Positions 1 to 64,000 of a stretch of DNA of 64,000 bases are shown here, one piece after another. Source of the DNA: Desulfobacteraceae bacterium UBA2156 (lineage in GTDB: Bacteria > Desulfobacterota > Desulfobacteria > Desulfobacterales > UBA2156). Positions within the stretch are counted from its first letter, which is position 1, and each line of letters begins with the position of its first letter. Under the pieces are notes generated by a model that was not told the DNA's origin, ran no database searches, and saw nothing but the letters and a program-made list of their open reading frames with translations. Both the position numbers and the translations under genes were made by a program. The stretch is taken from the NCBI GenBank assembly GCA_002328165.1, contig DCWS01000032.1:1673-65672 (forward strand), written 5' to 3'.

Positions 1-111
1 AATAATTTGCAATCTGGCAAATAAAAGTTCGCCGTGTTTATCATAATGCCTAACCATAATAGGCATCCGGATGCATACCATATTGATTTTGGATAGCAAT
101 ATGATGGCATA

Positions 112-701
112 GAAAATAACGTCCGGAAGGGATTTTTTGAGCATGGAGATTTTTTAGCCTTACGAAGAGCTTTACCACCATACCTAAAAGGATTTACTAT
201 ATTTGGCTATAAAGTAGGATGGCGCCATTCAGAAATAGCCGCATTAAGCTGGAAGCTGGAGAAACTAAAAACGACGATGCACGAACAGTCTACCTCGACG
301 AAGAACTAAAAGAGATATTTCAAAAGCAATGGGATCAACGTGCAGACCGACAAAAGCTATTGCCTTATGTATTTGTGAACCAAGAAGGAACTAATGACAT
401 TACACGATTTGACAAGGCTTGGAAAAGGGCCTGCAAAGACGCTAAAATTGGAATAAAGCATTTTCACGATTTGAGGCGAACGGCATGCCGCAATATGATT
501 AGGGCAGGGATACCCGAACGTGTGGTAATGATGGTGAGCGGACATAAGACAAGATCTGTTTTCGACCGTTATAATATTGTTAATGATGCTGATTTAAAAC
601 TTGCTGCCCAAAGACAAGAGATATACATTCAAAGCCAAATGGGCAAAGTTTCGGGCAAAGTTTATGAATTTGAAAAAAACAAAAAAGATATAACAGGCTG
701 A
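112..701 (+). pseudogene. Tyrosine recombinase/phage integrase C-terminal remnant, frameshifted
   Basis: Frame from 112 reads ENNVRKGFFEH...[12 protein letters not shown] (catalytic Arg box) and shifts at tandem AGCTGGA (247-260) into the ORF with GETKN, HDLRR, SGH and DRYN motifs; N-terminus absent. Confidence 0.88.
641..663 (+). repeat. Direct repeat GGGCAAAGTTT x2, possible integrase arm-type site
   Basis: 11-nt repeat at 641-651 and 653-663 at the integrase 3' end, about 55 nt before the tRNA. Confidence 0.5.
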
Positions 702-716
702 TTTTACAACAAATAT

Positions 717-790
717 GGGGTGTGGATCGCCATGTGATCGTGTGGACTCTAAATCCACATAGCCGGGTGCAACTCCCGGACACCCCACCA
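717..790 (+). tRNA. pylT: tRNA-Pyl (anticodon CUA)
   Basis: Acceptor GGGGTGT/ACACCCC, single linker nt, D-stem GATC/GATC, 6-bp anticodon stem TGTGGA/TCCACA with loop CT-CTA-AA, 3-nt variable region, T-stem CCGGG/CCCGG without TTC, encoded CCA; pyl operon 3 kb away. Confidence 0.96.
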
Positions 791-905
791 TCAACCTATC
801 GGAAGTGTGCACGATCATCATATCCTCTCGGAATATTTCAGAAGGACCAATGGGGAATTTATGTCTCACCCTCTCCTGTGGCGTTAGTCGAGAACCAACA
901 ATTGT

Positions 906-1436
906 TCATTGATAAGAAGGTCGCTTAACACTTTTTAGGATGTTTATGATTGAATCATATTGACGAAATTTGACCTTCTGTGACCTTTTCATCAGTTTCT
1001 CTTCTTCTTCGGTCAGCAGCCCGTGTCGTTTTAAATACGCACCTTCGGTTTCATACAGGGGCGGATCCGCGGTGTCTATCTCTGCCCAATCGCAAGGCAC
1101 CCCAAATTGATAGAATAATCCTGAATATAGCTTGCCTCTTCCATTAACCATCTTGCGTACTTTTGGAAAATATTTTTTATACCCTCTGTGTATTTCAGGC
1201 TTTCGCTTTTCATTCCTGGGCGCATCGAGCTCCCACCAGGCGAATGGTCTTGTCCATGAATTTTTTTTGATCCACCTGGGAAGGATTTCATCTTTGTGTA
1301 AATCCCATAATTTCTCTTTCCCTTTTTCTTTTAAAATAAAAAACTGGATATCCAACTTCGGCTCTTTACCGGTCAACAGGTAATTGAGCCAACTATCTTG
1401 TAATTTGTTATTTTTTTTCTTAACGGTAAACCACAT
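906..1436 (-). CDS. Hypothetical protein, possibly phage/island-derived
   Basis: 176-aa AT-rich ORF next to integrase/tRNA with upstream GAGGG; no recognised family. Confidence 0.6.
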   Translation of the reverse strand: MWFTVKKKNNKLQDSWLNYLLTGKEPKLDIQFFILKEKGKEKLWDLHKDEILPRWIKKNSWTRPFAWWELDAPRNEKRKPEIHRGYKKYFPKVRKMVNGRGKLYSGLFYQFGVPCDWAEIDTADPPLYETEGAYLKRHGLLTEEEEKLMKRSQKVKFRQYDSIINILKSVKRPSYQ

Positions 1437-1852
1437 GTTCCCTCAAAAGAAAAAAGTACTGTGGTCAAGGCAAAAGTAAATTTCTGAAGCGAGCTATCAT
1501 AAAATATTAAAAAGTCAAGAAGTTAAGAAAATAACGAGTCATCAATTTTGATGATTTCAAAAATAACAGTACGATATCATGCCTTTATGTCATTTGTCAC
1601 GATTTAACCATGGTGAAGGATAATAACCTGTTGAAAAATGTCTATATGATGGGAAGGAAGCGCCTGTGAATTAATCTGCGGGACGTTCTGGGCGATGGTT
1701 TTCAAATATTGAACAAAAGATGTCAGTAGATAAAGACGGTTTGACAAATATCGCTATCAGATTTAGGTTGACTTGGCCATTGCCGATTATGATATCTAAA
1801 CCCTTGTGGGCATGATGTGGGGTGCTTGAAAAAATACCAAAGGAGGGAGTGA

Positions 1853-2317
1853 ATGTACACGGAAACCAGAAGAAAAGATAGAATTTTGGACAACGCATCG
1901 GCCCTCGCTCTTCTAGATAACGGTGGCTACGGTGTGTTGTCTACCGCGGATAAAAAAAATCAACCGTATGGCATTCCTGTAAACTATACAGTTATCGATA
2001 ATACGATATTTATTCATTCCGCCCCTGAGGGCCACAAATTAGATAATATTAAATCCAACAGTAAAGTTTCATTCTGTGTAGTGGGTAAAACCCGGTTGCT
2101 TCCCGACCAATTTTCAATCAATTACAAAAGCGTGATCGTCTTTGGTACTGCTACAATAGTTGATGATCAGGATAAAAGACAGGCATTAATTGCCCTGGTC
2201 GCAAAATATTCTCCTGAACATATGGATTCAGGGGGAAAATATATAGACAATCGCATTGACAAAACCGTGGTGATAAAAGTGTCTATAGATCATATAACCG
2301 GCAAACAGAGAAAATAA
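1853..2317 (+). CDS. Pyridoxamine 5'-phosphate oxidase-like (Nim-family) flavin-binding protein
   Basis: RRKDR..YGVLS..PYGIPVNY..IFIHSA.EGHKLDNI..KVSFCVV..ITGK pattern; RBS GGAGGGAG. Confidence 0.88.
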   Translation: MYTETRRKDRILDNASALALLDNGGYGVLSTADKKNQPYGIPVNYTVIDNTIFIHSAPEGHKLDNIKSNSKVSFCVVGKTRLLPDQFSINYKSVIVFGTATIVDDQDKRQALIALVAKYSPEHMDSGGKYIDNRIDKTVVIKVSIDHITGKQRK

Positions 2318-2470
2318 TAGGATGTACCAAACACTGGGGCATTTAACCCGATGCCCAACCACCATCCCTAAAAAAGGTGGCTTGATTATGTCCCTAAAAT
2401 AGCAGGAGGGGCAACCAACGATGAGCCAGAAGGCTGTACCGGCATCGATCAAAGAAATTACCAAGGAAAT

Positions 2471-2692
2471 GTGATTCCTTATGATACTGGCGAAGAGGAT
2501 ATTTATGCAAGGTATTATTATGAAACCCTTTGGAGCCATATTTATTTAGACCACGAACAGATCGACTTGATTAAGCATTCAAGATATGAGAAGAAGCATA
2601 CGAAGCATGAAAGGCTCTCGCAAGGGGGGAGGGAATGTCAGAACAAGAAGCTGCTGGAACGGTTTTTTTATCGATATGCGAAACTTGAGTAA
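2471..2692 (+). pseudogene. Probable degraded small gene
   Basis: RBS-like GGAGGGG and an ATG near 2422 lead to an early TGA; the rest is in another frame. Confidence 0.3.
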
Positions 2693-2791
2693 TTATTCTG
2701 GACAGGGACGGCGGTCACTGTTTCTATTTCAAAACCAAAAGTCAAAATTGAGGTAGTGAAAGACCGAAAATCAAACCTAACGGTGGGTCGA

Positions 2792-3037
2792 TCAGTATCG
2801 CACACCTCCTTTGCTTTTTCTTATAACGGATTTTTCTATCGTTAAAGCTTTTTCAACTGTGGTTTTTGATGCGTCAACTTCATTATTGAATGCATCTTTT
2901 TTTCTTTCATAATTTTTAATTTTTTCGTTGAGTTTAGCTGCTCTTTTGTTCAGCTCGATCGTTTTTCTTCTTCTGAGCCACCTTGGTTTTTTGGCCTGGC
3001 TTTCTTTCTCTGGTTCCAGCGCTTCCTTTTCTTTCAT
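2792..3037 (-). CDS. Lys/Glu-rich hypothetical coiled-coil protein (maybe a fragment)
   Basis: 81-aa charged ORF; composition only. Confidence 0.35.
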   Translation of the reverse strand: MKEKEALEPEKESQAKKPRWLRRRKTIELNKRAAKLNEKIKNYERKKDAFNNEVDASKTTVEKALTIEKSVIRKSKGGVRY

Positions 3038-3259
3038 CAGTATTTGAAATTCTTCGTCCAGGATCGCTTTTCTTTGAATAATCCGTTTTTATTTTTTAAA
3101 ATATCGTTTTTTTCTGTCTGACTTCTTTTATTTTTTTGTCCATTGGTCGGCTGAAATTGTATGTCGCTTTCATATTCTTTATTCCAGCGGAGAAAACTTT
3201 GCTCTCCGAGCAAGGTCAGAGTTCATAGGTTTTGCCGTCTGAACGACTCAATGTTACAC

Positions 3260-3825
3260 CCAAAGCTGAGTTGCCCAACAACTTCAACCAAGGAGGTAAC
3301 AAATGAGTTGATTTCGAAAATTAGTACAAACTATATGGCACTGCCAATATCATGTTGTATGGGTGTCCAAATACCGTTTCAAGATTCTGACGGGCAAAGT
3401 TGCGAAGATGGTGGAGAATTGCGTGAGAGCCTTTTCGGAGCAACGAGGCTGTGATGTTCTTGAACTGAATGTTCATATTGTTGTGACGGTTCCCCCCCAG
3501 GTGTCGATATTGGACTATGTGGGTATGGTCAAAGGGAGAACGGCAATTCGTATTTTTAACAAATTACGTCATTTGAAAGAAAAGCCCTATTGGGGCAATC
3601 ATTTTTGGACAAAAGGTTACTGTGTCGATACCGTAGGGCTGGATTCAGAAATGATCCAAAAATATGTCAAGCACCGAGATGATAAGGACAAAGAGTAAGA
3701 AAACATAAGAACAAGCAAATCAAATATCAAGGGCAACTCAACCTTGTCCCTTTTGGGGGAAAGGCAGTTTCATCCCCTTCCAGGGGTTAAATCAAAGCCG
3801 GCCCCTCCGGGGTCGGCTTTTTACT
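3260..3825 (+). mobile_element. IS200/IS605-family element remnant
   Basis: tnpA-like frame followed by subterminal hairpins (CCCCTTCCAGGGG; GCCGGCCCCTCCGGGGTCGGC); ends approximate. Confidence 0.8.
3303..3698 (+). pseudogene. tnpA: IS200-family Y1 transposase, inactivated
   Basis: MS*FRKLVQTIWHCQYHVVW.KYR...KGRTAIR..YWGNHFW.KGYCVDTVG..KYV; TGA at codon 3 and HUH motif shortened (ELNVHIVV). Confidence 0.9.
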
Positions 3826-3848
3826 TGATATTTGAAGGCGGTTACCAT
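3820..3848 (+). promoter_or_regulatory. Candidate sigma70 promoter for the pyl operon
   Basis: TTTACT-17 nt-TACCAT, 23 nt upstream of the pylSc GTG. Confidence 0.4.
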
Positions 3849-3871
3849 AAAGCCATAAAAGAGGTGAATCA

Positions 3872-4714
3872 GTGGATATTGGGTGGACAGGAGTTCAAGA
3901 CAGACGGTTAAAGGAACTGGAGGCGCCGGCGGATGAGCTTGACAGGCGGTTTAGCAGCCTTCAAGATCGTGAACGGTCTTTTCAGTCTTTAGATAAAAAA
4001 CTGGTAAAACAGCACCGCCGGCGATTGACGGAATTTAGAGAAATTCATCTCAGGCCGGGATTTTGCAGACTCGAAACCCGGCTAATCGAGGTGCTGGGTA
4101 AAAAGGGATTTGTTCAAGTCGCCACTCCGATCATCATGTCCAAGGGACATCTTTCAAAAATGACGATTACAAAGGGCCACCCCCTCTTCGACCAAATTTA
4201 TTGGCTTGATCATAACAAATGCCTACGCCCCATGCTGGCGCCCCATCTATATTTTGTGTTGAAGGATTTTCTTCGAATATGGGATAAACCGATTCGAGTA
4301 TTTGAAGTCGGTCCATGCTTTCGAAAAGAATCTCAAGGAGCTCGACATTCGAATGAGTTTACCATGCTCAACCTTGTGGAAATGGGTTTGCCGGCGGAGG
4401 AGAGAAATGAACGGATTGCCGAACTCGCCGCCGTGATTGTCGATACAGCAAAGGTGGGTGACTACCGGTTAAAAGCCGAAAGATCTGAGGTTTACGGCGA
4501 CACCATTGATATTGTGGCCAACGAGGGTGACGTGGAACTAGGGTCGGCTGCCATGGGTCCCCATCCTCTAGATCGAGCATGGAAGATAACAGACAACTGG
4601 GTTGGAATTGGATTCGGAATCGAACGGTTACTCATGGTCGCGAAAAAGAGCCACAACCTTCATAAAATGGGAAGGAGCCTCTCCTATCTCGATGGCCATC
4701 GCCTGAACATATAG
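3872..4714 (+). CDS. pylSc: Pyrrolysyl-tRNA synthetase, catalytic C-terminal subunit
   Basis: WT..Q.RRLKEL N-terminus, CLRPMLAP, FEVGPCFRKESQG..H.NEFTMLNLVEMG, GFGIERLL, SLSYLDG.RLNI; ends at TAG. Confidence 0.97.
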   Translation: MDIGWTGVQDRRLKELEAPADELDRRFSSLQDRERSFQSLDKKLVKQHRRRLTEFREIHLRPGFCRLETRLIEVLGKKGFVQVATPIIMSKGHLSKMTITKGHPLFDQIYWLDHNKCLRPMLAPHLYFVLKDFLRIWDKPIRVFEVGPCFRKESQGARHSNEFTMLNLVEMGLPAEERNERIAELAAVIVDTAKVGDYRLKAERSEVYGDTIDIVANEGDVELGSAAMGPHPLDRAWKITDNWVGIGFGIERLLMVAKKSHNLHKMGRSLSYLDGHRLNI

Positions 4715-4755
4715 ATACGAAAAGGGGTGCACATTTCGTTCAATTGTAAACACAT

Positions 4756-5865
4756 ATGAACTCTTCCACTAAAAAACTTGAAACCATATTGGCCAAGGCA
4801 ACTGGCGGTCAATCGCTTGAAAAGGAAGACCTGATTTTTCTTTTGGGAATCGATGATAGGGATCAACTGGAAACCATTTTTCGTGTTGCCAGAAATTTGC
4901 GCCATAAATATTTCGGCGATAAAATTTTTTTATACGGGTTCCTTTACATCACTACCTATTGCAAAAACGATTGCCGGTTTTGCTTCTTCCGAAAATCCAA
5001 TACAGCAAGCAGGCGATATCGAAAAAAGGATCAGGAAATCGTCTCGGTCGCCGGCCGGATGGCCGAATCCGGAGTTCATCTGATTGATCTGACCATGGGA
5101 GAAGATCCGGCTTATTTCAACCGGAGAATGAACGGTTTTGAGAAGCTTCTTAATCTGGTGACAACGCTCCGTCACACCACCGGCTTGCCGGTCATGATCT
5201 CACCGGGCGTGATGCAGGATGATCAACTGAAAAATATCGCCGAGGCCGGTGCAGGCTGGTATGCCTGCTATCAGGAGACCCACTGCCGTTCTCTGTTCCA
5301 ACGCCTCAGGCCCGGACAAGACTATGATGTTCGAATGGGGGCCAAGCTGGCGGCGCATCAACGGGGATTATTGATCGAGGAAGGACTGCTCTGCGGTGTG
5401 GGCGAGACGCCGGCTGATGTGGCCGAGTCGATTTCGGTGATGCGATTGACCGATGCCGATCAGGTACGGGTGATGAATTTTATTCCTCAACACGGCACGC
5501 CGATGGAAAACCGAACGCCACCGGATTCGATAAAAGAACTGTTGATCAGCGCGGTAATGCGGTTGACCTTTCCGGATAGACTGATACCAGCCTCCCTGGA
5601 TGTGGATGGCCTCATCGGTTTGAGACGGCGGCTCGATGCCGGCGCGAATGTGGTCACATCACTCGTGTTGCCCGGTGGAGGCCTTGCGGGTGTGGCCCAG
5701 CATTCTTTGGATATAGAGGAGGGAAATCGAACCAGCACCCGTGTCATGAGCGTTCTTGAGACAATCGGACTTCGTCCGGCTTCTGTGAAAGAATATATAA
5801 AGTGGATTCAACACCGCAAGAGATCTGTTGAAGAAAACCGGTCAGGGGAGAAGATCGCTTGCTAG
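4756..5865 (+). CDS. pylB: 3-methylornithine synthase (radical SAM)
   Basis: CxxxCxxC (CKNDCRFC), SGVHLIDLTMGEDP, RLIPASLDVDG, RLDAGANVVTS; position in pyl operon. Confidence 0.96.
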   Translation: MNSSTKKLETILAKATGGQSLEKEDLIFLLGIDDRDQLETIFRVARNLRHKYFGDKIFLYGFLYITTYCKNDCRFCFFRKSNTASRRYRKKDQEIVSVAGRMAESGVHLIDLTMGEDPAYFNRRMNGFEKLLNLVTTLRHTTGLPVMISPGVMQDDQLKNIAEAGAGWYACYQETHCRSLFQRLRPGQDYDVRMGAKLAAHQRGLLIEEGLLCGVGETPADVAESISVMRLTDADQVRVMNFIPQHGTPMENRTPPDSIKELLISAVMRLTFPDRLIPASLDVDGLIGLRRRLDAGANVVTSLVLPGGGLAGVAQHSLDIEEGNRTSTRVMSVLETIGLRPASVKEYIKWIQHRKRSVEENRSGEKIAC

Positions 5866-7025
5866 TTGCGGTGGTAGGCGGAAAGCTGCAAGGAATTGAG
5901 GCGGCATATTTAGCGCGCAAAGCCGGCTGGGATGTCAAAGTTATCGATAAGGATTCCGGCGTGCCGGCATCGGGGCTGGGCGGTCTATTCCACCAATTAG
6001 ATGTCACCGCTGAACAGGCGTTGACACCTGTTTTAAATGATGTCGGCTTGGTTATTCCTGCGTTGGAAAATGACGAGGCTTTGAGGTGCCTGGATCGATG
6101 GACCCGGACCAGAAATATACCATTTGCCTTTGATTTGGCCGCATATTCGATATCCTCCTCCAAATTAGCGTCCGAACAAATTTTTTCACGCCTGGGTGTT
6201 GCGAAGCCAAGGCCTTGGCCCGGCTGCCGTTTTCCTGTAGTGGCCAAGCCGAGCGAAGGTAGCGGGAGTGATGACGTACAGATCTTTGATCAACCCGACA
6301 GCGTGAAACAACATCTCAATCGATCCACCCGGGATTGGATTATACAGGAATTTATCGATGGACCTTCCTATTCACTGGAAATTATCGGTAAACCCGGCAA
6401 CTACACGCCTGTTCAGGTGACCGATCTGGGGATGGATAGCCAATATGACTGCAAGCGGGTTATTGCGCCGACAGACCTTTCGGATCATTTGATTCTAGAT
6501 TTTGAAACGCTGTCCATTTCACTGGCCGAGGCCTTGGAATTAAAAGGCCTGATAGATGTCGAGGTCATTTTACATGATAACAGGTTGAGAGTATTGGAGA
6601 TTGATGCCAGACTACCCAGCCAGACGCCAACCGCTGTCTACTGGTCCACCGGCCAAAATCTAGTGCAGATGCTGGGGCAGATTTTTCTCTCAATGCCCCA
6701 AACAGGTGAAGGAAATAGACAGCCTCCCCAAGGGGTCGTTTATGAGCATATCCATGTAACCTCCTGTGTATTGGAAGTGGTGGGTGAGCATATAATGTCT
6801 AACAGCGGTGCGCTTCATGTCTGCCAGGACTTTTTTGGTGCGGATGAGGCGATTACGAATTATGTGCCGGGCAGGGAGGAATGGGTGGCCACATTGATCA
6901 TTTCGGGCAAGGACCGAAAACACGCTTGGGAAAAAAGAGATCGGGTGATAAAAGAAATACAGGAAAAATACCACCTAATAAGATATATAGATTCGTCGCC
7001 AGAACCGATTGAATTGAAACCATGA
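5859..7025 (+). CDS. pylC: 3-methylornithine--L-lysine ligase (ATP-grasp)
   Basis: VGGKLQGIEAAYLARKAG, YDCKRV, LEIDARLPSQTPTAVY.STG, GEHIM. Confidence 0.96.
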   Translation: MLVAVVGGKLQGIEAAYLARKAGWDVKVIDKDSGVPASGLGGLFHQLDVTAEQALTPVLNDVGLVIPALENDEALRCLDRWTRTRNIPFAFDLAAYSISSSKLASEQIFSRLGVAKPRPWPGCRFPVVAKPSEGSGSDDVQIFDQPDSVKQHLNRSTRDWIIQEFIDGPSYSLEIIGKPGNYTPVQVTDLGMDSQYDCKRVIAPTDLSDHLILDFETLSISLAEALELKGLIDVEVILHDNRLRVLEIDARLPSQTPTAVYWSTGQNLVQMLGQIFLSMPQTGEGNRQPPQGVVYEHIHVTSCVLEVVGEHIMSNSGALHVCQDFFGADEAITNYVPGREEWVATLIISGKDRKHAWEKRDRVIKEIQEKYHLIRYIDSSPEPIELKP

Positions 7026-7085
7026 GGGCATTCTACATCCAGCATGAAAGCCGAACCTAAGGGGGCCTCAAAAGGATTCCTTGCT

Positions 7086-7928
7086 TTGACTCGACTGAGA
7101 ACCGGTGATATTGCGGATATTGCTGAAAACCTGGAAAAATACGATGCCGAACTGGTTCTAAAAACAGGGTGCACCCTGCTCGGTGTTGCCTGTGCAGCCG
7201 CTGGGGTGGATGAATCTTTCGTTCGACGCGTATCAAAAGATGTTCTGGTCGGTATAGTTCCAATCACCTCGGGCAAAGGGATCATTGCTGGGTTTTCCCA
7301 TGCGGTGGAACGTATCGTGAAGCATATCGGTTTTAGCGCGTTTGTCACAGAATCATCGGATGTGGCAGGACTGGTCGAGGCATTTGATAAAAAGGCCGAT
7401 GTCATCATGCTGTCGGATGATGAGCGCTTTGTCGCGATCCATGTCAGATCTCAACGGGTGGTGAATAATGAGGATGCCACAGGAAAAGGATTTGTTTCAG
7501 GATTGAGCCTGATGACCCGAAGCTTAAGCAATCGAAATGTTCTGGTGGTTGGGTGCGGTCCGGTGGGTCAAAGTGCAACGATGGCGCTGATCGGGCTTGG
7601 CGCCGTTCCCGGGGTGTTTGATGTGGTTCAACGTCGGGGTTATGATTTGGCCGAAACGATCCAGCGCTCGCAATCCGTAAAAATCCGGGTTGAAAACGAT
7701 TTGAATTCGGCACTGACAACATACCGATATATCATCGATGCGTCACCTGCGCGGGATATTATCAACCGATTCCATGTGAGAAGCGATACTTATATTTCTG
7801 CTCCCGGTATGCCAACCGGTCTGAATGCCGGCGCACTGAAAAAACTATCCGGTCGTTATCTGCACGACCCGCTTCAAATCGGTGTGGCCACGATGATCGT
7901 GGAGGTAACAGGCGAATCAGGGAACTGA
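7086..7928 (+). CDS. pylD: 3-methylornithyl-N6-L-lysine dehydrogenase
   Basis: Likely TTG start (MTRL) after AAAGGA; PITSGKGIIAGFS, SDVAGL, GCGPVG, SAPGMP, HDPLQIGVATM. Confidence 0.95.
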   Translation: MTRLRTGDIADIAENLEKYDAELVLKTGCTLLGVACAAAGVDESFVRRVSKDVLVGIVPITSGKGIIAGFSHAVERIVKHIGFSAFVTESSDVAGLVEAFDKKADVIMLSDDERFVAIHVRSQRVVNNEDATGKGFVSGLSLMTRSLSNRNVLVVGCGPVGQSATMALIGLGAVPGVFDVVQRRGYDLAETIQRSQSVKIRVENDLNSALTTYRYIIDASPARDIINRFHVRSDTYISAPGMPTGLNAGALKKLSGRYLHDPLQIGVATMIVEVTGESGN

Positions 7929-7966
7929 TCGAATTTGCACGTGAACCCAAGAAAAAAAGATAACCG

Positions 7967-8335
7967 ATGAATCCGAAAGAAACCGTGAAAAAGCAGATCA
8001 AAAAATACTATCGCAAACGGGTGGAACTTTTTCGGCTTATCGATAAGATAAAGTTGTGGCCATCGCGAAAGGGGGTTCTCCACGGCATCAAGATCATTGA
8101 TAAGATGGGGGATAGGGCCCGGATCACCACCCATTGTAACAAAACCTTTATGGTAACAAATTCAAGGAACAGCCGTGCAGCCAGATGGCTGAGAAATAAA
8201 TGGTTTGAGGGGGTCTGCACGCACTGTGCGGTTCCGGAATGGAAATTAGAAAAATATTCTTCAACCCGGTTTAAACGTCACTACGGATCTTTACTCCTTA
8301 ACACAGATGAAAAGAAGGGCTTTGTAGAAAATTAG
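7967..8335 (+). CDS. pylSn: Pyrrolysyl-tRNA synthetase, tRNA-binding N-terminal subunit
   Basis: YYRKRV.LF.LIDKIKLWPSRKGVLHGIK, THC, NSRNSRAARWLRNKW...C..C.VPEWKLEKY. Confidence 0.96.
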   Translation: MNPKETVKKQIKKYYRKRVELFRLIDKIKLWPSRKGVLHGIKIIDKMGDRARITTHCNKTFMVTNSRNSRAARWLRNKWFEGVCTHCAVPEWKLEKYSSTRFKRHYGSLLLNTDEKKGFVEN

Positions 8336-8414
8336 CTCTATTTCGTAACAAAATAAAAATAACACCCCTCCCCATGTCCGGTCTGACCATCAATTGTTTT
8401 AATTTTGCCGGGTG

Positions 8415-9050
8415 CTAGATTATCAGCTCCTTGGCAACTTCGGACGCAGAGGCGGCATTGGCACCGTACCCGTCTGCCTCGATATCGTCCACAAATTTCT
8501 GTGTGACCGGCGCCCCCCCGGCCATGATCTTGATCTGATCACGGATACCGGATTCCTTCAGTGCCCTAACAGTCTCCTCCATTTTCGGCATGGTTGTGGT
8601 CAAAAGAGCTGACATGCCTAAAATGTGCGCCTTATTCGATTTTGCGGCTTCCACAAAATCCTGGGGTTTAACATTTGTTCCGAGGTCTACGACGTTGAAT
8701 CCGGACCCCTGAAGCATCATCGATACCAGGTTTTTCCCAATGTCATGGAGATCCCCCTCCACAGTACCGATCACAACCGTCCCCAGACCGCAGCTGTCCT
8801 CCTCTGAAAGATGGGGTTTAAGGAGTACAATGGCGCCTTGCATAACCTTGGCCGAACGAAGGACTTCAGGGATAAACATCTCACCGGATTTCATCCGTTG
8901 CCCGACAATATCCATTCCCGGAATGAGTCCGTTATCCAGGATCTCTTTTGCCGAGAGGTTCTTGTCCAGTCCTTCTTGAACCAATTTGCTGACACCTTCC
9001 ACATCTGCTGCGATCAACCCTTCTGCCATTTTTCCATACAGTTCTTCCAT
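8415..9050 (-). CDS. Corrinoid protein of a methyltransferase system (MttC-like)
   Basis: GTVEGDLHDIGKNLV B12-binding motif, SALLTTTM, GGAPVT; start MEELY after GGAGGG. Confidence 0.93.
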   Translation of the reverse strand: MEELYGKMAEGLIAADVEGVSKLVQEGLDKNLSAKEILDNGLIPGMDIVGQRMKSGEMFIPEVLRSAKVMQGAIVLLKPHLSEEDSCGLGTVVIGTVEGDLHDIGKNLVSMMLQGSGFNVVDLGTNVKPQDFVEAAKSNKAHILGMSALLTTTMPKMEETVRALKESGIRDQIKIMAGGAPVTQKFVDDIEADGYGANAASASEVAKELII

Positions 9051-9176
9051 TTTCAGCCCTCCTAAAATAAGAAATTTAAAATGCGTGAATCGAAATGAAA
9101 AATTTACCTTCCTTCTACCACCTTTCAACCGCCTTGGTATTCATCATCTGTATAAAATAGACATCCTTGCAGCGGT

Positions 9177-10700
9177 TTAAAACTGCTCGATTTTCCGTTT
9201 TGATTCATCCACGTCATCGTTTTTATCCATTCGCTCTTTTGCATCAAATGCCTCAACAACTTCTCTAATTTCTCGGGCTGCATTGTCGGGCAAAGGCAAC
9301 GGTTTGTGATTTTGGAGGATATCCATTGCCGCTTCATAGGCGCGCTCTTGTATGGCTTTACCCCGGGTCAATTCCACCCAATCCTTTCGATTTCGCCGGT
9401 CGAACAGGTTGGACCGGGATTGGTTTCGCATATGCTTTAGGGAAGTGTCATGGGTGATGTAAGTGCCATCGGATCCAACTTCGTGGATAACTTCCACTGC
9501 CAGGTTTTCATCTGTGACCGAAATGCCCTGGGTGGCAACCTGAATCATCCTCATCATTTCAGCATCCATGATGAGCTTTGCGAGATCGAACGTTAACCCC
9601 TGTTCCAGAACGCCGGAACCGAACAAAATGTTTCCACCGGCAAGTGCGCTGAGGGTGGTGCTCAGCGTAAATTCGTAACCGGACTGGATATCCGGTTTTT
9701 TACTATCCGATGCCCCGCCGCCGACAAAGCAGGGAAGCCGGTAGTATCGTGCCAATTTCGCAACAGACGCATTTATCATCCCATATTCAGGCGAACCGAT
9801 GGATGCGGTTCCAAATCTCAGATCTAAAATAGTGCTGGTACTTCCGTAGGTGCATGGCGTGCCTTTTCTGGTTAGCTGGGCCAAAGCAATGCTGCTCAAT
9901 ACTTCAGCATTGTGGGTCACCAGCACACCTGCCAGCGTGGGCGGTGATGTCCCTCCGGACAGCCCCATCGGCAGTATTAAAATTCCCATCCCCGACGTGG
10001 CCGCCTCCATGATCAGTTCGCATTCATTCCCCGGTAGACCAAGTGGGCTAAGGGGACTGACACTAACGGTAAAAATAGGTCGCTTTTGAAAAATATCATT
10101 CCCTCCCACACAGAGGGATGCCAGTTCGATCATGCAGTTTATAGAACGTGCAGAATCAGCGCCAAGGAAAATATGATTGCCGGTATTTGTCAACATTGCC
10201 TCAAAGTTATGAACAGATTGGGTTTCATTCTGCATGTCCATTGAATTAACACTCCGCTCAACCACGCAGATTTCATTCAGATAGTCACTGATCCGGGCAA
10301 TATCACCGCAGTCTTTCTTGGTGGCGAGTCGAATCTCCCGTGTAACAGGATCAATAATGTTAATACATCCCCCAAATGTTGTAAAACCGATGCGGTTGGG
10401 TTCCGAAACGTAATCATCATTTGGATTTCTGGCATCATACACAACTGTCCGCGGCGCGTAGAATGCGCACTCTTCGACAAGGTATGGCGGAATTTTGACG
10501 ATGCCGTACCCATTAAACCGCTCAACAGAGGCACCACCACCATGGAAGATTTCCAGGGCCGCTTCGCTCATAACCTTTATACCGGTATCCTGGAGAATCT
10601 GAAGGGTCGCGTCGTGTATCGATTCAAGCTCATCGTGTGAGAATGCATATAACCCGAAACCTGCAGTTGAATCGATACCGCTCTTGATACTTCTCCTCAT
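9177..10700 (-). CDS. Trimethylamine methyltransferase (MttB) family protein without pyrrolysine
   Basis: IHDATLQIL, GGTSPPTLAG.L..HNAEVL, GSPEYG, SDSK.PD.QSGYE; uninterrupted ORF with GCA (Ala) at the Pyl-equivalent site. Confidence 0.93.
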   Translation of the reverse strand: MRRSIKSGIDSTAGFGLYAFSHDELESIHDATLQILQDTGIKVMSEAALEIFHGGGASVERFNGYGIVKIPPYLVEECAFYAPRTVVYDARNPNDDYVSEPNRIGFTTFGGCINIIDPVTREIRLATKKDCGDIARISDYLNEICVVERSVNSMDMQNETQSVHNFEAMLTNTGNHIFLGADSARSINCMIELASLCVGGNDIFQKRPIFTVSVSPLSPLGLPGNECELIMEAATSGMGILILPMGLSGGTSPPTLAGVLVTHNAEVLSSIALAQLTRKGTPCTYGSTSTILDLRFGTASIGSPEYGMINASVAKLARYYRLPCFVGGGASDSKKPDIQSGYEFTLSTTLSALAGGNILFGSGVLEQGLTFDLAKLIMDAEMMRMIQVATQGISVTDENLAVEVIHEVGSDGTYITHDTSLKHMRNQSRSNLFDRRNRKDWVELTRGKAIQERAYEAAMDILQNHKPLPLPDNAAREIREVVEAFDAKERMDKNDDVDESKRKIEQF

Positions 10701-10887
10701 TGGTGCGTTCCCCTTGTCAATATCATCATTGTGTTACTTATACGCATTTATAAAATAAAAAAGCCTAAAACAGAAAATTAAACCGATTTCAACCCGTATT
10801 TTTCATATTTACTCAAAAGATGAATAAAAACTTACCGTGGTTTTCTGAAGTTGACAATGTTGGCAATTCACCTTCCGGAAAATCTAC

Positions 10888-11964
10888 CTATAGCCCGATC
10901 CAGTCGGCGAGTAATCGCTGGTGATTTTCGACCCAGTACATCAATTTTAGATTGTGATCAAAATACTCCAGATATTCATCATCGTTCGGATTCACTGCGG
11001 TAAAAAAATCCACGATTGCCCAGTGAAGCACAAATAAATTCGCCGCAGCGAGCATGGATGGAAAGAATTTTTTTTCCATCGATGTCAAATGCCCGGGTGA
11101 TTCTGCTGACCGGCAGGCCGTATTATAGCTTCCTATGAATGTTTCAAATTTATCGCGGTCAAGATTTCCCGCCCTTTTTTTCTCCCAATTGGCGGAGAAA
11201 TAGATGACGGCCAGCGCAATATCAAATAATCGGAAATCGATTTTAGCCCAGTCAAAATCAAGGACACCGACTACCCGCCCCTTCTTATACTTCAGGTTTC
11301 CCTGATGATAATCCCCGTGAATCGGTAGGAATGGCATTTTGATTAGATCTGATTTTGAGATGATGGTTTTTCTGATGATCGCCAGAATATTGTCCATATT
11401 TTTTAAAAAGAGCCGGCCACATTTTGTCTTTCCTGCCCTGTTTGCAAATTTGCTGTAAGGAAGTTGAAAAGTTGGCAAAAAATCCATAATCTTCAGCTGC
11501 AATCTGCCACTCCCGGGTGGAATGAGAAAATTTTGTGCAGCACAGTGCAACTGGGACAACACCTGGCCTGCACTGGTTATTTCCGCGTCAGAAAGATCGG
11601 TGTCCATCCAGGTATATCGGTTTTCACCCTCCACAAACTCAAAGATAGCCCAAAAACGAACAACCGATTTTCCCTTGTCAAGCTCCTGTATTTTGACGTA
11701 GGAATTGCCGTTCGTTTGTGGGATAAGATCCGGAGTCAGTTTAAATTCACTTTTTCTGAGATGATAGATGAGGGCGTGCTCGAATTTTATCTCTTGTTCA
11801 GCCGTACCCAAACGGTATCTACGCACCAAGAATTTAGATATAAACTTATTTTTTTCCATCCAAACCGTAAAGCTTTGATTGTAGTAACCGGTCAAGATTT
11901 CCTCTATATCCAGCAACTTTCCCAACCGATAATTTTTTTTCAAAATGTCGTTTATCAATTTCAA
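10888..11964 (-). CDS. Phosphotransferase, APH/homoserine kinase type II family
   Basis: GYYN.SF, FEHAL, IHGDYHQGN (Brenner-type motif), LDFDWA. Confidence 0.88.
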   Translation of the reverse strand: MKLINDILKKNYRLGKLLDIEEILTGYYNQSFTVWMEKNKFISKFLVRRYRLGTAEQEIKFEHALIYHLRKSEFKLTPDLIPQTNGNSYVKIQELDKGKSVVRFWAIFEFVEGENRYTWMDTDLSDAEITSAGQVLSQLHCAAQNFLIPPGSGRLQLKIMDFLPTFQLPYSKFANRAGKTKCGRLFLKNMDNILAIIRKTIISKSDLIKMPFLPIHGDYHQGNLKYKKGRVVGVLDFDWAKIDFRLFDIALAVIYFSANWEKKRAGNLDRDKFETFIGSYNTACRSAESPGHLTSMEKKFFPSMLAAANLFVLHWAIVDFFTAVNPNDDEYLEYFDHNLKLMYWVENHQRLLADWIGL

Positions 11965-12050
11965 CGGTTTTTACACTCCAAACAATGGTCGTTCAACCTC
12001 TGGTCCATTCACTGATTTTATCGTTTGACCCGAAACCGCGAGTTTATTCC

Positions 12051-12110
12051 CCGTAGCTTGTCGGCGTGCAGCGAAGATCCCGACATCCGGTGGTGCGGCG
12101 TTCTTCAAGC
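12051..12110. repeat. Small dispersed REP-like element, copy 1
   Basis: TAGCTTGTC..GCAGCGAAGATCCCG..TGCGG.GTTCTTCAA shared with 25185-25250. Confidence 0.65.
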
Positions 12111-12417
12111 ATCGGAGTTCATGACTGCATTCAATCGGATCGTCTTTGAAAAAAACAGGATTTTTATTTTCGCTGGGGAGACGGTTGGTTATATATCGAT
12201 GACCGGGGAGGGGATTCTGCTCTTTGTCGTGACCTAGGCAATCCACCCGTTTTTTGTGTTGATCATGAAACGGGCAGAAGGAATTATGCAAAAACTTAAA
12301 GTCGCCTCTTTCCATGCAGAGCGTTCCCATTGAACACGCCTTTATTGTCCCGACGGTGAGTCTGAAACCGGATGCGCCATTCAACTCTGAAAGTTGGAAT
12401 AATCAAACGCGCATGGC

Positions 12418-12446
12418 TGTATAGCAGGTGGTATCGATCCTGTCAA
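12418..12446 (-). promoter_or_regulatory. Sigma70-like promoter upstream of kinase-mttB-corrinoid genes
   Basis: TTGACA-17 nt-TATACA on the minus strand. Confidence 0.6.
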
Positions 12447-12516
12447 ACCATAAAATTGAAGAATTGATATTCGTCTCTCACTGTTAACCTTCCCGTGAAA
12501 AGGCCGCTTCGATTTT

Positions 12517-13380
12517 TTGTCTTCCGGTCAGAATACTGAATCTTCAGTGGCTCTGACCCATGAGCGACTTGCCCGAGAACTGGCGCTATTGCTGGAGACT
12601 GGTCAAACGATTGTGTTGTGGCCTGGGAGCGGAGGAACGCTGGTATTTCACAAGATTTGGGATGAAATGCGGTTTGATAAAGATGTGTACTTAGCCGAAG
12701 GTGTAACATTTCCGTATTGCTGTCGTCGTCTTGAAGGTCCGGGGACAGTTAATATTCACAGGATTGACGGTCCGAATATGCTTCTTGCCGCACTTCCTGC
12801 CACTGATACCGAAGCTGTGGTCCGCGCTTTAGAAGGAACTTATGCCGACAAAGTGAAGCCGGCTATCAGTATTTTGGAACCAGCTTTATACAATGTGAAT
12901 ATCATTGTCCATCCTGTTGGCGCTCTTTTGAACATGGGAAGGATCGAATATTCGAACGGTGATTTCTATATGTACAAAGAAGGAATAACTCCGTCTTTGA
13001 AAAGGATTGTGTATGCCATGGACGCGGAACGTTCCTCACTTTTCAAAGCACTAGGATACAGTCCTTACACATATGACGAAATATTCTTTGACTGCTTCAA
13101 CATGACCTTTGGGGAATTTGCAGCAACATCGAGCAAAGGCCCGTTCAGCATGCAGGACCGATATGTTACCGAAGATATTCCGATGGGTACGACCTTGACC
13201 GTGTCGCTGGCGCGTAAAGCCGGCGTTCTCACACCCACATATGACACAATGATTCATCTGGCGTCTGTTGTGAACGAGACTGACTACTTCGGCGAGGGGA
13301 GAAACCTGGAGAATTTAGGCATTTCCGATCTGACGTTCAGGCAACTAAAAAAATATGTGCTGACAGGTGACAAAGCCTGA
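12517..13380 (+). pseudogene. NAD/NADP octopine/nopaline (opine) dehydrogenase family, N-terminally truncated
   Basis: PGSGGTL, N.N...HP..ALLN.GRIE, D.ER, RY.TEDIP.G motifs; no Rossmann GxGxxG N-terminus and no clear start. Confidence 0.75.
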
Positions 13381-13833
13381 CGAGACTTCTTCAGGAGGGA
13401 GATTTAAGGACTGTTTATACTTCTCAAGTTTCGCACCCCCAATGGGGCATGGTGCCGTATCTGGTGAGGGGTAAATAAAATTTTTTGGAAAAACAATGCG
13501 GCAATCAGTTTGAACCGATATCCATAAAGTAATCACCGTCCACAGGCACGCGATGGTCTGGTTTCTTTTGTAATATCAGTTGCTTCTGAAATGCTAACTC
13601 TTAAAAGGTTTTGTGCCGTTGTCAAAGCGCTCATCATCAATTTTTTTCCAGAACAATTTCTTTTTACCCTATGCCTGATGCAACTTTCCCTAAAATATCA
13701 GGTGCGAAACATGACATACTTTTAATGATAAATTTTCGACGATAATACTTGAAAAATGAAGATTTATTGTCTAAATAAGAAGCAAAAGATAAAAATTGTA
13801 AACCTTTAAAGTAGTTTCTGTTGAGGTTCTATC

Positions 13834-14439
13834 ATGTCAAATCCGGTCATATGCGGCGTCGACTTTGATGATTTTGTCATCAGCATGGAGGAGTTTCATG
13901 GCTACCGATCACCCGGCATACTCCTTGGGGGGTTGATGATAGAGGCCTCCCTCGATGAATTGGGGGATACACCCTATTTAAATGTGGCCACCGAAACGGT
14001 TGTCTGCCTTCCGGACGCGGTCCAGTTGCTCACTCCATGCACTATCGGAAACGGTTTTTTACAGACGATCGACTGGGGAAAATTCGCCCTCACCTGTTAC
14101 GACCGCTTAAGCCTTTCAGGCGTGCGGGTGTGGCTGAACCCTGACGCACTAGGCGGGTTTCCATTGGTTCGCCAGTGGCTTGAAAGATCTTCGCATAAGA
14201 AGGAAAAACTTCCTTTTGAAGCTCTGGCTGCTGAAATCCTAGTTGCTGCCAAAGAGGTGATCAGCCAACGTCCGGTACATCTTCATCGCTCCCTGAAAGA
14301 ATCGCAAAGTGTGCCCACCGGACGGTGCCCAGTTTGTGGAGAGTCATACCCGCTTCATCTGGGTCCCACATGTCCGGCATGCCAGGACCAGGCGTACTAT
14401 TTCTATCAAGATCCCACCAAACAAGCGATCAGAGACTAA
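13834..14439 (+). CDS. FmdE-family protein with C-terminal zinc finger
   Basis: FHGY.SPG, ET..CLPDAVQLLTPCTIGNG, CPVCGESYP...CPACQ. Confidence 0.88.
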   Translation: MSNPVICGVDFDDFVISMEEFHGYRSPGILLGGLMIEASLDELGDTPYLNVATETVVCLPDAVQLLTPCTIGNGFLQTIDWGKFALTCYDRLSLSGVRVWLNPDALGGFPLVRQWLERSSHKKEKLPFEALAAEILVAAKEVISQRPVHLHRSLKESQSVPTGRCPVCGESYPLHLGPTCPACQDQAYYFYQDPTKQAIRD

Positions 14440-14593
14440 TGGCCATTCCACGCATTGAAATCAGCGGATGTATCCAAATGAGGTTTTTTTCGGTTTTTTC
14501 ATCAGCAGGTGGGTTTAAGGGGGATTGAAAACATTTTGACAAAGATTTCAGCAAACTGTATCCTAAAAAAATATAGATTAGGAGACGATCATA

Positions 14594-15772
14594 ATGGACA
14601 AATCGATGAAATTCAGCCGGGTGCTCCGGTTGCCCCCTTATGTCTTTGCTGAGGTAGACAAACTCAAGATGTCGCTCCGCCGAGCCGACAAAGATATTAT
14701 TGATCTCGGCATGGGAAATCCCGACCTGCCGACGCCACCTCATGTTGTCGATAAATTACTTGAGGCTGCTCAGAAACCGTCCAATCATAGGTATTCAGCT
14801 TCTCGGGGGATCGCCAAACTGAGAGCAGCGATCGCCAACTGGTACAGAAACCGCTACGATGTTGATATTGACCCTGAAAGCGAGGTGGTGGTGACCATGG
14901 GCGCCAAAGAGGGGATTTCACATCTGGTTCTTTCGTTGATCAGCCCCGGCGATGTGGTTTTTGCTCCCAATCCAACATATCCGATTCATCCATATTCGGT
15001 AATTATTGCAGGGGGAGATTTGCGAAGCATTCCGATAGAGAAAAATCGGGATTTTTTTCAAGATCTTCAAATCGCCACCGAACAAACCTGGCCCCGACCG
15101 AAGATGTTGATCATATCGTTCCCGCATAATCCGACCACCGAAGTGGTTGATCTGGAATTTTTCCAAAAAATTTGTAACTTTGCCAAAGAAAACGATATCA
15201 TCGTCGTCCACGATTTTGCCTACGCCGATCTTGTCTTTGATCGGGATATGGCGCCGAGCTTTCTCCAAATAGACGGGGCCAAAACGATCGGTGTCGAGTT
15301 TTTTTCCATGTCCAAAAGCTATTCCATGCCAGGGTGGCGTGTTGGTTTCTGTATCGGAAACAGTGAGATCATTGCGGCATTGACCCGAATAAAAAGTTAT
15401 CTTGATTATGGCATTTTCCAGCCGGTTCAAATCGCCGCGATTATTGCCCTCAATTCCGACCAGTCGTGTGTCAAGGACATCGTTAACATCTATCGCTCTC
15501 GGCGTGATGTCCTTGTGGATGGACTCAATCGATCGGGATGGCCCACGGACCGACCCAAGGCCACCATGTTTGTCTGGGCGGGAATTCCTGAGAAATTTCA
15601 GGATATGGGCTCGGTGGAATTTTCCAAGTTCTTGATACGTGAGGCCGGCGTTGCAGTTTCCCCCGGCCGGGGTTTTGGCGAATATGGGGATGGATATGTG
15701 CGGTTTGCATTGGTGGAAAATGAAGAACGAATCCGTCAGGCGATTCGGGGTATCCGTCGGGTCCTCCGTTGA
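14594..15772 (+). CDS. alaC: Class I/II PLP aminotransferase, AlaC-like
   Basis: [63 protein letters not shown]. Confidence 0.85.
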
Positions 15773-15819
15773 TCAAGTACACTGCAAAAGAAAAATAAAC
15801 TGAATCAAAGAAACGATAT

Positions 15820-16869
15820 ATGGAACTCTTTAAAAAGAAGACACTCACGGGGCTTGCCCGCACCTGCGGTTGAGCGGCAAAAATTGGTCCGACGGATCTG
15901 TCGGACGTCCTTTCAGGACTGAAACCACCGTCTGATTCAAATCTTTTGGTCGGTTTTGAGACTTTGGATGATGCGGCTGTATATCGACTTACTGAAGAAG
16001 TAGCTGTTATCAATACCGTCGATTTCATTACACCGCCCGTCGATGATCCTTACTGGTTCGGGCAGATAGCAGCGGCTAACTCAATCTCGGACATCTATGC
16101 CATGGGGGGCCGCCCCCTGACCGCATTAAACCTGGTGATGTTTCCCTCAAAGCACCTTGACATGGGAATGCTCAGGGAAATCCTCCGCGGCGGCTACGAT
16201 AAAGTGGTGGAGGCTGGGGCCTGCCTCGGTGGCGGTCACACCGTGGATGATGAAGAACCCAAGTACGGCCTTTGCGTCAATGGCGTGGTACATCCTAAGC
16301 GAATCGTCACCAACGCCGGCTCACAGCCCGGGGATGCCCTGATACTAACGAAGCCGATTGGTACCGGTGTGCTGTTTAATGCGGTTCGCTCCGAAAAGAT
16401 GGATTACAAAGAGATCGAAAAGGATATCCTACCCTCTGTTGCAGCACTGAACGGACCAGCCATAAACGCCGCCCTCGAATTCGGCCTTCATGCCTGTACG
16501 GATGTCAGCGGGTTTGGTATTGCCGGTCACCTCTTCGAAGTCGCTGATGGCAGCAAAGCCGCGGTCCGCTTAAAATATTCAAATTTGCCGATCTATCCCG
16601 GTGCGCTTGAGATGTACAGAAAAGGTGAGACCACCGGGAGTAACCCGGCGAACCGTCGTATGGTTCAGGGAAATATTGAAATCAAAGCTTCGCTCTCCCG
16701 CGGGGAAGAAGAGTTACTTTTTGATCCCCAGACCTCCGGCGGGCTATTGCTATCGGTTCCTGATTTTCAGGCAGAGGCGCTTTTAAGCGCCCTGGCGAAA
16801 GCCGGTGTCAACTCGGCGACCCGTGTTGGTGAGGTTGTGGAAGGCGCTCCCGCAATAGCAGTGGTTTAG
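15820..16869 (+). CDS. selD: Selenophosphate synthetase, selenoprotein (Sec at codon 18)
   Basis: ATG 15820, ...RTCG-TGA(15871-73)-AAKIGP in frame with the ORF at 15946; DDAAVY, TVDF.TP.VDDP, SDIYAMGG, DPQTSGGLL. Confidence 0.95.
15887..15906 (+). promoter_or_regulatory. Bacterial SECIS-like hairpin of selD
   Basis: GTCCGAC-GGATCT-GTCGGAC perfect stem starting 13 nt after the UGA. Confidence 0.75.
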
Positions 16870-17006
16870 GTTTATGGAAATCTACCTTCTCGTCGGAGGG
16901 CTGGGTCTTTTCACCGGGTTTCTGTCGGGGCTCCTGGGTATTGGCGGCGGAATCGTTATGGCCCCGCTTCTCCTTTATTTACCCCCTCTATTTGGGTTTG
17001 TGCCGT

Positions 17007-17471
17007 TTAGTCCAAAAATTTTTTGGGAAGCGTGATGTCACTTTTAATTTTAAGGTTATTGACAATCATCATCGTTTCTGTTCCGTACGCGAGCAACCTT
17101 CCATTTTCATCCTCTATGGACGCTTTCCCCAGACAGAGGGTTTTACCCACCTTGATGTTCTTGCCCTTTGCAATCAGGTATCCTTTCGATGCCGGAGCCA
17201 GGTAGTTGAGTTTTAACTCCACGGTCGTCAACCCGACACCTTCCTCAAGAAGGGGATAAACAGACCAGAATCCGGCCGCATCCACCAGTGAGGAATAAAC
17301 GCCGCCATGAACCATGCCGAAAGGCTGGAGGTGTTTTTCTTCAATCACTACCTCCAACCGTGATTCTCCTAGAACAACCGGTTTCATTTCCATGGAGAGC
17401 AGTCGGAAATAGGGACTCCTGCTGACCGTTTTTGTTATTGCCTTTAAATATGCAGGATTGAGTGTTTTCAT
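17007..17471 (-). CDS. PaaI-family thioesterase
   Basis: HLQPFGMVHGGV.SSLVDAA, TTVELKLNYLAP. Confidence 0.9.
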   Translation of the reverse strand: MKTLNPAYLKAITKTVSRSPYFRLLSMEMKPVVLGESRLEVVIEEKHLQPFGMVHGGVYSSLVDAAGFWSVYPLLEEGVGLTTVELKLNYLAPASKGYLIAKGKNIKVGKTLCLGKASIEDENGRLLAYGTETMMIVNNLKIKSDITLPKKFLD

Positions 17472-17583
17472 TCTGTCTCCGATCGGTTGCACGTTGACCG
17501 CGAGTCCGGACATCCTATATCAGGAATCGAAGGATCCGTGGTGTTGGCCTGCATACCGTTTGGATGCTTTCCCGCGGAACCCA

Positions 17584-18234
17584 TTATTTCATCTGGTCTT
17601 TTGATTCTCCGCTAATCGGTGAATCTTCATCCCGTTGAAATAAATACTCTTTAATCCCATTGCGGAATAGAAATGATTTGGCAAAACTGAAAGGTGTCAA
17701 TAAGGTGAGAATTTCTCGATTCTGACGGCGTTGCAAAGGTAAGCTCATGTGGGGTTGGGGACGTGGATAGAGTCTGAAGTTCTCACCGATGGCAAAGGTG
17801 CTCAAGACCGGAAAAACGATCGGATCTCCTTGGACGATGACTATCAACCGTCCTCCCGGTTTTATTGATTTGTGGCACCGCTGTACTAGTTTAACCGCTG
17901 TTTGATTATCCACGTAATCAAACAGGTTCCACAGCAGGATACCATCAAAAGTCAGGGGAGGAAAGTCAAAGTGCTGCTCAAGCCGGCCGGCGGGTCGACG
18001 TCTGCGACGCTCTCTGTCCAGGTAATGAAACATGTCGCAGACAGAGAGTTTATTCACCCATCGCAAAAAAAAATTGATATTATTACCGGAGATCAGGCCC
18101 AGATCGAGCAAGTGGCTCCCATCCCTTTGATGAAGCCCCTCCAAGAACATTTGTAACACATTGCTTTTGTAGCCTGATTCCTCCGGTTTAACAATCGAAT
18201 TCTTCAACGGTTGATCTGCAGTCAACAAGGTCAA
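17584..18234 (-). CDS. SAM-dependent methyltransferase-like protein
   Basis: LLDLG, FDGILLWNLFDY, KPGGRL; overlaps the bactofilin stop. Confidence 0.7.
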   Translation of the reverse strand: MTLLTADQPLKNSIVKPEESGYKSNVLQMFLEGLHQRDGSHLLDLGLISGNNINFFLRWVNKLSVCDMFHYLDRERRRRRPAGRLEQHFDFPPLTFDGILLWNLFDYVDNQTAVKLVQRCHKSIKPGGRLIVIVQGDPIVFPVLSTFAIGENFRLYPRPQPHMSLPLQRRQNREILTLLTPFSFAKSFLFRNGIKEYLFQRDEDSPISGESKDQMK

Positions 18235-18758
18235 TTCTTTTTGATGGGGTCAGCACCAGGGATAATCGGTTTTTTTTCAAATGAAGAAACCGGTTTTGCA
18301 CCTATGGAAGCGGGCTTTGCATCTGGCGGAATCCCTTTTTGGGGTTCCTGCTCCAGCTCAATGGCTGCTTTCAGATACGCCCCGTCTTCCACTGAAATGC
18401 TTTTGGCCTTAATCTCACCGGTAAAGTTTGCCCCGCTGGTTATCGAAACCTTGCCCAGCGCCTTGACATTTCCTGTCAGCCGGCCACTGATGGTCACGTT
18501 GTCCGCATGAATTTCCGCCTCAACCCGGCCTTTGGCTCCCACGGTAATCTGATTCTTTTCCAGCATGATTTTGCCCTTCATTGCCCCTTCAATAATCAGG
18601 CTTTCCTTCCCGTGGATTTGCCCGTCAATCGTGATGTGTTCCCCGATAATTGTCTTTCGGTCAACAGACGGCAAACTCGAATAAGATATGTTTTCCCCCT
18701 TAGAGATGTCGGGGGAAAATGTGGGCTCCCTGTCTGGTCCTCCCCGTTTCTTTAGCAT
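18231..18758 (-). CDS. Bactofilin (polymer-forming cytoskeletal protein)
   Basis: TIIG..ITIDG.I.G...L.IEG...G.I beta-helix repeats, ISVEDGAY. Confidence 0.9.
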   Translation of the reverse strand: MLKKRGGPDREPTFSPDISKGENISYSSLPSVDRKTIIGEHITIDGQIHGKESLIIEGAMKGKIMLEKNQITVGAKGRVEAEIHADNVTISGRLTGNVKALGKVSITSGANFTGEIKAKSISVEDGAYLKAAIELEQEPQKGIPPDAKPASIGAKPVSSFEKKPIIPGADPIKKN

Positions 18759-19210
18759 GTGTGCTCCTTTCTAAAAAATAAACCTTATGATTTGAGTCCT
18801 CTAATACAGGAAAAACCCCGGGAATGTCAACCGTAGAATTTAATCTTGTGTTGTTATATCAGATTCTTCGGAAGACCCTTCTTTATTATTCCAATATTCG
18901 TTGTTAAAAAAGGGTCTTGCCCATCTTGATTTTCCTTTCATCACCCACCTGATTTAACGAAGTGATCGAGCGATCGGTGGCCTGACAAAAGTCGTCAAAT
19001 CAAAAAGGCAGGTGAAGTTTTAAAAATGTATGCTTGTTATAGGCTGCAGGGGGGTGTCTATGTATCCATTGACCAAAAGTCGTCGCATCAGGGAGGTGGT
19101 CCGAAAGAGTAAAAAAAGTACAGGGGAGCTTAATTTTTCCGTTTATCAGATAAAAAGGACACGCCATAATAATTTGAATGGAATGCCCTTTTTTAACCCG
19201 GAACTGTCGT

Positions 19211-19411
19211 TTAAACTACAGTGACACTGACTGCAGCAGGGCCTTTTTGGCCTTGTTCAATTTCGAAAGTAACCCGGTCACCTTCATTAAGAGACCTAAA
19301 ACCGGCAGCGTTGATTCCGGAATGATGAACGAATACATCCGGACCATCTTCTTGTTCAATAAAGCCAAAGCCTTTCTGCTCATTAAACCACTTTACGATT
19401 CCATTTGTCAT
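19211..19411 (-). CDS. cspA: Cold-shock protein
   Basis: [27 protein letters not shown]. Confidence 0.95.
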
Positions 19412-19671
19412 GGCAGCATTCTCCTTTCAAAAAAATTCTCATGTTTGCAAACTTCAGGTGACCACTTTTGACAAATGGATCTTCCCTTCAGAGCGAAACC
19501 AGCCGGCCCAATCCGGGCAAGCTTTCTTGATTGAGTGGTATAATAAGTTGTTTTTCATAAAAGTCAAGTCATTGCAAATAATTTGGGCGGGTTGTGCATT
19601 TTCAATTCACCGGAGCGTCGCTTCGGGCAACCGGCGGACAGGGCTCTGGGAAGAGAATAATTCAATGGAAT

Positions 19672-21717
19672 TTAGGCATTGCCGGAATGCTGATAGCAGA
19701 TCAGCCCGCATTGAAGGCATCTTTTTGATTCAGCATCAGCCATTTCTTCTGTGAACCCCTTTTCGATCTCCTGAAATACGGAAGGATCTTTTGCATCGGA
19801 GAGCGGCATGATTTGGCGTACGCCTTCAGCAACGGCTTCAACATGATCGACATTCTGTACATCAGATTCCCGGGCGACTACAATTTCAGAAACCGTTGGT
19901 GAAATGCCATACATCAACAGGTGGATGGATGCGGCCGCCCTTCGCCCGGCACCGATTGCATGAATCGTCCCCTGAAAGTCGGTTAGCGTGTCACCTTGTG
20001 CGAGCAGGCCGGTTTCCTTGTGATATGCGGGTCTTTTGTAAGGTTCAAGGCCTTCCCAAAGAAGAGGCGCCTCCGCGGTCTCGGACGATTCCGAAGTTCC
20101 GGTTTCAGACCTTTGAAAAATAAGACCCGGAAAACGTCCCGATGCAATTAATAGGTTGTGCAGGGGGATGGCATATTTCGACAACGTATCCAAATCAACA
20201 TATTGCAGTTCCTGAAGATCGTCTCCTTCACCGGAAAGCCTGACAACTCCCGTATTAAAGATGACCTTTATATTTTTTTGGGCAAGTGCCTTGAGACGCT
20301 CCGGATCCAGGGCTCTGGTTTTCATTGAACTTCTGAACAGGATTGTTATATTTTTTGCGCCATTATCCTTACAAATACCGGCAGTTTCAAGAGCAAGCTC
20401 TCCCCCACCCACAATGACAATATCGGATTTTAAAGAAAACCGATCCGGATGTTTTATAAAATCCATGAGCAAAATGGTACCGGGGATCGGTTCCTCAATA
20501 TCCGATTCATTCCGGGTCCCACCCAACCGGGAAAGACGGCTATCCCATCCGCCAAGGGCAAGAAATACCGATTCAAAGCCCTCTTTCAAAAGGGAGCTGA
20601 CGGTGAAATCTCTACCGAGGATCTTTTCGGTCTGAACATTCACGCCCATTTCAAAGATACCTTCTATATCCCGGTCGAGGATCTCATGGGGAAGCCTGAG
20701 AACGGAAATGGCATACCGGAGCAATCCTCCCAGGTTCGGGGTTGCTTCATAAACCATTGGTGAATGCCCGAGGCGGGCCAGGAAAAATGCAGTGGATAAC
20801 CCCTCAACGCCGCCACCGATGATAGCAATTTTTCGATGGGTTGCCGGTGCCTTGAAGGGCAGAATTTTATGGTCGATCTCTTTTTCAACATCAGCCGCGT
20901 ACCGCTTCAGGAAATTGATCGCCACAGGTTCATCAATATATTTCCTCCTGCACTCGTTTTCACAGGGACGGGGACAGATTCTGCCGATGACGGCGGGGAA
21001 GGGATTTCGTTCCTTAATGACCTGAACCGCCTTTAGATGATTACCCAAAGAGATCTGCTTGATATACTCCCGAATGTTGATTCCCGCGGGACATGCCCGT
21101 TGACAGGGCGTGGTGCACTCGTCCGTTGTATACTCCCGCATGATGCGCCGGGTAACCGAGGAGAGGGTTATGATATGTTTGGGACAGATATTTTCACAAA
21201 CACCACATCCGGTGCAACGTTGTTCGTCGACCGATGGCAGCCCGTTCTCTTTCATGGTAATGGCATTAAAGGGACATGCCTTGGCACATGATCCAAGACC
21301 CACACACCCGATGGTGCAGACCTTCATCCCGCCGCTGAGAAGTGTTACAGCCCTGCAATTGCTCATGCCATTGTATATATATTTTAGATCAGCACCCGGC
21401 ACGCCGTAGGTGCAGGTGGAAGCGGCGATATCGGGTTCTTTAGCCTCAACAATTACCCCCATTATCTCTGCAAGAATATGGGCGAGATCCGCCCCCCCGG
21501 CTACGCACGAGTCCGCCCCTTTCTCGCCGGCCACAATCGCTTCTGCATTGGCGGCGCATCCGGGTAAACCGCATCCACCGCAGTTGGCACCGGGCAGTGC
21601 ATCTTTGATCTCCAACATTTTGGGGTCTTCAAAGACATAAAATATCTTTGATGCTGTCGCCAGGACAACACCAATGACAGCCCCCAATCCTCCCATTGTA
21701 ATCAACGCTTCTATCAT
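19672..21717 (-). CDS. RnfB-like membrane-anchored polyferredoxin fused to a GltD/NfnB-like FAD oxidoreductase
   Basis: N-terminal hydrophobic helix, LPGANCGGCG.PGC, C..GC.G.GSC, CTGCGVC, then PCQRACPAG, GRICPRPCE..CRR, IAIIGGG, RCLQCG. Confidence 0.88.
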   Translation of the reverse strand: MIEALITMGGLGAVIGVVLATASKIFYVFEDPKMLEIKDALPGANCGGCGLPGCAANAEAIVAGEKGADSCVAGGADLAHILAEIMGVIVEAKEPDIAASTCTYGVPGADLKYIYNGMSNCRAVTLLSGGMKVCTIGCVGLGSCAKACPFNAITMKENGLPSVDEQRCTGCGVCENICPKHIITLSSVTRRIMREYTTDECTTPCQRACPAGINIREYIKQISLGNHLKAVQVIKERNPFPAVIGRICPRPCENECRRKYIDEPVAINFLKRYAADVEKEIDHKILPFKAPATHRKIAIIGGGVEGLSTAFFLARLGHSPMVYEATPNLGGLLRYAISVLRLPHEILDRDIEGIFEMGVNVQTEKILGRDFTVSSLLKEGFESVFLALGGWDSRLSRLGGTRNESDIEEPIPGTILLMDFIKHPDRFSLKSDIVIVGGGELALETAGICKDNGAKNITILFRSSMKTRALDPERLKALAQKNIKVIFNTGVVRLSGEGDDLQELQYVDLDTLSKYAIPLHNLLIASGRFPGLIFQRSETGTSESSETAEAPLLWEGLEPYKRPAYHKETGLLAQGDTLTDFQGTIHAIGAGRRAAASIHLLMYGISPTVSEIVVARESDVQNVDHVEAVAEGVRQIMPLSDAKDPSVFQEIEKGFTEEMADAESKRCLQCGLICYQHSGNA

Positions 21718-21763
21718 TTAATACTCCCAGCTCCCAAATTTTTTTAATGTTATGGGTTTGAAG

Positions 21764-23551
21764 TTAAAGGATAGCTTTAAACTTGCATTTTTCGTAGCAG
21801 GTGAGACACTGGGTACATTTTTCCTTATCGATTTTGGCAACCTCCTTCTTTTTCCAGGAGATGGCGTTTGATGGACAATTTCTGAAACAGATGCCGCATT
21901 TCGTACACAAATTCGGATCGATCTCAAATTTTAAAAGGGCAACACAACGCTTTGCAGGGCATTTCTTTTCATACACGTGGGCATGATATTCGTCCATGAA
22001 ATATCGCAATGTGGAAAGAACCGGATTTGGGGCTGTTTGCCCGAGCCCGCACAGTGCAGACGCTTTGATCACATCCGAAATTTGATCCAAAGCAACCAAA
22101 TCTTCGGCTTTTCCTTTTCCGTTGCAAATGTTTTCCAGAATCTGTAGCAAGCGACGGGTTCCTTCACGGCAGGGTGTGCATTTCCCGCACGATTCATCCT
22201 GGATAAAATCCATGAAAAAACGGGCCATATCGACCATACACGTGTTTTCATCCATGATAATCATTCCGCCGGACCCCATGATGGCTCCCAACTTGACGAT
22301 TTCCTCATAATCCACAGGTGTATCCAGATATTCTTCGGGCACACATCCACCGGACGGCCCACCCAGTTGAACCGCCTTGAACTTCTTTTTATTCGGTATG
22401 CCTCCGCCGATGTCGTAAATAATGGTTCTCAGCGAAATTCCCATCGGGACCTCAACGAGTCCGATGTTTGCCACATCTCCGGAGAGGGCAAACACCTTGG
22501 TTCCCTTGCTGGTCTCGGTTCCGATACTGGCGTACCATTGTCCCCCGTTTAAGATGATCTGGGATACATTGGAAAAGGTTTCGACATTGTTTAAAACGGT
22601 CGGCTTCTCCCATAATCCCCGAAGGGCGGGAAACGGTGGACGGGGTCGCGGCATTCCCCGCTTTCCCTCGATCGATCTCATCAGGGCTGTTTCTTCACCG
22701 CATACAAAGGCGCCTGCCCCCTGGTAAATATCGATGTCAAAATCAAAATCGGATCCGAGGATGTCTTTCCCTAGGAGCCCATACTCCCTTGCCTGTTGGA
22801 TGGCTATACCCAGTCTGCGGATGGCCAGAGGGTATTCCGTCCTTGCATAGATATACCCCTGGTGGGAATTGATGGCCCGCGCTGCAATGATCATCCCCTC
22901 GAGAACCGCATGGGGATCTGCTTCCAGTATACTTCGGTCCATGAAAGCCCCGGGATCTCCTTCATCCGCGTTGCACAGCACATACTTTATGTCGCTCGAA
23001 TTTTTGCTGGCAAATTCCCATTTCAAACCGGTTGGAAATCCAGCACCACCGCGACCCCTGAGCCCCGATATTTTCATCTCTTCTATGATCTGATCGGCGC
23101 TCATTTCATTGATCGCTTTGGCTGCACCAAAATAGCCGTCCCTAGCGATGTATTCATCGATAACTTCCGGGTCCAGTGCGCTCTTGTTTCGCATAGCCCA
23201 GAACACCTGGTGCTGGAAGAAAGGGATTTCCTCCATGTTCGGGATTGTTTCTTTGGAGGCGGGCTCCACGTAAAAAAGCTTTGGAACCGGGCGGCCTTTA
23301 AGAAAATGTTCTTCCACCAGGTGGGTAACATGCTTGGTTCTGAGGTTCTGGTAAAATATTCCTTCAGGCTGGACGAGCATCACCGGTCCAACAGCGCAGA
23401 ATCCGTTACAACCGGTCTCGATGATTTTTACCTCTTCGACAAGACCCTGACTTTCAAGCTCTTTTTGTAAAGCCTCCCGAAAGGCTCTAGTTCCGGTAGA
23501 GTGGCACCCGGAACCACCGCACAGCATCAACTGGGTTCTCGGTTCATTCAT
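21764..23551 (-). CDS. NADH/FMN-binding NuoF/HydB-like subunit
   Basis: Start MNEPR; N-terminal 2Fe-2S, GLRGRGGAGFPTG, NADEGDPGAFMDR, GAGAFVCGEETAL, ESCGKCTPCREG, two C-terminal 4Fe-4S. Confidence 0.93.
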   Translation of the reverse strand: MNEPRTQLMLCGGSGCHSTGTRAFREALQKELESQGLVEEVKIIETGCNGFCAVGPVMLVQPEGIFYQNLRTKHVTHLVEEHFLKGRPVPKLFYVEPASKETIPNMEEIPFFQHQVFWAMRNKSALDPEVIDEYIARDGYFGAAKAINEMSADQIIEEMKISGLRGRGGAGFPTGLKWEFASKNSSDIKYVLCNADEGDPGAFMDRSILEADPHAVLEGMIIAARAINSHQGYIYARTEYPLAIRRLGIAIQQAREYGLLGKDILGSDFDFDIDIYQGAGAFVCGEETALMRSIEGKRGMPRPRPPFPALRGLWEKPTVLNNVETFSNVSQIILNGGQWYASIGTETSKGTKVFALSGDVANIGLVEVPMGISLRTIIYDIGGGIPNKKKFKAVQLGGPSGGCVPEEYLDTPVDYEEIVKLGAIMGSGGMIIMDENTCMVDMARFFMDFIQDESCGKCTPCREGTRRLLQILENICNGKGKAEDLVALDQISDVIKASALCGLGQTAPNPVLSTLRYFMDEYHAHVYEKKCPAKRCVALLKFEIDPNLCTKCGICFRNCPSNAISWKKKEVAKIDKEKCTQCLTCYEKCKFKAIL

Positions 23552-23601
23552 TCTTTCACCTACATTGATATCGGGCTTTTTTGTCGTCTGTATCTTTGGG
23601 T

Positions 23602-24096
23602 CTATTCGTACTTTTCGAGAATTTCGACAGCGCGGTCCGAGGACAAAGCGCCGTATGTGTCCTTGTCGACGATCATCACAGGTGCAAGCCCACAGGCGCC
23701 GAGGCATCTCACGGCCTCTAAGGAAAAGCGTCTGTCTTCAGTTGTTTCGCTGTCTCCTATCCCATATTCAAGGTGAATGCGGGACATGATCTGCTTTACG
23801 CCTTTGACATAACATGCGGTGCCCAAACACATTTTTATAGTATGGCGACCTTTGGGTTCCATGGAAAAAAGCGCATAGAATGACGCAATACCGAAGACTT
23901 CGCTGGGTGCTATATTCATGCCGTGGCTGATATAATCGATCAGTTCAACCGGAAGATAACCGGCCATATCTTGACACTCTCTCAAAGCAGTGATAATCGA
24001 GCCCGGTCTGGGTCGGTTTACGGCGATAATCTCATCGATCTTGTCAAACATATCGTTTGAAATATCAGGATGTTGGGGCCTTTCAACATGTGCCAT
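23602..24096 (-). CDS. NuoE/HydC-like 2Fe-2S subunit
   Basis: GYLP, CLGTACYVKG, CLGACGLAP. Confidence 0.93.
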   Translation of the reverse strand: MAHVERPQHPDISNDMFDKIDEIIAVNRPRPGSIITALRECQDMAGYLPVELIDYISHGMNIAPSEVFGIASFYALFSMEPKGRHTIKMCLGTACYVKGVKQIMSRIHLEYGIGDSETTEDRRFSLEAVRCLGACGLAPVMIVDKDTYGALSSDRAVEILEKYE

Positions 24097-24450
24097 GAAC
24101 GGATCTCCTAAGGTTATGGTGGATTAACTGGTAAATATCCGTTACCGGGGCTGGGGATTTAAATCGATTAGATCCCTTGCAAGTGTCTTTTAATCGAAGT
24201 GATTAAAAAATGCAAGGGGGTATTAAAAACAAAATTATCTTAAATCTAACCCACAATCCGCCGAAGCGTCTCTTAGGGCTTTGCCGGTTATTTAGTTTAC
24301 ATTGACATTGAAAAAACTGGTATCTTATATACATTATTAGTAAAAACAGATTTGATTCACTTCAATGATTTTCAGCAGATCAGTGGCTTCATTTATTTTT
24401 TCGGAGCAACACCCATGGTCTGACCGGCGGATTTTTTTGGATTCTGTAAA

Positions 24451-24540
24451 ATGAAATTATCTGAAATCGTTGATGTTTTGGATGCCTTGCTTATTGTCGG
24501 CGAAGATCAGCTGGACAAGGATGTTCCCACCCTCTGGTGA
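24451..24540 (+). pseudogene. DRTGG-domain protein N-terminal stub
   Basis: MKLSEIVDVLDALLIVGEDQLDKDV followed by an abrupt stop. Confidence 0.6.
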
Positions 24541-25184
24541 GATTCCATGTGGATAAGGTTCTGGGGATCAACGATGTGTATGCACAACTGAGCCAGAAAA
24601 TAGAGCAAATTTATAAGGCCGACCAGATCCCTGTCCCCTGGAATACATCCGGCAGTTTTTCCGTTGGGAATAGCCTGAGGTGGGCGGTATCCGGGGAGGA
24701 GATTGTCAGCATCGATATCGATCGATCCCGGGCGGTTTCAGGATTACAGGAAGTAATTTCTTGCCTTGAAAAAATTGAGATGGGTCTGTTCAGCGACGTC
24801 GAGTATATTGAATTCAGGTCGTGTTCCGAGGGGTGCATCGGAGGAACCCTTACCGCCATCGATAAATATGTGGCCAAGAGCGCGATTCAAAAGATGATCC
24901 GGAAGTTTAACCCTAAAAGACACCTGCCCAGGGAAAAAATTCTCCGCCTTTATGAAAAGGGCCGTTTTATGTCGGAAATTAATCCATCCAAGCTGGCGGG
25001 GTTGTTTGATACACTCAACGAGCCGCTTTCGATTGAGTCGCTTCAGGAGATAGACATGCTTCTGGAGCGGATAAATGGAAAAGATTGCGGGGCGCCGGAT
25101 TGCCGGACATTTGCTGAAGATGTCGTGAGGGAAAGGGCATCACAAAAGGATTGTTTTTTGATCGGTGCACGTGGTAAAAGATAG
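24537..25184 (+). pseudogene. C-terminal fragment of an [FeFe]-hydrogenase-large-subunit-like Fe-S protein
   Basis: WA.SGEE, VSGL.EVI..LE.IE, IEFRSCSEGCIGG.L; terminal Fe-S motif shortened to DCGAPDCRTFAED; N-terminus missing. Confidence 0.7.
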
Positions 25185-25250
25185 GCGAGTCTTCGCACTC
25201 CCTAGCTTGTCAAAGCGCAGCGAAGATCCCGGCTGCGGGGTTCTTCAAAC
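25185..25250. repeat. Small dispersed REP-like element, copy 2
   Basis: TCTTCGC...GCGAAGA inverted repeat; similar to 12051-12110. Confidence 0.65.
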
Positions 25251-25291
25251 CGGTTGTAATTCGGATATCTATCTAAGAGGGGTGGTGTAAA

Positions 25292-25639
25292 ATGACAGTC
25301 AAAGAGTTATCTGATCGATTCGATGTCCAGGTGGTTGCAGGAGAAAAGGGATTGAATCGTCCCATCGATGGCGGATATTGTGGCGATCTTTTGAGCGATG
25401 TCATGGCCAATGCGCCCCAGGGGTGTATCTGGTTGACGGTCCAGGGCCACCAAAACGTGGTCGCCATTGCTGTTTTGAAGGAGATGGCAGCCATTGTCCT
25501 AACCGGCGGGCATGAACCCGATCCGGAAACGGTGGAAAAGGCGGGTGTGGAAGGAATTCCCATTCTCGCGTGGGAAGGGTCAGCCTATCATCTGACTGGA
25601 CTCATCCATGCGGCCGGTGTCAGAAATTCAGATGGTTAG
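25292..25639 (+). CDS. DRTGG-domain protein
   Basis: GGYCGDLLSDVMANA.QG.IWLTVQGHQNVVAIA. Confidence 0.9.
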   Translation: MTVKELSDRFDVQVVAGEKGLNRPIDGGYCGDLLSDVMANAPQGCIWLTVQGHQNVVAIAVLKEMAAIVLTGGHEPDPETVEKAGVEGIPILAWEGSAYHLTGLIHAAGVRNSDG

Positions 25640-25699
25640 AATCCATAGTGGGAAAGATCTGCTGTCATTTGAAAAGGGAGCTCTAATCGGGATGTCACT

Positions 25700-26299
25700 G
25701 CAGCGGAAAACGCCGGTGCGGCCATCAGGTCGGTAAAATCAGATCGACTTTGTGTCATACCGGGGATGGAGATCTGTTCCAAGGAGGAGGTTCACATTCT
25801 TGTCCTTTTTGGAGAATTGGAGCAGGCGCTGGTCGTGCAGCAGCACGTTTATGGCCACCTGCCGGGACAGAACGAAGCCAAAGTGTTCGGGTATCAGATT
25901 ATAGCGGATGAAAACGATGAAGTTCTCGGGGAGAGTTCCCGATTACTCATCGGCGCAACCGAATTGGGACTTCAGGAAATCGTAACCAAGGCCCGGTCAC
26001 TCGGCGGGGTTACCATCGCTTCCCATGTAGACAGACCCGCTTTTGGTATTATCGGCAAGTTGGGCTTTGTCCCGGATGACCTTCGGATCGACGGGGTGGA
26101 GATATCGTACCGGATACCATTGGAAACAGCGTGTGATAGTATCCCCGGAATCAAAGATTTTCCGTGTGTGACTTCCTCAGATGCCCACTGTCCGGACGAC
26201 ATCGGCAGGGCATGGACCTCCTTTCTGCTGGCCGCACCAACGGTAGAGGAAATCCGCCTTGCGTTGAAGGGTGAAAAGGGGAGAAAGGTAGGGATCTGA
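25700..26299 (+). pseudogene. PHP-domain phosphoesterase, N-terminally damaged
   Basis: AAENAG...VIPGMEICSKEEVH, ASHVDR, SSDAH present; the N-terminal DLHIH/CLSPC and DHN motifs are absent. Confidence 0.7.
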
Positions 26300-26902
26300 T
26301 TGCGGGAGATTTCTCTTCACATTCTGGATGTGGCGGAAAACGGCATTACAGCCGGGGCCAGTTGCATTCAGATCGTTGTAGAAGAGGCCCGGGCAGAAAA
26401 CGTTTTGAAGATCGTTATCCGGGACAATGGAAGGGGAATATCTTCTGAAAAAATCGACAGGATTACCGATCCCTTTGTGACGACTCGAACCACCCGCCGG
26501 GTCGGTTTGGGCCTTTCCCTCCTAGAGGCAGCTGCCCGCCGCTGCGATGGGGAAGCGAAGATCGAATCCGAACCTGGTGCAGGAACCGAAGTTACGGCTG
26601 TTTTTCGGTACAACCACATCGATCGGGCGCCGATTGGTGATATGGCCGGTTCGATCACCACGTTGATTGCGGGCAACCCGGACGTTGATTTTATATATGA
26701 CCATTCGGTGGACGACAGACATTTTGGCATGGATACCCGGGAAATCAGAAAGGAACTGGAAGATTCCTTTCTGGCCGACCCGGCAGTGATTTATCACCTG
26801 GCACAAACGATTCGAAAGCATCTCAACCGACTTGATCAAGGTCAGATGAATTCAGAAATGGGAGAAGAAGGAAATGGCAAAATTGACGATAGAAGATCTT
26901 AA
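26300..26902 (+). CDS. HATPase_c ATP-binding protein
   Basis: MREISLHILDVAEN, DNGRG, DPFVTTRTTRRVGLGL, HIDRAPIGD. Confidence 0.9.
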   Translation: MREISLHILDVAENGITAGASCIQIVVEEARAENVLKIVIRDNGRGISSEKIDRITDPFVTTRTTRRVGLGLSLLEAAARRCDGEAKIESEPGAGTEVTAVFRYNHIDRAPIGDMAGSITTLIAGNPDVDFIYDHSVDDRHFGMDTREIRKELEDSFLADPAVIYHLAQTIRKHLNRLDQGQMNSEMGEEGNGKIDDRRS

Positions 26903-27242
26903 GCGAATAAAAGAAAAAACCGCAAAGAAAATTTCAGTCAGGGATGGTACGGCCACAGCCAAAATAACCGTCCACATGGGCACCTGCGGTATTGCCGCCG
27001 GTGCGCGGGAGGTGATGGGCGTCTTGATGGAAGAGCTGACCAATAGCGGCCGTGACGATATCCGGGTGGTCAATTCCGGCTGCATCGGTATGTGTAGCAG
27101 CGAGCCGAATGTAACCGTTGAAATCGAAGGGGGCGAGCCGATCGTCTACCAGCTGATAAATTCGAACAAGATGCGCCAAATCTTCAAAAGGCATGTTCTC
27201 CAGGGTGAGATCCAGACCGATTTTGCCCTGGCAAAAATATAG
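26874..27242 (+). CDS. Thioredoxin-like 2Fe-2S ferredoxin (HydD/HndB-like)
   Basis: VHMGTCGIAAGAR, SGCIGMCSSEP. Confidence 0.9.
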   Translation: MAKLTIEDLKRIKEKTAKKISVRDGTATAKITVHMGTCGIAAGAREVMGVLMEELTNSGRDDIRVVNSGCIGMCSSEPNVTVEIEGGEPIVYQLINSNKMRQIFKRHVLQGEIQTDFALAKI

Positions 27243-27280
27243 CCTGTTTGGGTATTTTTTAACGATTAAAGGAGGTATGG

Positions 27281-28024
27281 ATGGTCGAGCTCGAATTTAT
27301 GAAAAATGTCGAAATTTTTAAAGGTGTGACAGACAGCCATCTTGCCGGCATTCATGATTTCTGCACCGAGAAAATTTATCGGTACGCGCATCGATTGTTT
27401 GCCGAAGGGGATAAGGCTTACTATCTGTGGATCGTAAAGGAGGGATCTGTCGATCTTCGATATGATCCGCCGGGCGGAGGTACTTCAGAAAAAAACACCA
27501 TCTCATCGATTTCAACCCAAAAGACGTTTGGCTGGTCGAATCTTGTTCCACCTTACAAATACAGATTGTCAGCCTACTGCGCCAATGAGAGCTGCCGGAT
27601 AATCCGGATAGAGAAAAATCAGCTTCTCAAACTGTTCGGCCAAAATTCAAAGATCGGTTATGTCATGATGTCCAACCTGACTGAAATCGTCGGTGTCCGA
27701 TATCACCAGCTGCAGGACTCCGCCTGGGTATCGCCCCACGCCGGGGTAAAGATCAGCGTGCATATGGCGACATGCGGCATTGCAGCCGGTGCGCGGGAGG
27801 TGATGAACGCCCTCATGGATGAAATGGCGAAGACCGATCGTTTGGATATACGCATAATGACCGCCGGGTGCATCGGGATGTGTGATAAGGGACCGAATGT
27901 GACGGTGGAGATCGAAGGGGAAGGTTCGGTGATTTATCAAAAAGTAACGCCGGACAAAATGTGCCGGATATTTAATAATCACATCCTTAAGGGAACGATC
28001 GAGACAGATCTCGTTCTCACCTGA
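27281..28024 (+). CDS. cNMP-binding domain fused to a thioredoxin-like 2Fe-2S domain
   Basis: LFAEGD.A..LWIV.EG.V, FGWS.LVPP..Y, then VHMATCGIAAGAR..GCIGMC. Confidence 0.85.
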   Translation: MVELEFMKNVEIFKGVTDSHLAGIHDFCTEKIYRYAHRLFAEGDKAYYLWIVKEGSVDLRYDPPGGGTSEKNTISSISTQKTFGWSNLVPPYKYRLSAYCANESCRIIRIEKNQLLKLFGQNSKIGYVMMSNLTEIVGVRYHQLQDSAWVSPHAGVKISVHMATCGIAAGAREVMNALMDEMAKTDRLDIRIMTAGCIGMCDKGPNVTVEIEGEGSVIYQKVTPDKMCRIFNNHILKGTIETDLVLT

Positions 28025-28062
28025 ATTGTAAATTTTTCCCCCAAACTTTAAAGGGGACCATC

Positions 28063-28536
28063 ATGATCAGTTTGGAATTTCTGAAAGATGTCGAAGTTTT
28101 CAAGGGCCTCAGCGGTGACCAATTGACCGCAGTGCAGGCGTGTTGCCAAAAAAGGGAGTTTAAACAAGATGCGAAGCTCTTTGGTGAAGGAGAGCCGACC
28201 GGCCATCGCTGGATTGTACTGGAGGGCCAGGTTGATTTGCGTTGTGAACTCCCGGGGTCGGTTCCATCCGAGGAAAACACGATCTCCTCCGTTTCGGCGG
28301 GCGGGGCAATCGGTTGGTCGTGCTTTGTGTCACCCTATCAATACCGTCTTTCGGGATATTGTGCTTCCGGTCAGTGTGAGTTGATTCGAATCGGAAAAGA
28401 GCGTATCATCCGGTTGTTCGAGCTGGATACCGGCCTCGGATATGTCGTAATGTCGAATATGGCCGCGGTTTTGTCGGTAGAAGATTTAATCGCCTGCAGG
28501 ATGAGATTGCAAGGCTCAGGGGCCAGCATGCCATGA
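28063..28536 (+). CDS. Cyclic nucleotide-binding domain protein
   Basis: FLKDVEVFKGL, LFGEGE, IGWS.FVSP..Y; paralogous to the N-half of 27281. Confidence 0.8.
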   Translation: MISLEFLKDVEVFKGLSGDQLTAVQACCQKREFKQDAKLFGEGEPTGHRWIVLEGQVDLRCELPGSVPSEENTISSVSAGGAIGWSCFVSPYQYRLSGYCASGQCELIRIGKERIIRLFELDTGLGYVVMSNMAAVLSVEDLIACRMRLQGSGASMP

Positions 28537-28569
28537 GCGGATGGTAACTCGAAGATTATCCGCAAGGGA

Positions 28570-29187
28570 TCAACGTCTTGCTACGTTGTGGGTCACCATC
28601 AACCGATCCAGGGTTTCGTATTGCTGAGCGCCGGGTAGGGATTGGCCATTGAATAGAAAAGTGGGAACCGCTCTGATTTCCATTTCGACGGCCCGTCGCC
28701 AGTCTGAACTTACCGCTTGACTAAATGATCTTTTTTCAAGGACGGTTTGCGCTTCTTTTTCGCTCAAATTCACCGATTTTGCAATATCCACAAGGATAGG
28801 AATTTTAGCGATGTTTTGTCCGTTGATGAAGTACGCTTTGAAGACCGCCAGATGAAATTCGTCTCCTTTGGATTTTGACTCAGCCCATTTCCCCAGTTCT
28901 TGCGCCAGACGACTGTTATAGGTTTCCTGGCGATCACCGATATCGACGCCAAAGTTCTTTGCGGCTGTTTTGAGACGGGATTTCATCTGGGGAATATCGA
29001 TGTTCCGGCCGGCAAAAAGCGCTTCCAGTGTGAGACCCTCCTCCGGTGTATCCGGGTGGAGCGGAAATGCCGCCCAACGGATTTGAATCTCATACACCCT
29101 CTTTAATAGTTCAATACTCCCGGTAATGAAATAACACCACGGTCAGATATAATCAGAAAATATTTCTAAAACAGGCGAAGGATTCAT
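28570..29187 (-). CDS. DsbA/FrnE-like thioredoxin-fold selenoprotein (UxxC)
   Basis: MNPSPVLEIFSDYI-TGA(29143-45)-PWCY in frame with the 175-aa ORF; FPLHPDTP, AVPTF, GAQ. Confidence 0.9.
29110..29130 (-). promoter_or_regulatory. SECIS-like hairpin of the DsbA-like gene
   Basis: TTCATTAC-CGGGA-GTATTGAA (one mismatch), 12 nt after the UGA. Confidence 0.6.
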
Positions 29188-29239
29188 CGGTTTTTCCTAT
29201 TCTCAAATTTTAAAAGGACATATAGATCATTGCAGTGGG

Positions 29240-30433
29240 TTAGTTGGGTCGCCAATGCCGAAGGCCCAGAAATAGTGAAATCAGTCCCAGACCACTGATG
29301 AATGCCGATGCCATGGCCGTGGCCATAATTCCGCCGGTCCCCCAAACCACGCCGCCGATCAGGGCGCCGCATACTCGTCCGATGCTCGATGCGGCAAAAA
29401 AGCCCGACATCATTGTGGCCCTGGCCTGTGGCAGAAACTCGGTGAAAAGGGACATTGAAGTGACAACGGTAAACTCAAATGTTAAATAGACAAGGAACAA
29501 TCCACCCAGCGCAAATGAAAGGCTGTATCCCAGATACGGCAGTGCCGCATAGCTGGCTCCGGACAAAACAAGACCTACCAAAACAGACCGTGTTAGCTTA
29601 AAACGGTCGGCAAGAGATGCTGTCAAACCATCGCCAAGGAGCTCTGCCACACCGACAATCGTGGTCGCAATCCCCAAATCCACGATACCCAGTTGAAACC
29701 TCTGTTCCAGCCACACCCCATATACCACAAAGAGATTATCGTTGGCAGCAGCGATAAAAAAGGCAAAGCAGAGGGCGCCCAGGGCAGATCTTTTCAGGCC
29801 CAGCTGCCGCCATGATTGAAAAAGATGAAGCGGCTGAGGATGTGCCGCGGAACTTTTTTGAGTTTCGAAAGTCAACATACCTAATCCAACGATGCTGAGC
29901 ACCCCCAATCCACCTAGAACAAGGAAAGGAGAACGCCACCCGAAATGCCCAATGAGCAGACCGATCAGAGGAATCCCGGCGAGGGAGCTTCCGGCCCAGC
30001 TGATTTCAACGATACCGATGACCATACCGCGGCGCTCGTATGGAATCTGGCTTCCCACATACGCCTGCAAGGCCGGATCAAATATTGTTTTCCCCAGACC
30101 CGCTAAAAAAAAGGCCATTAAAATCGATCCATAAAAAGGGAAAACCCCGCCGGTCACCATGCCTATGGTCAATAAACTCAACCCGGCCAACATCATCGAT
30201 CTGTATCCCCAGCGATCACCCAGAGGACCAAACACCAAACCCAAAACCCCGGTAACCTGGTTGATGGCGATCAACGAGGTGACCGCCGTCAACGAGATGC
30301 CCATCCCCCGGCTCAGGGCAGGTGCAAACGGGTACGCAAAACGGCGGGCGGTGTTGAGGAATAGACGACTCAATGCAGCAACGCCTATTTGCCAGAATAT
30401 GCGTGAAGCTGTTCTGTCTTGAGAATAGGTCAT
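29240..30433 (-). CDS. MFS transporter
   Basis: About 12 hydrophobic segments, GPLGDRWGYR motif A, HFGWR. Confidence 0.92.
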   Translation of the reverse strand: MTYSQDRTASRIFWQIGVAALSRLFLNTARRFAYPFAPALSRGMGISLTAVTSLIAINQVTGVLGLVFGPLGDRWGYRSMMLAGLSLLTIGMVTGGVFPFYGSILMAFFLAGLGKTIFDPALQAYVGSQIPYERRGMVIGIVEISWAGSSLAGIPLIGLLIGHFGWRSPFLVLGGLGVLSIVGLGMLTFETQKSSAAHPQPLHLFQSWRQLGLKRSALGALCFAFFIAAANDNLFVVYGVWLEQRFQLGIVDLGIATTIVGVAELLGDGLTASLADRFKLTRSVLVGLVLSGASYAALPYLGYSLSFALGGLFLVYLTFEFTVVTSMSLFTEFLPQARATMMSGFFAASSIGRVCGALIGGVVWGTGGIMATAMASAFISGLGLISLFLGLRHWRPN

Positions 30434-30770
30434 CGGCTTTTTAAAGTTAAAAGGATGTTATAGTCCAAACGAAATTTCCGAGTGTCTTTAACGGTTTGCA
30501 GTGTCTAATTTTAAAGAAAAAACCAAAACTTAATTATTGGGCAAATGATAGTAAGGAATCGAAGGGTTTGCGTCAAGCACCATTATAATCCAGGTGGCTG
30601 ATAAAACGTTTGGTGATGAGAAAGCCGATCGATTTATTTTTCTCATAAATGATGTGAAAATGGATCGGTTGTTGGACTGAAATAATATTTGCGCATCTGA
30701 AATAAAAAAATTAACATAAGATTTTTCTTTTCACTTTTTGGAAAGCGCATCACCATTAGGGAGGAAACCA

Positions 30771-31193
30771 ATGGACCAGGCAGTTAGAGAAGCGATCTAT
30801 CGATCGGTGGAAAAGGAGTCGTTTGCCAGGAAGTTGAGCATGAAACTGGTCGAACTGGAGGACCGGTATTCAGCCGTGGAAATGACCTACGACCCGAAGA
30901 CCATGGGAAATATCTATGATCGCGCTCACGGGGGCGTCATTTTTTCGCTGATCGATGAGGCATTCGAAACCGTTGGGCAGGCGGATGGAACCGTGGGTGT
31001 GGCAATGAATGTCAGTGTGACCTATGTTTCCAGCCCTGATAAGGAGACTGTTTTGCGTGCCGAGGCAAAGGAGATCAGCAGGACACGAAAGACCGCAGGC
31101 TATGCCATCGTGGTTAAAGATCAGGAGAAAAACTTGATTGCAACATGCCAGGCCCTGCTTTACCGTACAGGAAAAAAAATCCCTTTCCTTTAA
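30771..31193 (+). CDS. PaaI/PaaD-like hotdog thioesterase
   Basis: N....AHGGVIFSLIDEAF, IATCQAL.YR. Confidence 0.9.
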   Translation: MDQAVREAIYRSVEKESFARKLSMKLVELEDRYSAVEMTYDPKTMGNIYDRAHGGVIFSLIDEAFETVGQADGTVGVAMNVSVTYVSSPDKETVLRAEAKEISRTRKTAGYAIVVKDQEKNLIATCQALLYRTGKKIPFL

Positions 31194-31282
31194 AAAAGAC
31201 AAAAGGTGTTTACCGGATTGGACAGACTCTTTATGAGGGATGGACGTCAAGGGGTGCAAATGTATGCCTTGTCAGATTGAAT

Positions 31283-32935
31283 ATGAAAAAGAAACCGATT
31301 TGTATAAAAGCCGTATTGTTCGATTTCGACGGGACACTGACTCAATCGGGCACCCTCGATTTTGGTGTTATCAGGGCGGCGATCGATTGCCCGAAAAACA
31401 GACCGATTTTGGAATTCATAAAAACCCTGGCGACAAAGCACCAGCAGGAAGATGCACTCGCTGTGCTGGAACATTTTGAAGCCGAAGCCGCTACAAAATC
31501 AAAGCCAAATCCGGGTGCCGAAGAGCTGATTCAGTATTTGAGAGCAACAGGCGTTCCGATCGGCATCATAACACGCAACAGCCTTCGGTCCGTAAAACAG
31601 GCCCTGAATAATTTCCAGCATATTGGTTTGGAAGATTTTGAACTGGTGATCACAAGAGATGATCCGGTTGCCCCCAAACCGAACCCGGAAGGAATTTTGC
31701 TGGCGGCCCGAAGGTTCGATGTCGACGTTGCGCATCTGCTTGTCGTAGGAGATTTTATATATGATATCCAGGCCGGCAACAGCGCGGGTGCGGTAACCGT
31801 TCTCCTTAGCAACCCCGGCGGAACCCCGCCCCCTGATTGCGAAAGCGATTACACCATCTCCCATCTGGAAGAATTGAAAAGAATCGTACGGTTGGCCCGG
31901 CCACTTCGTTCAGGCAAATTGCCGAATGAGCTTTTGGCGGAATTTATCGAAAGATTTTCGTTTGATGACCCGTCGGTTCTGATCCATCCCGGTATAGGGG
32001 AAGATATTGCCGCGGTAAATGTTGAAGAAGAAGAAGTTCTTGTCCTCAAGTCCGACCCGATTACGTTTACCACCGATTTGATCGGGCATTATGCGGTTTT
32101 GATCAATGCAAACGACATCTCCACTTCCGGGGCAACGCCCAGGTGGTTTTTAACAACACTTCTTTTCCCTTGCAATGTTACTGCGTTGGAGATTCGACAG
32201 GTGATGCATGAACTTAAAACAGCCTGTCAGCAATGGGGTATCAGTTTATGCGGCGGCCATACCGAGATCACCGATGCCGTTACCCGGCCGGTGGTCACGG
32301 GGATGCTGGTCGGAACAGTTTCAAAAACTAACCTCATTGAAAAGCGAAATATCAAACCCGGGGACAGGGTGCTGTTTACCAAATCTGTGGCGGTGGAGGG
32401 GACAGCTATCATTGCCGGGGAAATGGGGGACCGGTTGAGGAACCTGGGTCTTGAAGACGACGAAATAGACCGATTTCGAGCATTTCGTTCTAAAATCGGT
32501 ATTATTGACGAAGCACAAATCGCCGGTCGCTCCCTGGGCGTAAGTGCCATGCATGATGTCACGGAGGGCGGTCTGGCGACCGCACTTGAAGAGCTGAGTA
32601 TTTCAGGGCGTCACAAAATCAGAATCGACATGGATAACATCCCGATATACCCGGAAACCAAAAAAATTTGTCAGATGCTCGGTATAAAACCGCTCGGTCT
32701 CATCGGATCAGGGAGCCTTCTGATTTGCTGCCGGGAAAAAATTTCTAAAAAGCTCATGGCCGGTATTATTAAAGCTGGAATCGATGTCACCTGCATTGGT
32801 GAAGTGATGGAAAAAGGAGCCGGCATAGAAGCTGTATCCCGGGGAAAACCGGTAGAGTGGCCCAAGTTTGAGGTGGATGAAATTGCCCGCCTGTTTGGCC
32901 TGGAAAAAGCACGCCCATGGGCGGTGAAGCCGTAA
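31283..32935 (+). CDS. HAD hydrolase fused to an AIR-synthase/HypE-like domain
   Basis: FDFDGTL, ITRN, PKP.PEG, VGD...D, then GKLP, PGIGED.A, DPITF, NAND, GGHTE, MHDVTEGG. Confidence 0.88.
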   Translation: MKKKPICIKAVLFDFDGTLTQSGTLDFGVIRAAIDCPKNRPILEFIKTLATKHQQEDALAVLEHFEAEAATKSKPNPGAEELIQYLRATGVPIGIITRNSLRSVKQALNNFQHIGLEDFELVITRDDPVAPKPNPEGILLAARRFDVDVAHLLVVGDFIYDIQAGNSAGAVTVLLSNPGGTPPPDCESDYTISHLEELKRIVRLARPLRSGKLPNELLAEFIERFSFDDPSVLIHPGIGEDIAAVNVEEEEVLVLKSDPITFTTDLIGHYAVLINANDISTSGATPRWFLTTLLFPCNVTALEIRQVMHELKTACQQWGISLCGGHTEITDAVTRPVVTGMLVGTVSKTNLIEKRNIKPGDRVLFTKSVAVEGTAIIAGEMGDRLRNLGLEDDEIDRFRAFRSKIGIIDEAQIAGRSLGVSAMHDVTEGGLATALEELSISGRHKIRIDMDNIPIYPETKKICQMLGIKPLGLIGSGSLLICCREKISKKLMAGIIKAGIDVTCIGEVMEKGAGIEAVSRGKPVEWPKFEVDEIARLFGLEKARPWAVKP

Positions 32936-33115
32936 TCCGCTTCGACGGACCGCAGGGTTCTTCAATAGAGCTGACAGGCAAGGATCAAACGTAAATTTGT
33001 GACGTTAAATTTTTGCCTCGTGAAATGCAGCGCATATTTCACCACAGTCCCGTGCGCTACTTTACAAGAAAAGATAAACCCGTTCTTAAATGCTATCAAC
33101 GGTTGGAGATTTAGA

Positions 33116-34336
33116 ATGGCACGCGTATTGGAAAATGTAGGAAAGGAACTCCTTAAAAAGAGCAAGATTTCCGTATCGGATTTCAGAACGGCTGAGACAG
33201 CTGAGGATGCCCGTCAATTCGCAGACGATATTGGATATCCGGTGGTAATCAAGGCGCTGGTGGCTGTAGGTAAACGAGGAAAAGCCGGGGCGGTCCGATT
33301 TGCACAAAATGGAGCGGAAGCGGAAAAGAATGCGTGTGAGATTCTGAATATGACCGTGTGCAATTTTCCGGTTGAATTCCTGCTGGTTGAGAAAAAGCTG
33401 GATATTGCACAGGAACTATACATTTCCATAACATATGATTCTTCAGAAAAGATGCCGATCATCATCGCCAGCAGAGAGGGCGGTGTGGATATCGAAGACC
33501 TTGCGAACACTCAGCCGAACAGGATCATCAAGACTCCTGTACACACGATTGAGGGCTTTCACCAGTTTCAGGCAAAAGAGATCGCTTCGGCATTGGATTT
33601 GAAAGGAAAAGACCTGCAAAAAGCAACATCAGTTATTTGGCGCCTGTATAAGGTGTTTGACCAGTACGACGCTACGATTCTTGAAATAAACCCACTGGTC
33701 ATCACTGCCTCGGGTGAGATGGTCGCAGCAGCTATTTTGATGGCAGTAGACGATGACGGACTGTACAGACAGCCAACGCTTTCCCCTAAAGTGGAACCCG
33801 GCAGCGACCGCGCCTGGCGGCCCCTCACTGAACTGGAGAAAAAAATGGTTGCTGTTGACACCGCAGAGCCGTATCGCGGCACCGCACGATATACAGAAAT
33901 GGAGGGCGGAAACATCGGCTTTTTATGCGGTGGCGGCGGTGGCAGTCTTCTGGTTTATGATGCGCTGCTCCGATACGGCGGAAAGCCCGCCAATTATGCA
34001 GAATTCGGGGGCAATCCGACCCAGACCAAAGTATCCAGGCTTGTAAAAGGCGTGTTGTCAAAACCTGGCGTGGCAGGCTTTATCGTAGATACAAATATCA
34101 CGAACAATACCCAAACCGATGTGGTGGCCAAAGGGATTGTGCAGGCTTTTCAGGAGATGAATATTAATCCAGAGACGTTTCCGACCATTGTGAGGCTGGC
34201 GGGAATCAATGACACCCAGGCCAGGAAAATCTTCCGGGATGCAGGCGTCCCGTATTATATGGATGACATTACCATGGAAGCTGCGGCTCGCCTAATAGTC
34301 GAACAGATGGACAAAACATATCGACAAAAGGATTGA
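33116..34336 (+). CDS. Acyl-CoA synthetase (NDP-forming) beta-type subunit, SucC/citryl-CoA-synthetase-like
   Basis: GKRGKAGAV, ELYISI, EGGVDIE, LEINPL, GGGGGS, NYAEFGGNP. Confidence 0.85.
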   Translation: MARVLENVGKELLKKSKISVSDFRTAETAEDARQFADDIGYPVVIKALVAVGKRGKAGAVRFAQNGAEAEKNACEILNMTVCNFPVEFLLVEKKLDIAQELYISITYDSSEKMPIIIASREGGVDIEDLANTQPNRIIKTPVHTIEGFHQFQAKEIASALDLKGKDLQKATSVIWRLYKVFDQYDATILEINPLVITASGEMVAAAILMAVDDDGLYRQPTLSPKVEPGSDRAWRPLTELEKKMVAVDTAEPYRGTARYTEMEGGNIGFLCGGGGGSLLVYDALLRYGGKPANYAEFGGNPTQTKVSRLVKGVLSKPGVAGFIVDTNITNNTQTDVVAKGIVQAFQEMNINPETFPTIVRLAGINDTQARKIFRDAGVPYYMDDITMEAAARLIVEQMDKTYRQKD

Positions 34337-34340
34337 ATCA

Positions 34341-35246
34341 ATGGCCATATTGGTAGATAAGGATTCCAGAATTGCAATCCAGGGTATTACCGGCAGAGAA
34401 GCCTCAATGGTCACAAAACATGCCCTCGCTTATGGAACCAAAATTCTCGCCGGTGTGACACCAGGCAAAGAAGGGCAGAATGTGGAGGGGGTTCCCGTAT
34501 ACGATACATTAAAAAGTGCCTGTAAAAATCATGCTGTAAATACAGCTGTTGTCTATGTGCCACCGGCGTTCGCATGTGATGCTGTTTTGGAAGCGATCGG
34601 CAATGGCATTAAACTGGTCTTGATTATCACGGAACGTATTCCCCGCCGTGACGCGGCAAAATTTCTGTGTGCTGCAAAGCAGGCCAACGCAACGATCATA
34701 GGACCTAACTCCGTCGGCGTTCTTAACCCCGGTGACCGCATCAAGCTCGGCGCGATCGGCGGCGACAACGTTGAACGCTGTTTTGTCCCGGGCAGTGTGG
34801 GCGTGATTTCGAGGAGCGGGGGTATGACAGCCGAATGCTCCTGGATGGCGAAGCAGGCGGGATATGGCGTCAGCACAAGTGTCAGCAGCGGCGGAGATCC
34901 TCTCATCGGATCCCCGCCCAAGGACATTTTAAGCCTCTTTGAAAATGATCCCAAAACCAAGGCGGTCATCCTATGGGGGGAACCTGGTACCCGTTACGAA
35001 GAAGATGTGGCTGACTTCATCATGCAGGGCGGCTATACGAAACCGCTTATCGCCTATATTGCAGGGCGATTTGTTGAGAATATGCCCGAGGGAACGGTTT
35101 TCGGTCATGCTGCCTCGATCATCGAAGGCGCCGGCGGCAGACCTTCAATAAAGATGCAACGCCTGAAAGCAGCGGGTGCTCATGTGGCGGAGAACTTCAA
35201 CGATATTGGTGATATGCTCAAATCCGTTTTGGCAGAAGCGGTTTAG
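34341..35246 (+). CDS. Acyl-CoA synthetase alpha-type subunit, SucD-like
   Basis: QGITGREA, GVTPGK.G, IIGPNS.G, ISRSGG, FGHA phospho-His. Confidence 0.9.
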   Translation: MAILVDKDSRIAIQGITGREASMVTKHALAYGTKILAGVTPGKEGQNVEGVPVYDTLKSACKNHAVNTAVVYVPPAFACDAVLEAIGNGIKLVLIITERIPRRDAAKFLCAAKQANATIIGPNSVGVLNPGDRIKLGAIGGDNVERCFVPGSVGVISRSGGMTAECSWMAKQAGYGVSTSVSSGGDPLIGSPPKDILSLFENDPKTKAVILWGEPGTRYEEDVADFIMQGGYTKPLIAYIAGRFVENMPEGTVFGHAASIIEGAGGRPSIKMQRLKAAGAHVAENFNDIGDMLKSVLAEAV

Positions 35247-35343
35247 GAATCTTCATGTGTCGGATAAGAAAATTCTTCAAATTATGAAAACGAAACCTGA
35301 GTAAAAATATTTCCAGACGAGCGTGATACAAAAAAGGAGAATG

Positions 35344-36228
35344 ATGGAACCGTTAAGAACAATTCTTTTCGCCCCCGGAAATCGGCCTGACCGCGCCGAG
35401 AAGGCGATCGGTTTGGATGCGGATGCGGTGGTTTTCGATTTAGAAGATGCTGTTCCGATAGCTGAGAAAGAGTCGAGTCGCTTGGTGGTTAAAACGCTGT
35501 TGGACGGACACCCCGGTAAACGGATGTATGTGAGGATTAACGCCCTTTCAACACCCTACGCCAAGGACGATTTGGCAGCCATTGAATCTAAAAATCTAAA
35601 TGGTATTATGCTTCCAAAGGTGGAAAGTACCGAAGATGTTTTTGAAATCGATAGACGTTTAAGTAAGGTGGAAACGCGCAATGGATTGCAAATAGGCGGT
35701 TTAGAGATTATTTCCATTTGTGAAACGGCAAAAGGCCTTGAGGAGATTTATCCTATTCTTTCTGCGAAACCGGCGCGCCATCGTATATCGGTCGCGGCTT
35801 TTGGTGCGGCCGATTACACTCTGGATCTGGGCATCCGTTTAACCCGGGAAGGGCGAGAACTGGAGTATGCCCGAACGCGTCTGCCGATTGCGTCACGCGC
35901 CGCCGGTATTGCACCGCCTCTGGATACGCCCTGGATGGTTGACTTGAAGGACATTGATGGGTTGATTGCAGATGCGAAGACCGCGAAGGCCTATGGTTTT
36001 CAGGGAAAAATTGTGATTCATCCCAATCAAATCCGACCGTGTAACGACATTTTTACGCCGTCCGAAGCGGAGGTTCTTCAGGCAAAACGGGTTATCGATA
36101 TTTTTGAATCGTCTGAAAAAAAAGGCATGGCAGCCATTCTGCTCGACGGAAAATTCATCGATTATCCGGTCGTAGAGAAATCAAAAAGAATACTTGCCCT
36201 TGCCAGGTCGATCGCCGAAAAGTTCTGA
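35344..36228 (+). CDS. CitE/malyl-CoA lyase-family CoA-ester lyase
   Basis: LFAPGN, DLEDAVP, YVRIN, LPKVE, ETA.G, GF.GK..IHPNQI, DGKFIDYP. Confidence 0.9.
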   Translation: MEPLRTILFAPGNRPDRAEKAIGLDADAVVFDLEDAVPIAEKESSRLVVKTLLDGHPGKRMYVRINALSTPYAKDDLAAIESKNLNGIMLPKVESTEDVFEIDRRLSKVETRNGLQIGGLEIISICETAKGLEEIYPILSAKPARHRISVAAFGAADYTLDLGIRLTREGRELEYARTRLPIASRAAGIAPPLDTPWMVDLKDIDGLIADAKTAKAYGFQGKIVIHPNQIRPCNDIFTPSEAEVLQAKRVIDIFESSEKKGMAAILLDGKFIDYPVVEKSKRILALARSIAEKF

Positions 36229-36439
36229 GAACCACTACCGGGCGCTTTGCGGAAAAATGATCTTCCTCTTTACTCTTTTTTAGGGAAATGACGGTATGGA
36301 AAAAAGCGTAATTGCCGTACCTGTGAAAACAATCGAAAGATCCATATTTTTAATACGCTTCGCGTTTTGTTGCACACCCCAGATAAACAGAAGAAATCAA
36401 CAGGGTTTAACAGGGCAAGAACTTCACTAGCTAAATCTT

Positions 36440-36949
36440 GACCTCCCCAGCCGCAGCCGATATCCAGGATCCGCATGTCTTCTTCGGGCATCAGTTTGCG
36501 ACAGGTCAAATCGAGCTTGGCCTCCTGGGCAGCGTCGAGGTTTTCGGCTTGCTGCCAGTATGCACAGGAGTAGTTCATTTGCCGATCCAACATGACGGTG
36601 AAAAGGTCGTTTCCGATATCGTAATGCCGTCGACCGATTTCAATTGCTTTTCTCCGGGATGTTTTTTGAAGTAACTTAAGTTTCAACACATCCCTCAAAG
36701 CCGCCCGGGACGCCCGCACCTTTCTGTCCAGGCGAGCCCCATGACGCGATAAAAGAATTGGTCCAGAGCCACGCAATCCCACCAGCCATCCATGTAGCCT
36801 TCTCCCAGAGCCAACGATCCTCCGGCCAATACCCCAGGATAAAAATCGGGGTTATGGACGTGAATGTCAAAAGGTTCTGTACCGTCAATTTTTATTCAGG
36901 CGGGTTCTAACAGCTCTTGAATGAAGCGTTTTCATCTAGAATTTTTCAT
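36440..36949 (-). pseudogene. cfa: Cyclopropane fatty acyl phospholipid synthase remnant
   Basis: GSLALGEGYMDGWWDC, HYDIGNDLF, YSCAYW, LDIGCGWGG; two early TGAs, a frameshift and 3' truncation. Confidence 0.88.
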
Positions 36950-37396
36950 TCACCCGGCTCCTTTCGGATTTGAAAGGAAGAGATCGATTTTTGAAAATGC
37001 AGAGTATACAATTTATCCGGTGGGTGAGATCTTGTCAAAGATAAAATAATTGGCGCTCATTTAGCCCTTTTAAACCATGGGATGTAAGGGATGTGTTTAA
37101 AAATATAAGTTTCTCGATAGCTACGCTTTATACGGCTAATTCTATATTGGTACGAATAGTATAATTTAATTTCCCGGTTTTTCCCATGTCTTACCCATGG
37201 GTAGAGCGCAGACTGTGGCAAGGAGTTATATTAAAAAAGAATCCTTTTTTATTTAATTTTTGACTTAAATCAATGAAATCATTTGGCAAATCGGTATTGT
37301 CATTAAAAATTGAATATCAGTACCTGGTTTTGAACACGTATAAATGCTCGTAAAAGAAAAAGAGATGAACCGATGGATTAAGAATAGGGGAAAAAA

Positions 37397-38404
37397 ATGA
37401 ATAATAAAGATGAGATAAAAACAATCGATCCACGCGGGCTTGAGCACCATGAAAAAGAAAAGTTGATTTTCCCAAGTATTGAGGATCTTAGCAAGGGGGA
37501 TTCGCTGAGAATTGTAATGGAGTTTAACCCAGTACCTTTGGTTTACCTGTTGAAAACCCGTGGTGAGTTCGAGGTTTTTTATGAAAAAGACGGACCGGAT
37601 GAGTGGATTTTGGTGGTAAAAAGGATTGCCGCTGAAGAAATGAAAAAAGAAAAACTGGAGGCACTGGTACAGAAATTAAAAAGTGGAAACATTTCTGAAG
37701 AGACCAAAGCCCGGACGAAGGAACTCTTCCAGGCCGCTGACGCCAAATCGATAGGGGAGATGGAACAAAAACTAATAAAACAGGGGATTCCCCGTGAGAC
37801 GATCCTGGGCAATCTGTGCGATATCCATCTGGAAATCTTAAGAGACAAGCTCGTGGACCAAAAAGTTGAAGTAGAATCACCCCACCCGGTACATTCCTTC
37901 ATGGAAGAACACAAGGTCATTCTTGAGAGTTTGAGTGCGCTAAAAACAACTCTAGACAAACTAAGGAAAGCCAAAAGTTTTAAGAAATTTGGTCCTGGAC
38001 TGGAAAAATTAAGGGACAGCGCCCACCACCTGGTGGAAGCAGAAAGTCATCATCAGAGAGAGGAAGAATCTTTATTTACAAAATTGGAAGACCATGACAT
38101 CACAGAACCGGTTGCGGTCATGAAGTCAGACCATGTGGAGTTTCGAGAAAGAAAGCAGGCTTTGTATCAACTCGCCTACAACCCTAAAGATTATGATTTT
38201 GAATCGTTTAAGACTAGATGTGTTGAATTGGGAGAGTACCTGGTGGAGGAACTCGAAAGCCATATTTTTAAGGAAGACAACATTATCTACCAGGTCGCCC
38301 TGCAGACATTGAGCGAAAAAGAGTGGGAGGTTGTGAAGAGAGAATGTGACAAGATTGGATACTGCTGCTTCACGCCACAGGATCAAATCGAAAAATCAGA
38401 CTGA
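37397..38404 (+). CDS. DUF2249/DUF438-like hemerythrin-domain protein
   Basis: IDPR...PVPL N-domain, LCDIH, HPVH.FM.EH, HH.REE..LF, HIFKEDNI, IGYCC. Confidence 0.82.
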   Translation: MNNKDEIKTIDPRGLEHHEKEKLIFPSIEDLSKGDSLRIVMEFNPVPLVYLLKTRGEFEVFYEKDGPDEWILVVKRIAAEEMKKEKLEALVQKLKSGNISEETKARTKELFQAADAKSIGEMEQKLIKQGIPRETILGNLCDIHLEILRDKLVDQKVEVESPHPVHSFMEEHKVILESLSALKTTLDKLRKAKSFKKFGPGLEKLRDSAHHLVEAESHHQREEESLFTKLEDHDITEPVAVMKSDHVEFRERKQALYQLAYNPKDYDFESFKTRCVELGEYLVEELESHIFKEDNIIYQVALQTLSEKEWEVVKRECDKIGYCCFTPQDQIEKSD

Positions 38405-38661
38405 CCCAGCTCTCGACGAAATCGATATCGCCTTTGCCCTGATTCTGATTCAATTGGGTTTTATGGAACATCCATTGGAATATTATTTGATAACCGATTG
38501 GGATGAAGACAACAGGGTCGCGGTTCACTTTTGACATGCATAGATGTTTAGTGAAGAATGAAGACCTGCCCCCGCGTTGTTCTGATCCATATGGCTCTGG
38601 ATTGGCTTGACTGTCTCTGGATATCTATGGAATAGAAGCATTTTTCTTTGATCAGCCTCTG

Positions 38662-40491
38662 TCACTTGCCGTTTCGTAGCCGATGGCGCTGCTGGGCGCT
38701 CAGCGCTGTCTTGCGAAGGCGGATAGAGGCCGGCGTAACTTCCACCAGCTCATCTTTTCGAATAAAATGGATGGCCTGCTCCAGCGTCATGGGTTTAACC
38801 GGAGAGAGAATGACGTTTTCGTCCCGACCCGATGCGCGCATGTTGGTCAGGTTTTTTTCCTTGCAGGGGTTGGCGTTGATATCGGTTACCCGGTTGTGCT
38901 CCCCGAAGATCATACCTTCGTATGTCGGATCACCTGGTTTGATGAACAGACGGCCTCTCGGCTCAAGATTAAACAGAGCGTAAGCAACGGCTGTACCCTG
39001 GCGATCGGATACAATAGAACCGGTAAAGCGGCCGGGAATTTCGCCGCGATATGTGTCATAACCCGCAAAATAAGAATTCATAATTCCGGTGCCTTTGGTG
39101 TCGGTAAGGAACTTGTCCTGATACCCGATGAGCCCCCGGGAAGGGATGCTGAACTCTATCCGCACCCGGCCGCTTCCGTGGTTGATCATGTTGGTCATCT
39201 GGCCTTTGCGGACGCCAAGCTTTTCGGTGACAACCCCCAGAAAGCTTTCGTCGCAATCGATGAAGAGATGCTCCATAGGTTCCAGTTGCCGGCTATCCTG
39301 ATATTTGAAGATGACTTCGGGCCGTCCTACGGCCAGCTCAAACCCTTCACGCCGCATGGTCTCGATCAGTATGGCCATCTGAAATTTGCCCCGGCCTTTT
39401 ACCAGAAACTCTTCCCTGTTTTCGGATGCTTCCACCTGAATCGCCACGTTGCTGAGGGTCTCTTTGAGCAGTCGTTCTCGAATCTTGCTCGACTGAACAA
39501 AGCGGCCTTCCCGGCCGGAAAAGGGTGATGTATTGATCGTAAAACGCATGGCCACTGTAGGTTCATCCACGGTAATGCGAGGCAGGGCGCAGGGCACCTC
39601 ACGCGTACAGATAGTGTCCCCGATCTGAACGTCTTCGATACCCGACAGTACAATGATATTTCCCGGACCGGCCGCTTCCACTTCCTGGAGTGCCAGGCCA
39701 TCATAAGTCTTCAGTTGTGAAACCTTAAGGGGCTGCTGAACGCCCTGTTCTCCGATACAGACCAGGTGGGCGTTATGGTGCGCCCGGCCATTGACCACTT
39801 TCCCCACTGCCAGCCGGCCCAGATAATCGGAACAACCCAGATCCGAAACCAGCATCTGAAATGGTGCCTCCGGATCGTAGCTTGGCGGGGGAATTTCATC
39901 CAGAATCATGTCCAGAAGCAGGTGGAGGTTCACCCCCCCTTCCTGTGGAGATCTCGTCGCCATCCCGTTGCGTCCCACAGCAAAAAGGTACGGAAAATCG
40001 AGCTGGTCCTCGCTGGCGTCCAGGTCGATAAACAGGTCATAAACCTGGTCTAAAACCGCCTCCGGCCGGGCATCCCTACGGTCGATTTTGTTGATCACCA
40101 CGATAATTTTAAGGCCAGCGGTCATGGTTTTCTCCAGCACAAAACGGGTTTGGGGCAACGGCCCTTCCGAGGCATCCACCAAAAGGAGCGCACCGTCCGC
40201 CATGGACAGCGCCCGTTCCACCTCGCCTCCGAAATCGGCATGTCCCGGAGTATCGATAATGTTGATCCGCACACCCTTCCAGTTTACCGAACAATTCTTG
40301 GCGGCGATGGTGATACCCCGTTCCCGCTCCAGGTCTAGGTTGTCCATCAGACGTTCGCTGACCTCCTGGCCGTCGCGGAACAGCCCGCTCTGTCGGAACA
40401 TGGAGTCCACCAGGGTCGTTTTGCCATGATCCACATGCGCGATAATGGCAATGTTGCGAATATTTTTATTATGTTCTACGTTTGTCGTCAT
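38662..40491 (-). CDS. typA: Translational GTPase TypA/BipA
   Basis: IRNIAIIAHVDHGKTTLVD, ERGITI.AK, DTPGHADFGGEVER, LTNMRASG, ELVEVTP..IRLRK. Confidence 0.93.
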   Translation of the reverse strand: MTTNVEHNKNIRNIAIIAHVDHGKTTLVDSMFRQSGLFRDGQEVSERLMDNLDLERERGITIAAKNCSVNWKGVRINIIDTPGHADFGGEVERALSMADGALLLVDASEGPLPQTRFVLEKTMTAGLKIIVVINKIDRRDARPEAVLDQVYDLFIDLDASEDQLDFPYLFAVGRNGMATRSPQEGGVNLHLLLDMILDEIPPPSYDPEAPFQMLVSDLGCSDYLGRLAVGKVVNGRAHHNAHLVCIGEQGVQQPLKVSQLKTYDGLALQEVEAAGPGNIIVLSGIEDVQIGDTICTREVPCALPRITVDEPTVAMRFTINTSPFSGREGRFVQSSKIRERLLKETLSNVAIQVEASENREEFLVKGRGKFQMAILIETMRREGFELAVGRPEVIFKYQDSRQLEPMEHLFIDCDESFLGVVTEKLGVRKGQMTNMINHGSGRVRIEFSIPSRGLIGYQDKFLTDTKGTGIMNSYFAGYDTYRGEIPGRFTGSIVSDRQGTAVAYALFNLEPRGRLFIKPGDPTYEGMIFGEHNRVTDINANPCKEKNLTNMRASGRDENVILSPVKPMTLEQAIHFIRKDELVEVTPASIRLRKTALSAQQRHRLRNGK

Positions 40492-40986
40492 TTGTTGTAT
40501 TACCCTTTGCTCAAAGTTCAGGGTATATATGCCAATTTAATGAACTTGTCTACACTTTTAATAATTTTCAGAAAAGCCGACCGCAGGCAGATTTTCAGGC
40601 CATAGCTGGAGGTATTGAAATGGCCTCTATGCAACCCTGGTAGTTACAATCGGACAGATCATAAAAAGGGGACATCCTAAATAACTTAGGCTCTTTTGAT
40701 AAATGCCATATGGGCAGAATAATCAAACAAAAAGAATCTAACGGCAGAAAAGGAACGTATTGATTTTTTTATCGATTTAAAAAGACAATAAAACCTGCTC
40801 TGTGTTGATATTTTAAAAAAATAAATATTTAGCTTGCTATTACGTATAAAGGTGCTTAGCATGTGCCATCAATTAAGTTCTGCCGAAAATTGGCGGGAGG
40901 GTTTCTTTCTGTGGGAATTATCCGTTTGTTAAACGCTATTATCCTTCAGTTTGTAACGTTGAAATTTTCGAAAGGAGGATGATATT

Positions 40987-41187
40987 ATGACAAATGGAAC
41001 TGTTAAGTGGTTTAATGACCACAAAGGTTTTGGATTCATTGAGCAGGAAAACGGACCGGATGTGTTTGTGCATCATAGCGCAATCAATGCAACTGGTTTT
41101 AAATCTCTCAGTGAGGGTGCGCGCGTGACTTTTGACATTGAGCAAGGTCCAAAAGGTCCGGCTGCTACCAATGTGACTGCTGTCTAA
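40987..41187 (+). CDS. cspA: Cold-shock protein
   Basis: [30 protein letters not shown]. Confidence 0.95.
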
Positions 41188-41206
41188 CCTGCTTTTTAAG
41201 CCAATG

Positions 41207-41242
41207 AAAGGTATCTTCTGTGAAACGGGGGATGCCTTTTTT
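41207..41242 (+). terminator. Rho-independent terminator after csp
   Basis: AAAGGTATCTTC...GGGGATGCCTTT followed by a T run. Confidence 0.7.
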
Positions 41243-41341
41243 ATTAATCGCTTGCATCAAACCACAATTATGCCGGCTGAGATTCTTTTCCATGTTATTA
41301 GCGATCTTATCGATCCGGCAACTGACCAGAAAGGAAATGTT

Positions 41342-41503
41342 ATGGCAAAATCACATTACCAGTTTGCAAAACGTCAGAAAGAATTGGCCAAGAAAAAAAA
41401 GAAAGAGGAAAAAAGGCAACGCAAGCAGGAAAACAAGGCGGTTGAAACCGATGAAACTGAAGAAGACCCGACCCAGTTGTCTTCTAAAGAAGTGTCCGAG
41501 TAA
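41342..41503 (+). CDS. Small basic hypothetical protein
   Basis: MAKSHYQFAKRQKELAKKKKKEEKRQRK after RBS AAAGGA. Confidence 0.65.
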   Translation: MAKSHYQFAKRQKELAKKKKKEEKRQRKQENKAVETDETEEDPTQLSSKEVSE

Positions 41504-41563
41504 TTTTGTATTAACTAAAATAATTTAGGTATTCTCGAAGATTCGCCATTAAGTTGAGGCTAT

Positions 41564-42469
41564 TTAATGTCTGCGTGCATGAAAGACTGAACGAATTGCC
41601 TTTGAAACAACAGAAAGGCAATGAGAAAGGAAGCAACGGCCATCAGGGTAGCTGCGGATATTATTGACCAGTCCACGCCGGATTCCGGCGCTCCGAAAAT
41701 ACCCAACCCAACCCAACCCAACCGTTAACGGGCGAGTTCCTACCGAGTTGGTGACAACGAGAGGCCACAGGAAATTGTTCCAATGGTGGCTAATGTAAAC
41801 GAGGCCATAGGCGAGATAGGTTGGGCGAGCCAATGGCACATATACGCGCCATAACACACCAAAAACACCACAGCTTTCAAGATGTGCTGCTTCTTCCAGT
41901 TCGGGTGGAATATTCTGTAGCGCCGTGAGATAGAAGATCATGAAGAATCCCGTCTCCTTCCAGAGCGTCATGATAATAATGGACGGTAAAGCTGTGTCTG
42001 GATCTCCCAGCCAATTATGTCCGCTAAAACCAAAAAACCTTGCTATTTGGTCAATGAGACTGATATCCGGCGTGTAGAAGAAGAGCCAGATATTGACTAC
42101 GGCAATCATCGGCAAAATGGTCGGCGTAAAAAACGCCATCCGGACCAGAGAACGGAACAGAATGGCCCGGTTGACAAATAGAGCCATTACAATGGCCAGG
42201 GTAATGGACGTCGGGATCGTGCCTATGGCAAACCAGGCGTTGTTGGAGAGAACCTTCCAAAAAATAGGGTCCTCAATCATCATTTCGTAATTTGCTAAAG
42301 CTACAAAACGAAATGGCCGGATTGCCGTTCCTTTTGAAAACAGGCTGTCGATGACAGTGGCGATGGTCGGATAATGGGTAAAGGCAATTAATAGGATTGC
42401 TGCAGGAGTCAGCAACAACCACCCGTAAACATGCCTCATAAAGTTTCGCGACATCTGTTTTGATTCCAA
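41564..42469 (-). pseudogene. Chimeric UgpA/UgpE-like ABC permease (deletion fusion, frameshifted tail)
   Basis: UgpA-like up to PELEEAA, then UgpE-like WNNFLWPL..RPLTVGL; frameshift at a GGGTT repeat near 41705-41720. Confidence 0.78.
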
Positions 42470-42536
42470 GAAAGGGCGGGAAAATAAAATAGAGGCGGGA
42501 AGCAGATGCTCCCGCTCCTTCCAGAATAGATTGTAA

Positions 42537-43340
42537 TTAGCTGTATTGCTTCAACAGCCGTTCGGACAAGGCCTGCGCATCTTTAAGGACTGCTTCCGGA
42601 GTTTTTGCACCGGTCAGAGCGGCTTGGATGGCATCGTCCAAGGCTTTTCGCACTCTGTCGGTTTGATATGTCGCCAACTCGGCTGTAGCGTATTTAAGCT
42701 GGTTGCGGGCCACTGCGGCGTACGGGAAGCCTTTGACGTATTCTTGCAGCTTACTGGTGTCATAAGCGGCCTGGCTGACTCCCATGTAGCCGGTCTTCAT
42801 CGACCATTCGGCTGAACGCTCCGGACTGGTCATGAACCTGATCAGCCTCATGGCGGCTTTGCGCTCTGAGGAGGAAGTCTGTTTAAAGATGTAGAAATTA
42901 CCGACTCCTGTTGGTGTCCCACGCCGTTTGCTAGCCGGCAACATGGCAACACCGAAATCGAACTTGGCTTTTTTCTTCACTATCGTCAGTCTCCCGGTTG
43001 AATGCCACATAATTGCGGTTTTCCCCTCAAGAAAATTCTGGCGGAGGGTGCCCCATTCGATAGTACCCGAAGGCATAATCTTGTGCTTTGGTCCTAAATC
43101 CCTCCAGAACTGCAAAGCCTCTATGACGGCTGGGCTGTCGAAGTACGTCTCATTACCGGCATCGTTCATCAGAACTTGGTCATTCTGCATGGTCAAGGCT
43201 CCGAACATCCAGTAGGGATAACCGGTGGATGGGATCATTGCACCCCACTGGGAACCATCAGCCTTGGTGAGTTTTTTACTTACAGCGGCCAGTTGCTCCC
43301 AAGTCTCCGGCGGTTTATCCGGGTTAAACCCTAAACTCAA
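42537..43340 (-). pseudogene. UgpB-like ABC substrate-binding protein, C-terminal fragment
   Basis: Begins at G.NPDKPPETW, a mid-protein motif; no signal peptide. Confidence 0.8.
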
Positions 43341-43467
43341 TGTGATTCACTTAAGCCATTAAAGGAAAAAAACGGGATCAAGTCTTCATTCTTGACATAT
43401 TGTATAGCAAAAAGCTATATAATTCGCTTAATATTAGCAGCATTAATGTATAAGAAAGGAGGCAAAT

Positions 43468-44595
43468 ATGCCGGGCTTACTTCCCAATGTTGACCCCGAT
43501 GGATTTCTCGAATACTCAGTGGTTTTCACAGACCGCTCACTCAACCATATGTCTAGGTCATTCCAGAAAGTGATGAACGATATTTCCACCACGCTTAAAA
43601 AGGTCTACAACGCCAAAGCGTTTGCTGTGGTCCCGGGTGGCGGCACATTCAGCATGGAAGCGGTGGCGCGACAATTTGCTACCGGTAAAAGATGCCTTGT
43701 TATTCGAAATGGCTTGTTTAGTTTCCGCTGGACGCAAATTTTCGATATGGGAGGTATTCCTTCTCAATCCACTATATTGAAAGCTCGTCGTGTTGATGAC
43801 AGCGAGCACGCGGCGTTTGCGCCTGCACCGATCGAAGAAGCGGTTGCGATGATCGAGTCAGAAAAACCGGACGTGGTTTTTGCCCCGCATGTTGAAACCT
43901 CTGCGGGCATGATCCTGCCCGATGATTACATTCACGCGGTGGCAGATGCCGTACATTCAGTTGGTGGTCTGATTGTTTTAGACTGCATTGCGTCCGGCAC
44001 GATTTGGGTGGATATGAAAACCTGTGGTGTCGATGTCCTTATAAGCGCGCCACAAAAAGGGTGGAGCAGTTCACCATGCTGCGGCTTGGTAATGCTAAGC
44101 CCTCTTGCGCGGGAAAGAATTGAATCCACAGCCGGCACCAGCTTTGCGTGTGATCTGCGTAAGTGGGTTCAAATCATGGAGGCTTATGAGAAGGGCGGAC
44201 ACGCCTATCACGCGACGATGCCTACAGATGCCCTTAAGAGTTTTCGCGATGCGATAAAAGAAGCCGAAGAATACGGTTTTGACAAAGTCCGGGCAAAGCA
44301 ACAGGAACTCGGTGACAAGGTTAGAGCGCTACTAGTCAGCAAAGGTATAAAGAGTGTGGCGGCAGAGGGATTTCAAGCCCCGGGTGTTGTTGTCAGCTAT
44401 ACTGAAGACGCCGGCATACAGAGCGGGAAAAAATTCTTGGATGCCGGTCTTCAGATCGCTGCCGGCGTTCCATTGCAATGTGATGAACCGGAAGATTTTC
44501 AAACTTTTCGGATTGGGCTATTCGGCTTGGACAAACTCCATAATGTCGATCGCACGGTCGAAAACCTCGACGAGGCACTGGGCCAGATCCTTTAG
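43468..44595 (+). CDS. Class V aminotransferase (alanine-glyoxylate/serine-pyruvate type)
   Basis: PGGGT..MEAVAR, PHVETSAG, LDCIASG, SAPQKGW, FRIGLFG. Confidence 0.92.
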   Translation: MPGLLPNVDPDGFLEYSVVFTDRSLNHMSRSFQKVMNDISTTLKKVYNAKAFAVVPGGGTFSMEAVARQFATGKRCLVIRNGLFSFRWTQIFDMGGIPSQSTILKARRVDDSEHAAFAPAPIEEAVAMIESEKPDVVFAPHVETSAGMILPDDYIHAVADAVHSVGGLIVLDCIASGTIWVDMKTCGVDVLISAPQKGWSSSPCCGLVMLSPLARERIESTAGTSFACDLRKWVQIMEAYEKGGHAYHATMPTDALKSFRDAIKEAEEYGFDKVRAKQQELGDKVRALLVSKGIKSVAAEGFQAPGVVVSYTEDAGIQSGKKFLDAGLQIAAGVPLQCDEPEDFQTFRIGLFGLDKLHNVDRTVENLDEALGQIL

Positions 44596-44656
44596 GTTGA
44601 CTATATAAGAAAACAAGAAGGTTCCATTTTTTAAACCCCATTGAAAGCGAGTAGAT

Positions 44657-45805
44657 ATGATTCGACCCATTTACCTGGATTACAACGGCACGACCCCCTG
44701 TGATCCGGAAGTCATCGACGCCATGCAGCCGTTTTTGCAAAAAGAGTTCGGCAATCCGTCGAGTTTACATTACTACGGCATTGCGTCGAGGCAGGCAGTG
44801 GAAACCGCGCGGGACCAGGTGGCCAGCCTGCTTAACTGCCAACCCGAAGAAATTATTTTCACCAGCGGCGGCACCGAGTCCAACAACCATGCCTTGAAAG
44901 GAATTGCCCTGGACATGCAAAAAGAAGGCAACCATTTTATTACCAGTGCTTTTGAACATCCGGCTGTGTTGGCGGTATGTCGATTTTTGGAAAAATTCGG
45001 CATTGAAACGACCTACGTCGGTGTAGACAGTCAGGGGATGGTTAATCCATCAGATATTGAAAAGGCCATACGACCGGATACCATCTTGATCACGGTGATG
45101 CATGCCAACAACGAGGTGGGAACTATTCAACCCATTGCTGAAATCGCGGAGACTGCAAGGCGCCATGGGATTGTGATGCACACCGACGCGGCCCAATCAC
45201 TGGGAAAGATTCCAGTCAATGTCCGGGGGATCGGTGTAGACCTGTTATCGATTGCCGGCCATAAGGTTTATGCACCCAAAGGGGTCGGTGCTTTATTTAT
45301 CAAAAAACCGTTGATTCTCGAAAAGTTCTGTCACGGCGCCGGTCAGGAAAAGGGGCTCCGCTCCGGAACCGAAAATGTTCTGGAAATTGTCGGCCTTGGC
45401 AAGGCCTGCGAACTGGCGTCGCGAAAACTTGATGTGGGCATGGATCATATGCAGGCTCTTCGGGACCGGCTCCACGACGGATTGGGTCATGAACTTGAAA
45501 ACTGCCGGCTCAACGGTCACCCGGAAAAGCGGCTGCCTAACACGTTGAGCCTGTCGTTTAAAGGGCTGGAGGCCGACCGGGTTCTTGAAAAAATCGGAAA
45601 CGAGATTGCGGCATCGGCCGGGGCAGCATGCCACTCGAACACTATCGCGGTGTCCCATGTGCTTGAGGCCATGAATCTTCCGGTTCAATGGGCCAAGGGG
45701 ACGCTCCGATTCAGCGTCGGCCGCATGACCACCCATTCCGAGGTAGACCGGGCAATTAAAATCATCGTCAAAGCGATCAAAGAGATAGCTAGGGAGCGGC
45801 TTTAG
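44657..45805 (+). CDS. Cysteine desulfurase/selenocysteine lyase (NifS/IscS type)
   Basis: YLDYNGTTP, GNPSS.H, FTSGGTESNN, HTDAAQ, GHK.YAPKG, SAGAAC. Confidence 0.93.
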   Translation: MIRPIYLDYNGTTPCDPEVIDAMQPFLQKEFGNPSSLHYYGIASRQAVETARDQVASLLNCQPEEIIFTSGGTESNNHALKGIALDMQKEGNHFITSAFEHPAVLAVCRFLEKFGIETTYVGVDSQGMVNPSDIEKAIRPDTILITVMHANNEVGTIQPIAEIAETARRHGIVMHTDAAQSLGKIPVNVRGIGVDLLSIAGHKVYAPKGVGALFIKKPLILEKFCHGAGQEKGLRSGTENVLEIVGLGKACELASRKLDVGMDHMQALRDRLHDGLGHELENCRLNGHPEKRLPNTLSLSFKGLEADRVLEKIGNEIAASAGAACHSNTIAVSHVLEAMNLPVQWAKGTLRFSVGRMTTHSEVDRAIKIIVKAIKEIARERL

Positions 45806-45873
45806 GAACCGCTCTGCAATTAACCTTTTTCCGAAGGCGCGGTTCAGGCCAATAATTTAGCCCCATTTCCATA

Positions 45874-45902
45874 TTGACTTTTCAAGGCGGCAGTACTATA
45901 GT
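45874..45902 (+). promoter_or_regulatory. Sigma70-like promoter
   Basis: TTGACT-17 nt-TATAGT. Confidence 0.6.
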
Positions 45903-46075
45903 ATTCCTATGTTGTATCTCGATTTTAATATTTCCATATACCTGCCGTCAGAGGGCATCCGAGCACAATTGAACGCTTTCTCTGCATATGATTCCCGAAG
46001 GGACTTTTTGTCAAACAATTCGTCAGATTAACGATCCATACTGCCTTAATAGAGGAGGCCATGGATTATGAATTC

Positions 46076-46125
46076 AAACCCCATTTCTCAGATCGATAAG
46101 ACAAAGAAGTGGGGTTTTGTTTTTT
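46076..46125 (+). terminator. Intrinsic terminator
   Basis: AAACCCCATTTCT/AGAAGTGGGGTTT stem followed by TGTTTTTT. Confidence 0.7.
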
Positions 46126-46175
46126 ATACAATTACGTTGCAGCCATGGATCGTGGCAAACAGATGAGGTGAAAAA

Positions 46176-46475
46176 ATGGTTTCCATGGATGGTTATGCCA
46201 TCGCACAAGTGGAAAAAACGTTTAACAAACCGGTTGTTTCACTTCTGACCTATGGCGTCACTATAGATGAACTGGTCGAATATGTGACCACTGATAAGGC
46301 GATACTGGAGTTCAGTTATGAAATGCAATGTTGCGTATATGATTTATTCCCTCGATGGTATATTGCTCAAACACCCTTTCGATTTGAAATTTATCCTGAT
46401 TGTGTAGGAACCGATTGGAATATAGTTTTAAAATTTTGGGAAAATATCGGAAAATTTTTTGATAAGCGAAGATAG
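46176..46475 (+). CDS. Hypothetical protein
   Basis: 99-aa ORF with RBS GAGGTG; no recognised family. Confidence 0.5.
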   Translation: MVSMDGYAIAQVEKTFNKPVVSLLTYGVTIDELVEYVTTDKAILEFSYEMQCCVYDLFPRWYIAQTPFRFEIYPDCVGTDWNIVLKFWENIGKFFDKRR

Positions 46476-46556
46476 CTGCCGCATGTACTGAAACCGTATG
46501 CGACTCTCCCGTGGTTTCGGGCAAAATGGCGATAAGAGAATAGGGCAGGAGGGGGT

Positions 46557-46748
46557 ATGAAACCGCTTAAAGTCAAAATCTTTACGCATTTTGCGTTAAA
46601 CGTCAATCCACTCAACGAAATACAGATCAACAATTGAGTCGCTGAAAACTTGGGAATCGAAATCGTTCAGATGTCTCAATCGGAGTTGACGGTGGTGAAG
46701 GAAAATAAGGTTGAGCGCAATCTGAGTATCACGATCATGTATCGATAG
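46557..46748 (+). pseudogene. Small protein (KVKIF...INN*.AEN..IEIV, Cse60-like pattern) with an internal TGA
   Basis: Strong RBS GGAGGGGG; 63-codon frame with TGA at 46635 where Trp is expected. Confidence 0.55.
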
Positions 46749-46929
46749 GCATAATTAATAAAGAAGCCGAGTCCATTGTCCGATATTTTTCAGAAATTGT
46801 ATAAAAACGTGCGAGTTTGAAGCAGACCTCTATAACCGCAAACCCCGGTTTTTTGAAAAAAATAGCTATTGGCGGGTCAAGTCGGCCCATCTAAAGCCAT
46901 TTACGAGGTTCGGCTTTTAAAAAAAAGCA

Positions 46930-48129
46930 TCAATCGCCGCGCCCAATGATCGATATTCCACAGACGTTCTGATGTGGAAACCCTCCCAAATTGTGGGTCA
47001 TCCCCAGATTTGGATCTTTAAGCTGGCGCTTATCCGCCCGGCCCTGGAACTGTAAATACATCTCGTAGATCATCCGAAGACCGGAAGCCCCTATCGGATG
47101 CCCGAAACATTTCAAGCCACCGTCGATCTGGCAGGGAATTTTTCCGTCATGATCGTAGAACCCGTCCAGAATATCCTTGCCAGCACCGCCTTCGGGTGAG
47201 ATAAACAGATCCTCCATGGTTACCAGTTCGGTGATGGAAAAACAGTCATGCGCTTCAAACATGGAGATTTCATGGCGTGGATTTTTGATGCCGGCCTCTT
47301 CATAGGCGCGTTTGACCGCTGCCCGCGTGGTAACAAAGTAACTTCCGTCCCAGGATCTATGTCCGGCCTCGAGGCCGTTGCTATTGGATAACTGCAGGGC
47401 CTTAACCGTTATGAGATCCTGTTTTCCAAGGCTCCGGGCAATTTCCGGTGTGGTCACAATTGCACATGCACATCCATCACTGACGCCGCAACAGTCAAAC
47501 AGCCCCAGGGGATCGGCGATCATCGGTGCACTGAGGATTTTTTCCATGGATACGTCTTTTCTCAGATGAGCCTTGGGGTTGAGCACTCCATTCCGGTGGC
47601 TTTTCCAGGATACATGGGCCATGGCTTCTTTCAGATCCGTCTTGGGGACATTGTGTTTGGCACGATAAGCGCTGGCCAGCTGTGCGAATGCCCCGGGTGC
47701 GGAGAGCCCCGGCCACCAAAGGTCGGCCTTGGGTCCCATGGACCTGGCAGGAAGGCCGCTATATCCCGTGTCTTTCAATTTCTCAACCCCGAGGGCTAAC
47801 GCAATGTTGCACGCGCCGGAGGCGACGGCATATGCAGCCCCCCTGAATGCTTCGGTACCGGTGCAACACATATTTTCCACCCGGGTGGTGGGGATATTGG
47901 GCAGTCTCAGTGCTAAAGACATGGGGGTTGCCGATGAGCCGGTGCTCTCGTTACTGTAAAGCATTCCAAGCCATGCAGCATCGATGGCCTCGGTTTCGAT
48001 ACCGGCATCCTGTTGGCATTCTTGAAATGCTTCGAACATTAAATCCTCGGGATCACAGTCATACCGCTCTCCGAATTTACTGCATCCCATCCCGAGAATT
48101 GCTACTTTATCTTTAATGCCTGTTGCCAT
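46930..48129 (-). CDS. Thiolase-family protein (SCP-x type acetyl-CoA acetyltransferase)
   Basis: TRVENMC.TG.EAFRGA, GVSDG, EAHDCFSI.E, GHPIGASG, HNLGG. Confidence 0.92.
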   Translation of the reverse strand: MATGIKDKVAILGMGCSKFGERYDCDPEDLMFEAFQECQQDAGIETEAIDAAWLGMLYSNESTGSSATPMSLALRLPNIPTTRVENMCCTGTEAFRGAAYAVASGACNIALALGVEKLKDTGYSGLPARSMGPKADLWWPGLSAPGAFAQLASAYRAKHNVPKTDLKEAMAHVSWKSHRNGVLNPKAHLRKDVSMEKILSAPMIADPLGLFDCCGVSDGCACAIVTTPEIARSLGKQDLITVKALQLSNSNGLEAGHRSWDGSYFVTTRAAVKRAYEEAGIKNPRHEISMFEAHDCFSITELVTMEDLFISPEGGAGKDILDGFYDHDGKIPCQIDGGLKCFGHPIGASGLRMIYEMYLQFQGRADKRQLKDPNLGMTHNLGGFPHQNVCGISIIGRGD

Positions 48130-48141
48130 TGTTCAATCCTC

Positions 48142-49602
48142 TTATTTTGAATTACTCTGTGGTGCTGCCTTCCAAAAATAGCTTCTGAAATTGCGCTCTC
48201 GGTCAAAATTTTTGATGCGAAAAACCATCTCCACAGGGAGCCCAAATTCCACTTCATTGGGATCGAAGCCGGTAATCTGCATCATGAACTTGGCCCCCTC
48301 CTCAAATTCGATCATGCCGAAGATCAGAGGTGGATTCGGTGAGTAGGCTAGCCAGTCCACCGTATAGGATACGATTTTGGCCGGACTGTCGGCCAGCGGA
48401 TAGTCTTCCTGGGAATCCGTTGCCCGGCATTCCGGGTTAACACAGATGTGGGCCGGTGGAAATTGAACCGTTGCACATTTTTTACATTTTCCGCCTATCA
48501 GCGCCGAAAACATCTTCCGATCACGATAGACAGCGGTGAGTCTGGTCTTATTACCGGCTTCGGCTCGCATCCCCCAATAGATATCCACCTTGTCGGTGAA
48601 GGAAAGGAATTTTTGATAGTTTTTCTCAACTGTTCCATTGGCGAGTGTTCCTCTAATCCCTTTTCGGGGGGTTAAATCCTTTATCCTGTCCGTGGTTTCA
48701 AACAAGAGTGCATCAGCGCCCTGTCCAAAGCCAATTACGAGAATTTTCTGCCCGGGCTGGGCATCCTGCAGGGCATCCACGAGCATCACCAGGGGATGGG
48801 CGGTACCGGTTTCCCCACAGCCGGATAAAAGGTTATCCCGCACTGCCTCAGCCGGAATACCGATTTTTCCGGCCACATTTTCCCGGGCACCTCTGATGAG
48901 GCATGGCATTACAAAGTGGTCGATGTCGCCGGGTGAAACATCGGTTTTTCCACAGAGTGTTTTGATAACTTTCGGCACCAATTTGAAATATCCCTCTTCC
49001 CGGACCCATCGTTCCTCCCACTGGTAGTCGTACTTCGCCCCCTGGCCGCGGTAGTGATCAACCAGATCCCTGCAAATGGAATGGGCACCCAGGAATTTGG
49101 CAATCACACCCTCTTTGCCGAGCGTTACCGCTGCTGCACCATCTCCGAACAAAAGCTCCTGTACACTGGCAGATCGGGTCTGCCGATGATCTGCGGCCAC
49201 AAAGAGCGCTGTTCCATCTCCATCGACCTCCGCAGATTTCAACCCGGCAATCAGCCCTGAAGTTCCCGCGCGTTGGGAGTGTGCGACATCCAGGGTCGTC
49301 ATCTCTTCATCTATTCCCAAAGCATCTGCTATTATAGCCGAATTTTGACGGTCATCAAACGGCGCAGTGGTTGAAGCAAAAAAAAGAGAAGATATGGTTC
49401 CACGATCGACGCCGGTAAGGCAGTCTCTTGCAGCCTCTACTGCCATGGTAACACTGTCTTCATCGACATCACACATCGACCGTTCAGATTTGCCGTGGGC
49501 AGCCAATGACGGATCGATCCACGCATTGGCTTTGACGATACTCTTCCGGCTCAACCTCAGCCGAGGTATATATCCTCCGAATGCGGTTATCCCTGTACTC
49601 AT
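48142..49602 (-). CDS. HMG-CoA-synthase-like domain fused to a DUF35 zinc-ribbon/OB-fold
   Basis: GI.AFGGYIPRLRL, DEDSVTMAVEAA, GDGAAA, then CKKC..VQFP...C, VEMVFR, YFWKA. Confidence 0.88.
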   Translation of the reverse strand: MSTGITAFGGYIPRLRLSRKSIVKANAWIDPSLAAHGKSERSMCDVDEDSVTMAVEAARDCLTGVDRGTISSLFFASTTAPFDDRQNSAIIADALGIDEEMTTLDVAHSQRAGTSGLIAGLKSAEVDGDGTALFVAADHRQTRSASVQELLFGDGAAAVTLGKEGVIAKFLGAHSICRDLVDHYRGQGAKYDYQWEERWVREEGYFKLVPKVIKTLCGKTDVSPGDIDHFVMPCLIRGARENVAGKIGIPAEAVRDNLLSGCGETGTAHPLVMLVDALQDAQPGQKILVIGFGQGADALLFETTDRIKDLTPRKGIRGTLANGTVEKNYQKFLSFTDKVDIYWGMRAEAGNKTRLTAVYRDRKMFSALIGGKCKKCATVQFPPAHICVNPECRATDSQEDYPLADSPAKIVSYTVDWLAYSPNPPLIFGMIEFEEGAKFMMQITGFDPNEVEFGLPVEMVFRIKNFDRERNFRSYFWKAAPQSNSK

Positions 49603-49619
49603 TTTTTCCTCCTCATTTC

Positions 49620-50756
49620 TCAAACAGCGCCCGAAATTTTTAACGCTTTAAGCTCCCCGGCATCAAATCCCCAATCTGCGAGGGCCGACTCGGTGTGCTC
49701 CCCGGGATTTGGAGGCGCCCATTTTATTTCGGGTTGCGTTCGGGAAAAGCGGGGTGTGGGTGCAGGCTGCATGACCTCCTCAACCGTGACAAATGAGTTT
49801 CGCGCAATATTATGAGGATGGTTTACGGCCTCTTGAAAAGATAGGACAGGTGCAAAACAGACGTCGGTCCCTTCCATGATTTTGCACCACTCATCCCGGG
49901 TTTTTGATTTAAAGACTTCGGCGATCTTTTCTTTGAGTTCAGGCCACCTTGCTCTATCTCCCTGGTGTTGAAATTTAGGATCATCGATCCCGGTATGTTT
50001 TAACAACAATTTATAAAACTGCGGTTCCAGGGATCCGATGGATACCCATTTCCCATCAGCTGTCTCATAGGTGTCGTAGAAATGGGCACCGCCGTCCAAA
50101 AGGTTTGTCCCATGTTGATCAGACCATTCTCCGGCGGCACTCATGCCGTAAAAAGTTGCCATTAATGCTGAGGCACCATCGATCATTGCCGCATCCACCA
50201 CCTGTCCCTTGCCGGATTTTCGAACCTCATAAACGGCACACATAATACCAAATGCCAGCAGCATGCCCCCACCTCCAAAGTCACCTAGGAGGTTTAGCGG
50301 GAGTACCGGCTTTTCACCGGGCCGTCCGATCGCATGCAGTGTCCCCGCAAGAGCTATATAATTAATATCATGCCCCGCAGCCTGTGAAAGGGGACCCTCC
50401 TGGCCCCAACCGGTCATACGGCCAAACACGAGCCGGGGATTGCGTTTGAAGCAGACCTCGGGGCCTATGCCCAACCGTTCCATTACACCGGGTCTGAAGC
50501 CTTCGATGAGGGCCTCAGATTTTTCAATGAGCCTAAGAACCGCCTTCACACCTGCGGAATTTTTAAGATCGAGCGAAATTGATCGGCGATTTCGATACAA
50601 AACATCATATTTTGCTTCCAAAAAAGATCGCGGTCGTCCTTTAAAATCGATACGTAAAATATCGGCACCCATATCCGACAACATATAGCCGCAAAACGGC
50701 ACTGCCCCGATTCCGCCGACTTCCAGGATTTTCATACTTTCAAGGGGTCCCATCAA
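49620..50756 (-). CDS. CaiB/BaiF family III CoA-transferase, alpha-methylacyl-CoA racemase-like
   Basis: EGFRPGVMERLG.GP, GRMTGWGQ.GP, GHDINY, GDFGGGG, APTPRFSRT. Confidence 0.92.
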   Translation of the reverse strand: MMGPLESMKILEVGGIGAVPFCGYMLSDMGADILRIDFKGRPRSFLEAKYDVLYRNRRSISLDLKNSAGVKAVLRLIEKSEALIEGFRPGVMERLGIGPEVCFKRNPRLVFGRMTGWGQEGPLSQAAGHDINYIALAGTLHAIGRPGEKPVLPLNLLGDFGGGGMLLAFGIMCAVYEVRKSGKGQVVDAAMIDGASALMATFYGMSAAGEWSDQHGTNLLDGGAHFYDTYETADGKWVSIGSLEPQFYKLLLKHTGIDDPKFQHQGDRARWPELKEKIAEVFKSKTRDEWCKIMEGTDVCFAPVLSFQEAVNHPHNIARNSFVTVEEVMQPAPTPRFSRTQPEIKWAPPNPGEHTESALADWGFDAGELKALKISGAV

Positions 50757-50768
50757 ACCATCCTCCTG

Positions 50769-51926
50769 TTACTTGTCGATTCCGTTTGTTTGTAGAAGGC
50801 CCATCACTTGTTCGCGATGAAATGCCGGATCACCCAGGGCCATCTCATTCCCTTTGGCTCGTTTGAGGTAAAAGTGGACCTCGCTTTCCAACGTGAATCC
50901 CGTGCCGCCCAATACCTGTATGGCGCCTGAAGCATTGTGGGTAAAGGTTTCAGAGCAATAGGATTTGACTGCGGATGCCGCAACAGCCGCTTTCTTTTCG
51001 TCGCCATAATCCTGGGCCCATGCCCCCCAATATAATAGCGAGCGCGCACTTTCCGCTTCCAGGTACATCTGGGCACAACGGTGCTTCACGGCTTGGAAGG
51101 TGCCGATAGGCTGATTGAATTGAATACGGATCTTGGCATAATCCGTCGCAATTTCCATGACCCGCTCTGCACCGCCCACACACTCGGCACTGAGCCCGAT
51201 CTGCGCCCGTTGCAGCACCTGTTTCAAGGTTCCCCATCCCCGGTGGCGTTCGCCCAGAATCGACTCTTTGCCCAAACGCACCCCTTTGAACTCAACCACA
51301 CACAGCTTGCGGGTGCTGTCCATTGTCGGCAGCGGTGAAACAGATACCCCGGGTTCACGCGGGTCTACGAGAAAAAGGGTAATGCCTTTGTTCGGATCGT
51401 TTCCGGACTCGGTTCGTGCCGCACAGACCAGAACATCCGCCACATGGGCATCAGGGACGGAAACCTTCGTACCGGTCAGAACAAAATCATCCCCTTCGGC
51501 CCGGGCCGCCATCTGGATATAATCTGTATCTGCGCCACCATCCGGTTCATTCATCGCCAGGGTTCCCCGCAAATTCCCGTCCGCAATGCCCGGCAAATAC
51601 CTGTCCTTCTGTGCATCACTCCCTGAAGCCACTATGGCTTCTGCAGCCAATAAGATCGTGGAGAAAAACGGCCCAGGAAAGACAGTCCGTCCCATCTCTT
51701 CCAGAACCATGTTCAAATCCATCAGATCCATTCCTATGCCGCCGTAGGATTCCGGAATGCGCATGGCCATCCAATCCATATCTGCCATTTTTTTCCATAT
51801 ATCTTCAGTAAAGCCCCTTTCGTCTTCGCACATCTCTTTCACAAACTCCATGGGACATTCTTTCTTTAAAAATCTGCGGGCCTCTTTAGCGATGTCTCTC
51901 TGTGTTTTGTTTAGACTGATATCCAT
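50769..51926 (-). CDS. Acyl-CoA dehydrogenase-family protein (beta-type partner)
   Basis: YAK.R.QF.QPIG.FQAVKH, IQV.GG.GFT.E. Confidence 0.92.
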   Translation of the reverse strand: MDISLNKTQRDIAKEARRFLKKECPMEFVKEMCEDERGFTEDIWKKMADMDWMAMRIPESYGGIGMDLMDLNMVLEEMGRTVFPGPFFSTILLAAEAIVASGSDAQKDRYLPGIADGNLRGTLAMNEPDGGADTDYIQMAARAEGDDFVLTGTKVSVPDAHVADVLVCAARTESGNDPNKGITLFLVDPREPGVSVSPLPTMDSTRKLCVVEFKGVRLGKESILGERHRGWGTLKQVLQRAQIGLSAECVGGAERVMEIATDYAKIRIQFNQPIGTFQAVKHRCAQMYLEAESARSLLYWGAWAQDYGDEKKAAVAASAVKSYCSETFTHNASGAIQVLGGTGFTLESEVHFYLKRAKGNEMALGDPAFHREQVMGLLQTNGIDK

Positions 51927-51937
51927 CTACCTCTCCT

Positions 51938-53155
51938 TTACTTTATACTCGCACGTGATACATCCTTCGGTAAACCGAGCACTCGTTCGGCAATGATATT
52001 ACGCTGAATTTCAGAGGTACCAGCTTCGATGGTGTTCCCTTTGGATCTTAGAAAATCGAATTGCCAGAATCCATCTTGAATAGACCATGGTGCACCGCCC
52101 ATAATCTGGCTGAAGATGCCCTGGACCCCGAGGGCTGCTTCGGTCAGTCTCTGATTGGGTTCACTCCACAAAAGTTTTCCGACCGAACCCTCAGGTCCCG
52201 GCACCCCCCCTTTGAGCTGTCGGCTGAAGCTTCTCAATCCGTGATATTTCAACACCTGTACTTCAATGTAAGCTCCGGCAATCTGCTGTCTGAAAATCGG
52301 ATCTTCAAGGGCCGGCCGGCCGGAGCGTTTAACCAGTTGAGCCATTGCTATCATTTTTTCAATTTTTTTCTCGTAGGCCGCTCCCATCACCACGTCCCCT
52401 AAAACCCGTTCAAACATCAAAGTGGTGACGGCGATCTGCCACCCCTGACCTTCCGCTCCCAGCAGCATATCGACCGGGACCTTAACATTGTCAAAAAAGA
52501 CCTCATTAAAATCGGCTTCCCCGGTAATTTGTGTCATCGGCCGAACATCGATCCCCGGCAGTGACATGTCCACCAATAGATAGCTCAAGCCCTTGTGTTT
52601 GCTGGAACCGGTATCTGTGCGAACAAGGAGAAGACAATAGTCGGACACATGGGCGAAGCTCGTCCAAACTTTCTGTCCGTTCACGATATAATGATCGTTT
52701 TTGCGAACTGCCAGCGTAGAGGTGTTGGCCACATCCGACCCGGCATCGGGTTCGCTGAAACCCTGGCTCCAGAGTTGGGTGCCATCGTGAATTTTGGTGA
52801 GAAACATCTTTTTCTGGGCTTCAGTGCCACAGGTGTAAATGACCGGAACCGCCATGCCGTGGGTGATGACACCGGGCCAGCGGAGTTCGAAGCAGGTGGC
52901 GGCCAGGGTCTGCAGGACAATGGCCTCCTCAACGATGGTTTTACCCTGCCCGCCGTATTCTTTAGGATAATGCATCCCGGCATATGCCCCATCACTGAGC
53001 CGTTTCTGGAAGTCTATGTAAGCGCGTTTTAAATCTTCTTCGGTTTCATAGCTACGACGGCGCGATGGATCGAAATCATCCGGTATATTTTTTTCCAACC
53101 ATGCGACAAACCCTTTTCGAAAGTCCTCCTGTTCAGATGTCAAACGAAAATCCAT
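51938..53155 (-). CDS. Acyl-CoA dehydrogenase-family protein (alpha-type)
   Basis: WSQGFSEPDAGSD, NGQKVWTS, FNEVFFD.V, TIEAGTSEIQRNIIAERVLGLPK. Confidence 0.92.
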   Translation of the reverse strand: MDFRLTSEQEDFRKGFVAWLEKNIPDDFDPSRRRSYETEEDLKRAYIDFQKRLSDGAYAGMHYPKEYGGQGKTIVEEAIVLQTLAATCFELRWPGVITHGMAVPVIYTCGTEAQKKMFLTKIHDGTQLWSQGFSEPDAGSDVANTSTLAVRKNDHYIVNGQKVWTSFAHVSDYCLLLVRTDTGSSKHKGLSYLLVDMSLPGIDVRPMTQITGEADFNEVFFDNVKVPVDMLLGAEGQGWQIAVTTLMFERVLGDVVMGAAYEKKIEKMIAMAQLVKRSGRPALEDPIFRQQIAGAYIEVQVLKYHGLRSFSRQLKGGVPGPEGSVGKLLWSEPNQRLTEAALGVQGIFSQIMGGAPWSIQDGFWQFDFLRSKGNTIEAGTSEIQRNIIAERVLGLPKDVSRASIK

Positions 53156-53414
53156 TTTTTACCTCTCCTCTTTTTTGATTGCTTTTCTTTCCAGCCCGAC
53201 CCCGGTTGCCGGTCTGTTTCAAAACAAACAATTATCCAACGCCAAATATTGCATTTCCTGCCAAACTTTTTAAGCTAATTTTTTAAAAACCAGCTATAAA
53301 AAGTTTAAATATGCCTTTAATAGGGTATATAGAAGTTATTCAAAGCTTCAATATATTGTGTTTTCATTTTGACCAAACAGCATATGTTGTGTATTTAATA
53401 GAAATAATGCTAAT

Positions 53415-54791
53415 TTATAAATTCCCTGGCAGGTATCTACCCCGACCCGGATCAACCTTCAATTCACCTTTTTTCATTAAAATTTTACCCCGCTGCATCA
53501 CAAGGGCGGGCGCTCCCAAACATTTTCTGCCTTCATACATGCTGTAATCTACCTTGAGATGGAGATTTTTCGCCCTAATGGTGTGAGGAGCCGTGGGATC
53601 AAAAATCACTATGTCTGCGTCCGCTCCCTTCTGTATAACCCCTTTTTGGGGATAGAGGCCGAAAATTCGAGCGGGGTTCTCACAAAACAATTCTACCAAA
53701 CGGGGAAGCGTGATCCTTCCTTTGTTGATCCCTTCATCGTAAGTTATCGTAAACATCTCTTCCTGACCCGGAATTCCTGAAGGGGCTTTGAAAACCTGCT
53801 CCATCAAAGGCTCCTTTGCTTTAATCAGGTGTCCGGCCGTATCGGAACCAATCACATCAATGAGCCCATCGGATACCGCCTGCCACATCTCCTCCACATC
53901 TCGCTTCATCCTCAACGGCGGTCCAACTTTTGCTAGGGAGCCTCTCTTTTTCATCTCCTCGTCGGTGAGTGTCAGATAATGTGTGCAGGTCTCGGTATAA
54001 AGAGTTGGCGCACCCCATTTTTTGAAGAGCCTTACGACCTCAAGCGATTCATAAGCACTGAGGTGGACAAGATACATCGGGCACTCGATCACCTGGGCCA
54101 GGCTGAGAATACGAAAAACAGCGTCGGCTTCTGCGATATTGGGTTGAGAAGGTGCGTAAAATTCAGGTCCATGGTTACCCTGGGCAATAAATCTATCCTG
54201 TAGATAATCCACAACTGTTCCGTTTTCCGCATGCACTGCATAGAGTGCCCCGTTTTTGGCGATGAGCTCCATAAGTTTCATGTGTTCGTCGTCTTCCAGC
54301 TTCATTCCACGCTTTGAAAATGCCATAAAACCCTTAAATGAAATCGCGCCACGTTCAACAATTTTCGGTAGTACCGTATCGATGGTTTCCAGATCATCGT
54401 GACAAAGACTGCAGTGTATTCCGAAGTCGACAATCGAATTTTGCTCCCCTTCGGCTATGAAATCGTTAAGAGCATCGAACAGATCGCCAGTTTTGCCCCA
54501 TGCTTTGATTGCACCGATAAACGGGATAAGCGTGGTGATTCCCCCATGGACGGCTGCCTGGGAAAGCGTGTCGATTCTATCAGCATAAACCGGATGCATG
54601 TGTGCATCGATGATGCCCGGAAACACAAATTTTCCGGCAGCATCAATGATTTTATCTGCCGACCGCTTGCTTTTTCCAGTTTCGATGCTGTCGACCACGC
54701 CGTTCTTTATGAATATATCACTTTTCCCCAGGCCTTGACTGTTGACCAAAACTCCACCCTTTACAGCGATATCTGCAATATCAGTTGACAT
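53415..54791 (-). CDS. Dihydropyrimidinase/hydantoinase-like cyclic amidohydrolase
   Basis: PGIIDAHMH, SFK, VHAENG, VHLS, ETC.HYL, GSD, NPARIFG, GADADIV. Confidence 0.9.
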   Translation of the reverse strand: MSTDIADIAVKGGVLVNSQGLGKSDIFIKNGVVDSIETGKSKRSADKIIDAAGKFVFPGIIDAHMHPVYADRIDTLSQAAVHGGITTLIPFIGAIKAWGKTGDLFDALNDFIAEGEQNSIVDFGIHCSLCHDDLETIDTVLPKIVERGAISFKGFMAFSKRGMKLEDDEHMKLMELIAKNGALYAVHAENGTVVDYLQDRFIAQGNHGPEFYAPSQPNIAEADAVFRILSLAQVIECPMYLVHLSAYESLEVVRLFKKWGAPTLYTETCTHYLTLTDEEMKKRGSLAKVGPPLRMKRDVEEMWQAVSDGLIDVIGSDTAGHLIKAKEPLMEQVFKAPSGIPGQEEMFTITYDEGINKGRITLPRLVELFCENPARIFGLYPQKGVIQKGADADIVIFDPTAPHTIRAKNLHLKVDYSMYEGRKCLGAPALVMQRGKILMKKGELKVDPGRGRYLPGNL

Positions 54792-55018
54792 ATTGATTCT
54801 CCTTTCAAAAACAGATTCTTGGCCTCCGGTTTGGCTAGTATCATCTGTCTAAACGACTCAAAATGGGGCATATAGAGATCAATATGATCTTTTTAGGAAT
54901 TTATTAAAGTTATTTGATCATATTTGGTCTCAGTCAACCAGAGTTCCCAGGGAGTCTTTGACCAGACAAGTTGAACTCGATGAATACTATCAAAACGGAA
55001 ATGCGCGATAATGGAGCG

Positions 55019-55038
55019 GGGTACAAATAGGGTACAAA
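55019..55038 (+). repeat. Direct repeat GGGTACAAA x2 near the tRNA-Pro 3' end (att-arm-like)
   Basis: Copies at 55019-27 and 55030-38, about 65 nt from the tRNA CCA end. Confidence 0.5.
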
Positions 55039-55101
55039 AAGTCGAAAAAAAAAGAGCAGATTTATGCTTCTTTTTAACTTACTCTTTTCATCGGTAAAAT
55101 T

Positions 55102-55178
<77 letters not shown>

Positions 55179-55286
55179 ACATCGATTTTTTAACACTTAG
55201 ATCTTGTCATGTCAAGTCGCTACGTGATATCAAAAATGACTTATCGGTCAAAAAGTATTTTGTTTTGGTGTCTGATTATCTTTACG

Positions 55287-56204
55287 ATGCACAAAAAGAA
55301 AAAAGCAAAAATACCCGATCGACTCTACCCTGGAGACACGGTCGGGGTTATAGCACCCGCCGGTCCTTTTAACCGTGAGAGGTTCAAAAAGGGAATCAAA
55401 GCGTTGGAATCGATGGGATTCGCCGTGTTTGTTCCAAAAGGGGTGTTTAAAAGGGATGGTTATCACGCCGGGTCAGGTGGACATCGGGCAAAAATGGTGA
55501 ATGATCTTTTTGTCAACCCCACAATTAAGGCGATTGTTTGCGCCAGGGGAGGGTTCGGTGCGATGAAGATACTTTCCATGTTGGACTATGCCGTGATTCA
55601 GCAGCATCCAAAGGCTTTTGTTGGTTTTAGCGATATATCCGCACTTTTGTCCACGCTGTATACTCTGACCGGTCTGGTTACTTTTCATGGGCCGATGGTA
55701 ACCACACTTAGCGATTCAACACAAAAGACAAAAAAAGCAATGATATCGGCTCTTTCATCAGAGAAACCGCTTGAAATTGCATCCGAGAAAGGGGTCACCA
55801 TCAGGTCGGGTTGTTCCTCCGGCCCGGTTTCTGGCGGAAACTTGACCACCCTGTGTCATCTGGTGGGAACCCCCTTTGAGCCTGATTACACGGGTCATAT
55901 TTTGTTTCTCGAAGACCAAGGCGAGGCTGTTTATAGAATTGATCGGATGTTGACGCAGATGCGACTTGCCGGATGTTTTGATGGACTGGGCGGTCTGCTG
56001 CTCGGTTCTTTTGACAATTGTGGTAAGGATGATGAAATTTTTAGGGTTGTGGAATCTGTATTTCAAGGGGAAGATATTCCGATGCTCGCCGGGTTTGAAA
56101 TTGGTCATGGCAAAGATAACATGACTGTTCCGATCGGCATCGATGCCACCCTTAATACTGACAGAAAAATGCTTTTGTATCATGGTTGCGCCACCCAAGG
56201 GTAG
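55287..56204 (+). CDS. LD-carboxypeptidase (peptidase S66)
   Basis: IAPAG, ARGGFG, GFSDISAL, FHGPM, GGNL, FLED.GE..YRIDRML, GH. Confidence 0.92.
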   Translation: MHKKKKAKIPDRLYPGDTVGVIAPAGPFNRERFKKGIKALESMGFAVFVPKGVFKRDGYHAGSGGHRAKMVNDLFVNPTIKAIVCARGGFGAMKILSMLDYAVIQQHPKAFVGFSDISALLSTLYTLTGLVTFHGPMVTTLSDSTQKTKKAMISALSSEKPLEIASEKGVTIRSGCSSGPVSGGNLTTLCHLVGTPFEPDYTGHILFLEDQGEAVYRIDRMLTQMRLAGCFDGLGGLLLGSFDNCGKDDEIFRVVESVFQGEDIPMLAGFEIGHGKDNMTVPIGIDATLNTDRKMLLYHGCATQG

Positions 56205-56229
56205 TCGTCATGGCTGAAACCTTTTTTAA

Positions 56230-57348
56230 ATGAAATCTGTTGACACACTCATGAGGGAAGCCCTTTTGCGTCATGTATTTCCAGGGGGTGTCCTTCTCAT
56301 TGCCAAAGAAGGCCTAATCCAATTTTTTAAAGCCTACGGATATGCCAACCTCTTCTCAAAAGAGAAAATGACCATAGAAACTGTATTTGATCTGGCATCC
56401 CTTACAAAACCACTTGCGACAACCCTTGCGATCATCAAGCTGATTCAAAAATCGATGATCAGCCTTGAACTGAAATTGGGTTCTGTATTGCCACGGTTTG
56501 CAAAGACCAAAAAAGGACAAATAACCATACGCCATCTGCTATACCATCATTCGGGGCTTCCCGCCTATCGACCATTTTACCTTCAGCTCAGGAAGATTCC
56601 TTTAAAGATGAGAAAAGACGCATTGATGGATCTTTTTTTGAAAGAACCGATGGTATATCCGACAGGGAAAAACGTATTATACAGTGATCTTGGATTTATA
56701 GCACTTGGGTGGGTGGTCGAAGATATCATAAAACAGCGGCTCGATCATTTTGCAACCAAAGAGATTTATCGGTTTCTGGGCATTGGACCGGATGATAAAA
56801 ATGGACTGTTCTTTGTGGATCTGCAGGAAAAGCCCTCCAAAAAAAGATTTGCGGCCACTGAATTCTGTCAGTGGCGCAATTTTCTTTTAAACGGAGTCGT
56901 ACATGATGAGAACGCGTATGTGTTGGGAGGCATTGCGGGGCATGCCGGTCTTTTCGGAACCGCCGGCGGGGTGAATATTCTGTTGTCAGAACTGCTGTCA
57001 GCATTTAATGGGTGTCCATCAATGCCGATGTTTGAAAAGGATCGGATTCATCAGTTTTTTCAAATCGACAAAAATTCAGACAGAGCACTCGGGTTTGATA
57101 CGCCATCGGTATCAGGGGCGAGTTGCGGAAATTATTTTTCAAAGAGGAGCGTGGGACACCTGGGGTTCACCGGGACATCGTTTTGGATCGATCTTGATCG
57201 TTCCATCATCGTTATATTTCTGACAAACCGTATCCATCCTTTGCGGGAAAATATTAAGATAAAGAGTTTCAGACCTCGATTGCATGATGCGATCATAAAA
57301 GAATTAAATCGAAACGCCGAACCCCGTACCACTGCCGATTTATCGTGA
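56230..57348 (+). CDS. Serine hydrolase, beta-lactamase family
   Basis: FDLASLTK (SxxK), YSD.GF, VHDENA, GHAGLF, GHLGFTGTS. Confidence 0.92.
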   Translation: MKSVDTLMREALLRHVFPGGVLLIAKEGLIQFFKAYGYANLFSKEKMTIETVFDLASLTKPLATTLAIIKLIQKSMISLELKLGSVLPRFAKTKKGQITIRHLLYHHSGLPAYRPFYLQLRKIPLKMRKDALMDLFLKEPMVYPTGKNVLYSDLGFIALGWVVEDIIKQRLDHFATKEIYRFLGIGPDDKNGLFFVDLQEKPSKKRFAATEFCQWRNFLLNGVVHDENAYVLGGIAGHAGLFGTAGGVNILLSELLSAFNGCPSMPMFEKDRIHQFFQIDKNSDRALGFDTPSVSGASCGNYFSKRSVGHLGFTGTSFWIDLDRSIIVIFLTNRIHPLRENIKIKSFRPRLHDAIIKELNRNAEPRTTADLS

Positions 57349-57540
57349 TTTCTGACCCCCAGTCCATCGGAGAGTTGCCCTCCCGCCATGTGGAAGCCGA
57401 GTTTTGGTAAAATATAGGGCGCGAAATTTAAGTGGTAATTTACTCTTGTATTAAAAATATAATTTTGATAGTCTTCATAGTTCTATTATATATCGGTATT
57501 TTCGAAAACAAAAAAAGACATACTTTTGCGTATATAATAA

Positions 57541-58593
<1,053 letters not shown>

Positions 58594-58597
58594 TTTC

Positions 58598-59434
58598 ATG
58601 TTTTCGAGAAGGATGGTGATAATTGTTGGTGTGATCGTTCTGATCGGTGTCAACATTATAGCCCTTTTTATTACCAGCAGGCACCGTTCTTCTTTTTATG
58701 GGTTAAATCAATTTGCCGTTCCTTTCGTCGCCCCTTTCCAAAAAGTGGTTACCCGTACAATTCATTTTGCAAAGGATGTTTGGACCCACTATTTTTTCCT
58801 CGTTTCAGTGGCAAAGGAGAATGATCATCTCAAAAAGAAGCTGCAAAAAGCCATTGGAAGAAATCAAGAGTTAGATGAAATAGCACTTTCCAATTCCCGC
58901 CTCCGTAACTTGCTCGAATTCAAACAAACAGCTACCAGTAAAATCCTTGTGGCTGAAGTTGTCGGCAAAGACCCCTCTCCCTGGTATCAAACGATTATCA
59001 TCGATAAAGGAAACGCAGAGGGTGTTAAAAAATGGCAACCGGTAGTCATTCCAGAGAGCATTGTCGGATATGTAATGGATGTTTCAACCCATTACGCCAA
59101 GGTTTTGCTGATTGTTGATCGGAACAGCGCTGTGGACGCGACGGTTCAGAGAACGAGGACCCGGGGAATCATCAAAGGAGAGGCAAAAGGCCGGTTTTTT
59201 TTCAACTATGTGCTGCGCAAAGATGATGTAAGAGTTGGAGACAAAGTTGTTTCATCCGGCTTTGACGGCGTTTTTCCTAAGGGCTTACCGATTGGGTCTG
59301 TTTCAGGTGTCATCCGACGGAACTCGGGGATCTTCCAGAAAGTTTACGTATCGCCCCATGTTGATTTTGAAAAACTGGAAGAAGTTACGGTGCTATTAAA
59401 CCTTCAGAGACATGATTTTGTGAATAAAGAATGA
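58598..59434 (+). CDS. mreC: Rod shape-determining protein MreC
   Basis: TM helix, coiled coil, IIIDKG, SSG.DG.FPKG.PIG; synteny. Confidence 0.95.
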   Translation: MFSRRMVIIVGVIVLIGVNIIALFITSRHRSSFYGLNQFAVPFVAPFQKVVTRTIHFAKDVWTHYFFLVSVAKENDHLKKKLQKAIGRNQELDEIALSNSRLRNLLEFKQTATSKILVAEVVGKDPSPWYQTIIIDKGNAEGVKKWQPVVIPESIVGYVMDVSTHYAKVLLIVDRNSAVDATVQRTRTRGIIKGEAKGRFFFNYVLRKDDVRVGDKVVSSGFDGVFPKGLPIGSVSGVIRRNSGIFQKVYVSPHVDFEKLEEVTVLLNLQRHDFVNKE

Positions 59435-59949
59435 TCTATTGTTTATATATCGCCGTATCCCTGTGTTTGATAATTCTTCAAGTGACACTGATTCCGCTTC
59501 TCCCATTTTCAGATAAGATTTACGATTTGCCGGTCCCATACGTTCTCTACCTCGGTTTATTCCGGCCGGCCTGGAAAACGCTGCCGATTGTTATTTTACT
59601 CGGACTGGTCATGGATAATCTGTCCGGCGGTCCTTTTGGATTGTTCACATCGATTTATGTCTGGTTATTTCTGGGCGCGATATGGTTGCGAACATTTATG
59701 CATGCGAGTAATATGTTCCTTTTGCCTTTTGTTGTTGCCTGTGGCGTGCTGCTGGAAAATTTGGTGTTCATCGGTATGGTAACAATATTTGAACTGAATT
59801 TTCGATTTCCTGAAGATGCCCTTCGCATAGCGACCATTCAGGTTTTATCGGCCCTGGGCACGAGTCCAATTTTTCTTATCTTTTACAATTATACCCACAA
59901 CCGTTGTGATAGCTGGATGTTCAAGCGGTCCAGAGAAGCAGACAGATAA
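59431..59949 (+). CDS. mreD: Rod shape-determining protein MreD
   Basis: Hydrophobic, GL.MD.LSG.PFG; between mreC and mrdA. Confidence 0.85.
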   Translation: MIYCLYIAVSLCLIILQVTLIPLLPFSDKIYDLPVPYVLYLGLFRPAWKTLPIVILLGLVMDNLSGGPFGLFTSIYVWLFLGAIWLRTFMHASNMFLLPFVVACGVLLENLVFIGMVTIFELNFRFPEDALRIATIQVLSALGTSPIFLIFYNYTHNRCDSWMFKRSREADR

Positions 59950-60079
59950 GAAGAACAAGGGCTTGAAATTTTTTACCCGACATAAATACTCATTTTTTCT
60001 TGAGGTACAATGACGGAAACTGTATTATAGTTGATGATTTTTCTTGGCTTTGGTATGGGATCTGTTAAAGGGAAACGTC

Positions 60080-62029
60080 TTGAATTCGTATTTGGAAACC
60101 GTTGATAACAACTGGTTTAAGCAACGTTTGGCCAAAGTCATGCTCTGCATATTGTCGGCATTTGTTGTCGTGACTATTCGACTGGTTGGCCTCCAAATCA
60201 TCGACGGTGCGGAATTCCGAAAGCTTTCAGAAAACAACAGCATTCGATTACAAATGATAGCGCCTTCAAGAGGGTCAATTTCGGATCGCAAAGGGAAATT
60301 GCTGGTCGATAATCGTCCGTCCTTTGATTTGAGCATCATATTGAAACACGCTGGACCAGTTGAACACGTCGTTAAACAGTTGTCCCAATATTTAAGCCTG
60401 CCTGAAACTGATTTACTATCGAAAATTAAATCCCATAAAGGAATTTCACCCTTTAAACCCGTCCCCCTAAAGGAAGACATCGGGCGCGATTTATTGGGTT
60501 TCATTGAAGTCCATAAATTCGATCTACAGGGTATCGTGGTCAATGTTAAAGCGCGAAGGCAATACATGTACAAATATGGAGCTGCACATCTGATCGGGTA
60601 TCTGGGTGAAATAAATTTAGATGAGCTCAAAAGCCAAAAATATCAGGACATCAGGAGTAGGGATCTCGTCGGAAAGTTTGGGGTAGAGAAAAAGTATGAT
60701 CATCACTTGAGAGGAAAGCGCGGCGGGCGACAGGTTGAGGTCGATGTCAATGGACAAGTGGTTAGAATATTAAAACAGATCGATGCTGAGCCGGGACACA
60801 ATATTTACCTCACCATTGACCATGAGCTTCAAAAAAAAACGGAAAGCTTACTTGCAAATGTAGTTGGATCTGTCGTTGCAATGGATCCGCGAACAGGAAA
60901 AATTCTGGCCTTGGCAAGCAGTCCATCCTTTGATCAAAATGCTTTCGGCAACGGATTGTCTCAAGAAATCTGGCATTCCCTCGTATCCAACCCATTTCGG
61001 CCGATGGAGAATAAAGCAATCCAGGGCCAATACCCCCCCGCATCGATCTATAAAATCGTAACCGCTATTGCGGGTATAGAGGAAGGGATTATCGACACAA
61101 AAGCCAAACTTTACTGTCCCGGATTTTATAAGTTTGGAGATCGCGTTTTCTGGGACTGGAAAGAGACGGGGCATGGCTGGGTCAATGTAGAAACCGCACT
61201 AACCGAATCATGCGATGTCTTTTTTTATCAGGTGGGTGAAAAACTCGGTGTTGATCGCCTCGCAAAATATGCGAAAGCGTTCGGCCTCGGATCCCTGTCA
61301 GGACTTAATCTTGATCGAGAAGCAAAGGGGTTGGTTCCGACAGCTGCATGGAAAAAACGCCGTACAGGAATAAAATGGCAACGGGGTGAAACCCTTTCGG
61401 TAGCCATCGGTCAAGGATATAACCTGGTGACTCCGTTGCAGATGGGGGTTTTGATTTCAATGGTGGCGAATGGGGGTACAAGGTACCAGCCATCAATATT
61501 AAAAGCAATCGAATCTGTAGATGGAAAGATCATTGCGCAACATGAACCAAAAATCCTGGGGAGGTTGTCGATTAGAAAGCATACCCTTTCGATTATCAGA
61601 AAAGCACTTTGGAAGGTGGTTAACACCAAACAAGGGACCGCATGGATTGCCCGTTTAAAGGACATCGACATCAGTGGGAAAACAGGAACCGCCCAGGTGT
61701 TTAGCAGGAAAAAAACCGCAAAAAAACGTAAAGAAAAGGATATACCGACCCGTTTAAAGTCCCATGCCTGGTTTGTTGCCTACGCGCCGTCCGACCAACC
61801 CAAAATAGCGATTGCCGTCCTTGTGGAGCACGGCGAACACGGTTCAAGTACCGCTTCGCCGATCGCACGGGAGATGATAAAGACATATTTATTAAAAAAA
61901 GAATCGGGTGAGCCATCGAAGGCTCAGCTTTCAAAGAACGAAAAAGTAACCTTGACACGTGACCGAACAGGAGCAGAAGAAATATGTTCGACCGACGGTT
62001 GGTACAATATTTTGATTGGGGGTTGTTAG
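60080..62029 (+). CDS. mrdA: Penicillin-binding protein 2
   Basis: RG.I.DR.G, YPPASIYK (SxxK), SCDV.FY, AIGQG, GKTGTAQ; start uncertain (60044 or 60080). Confidence 0.95.
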   Translation: MNSYLETVDNNWFKQRLAKVMLCILSAFVVVTIRLVGLQIIDGAEFRKLSENNSIRLQMIAPSRGSISDRKGKLLVDNRPSFDLSIILKHAGPVEHVVKQLSQYLSLPETDLLSKIKSHKGISPFKPVPLKEDIGRDLLGFIEVHKFDLQGIVVNVKARRQYMYKYGAAHLIGYLGEINLDELKSQKYQDIRSRDLVGKFGVEKKYDHHLRGKRGGRQVEVDVNGQVVRILKQIDAEPGHNIYLTIDHELQKKTESLLANVVGSVVAMDPRTGKILALASSPSFDQNAFGNGLSQEIWHSLVSNPFRPMENKAIQGQYPPASIYKIVTAIAGIEEGIIDTKAKLYCPGFYKFGDRVFWDWKETGHGWVNVETALTESCDVFFYQVGEKLGVDRLAKYAKAFGLGSLSGLNLDREAKGLVPTAAWKKRRTGIKWQRGETLSVAIGQGYNLVTPLQMGVLISMVANGGTRYQPSILKAIESVDGKIIAQHEPKILGRLSIRKHTLSIIRKALWKVVNTKQGTAWIARLKDIDISGKTGTAQVFSRKKTAKKRKEKDIPTRLKSHAWFVAYAPSDQPKIAIAVLVEHGEHGSSTASPIAREMIKTYLLKKESGEPSKAQLSKNEKVTLTRDRTGAEEICSTDGWYNILIGGC

Positions 62030-63087
62030 GAACAGTTTTTTTACTCGGCTCTTTGGGTCTTGTTGTTCTGTACAGTGCGGTGAGGGCAGGATCTTTTTCT
62101 CCCCACGAAATTTTGTTCTCAAAGCAACTGATCTGGTTTGGTGCCGGTCTGATGGTGATGGTTGCCTCATTCCTGTTCAACTACAAAAGGCTGGACCAAT
62201 GGACCTATCTCATTTACGGGGTATGCATCGTTCTCCTAATCTGCGTTTTGTTTTTTGGAAAACAGTTTGGGGGTTCCCGGCGGTGGCTGACCATCGGTTG
62301 GATATCTATTCAACCATCGGAGCTTGTCAAAATTGCGGTCATTATTTGTCTGGCGAGGTACTATTCGGGGTTGATCAACTCAAAAGGACTCACACTCCGC
62401 CAACTTTTTATCCCCCTCATATTGACGGCCATTCCGTTTGTATTGATTCTAAAACAGCCCGATCTGGGAACAGCAATGTTGATCGTTCTGATTGTCGGCT
62501 CAATGACCATTTTTGCAAAAATTGAGCGGCGTTCATTCATCTATATCCTAATTTCCGGCGCTGTTTTTACCCCCCTGGTATGGTTTTTATTAAAAGGATA
62601 TCAGAAACAAAGACTACTGACCTTTTTTAACCCGGACCAGGACCCACTCGGGACCGGTTATCACATTATTCAATCCAAAATCGCTATCGGGTCGGGTATG
62701 ATTTTCGGCAAGGGATTTTTGAAAGGGACACAGAACGCCCTCTCTTTTTTACCTGAACAGCACACCGATTTTATTTTTTCAGTTCTGGCGGAAGAGTGGG
62801 GTTTTGTCGGGTCGGTCATTATTTTTCTTGTTTTTTTGATGTTGATTGTATGTAGTTTAAATATTGCCTACGGATGCAGGGATCCCTTTGGTACAATGAT
62901 ATCCGTCGGCATCACCATCATGATTTCTTGGCAGGTATTTATCAACATTGGTATGGTGATGGGATTAATACCGATTGTCGGCGTTACATTGCCGTTTATC
63001 AGTTACGGGGGCTCTTCCATTATCACCATGATGGCCAGTATCGGTATTTTGATGAACATTGCCATGAGGCGCTTCATGTTTGAGTAG
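61984..63087 (+). CDS. rodA: SEDS peptidoglycan polymerase RodA
   Basis: IQPSE.VK, QPDLGT, IAIGSG, FLPEQHTDFIF, LPFISYGGSS. Confidence 0.96.
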   Translation: MFDRRLVQYFDWGLLGTVFLLGSLGLVVLYSAVRAGSFSPHEILFSKQLIWFGAGLMVMVASFLFNYKRLDQWTYLIYGVCIVLLICVLFFGKQFGGSRRWLTIGWISIQPSELVKIAVIICLARYYSGLINSKGLTLRQLFIPLILTAIPFVLILKQPDLGTAMLIVLIVGSMTIFAKIERRSFIYILISGAVFTPLVWFLLKGYQKQRLLTFFNPDQDPLGTGYHIIQSKIAIGSGMIFGKGFLKGTQNALSFLPEQHTDFIFSVLAEEWGFVGSVIIFLVFLMLIVCSLNIAYGCRDPFGTMISVGITIMISWQVFINIGMVMGLIPIVGVTLPFISYGGSSIITMMASIGILMNIAMRRFMFE

Positions 63088-63300
63088 AACCCGGAACCGT
63101 GCGTCCGATACTTGAATTGCCACAGGGAACGCCTAGGGTGATAAAACAATAGGGCGAAAAGAAAAGAGATACGAAAAGACTTTGACAATCGATATTGGTC
63201 AATGGTATAGACCGCTCGACTAGCGATTCGAGCCAAATCCGCAACAAATTAATCCTCATAAATCTATCTTTTTTGCTCATTCATAAATGGAGGCTTTCTG

Positions 63301-63729
63301 ATGGTTGACGTCGATGGATCTGTCGTTATTCAGATCATCAATTTTATTTTTCTGATTTGGATATTAAACTTGGTGTTGTATAAACCGATCCGAAAAATCA
63401 TTCTTCAAAGAAAAGAAAAAGTAACTGAGTTCGGGCTAGATATCGAAGCGCTGAAGATAGATGCCGGTAAAAAAGATGACATATTTACCGCCGGCATCGA
63501 TGAGGCTCGAGCAAAAGGGTTGAGAGAGAAAGAAGCAATACTTTTAAACGGTGCTGAAGAAGAAAAAAAGATAATCGAAGATATAAATGCACAGATCCGG
63601 ACGAATCTTTCAGATGTTCGAGAAAAAATTGAAAAAGACGTTGAAGATGTAAGGCAATCCCTTGAAAAAGAAGTCGATGGTTTTGCCGATATAATTGGTC
63701 AAAAGATTCTGGGGAGGGCTGTTACATGA
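63301..63729 (+). CDS. ATP synthase F0 subunit b'
   Basis: IQIINF.FL..ILN..LYKPI, coiled coil, KILGR. Confidence 0.88.
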   Translation: MVDVDGSVVIQIINFIFLIWILNLVLYKPIRKIILQRKEKVTEFGLDIEALKIDAGKKDDIFTAGIDEARAKGLREKEAILLNGAEEEKKIIEDINAQIRTNLSDVREKIEKDVEDVRQSLEKEVDGFADIIGQKILGRAVT

Positions 63730-64000
63730 GGTTTTCTTGTTTTCGTCAAATATCCCGTCTGGTTTCCGCCAGGGCTTTTCTGGTAATTTTCGTGACAATG
63801 TTCTTGCTCTTTTCACTTGGAGTGGCATCGGGGGCATCAGGGGACGGACATGGAAAAGAGAATGAACAAAAGCGGTGGATAGCGACCGATACCTATCGGG
63901 TGATGAATTTTGTCGTTTTAGCGGCGGCGCTTTTTTTTCTTTTGCGAAAGCCGACCTCTCAAGCTTTGACCGGACGGATTAAGGGAATCAAGAACCAGCT
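63726..64000 (+). CDS. atpF: ATP synthase F0 subunit b (partial, runs off the window)
   Basis: Leader followed by W.ATDTYRVMNFVVLAAALFFLLRKP. Confidence 0.85.
   Translation, partial: MRFSCFRQISRLVSARAFLVIFVTMFLLFSLGVASGASGDGHGKENEQKRWIATDTYRVMNFVVLAAALFFLLRKPTSQALTGRIKGIKNQ

Follow-up and report, generated by a model that had tools for sequence, protein, structure and literature searches.

A sole-copy bacterial tRNA-Pyl gene with an A73 discriminator base, paired with a class S PylSc of ordinary motif 2 loop length

The single tRNA-Pyl gene of Desulfobacteraceae bacterium UBA2156 (genome G000, 98.8% complete) has A instead of G at the discriminator position, 73. The gene lies in the window, i.e., the whole 64,000-nt stretch of DNA analysed here, which is part of contig G000:C38. 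The tRNA belongs neither to the canonical G73 type nor to the short-loop type of HMET1 (Ca. Methanohalarchaeum thermophilum) and looks, by its sequence, like a functional class S tRNA-Pyl. Judging from related genes, A73 is a recurrent bacterial trait that comes without the known compensating change. The explanation that we favour, with modest confidence, is a relaxed reading of the discriminator by class S PylRS, which would accept A as well as G.

The tRNA gene and the two features discussed first are as follows.
717..790, + strand: pylT, tRNA-Pyl(CUA), 74 nt, CCA encoded (ARAGORN and sequence reading)
729..735, + strand: D-loop GCCATGT, 7 nt, ordinary for the order (sequence reading)
787..787, + strand: A73 discriminator base, also A in G002 and in six metagenome contigs

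The 7-bp acceptor stem (717-723/780-786) starts with G1:C72, and G724 is the sole base connecting it to the D-stem (725-728/736-739). The D-loop (729-735) contains no GG, and hence no G18G19, and the D-arm is followed by G740. The anticodon stem (741-746/754-759) has 6 bp and encloses the loop CTCTAAA (747-753); the variable loop, TAG (760-762), has 3 nt. The T-arm occupies positions 763-779, and its loop, TGCAACT, lacks T-psi-C and retains U54 and A58. A787 (A73) precedes the CCA at 788-790. G1:C72, G10:C25 and A11:U24 are all present. According to the hallmarks given in PMC1851642 and PMC7609411, the anticodon arm, variable loop, connector, loops and identity pairs place the gene in the broad tRNA-Pyl family. 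It departs from the canonical G73 type of D. hafniense and Methanosarcina in A787 and in a D-loop of 7 rather than 5 nt. A preliminary description of this DNA had reported the tRNA-Pyl hallmarks, the A at 787 and the 7-nt D-loop, and ARAGORN and sequence reading confirm all three. The departure from the D. hafniense identity element that it had pointed out is also real, as G73A in that species costs about 100-fold (PMC1851642).

The fold of pylT has a predicted energy of -36.2 kcal/mol (z = -3.5), equalled by 1 of 200 shuffles; in the minimum-energy structure, the D- and anticodon stems are slightly longer than in the canonical cloverleaf. The gene scores 90.5 bits on a tRNA-Pyl RNA model made from 45 pylT genes, the window sequence itself being among the members of the model. 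Rfam returned no tRNA-Pyl match at the gene, and a Tymo_tRNA-like match only below threshold. An identical 74-mer is present in G002, a genome of the same genus, and in metagenome contigs L134, L138, L139, L142, L153 and L129, which rules out that A787 is an assembly slip. No letter other than A was found at position 787 in the three runs covering it, two of which are possibly the source of this DNA.

There is nothing unusual about the D-loop. Among the matches listed, from which 139 distinct tRNAs were parsed, a 7-nt D-loop occurs in 37 of the 123 distinct G73 pylT genes. The same length is found in 16 of 20 order-level regions, 14 of the 16 being G73, and the G73 tRNA L232 carries the identical loop GCCATGT. 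Class S D-loops of 6-8 nt are, moreover, already in print (PMC7615293, Suppl. Note 2). The D-loop, presented in the preliminary description as an unusual feature, was dropped as a novelty on these grounds.

Downstream of pylT, the window carries a complete set of pyrrolysine genes, followed by a methyltransferase gene.
3872..4714, + strand: pylSc, 280 aa, single copy (TIGR02367, 329 bits, cut-off 178)
4756..5865, + strand: pylB (TIGR03910, above cut-off)
5859..7025, + strand: pylC (TIGR03909, above cut-off)
7044..7928, + strand: pylD (TIGR03911, above cut-off)
7967..8335, + strand: pylSn, 122 aa, tRNA-binding domain encoded by a separate gene (TIGR03912, 128 bits, cut-off 51)
9177..10700, - strand: methyltransferase of the MttB family, its Pyl site occupied by Ala and not TAG (TIGR02369, above cut-off; the PYLIS_3 match starts GCA)

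The five pyl genes are arranged in the order pylSc-B-C-D-Sn at 3872-8335, about 3 kb from pylT, and each exceeds its NCBIfam cut-off. PylSc and PylSn are encoded by separate genes and PylSc falls inside the bacterial tree, where its named neighbours are Desulfobacterales; the system is of the split type, class S. ARAGORN, short BLAST and the RNA model each found one pylT in G000 and no second copy, and pylSc is also present once. A TAG codon at the Pyl site was found in one MttB gene (G000:C68) and two MtbB genes (C68 and C54), whose products, when read through, exceed the TIGR02369 or TIGR02368 cut-offs. Since it is the sole pylT of a nearly complete genome that has a full pyl cluster and three TAG methyltransferases, the A73 gene very probably encodes the tRNA-Pyl that works in G000, presumably in charged form.

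The MttB gene at 9177-10700 is a neighbour and not a client of this tRNA. Orthologues with Ala at the Pyl site are found in G002 (L181), G001 (L258) and G095 (L256), and the G002 copy has 2 TGA codons inside the match. The residue at the Pyl site follows sequence identity: all 5 matches at 60% or more have Ala, and 36 of 39 between 38 and 60% have a stop. The Ala proteins form a conserved Pyl-less branch in the neighbourhood of pyl genes and of a corrinoid gene.

The interval between pylT and pylSc encodes a 176-aa ORF (906-1436, - strand) without Pfam or NCBIfam match, conserved in G002; a pyridoxamine-phosphate-oxidase-like gene (1853-2317, + strand), which stays under the Nim cut-offs; and a fragment of an IS200 transposase (3363-3698, + strand). 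Elsewhere in the genome, G000:C69:55735-55832 is a tRNA-Sec gene, so that selenocysteine and pyrrolysine tRNAs are encoded together, as has been reported for Desulfobacterota. A promoter scan gave 16 sites, with 10.2 +/- 3.1 in shuffles, and no site lay directly 5' of pylT. An RNA-library contig (X16) spanning 472-790 ends at the CCA; it was rejected as proof of expression because the library, known from one study and as contigs only, covers most of the stretch. X18 does not reach pylT.

Genome G001, of the same genus, has pylSc (87% identical), pylSn and a TAG-bearing MttB, and no pylT was found in its assembly (93% complete, 610 contigs); tRNA genes are often unassembled. The window pylT lies behind an integrase remnant and 3 kb away from pylSc, with no promoter-like site just upstream, and the neighbouring MttB has lost pyrrolysine. 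The A73 gene might accordingly be decaying, with a true G73 pylT left out of the assembly, or A73 might hand the tRNA to another, host synthetase. We consider this most unlikely, as the RNA model, with 150 candidates scored per genome, detected no second pylT in any of five A73 genomes. In most other A73 groups, pylT lies directly before pylSc, and A73 genes retain the other hallmarks, with stems maintained by compensatory changes.

The region upstream of pylT bears traces of integration.
219..701, + strand: tyrosine integrase C-terminal remnant, its stop codon 15 bp before pylT (PF00589, 60.6 bits, cut-off 27.1)
717..757, + strand: 5' half of pylT (nt 1-41), putative 5'-type att core, duplicated 1,261 bp upstream in G002

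The remnant is the only match of its query in G000, and no 5' tRNA fragment was found in this genome. In G002, nt 1-41 of the tRNA, a stretch that ends just past the anticodon loop, recur in the same orientation 1,261 bp upstream, each copy being preceded by integrase-like remnants. The fragment and the decayed integrase remnants extend over 1.26 kb, below the 2-kb floor of Islander (PMC4383910), and the outer flank is joined directly to a full pylT in L153, as in an empty allele. Of the 3,919 islands in Islander, 159 re-create the 5' half of the target tRNA (PMC4383910), and the layout in G002 resembles that of such elements. pylT appears to be a repeated, rare 5'-type target of a tyrosine integrase. 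The loci concerned are the window (219-757), L155 (G002:C42), L153, L139, L142, L146 and L154, and the flank upstream of pylT varies among near-identical strains. Two further candidate islands were discarded: the stretch in G095 contains no second pylT-like D-arm, and the match in G117 reads like the 3' end of another RNA.

A mobile element attaching at pylT might also have brought in the odd features of the tRNA. The remnant next to the gene and the duplication in G002 point in this direction, as does an integrase-like match less than 400 nt ahead of the gene, seen in 7 of 30 A73 contexts and in none of 160 G73 contexts, although these contexts come from related lineages and are not independent. 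The hypothesis is largely refuted and has very little probability left. The duplicated part is the 5' half, which leaves position 73 on the host side, and L130, L136, L137, L140, L147 and L149 have the same D-loop and A73 with no integrase match; integration therefore does not explain A73. Even taken together, the decay or recruitment of pylT and its remodelling by an element are improbable to a high degree.

A73 is rare, as the preliminary description implied in calling it non-canonical. Among the 56 genomes that matched a relaxed pylT pattern in a set of 401 genomes from the order, 47 have G73, 6 have A73 and 3 have U73; the six A73 genomes, G000 included, are spread over three families. A broad genome scan covering at least 122 loci yielded, among the matches listed, 115 tRNAs (110 G, 3 U and 2 A) after one duplicate was removed and 7 loci could not be parsed. 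A73 was found in 2 of 11 matches in the class of the Aminicenantes genome G401 (201 genomes), while a pattern search across the phylum gave matches in 3 of 401 genomes, none of them a new A73 case. A metagenome scan returned 25 loci, of which 24 are Pyl-shaped; its pattern was strict and restricted to A73, so it gives no frequency. G002, G146, G401 and G515 each carry A73 along with one pylT, one pylSc, pylSn and MttB genes that contain a TAG codon. The window tRNA differs from the G73 tRNA L157 at 6 of 74 positions.

Additional pylT variation was encountered in these scans. The anticodon loop is CCCTAAA, with C for U at position 33, in G515:C274:1397-1440, G583:C61 and G575:C336. CCA is not encoded in L022, L209, L263, L265, L266, L071, L207 and L210, a set that includes five A73 genes and in which CCA addition is required. 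Two pylT copies lie 535 bp apart in L073, and two different pylT genes (L014 and L015) lie on one Desulfosporosinus contig. The 5' half and upstream flank of the L151 pylT resemble those of L131, while its 3' half and downstream flank are of the window type; a G5/A68 mismatch marks it as either an assembly chimera or a real recombinant. L135 contains, at about 95-170, a CUA tRNA-like sequence with A73 that differs in its acceptor stem, has a TTC T-loop and is, by these features, not tRNA-Pyl. A role of A73 as a GlnRS anti-determinant was also considered and rejected: GlnRS is present in 11 of 11 non-G73 genomes and 49 of 53 G73 genomes, and its presence does not discriminate.

The partner enzymes were compared in an alignment of 103 bacterial PylSc proteins (19 from A73, 79 from G73 and 4 from U73 systems, and one without tRNA), which left out ten archaeal rows and one duplicate and in which the label of the G002 enzyme came from its genome. 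The motif 2 loop of the window PylSc, R151-F163, reads RKESQGARHSNEF, against RKESQGAQHLNEF in D. hafniense, with equal length and no gap. It has 13 residues in all 19 A73, 79 G73 and 4 U73 partners, in agreement with the normal length described earlier, and the window loop is identical to that of the G73 partner L168. No diagnostic A73 residue was found, and no column conserved in G73 enzymes is altered across the A73 groups, in this alignment or in an earlier, smaller one; a test of single columns is blind to compensating residues specific to one lineage. The best A73-enriched residues were discarded, as they cover only some of the groups; A183, for example, occurs in 62% of A73 and 1% of G73 rows but in only 4 of 6 groups.

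On the PylSc tree, a quick tree with SH-aLRT support only, A73 arises by five changes, at least three of which are forced by branches whose support reaches 95 or higher. In two places, an A73 group and a U73 group are sisters. Three A73 subclades share one unresolved fork with a well-supported G73 clade of 18 rows. An AU test on an earlier, 88-row tree rejected a single clade for 13 A73 rows (p = 0.013), a subset that was picked after the tree was seen. Metagenome contigs L141, L150 and L152 encode divergent PylSc proteins, 45% identical to that of the window, together with A73 tRNAs. Their motif 2 reads CWRKG for CFRKE, and their clade is sister to a U73 Bacillota enzyme. By sequence, these are the best candidate for a truly altered enzyme.

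Such data bear on whether the specificity has switched, i.e., whether PylSc prefers A73 and rejects G73 by residues outside the loop, making the pair mutually orthogonal to G73 pairs. A73 is fixed in three related PylSc subclades, 63-69% identical to the window enzyme, whose genomes contain no G73 pylT, and the HMET1 precedent indicates that N73 alone can set orthogonality (PMC9071458). On the other hand, no A73-linked residue or loop change is seen, each genome has a single pair and hence no second pair to be orthogonal to, and the 18-row G73 clade emerges from the same fork as the three A73 subclades. The window PylSc is also 68% identical to its nearest G73 partner, above a 55% threshold (PMC7615293), albeit one derived from delta-N pairs. 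We regard a switch as unlikely. An independent origin, in several lineages, of A73-preferring and G73-rejecting PylRS by a second structural route, without loop shortening, is doubtful to the same extent; the best candidates for it, from their sequences, would be the clade of the window and L141/L150/L152 (RKG for RKE). The preliminary description is borne out in part: A73 is real and rare, but the distinct identity class that it proposed is unlikely. The lack of an enzyme feature, the loop shared with L168 and the 68% identity point to tolerance of both bases.

The closest characterized system is that of D. hafniense (PDB 2ZNI, 3DSQ; PMC1851642), which has a split synthetase and the same pylSc-B-C-D-Sn order, and whose PylSc is the best PDB match of the window PylSc (E 2e-97). 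The two tRNAs have in common the G8 connector, G1:C72, G10:C25, A11:U24, the 6-bp anticodon stem, the 3-nt variable loop and U54/A58, and the enzymes have the same motif 2 loop length. In contrast, A73 replaces G73 in the window, the D-loop has 7 instead of 5 nt, and pylT is 3 kb from pylSc; the loop has R for Q and S for L, both of which also occur in G73 partners. A73 is shared with PylRS2/tRNA-Pyl2 of HMET1 and with the MSBL1 'pylTA' (PMC9071458, PMC9630628). These, unlike the window system, are archaeal, have no PylSn and have a motif 2 loop one residue shorter (PMC9071458, PMC9630628). A second, G73 pair coexists in HMET1, whereas the window genome is bacterial and has PylSn, a normal loop and a single pair.

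The class S tRNAs of Beattie et al. (2023; PMC7615293) likewise belong to bacterial split systems, and a note in that work mentions tRNAs 'from both classes' with an A or U discriminator, without specifying the bearers. A non-G discriminator has arisen more than once in bacteria, as the bacterial U73 'pylTU' (PMC9630628) illustrates; the base is U there and A here, and A73 and U73 are the sisters found twice on the PylSc tree. In the available portion of Guo et al. (PMC9630628), which covers 105 pylT genes, A73 is named only for HMET1 and MSBL1, and U73 is reported in three bacteria. One row of their supplementary file 3 has, by eye, the same PylSc and PylSn as the window; the enzyme was thus already sampled, and its tRNA, 3 kb away, probably was not. 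Zhang et al. (PMC9071458) saw A73 in only those two organisms, and no bacterial A73 is named in the available portions of reviews PMC11467909, PMC11764691, PMC9499178 and PMC9976931. In the literature searched, which excludes subscription papers, we found no paper on a bacterial A73 tRNA-Pyl, apart from the hint in the PMC7615293 supplement; no test of N73 preference on a natural class S pair, PMC7615293 in its available portion included; and no source that identifies residues in contact with N73.

In pyrrolysine systems of this type, the tRNA is bound at its elbow by PylSn and receives, through PylSc, the pyrrolysine supplied by PylBCD. By the same course, the window's PylSn would hold the A73 tRNA at its elbow while PylSc adds pyrrolysine made by PylBCD, and the charged tRNA would decode the in-frame UAG of the one MttB and two MtbB genes. 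In this part of the class S tree, PylSc would read position 73 loosely, accepting A or G. Enzymes that strictly require G73 may use the A73 tRNA poorly, which makes one-way, not mutual, orthogonality of the window tRNA plausible.

Several lines of evidence favour such tolerance. Loose reading of N73 best fits a position 73 that has switched repeatedly between G, A and U while the protein shows no visible change, and it also fits the five A73 changes, the A73/U73 sister pairs and the constant 13-residue loop. A73 genomes carry one pylT, one pylSc and TAG methyltransferases and keep the tRNA hallmarks, and the window tRNA is only 6 positions away from the G73 tRNA L157. Tolerance over a switched specificity is further indicated by the absence of an A73-linked enzyme feature, by the loop in common with L168 and by the 68% identity to a G73 partner. 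The bacterial PylSc S-delta I2 is active with the Therm1 tRNA (PMC7615293), which is the A73 tRNA according to PMC11467909, and this activity also argues for tolerance.

Against it, the D. hafniense PylRS, whose loop is nearly identical, suffers its loss of about 100-fold on G73A mainly in kcat (PMC1851642). With the A73 tRNA, none of the six full-length-loop variants of HMET1 PylRS2 worked (PMC9071458), and the Therm1 tRNA is poorly recognised by most class S enzymes (PMC7615293). G73 is kept in 47 of the 56 genomes of the order, indicating that position 73 is not neutral everywhere. The lack of a promoter-like site directly before pylT also weighs against tolerance, as does possible lineage-specific compensation, which would escape the column test. 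The D. hafniense loss, the HMET1 failures, the G73 majority and possible lineage-specific compensation keep our confidence in tolerance from being higher.

The kcat loss on G73A in D. hafniense (PMC1851642) would also fit an enzyme that still prefers G73, for which the A73 tRNA is a weaker substrate partly rescued by PylSn binding. Charging would then suffice for a few Pyl codons and cause less read-through of ordinary UAG stops. The enzyme looks unchanged, and only three genes with a Pyl-site TAG were identified in G000, in line with such attenuation. However, TAG-bearing MttB matches number 8 in the A73 genome G146 and are also many in G002, so that the demand for pyrrolysine is not low there; we judge this reading rather improbable.

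Sole-copy bacterial A73 genes served by normal-loop enzymes, with at least three and probably five origins, indicate that the published A73 rule is incomplete. The natural A73, G73 and U73 neighbours on the tree make the reading of N73 by class S PylRS directly testable. The known archaeal A73 tRNAs are orthogonal to enzymes of classes N, A and B (PMC7615293). Even with an enzyme that does no more than tolerate A73, a bacterial tRNA carrying this base could escape the common G73-dependent synthetases and so provide half of an orthogonal pair, and tolerance of either base could itself be useful in genetic code expansion. If a second route to A73 preference proved true, these lineages would offer ready-made class S pairs that are mutually orthogonal to G73 pairs.
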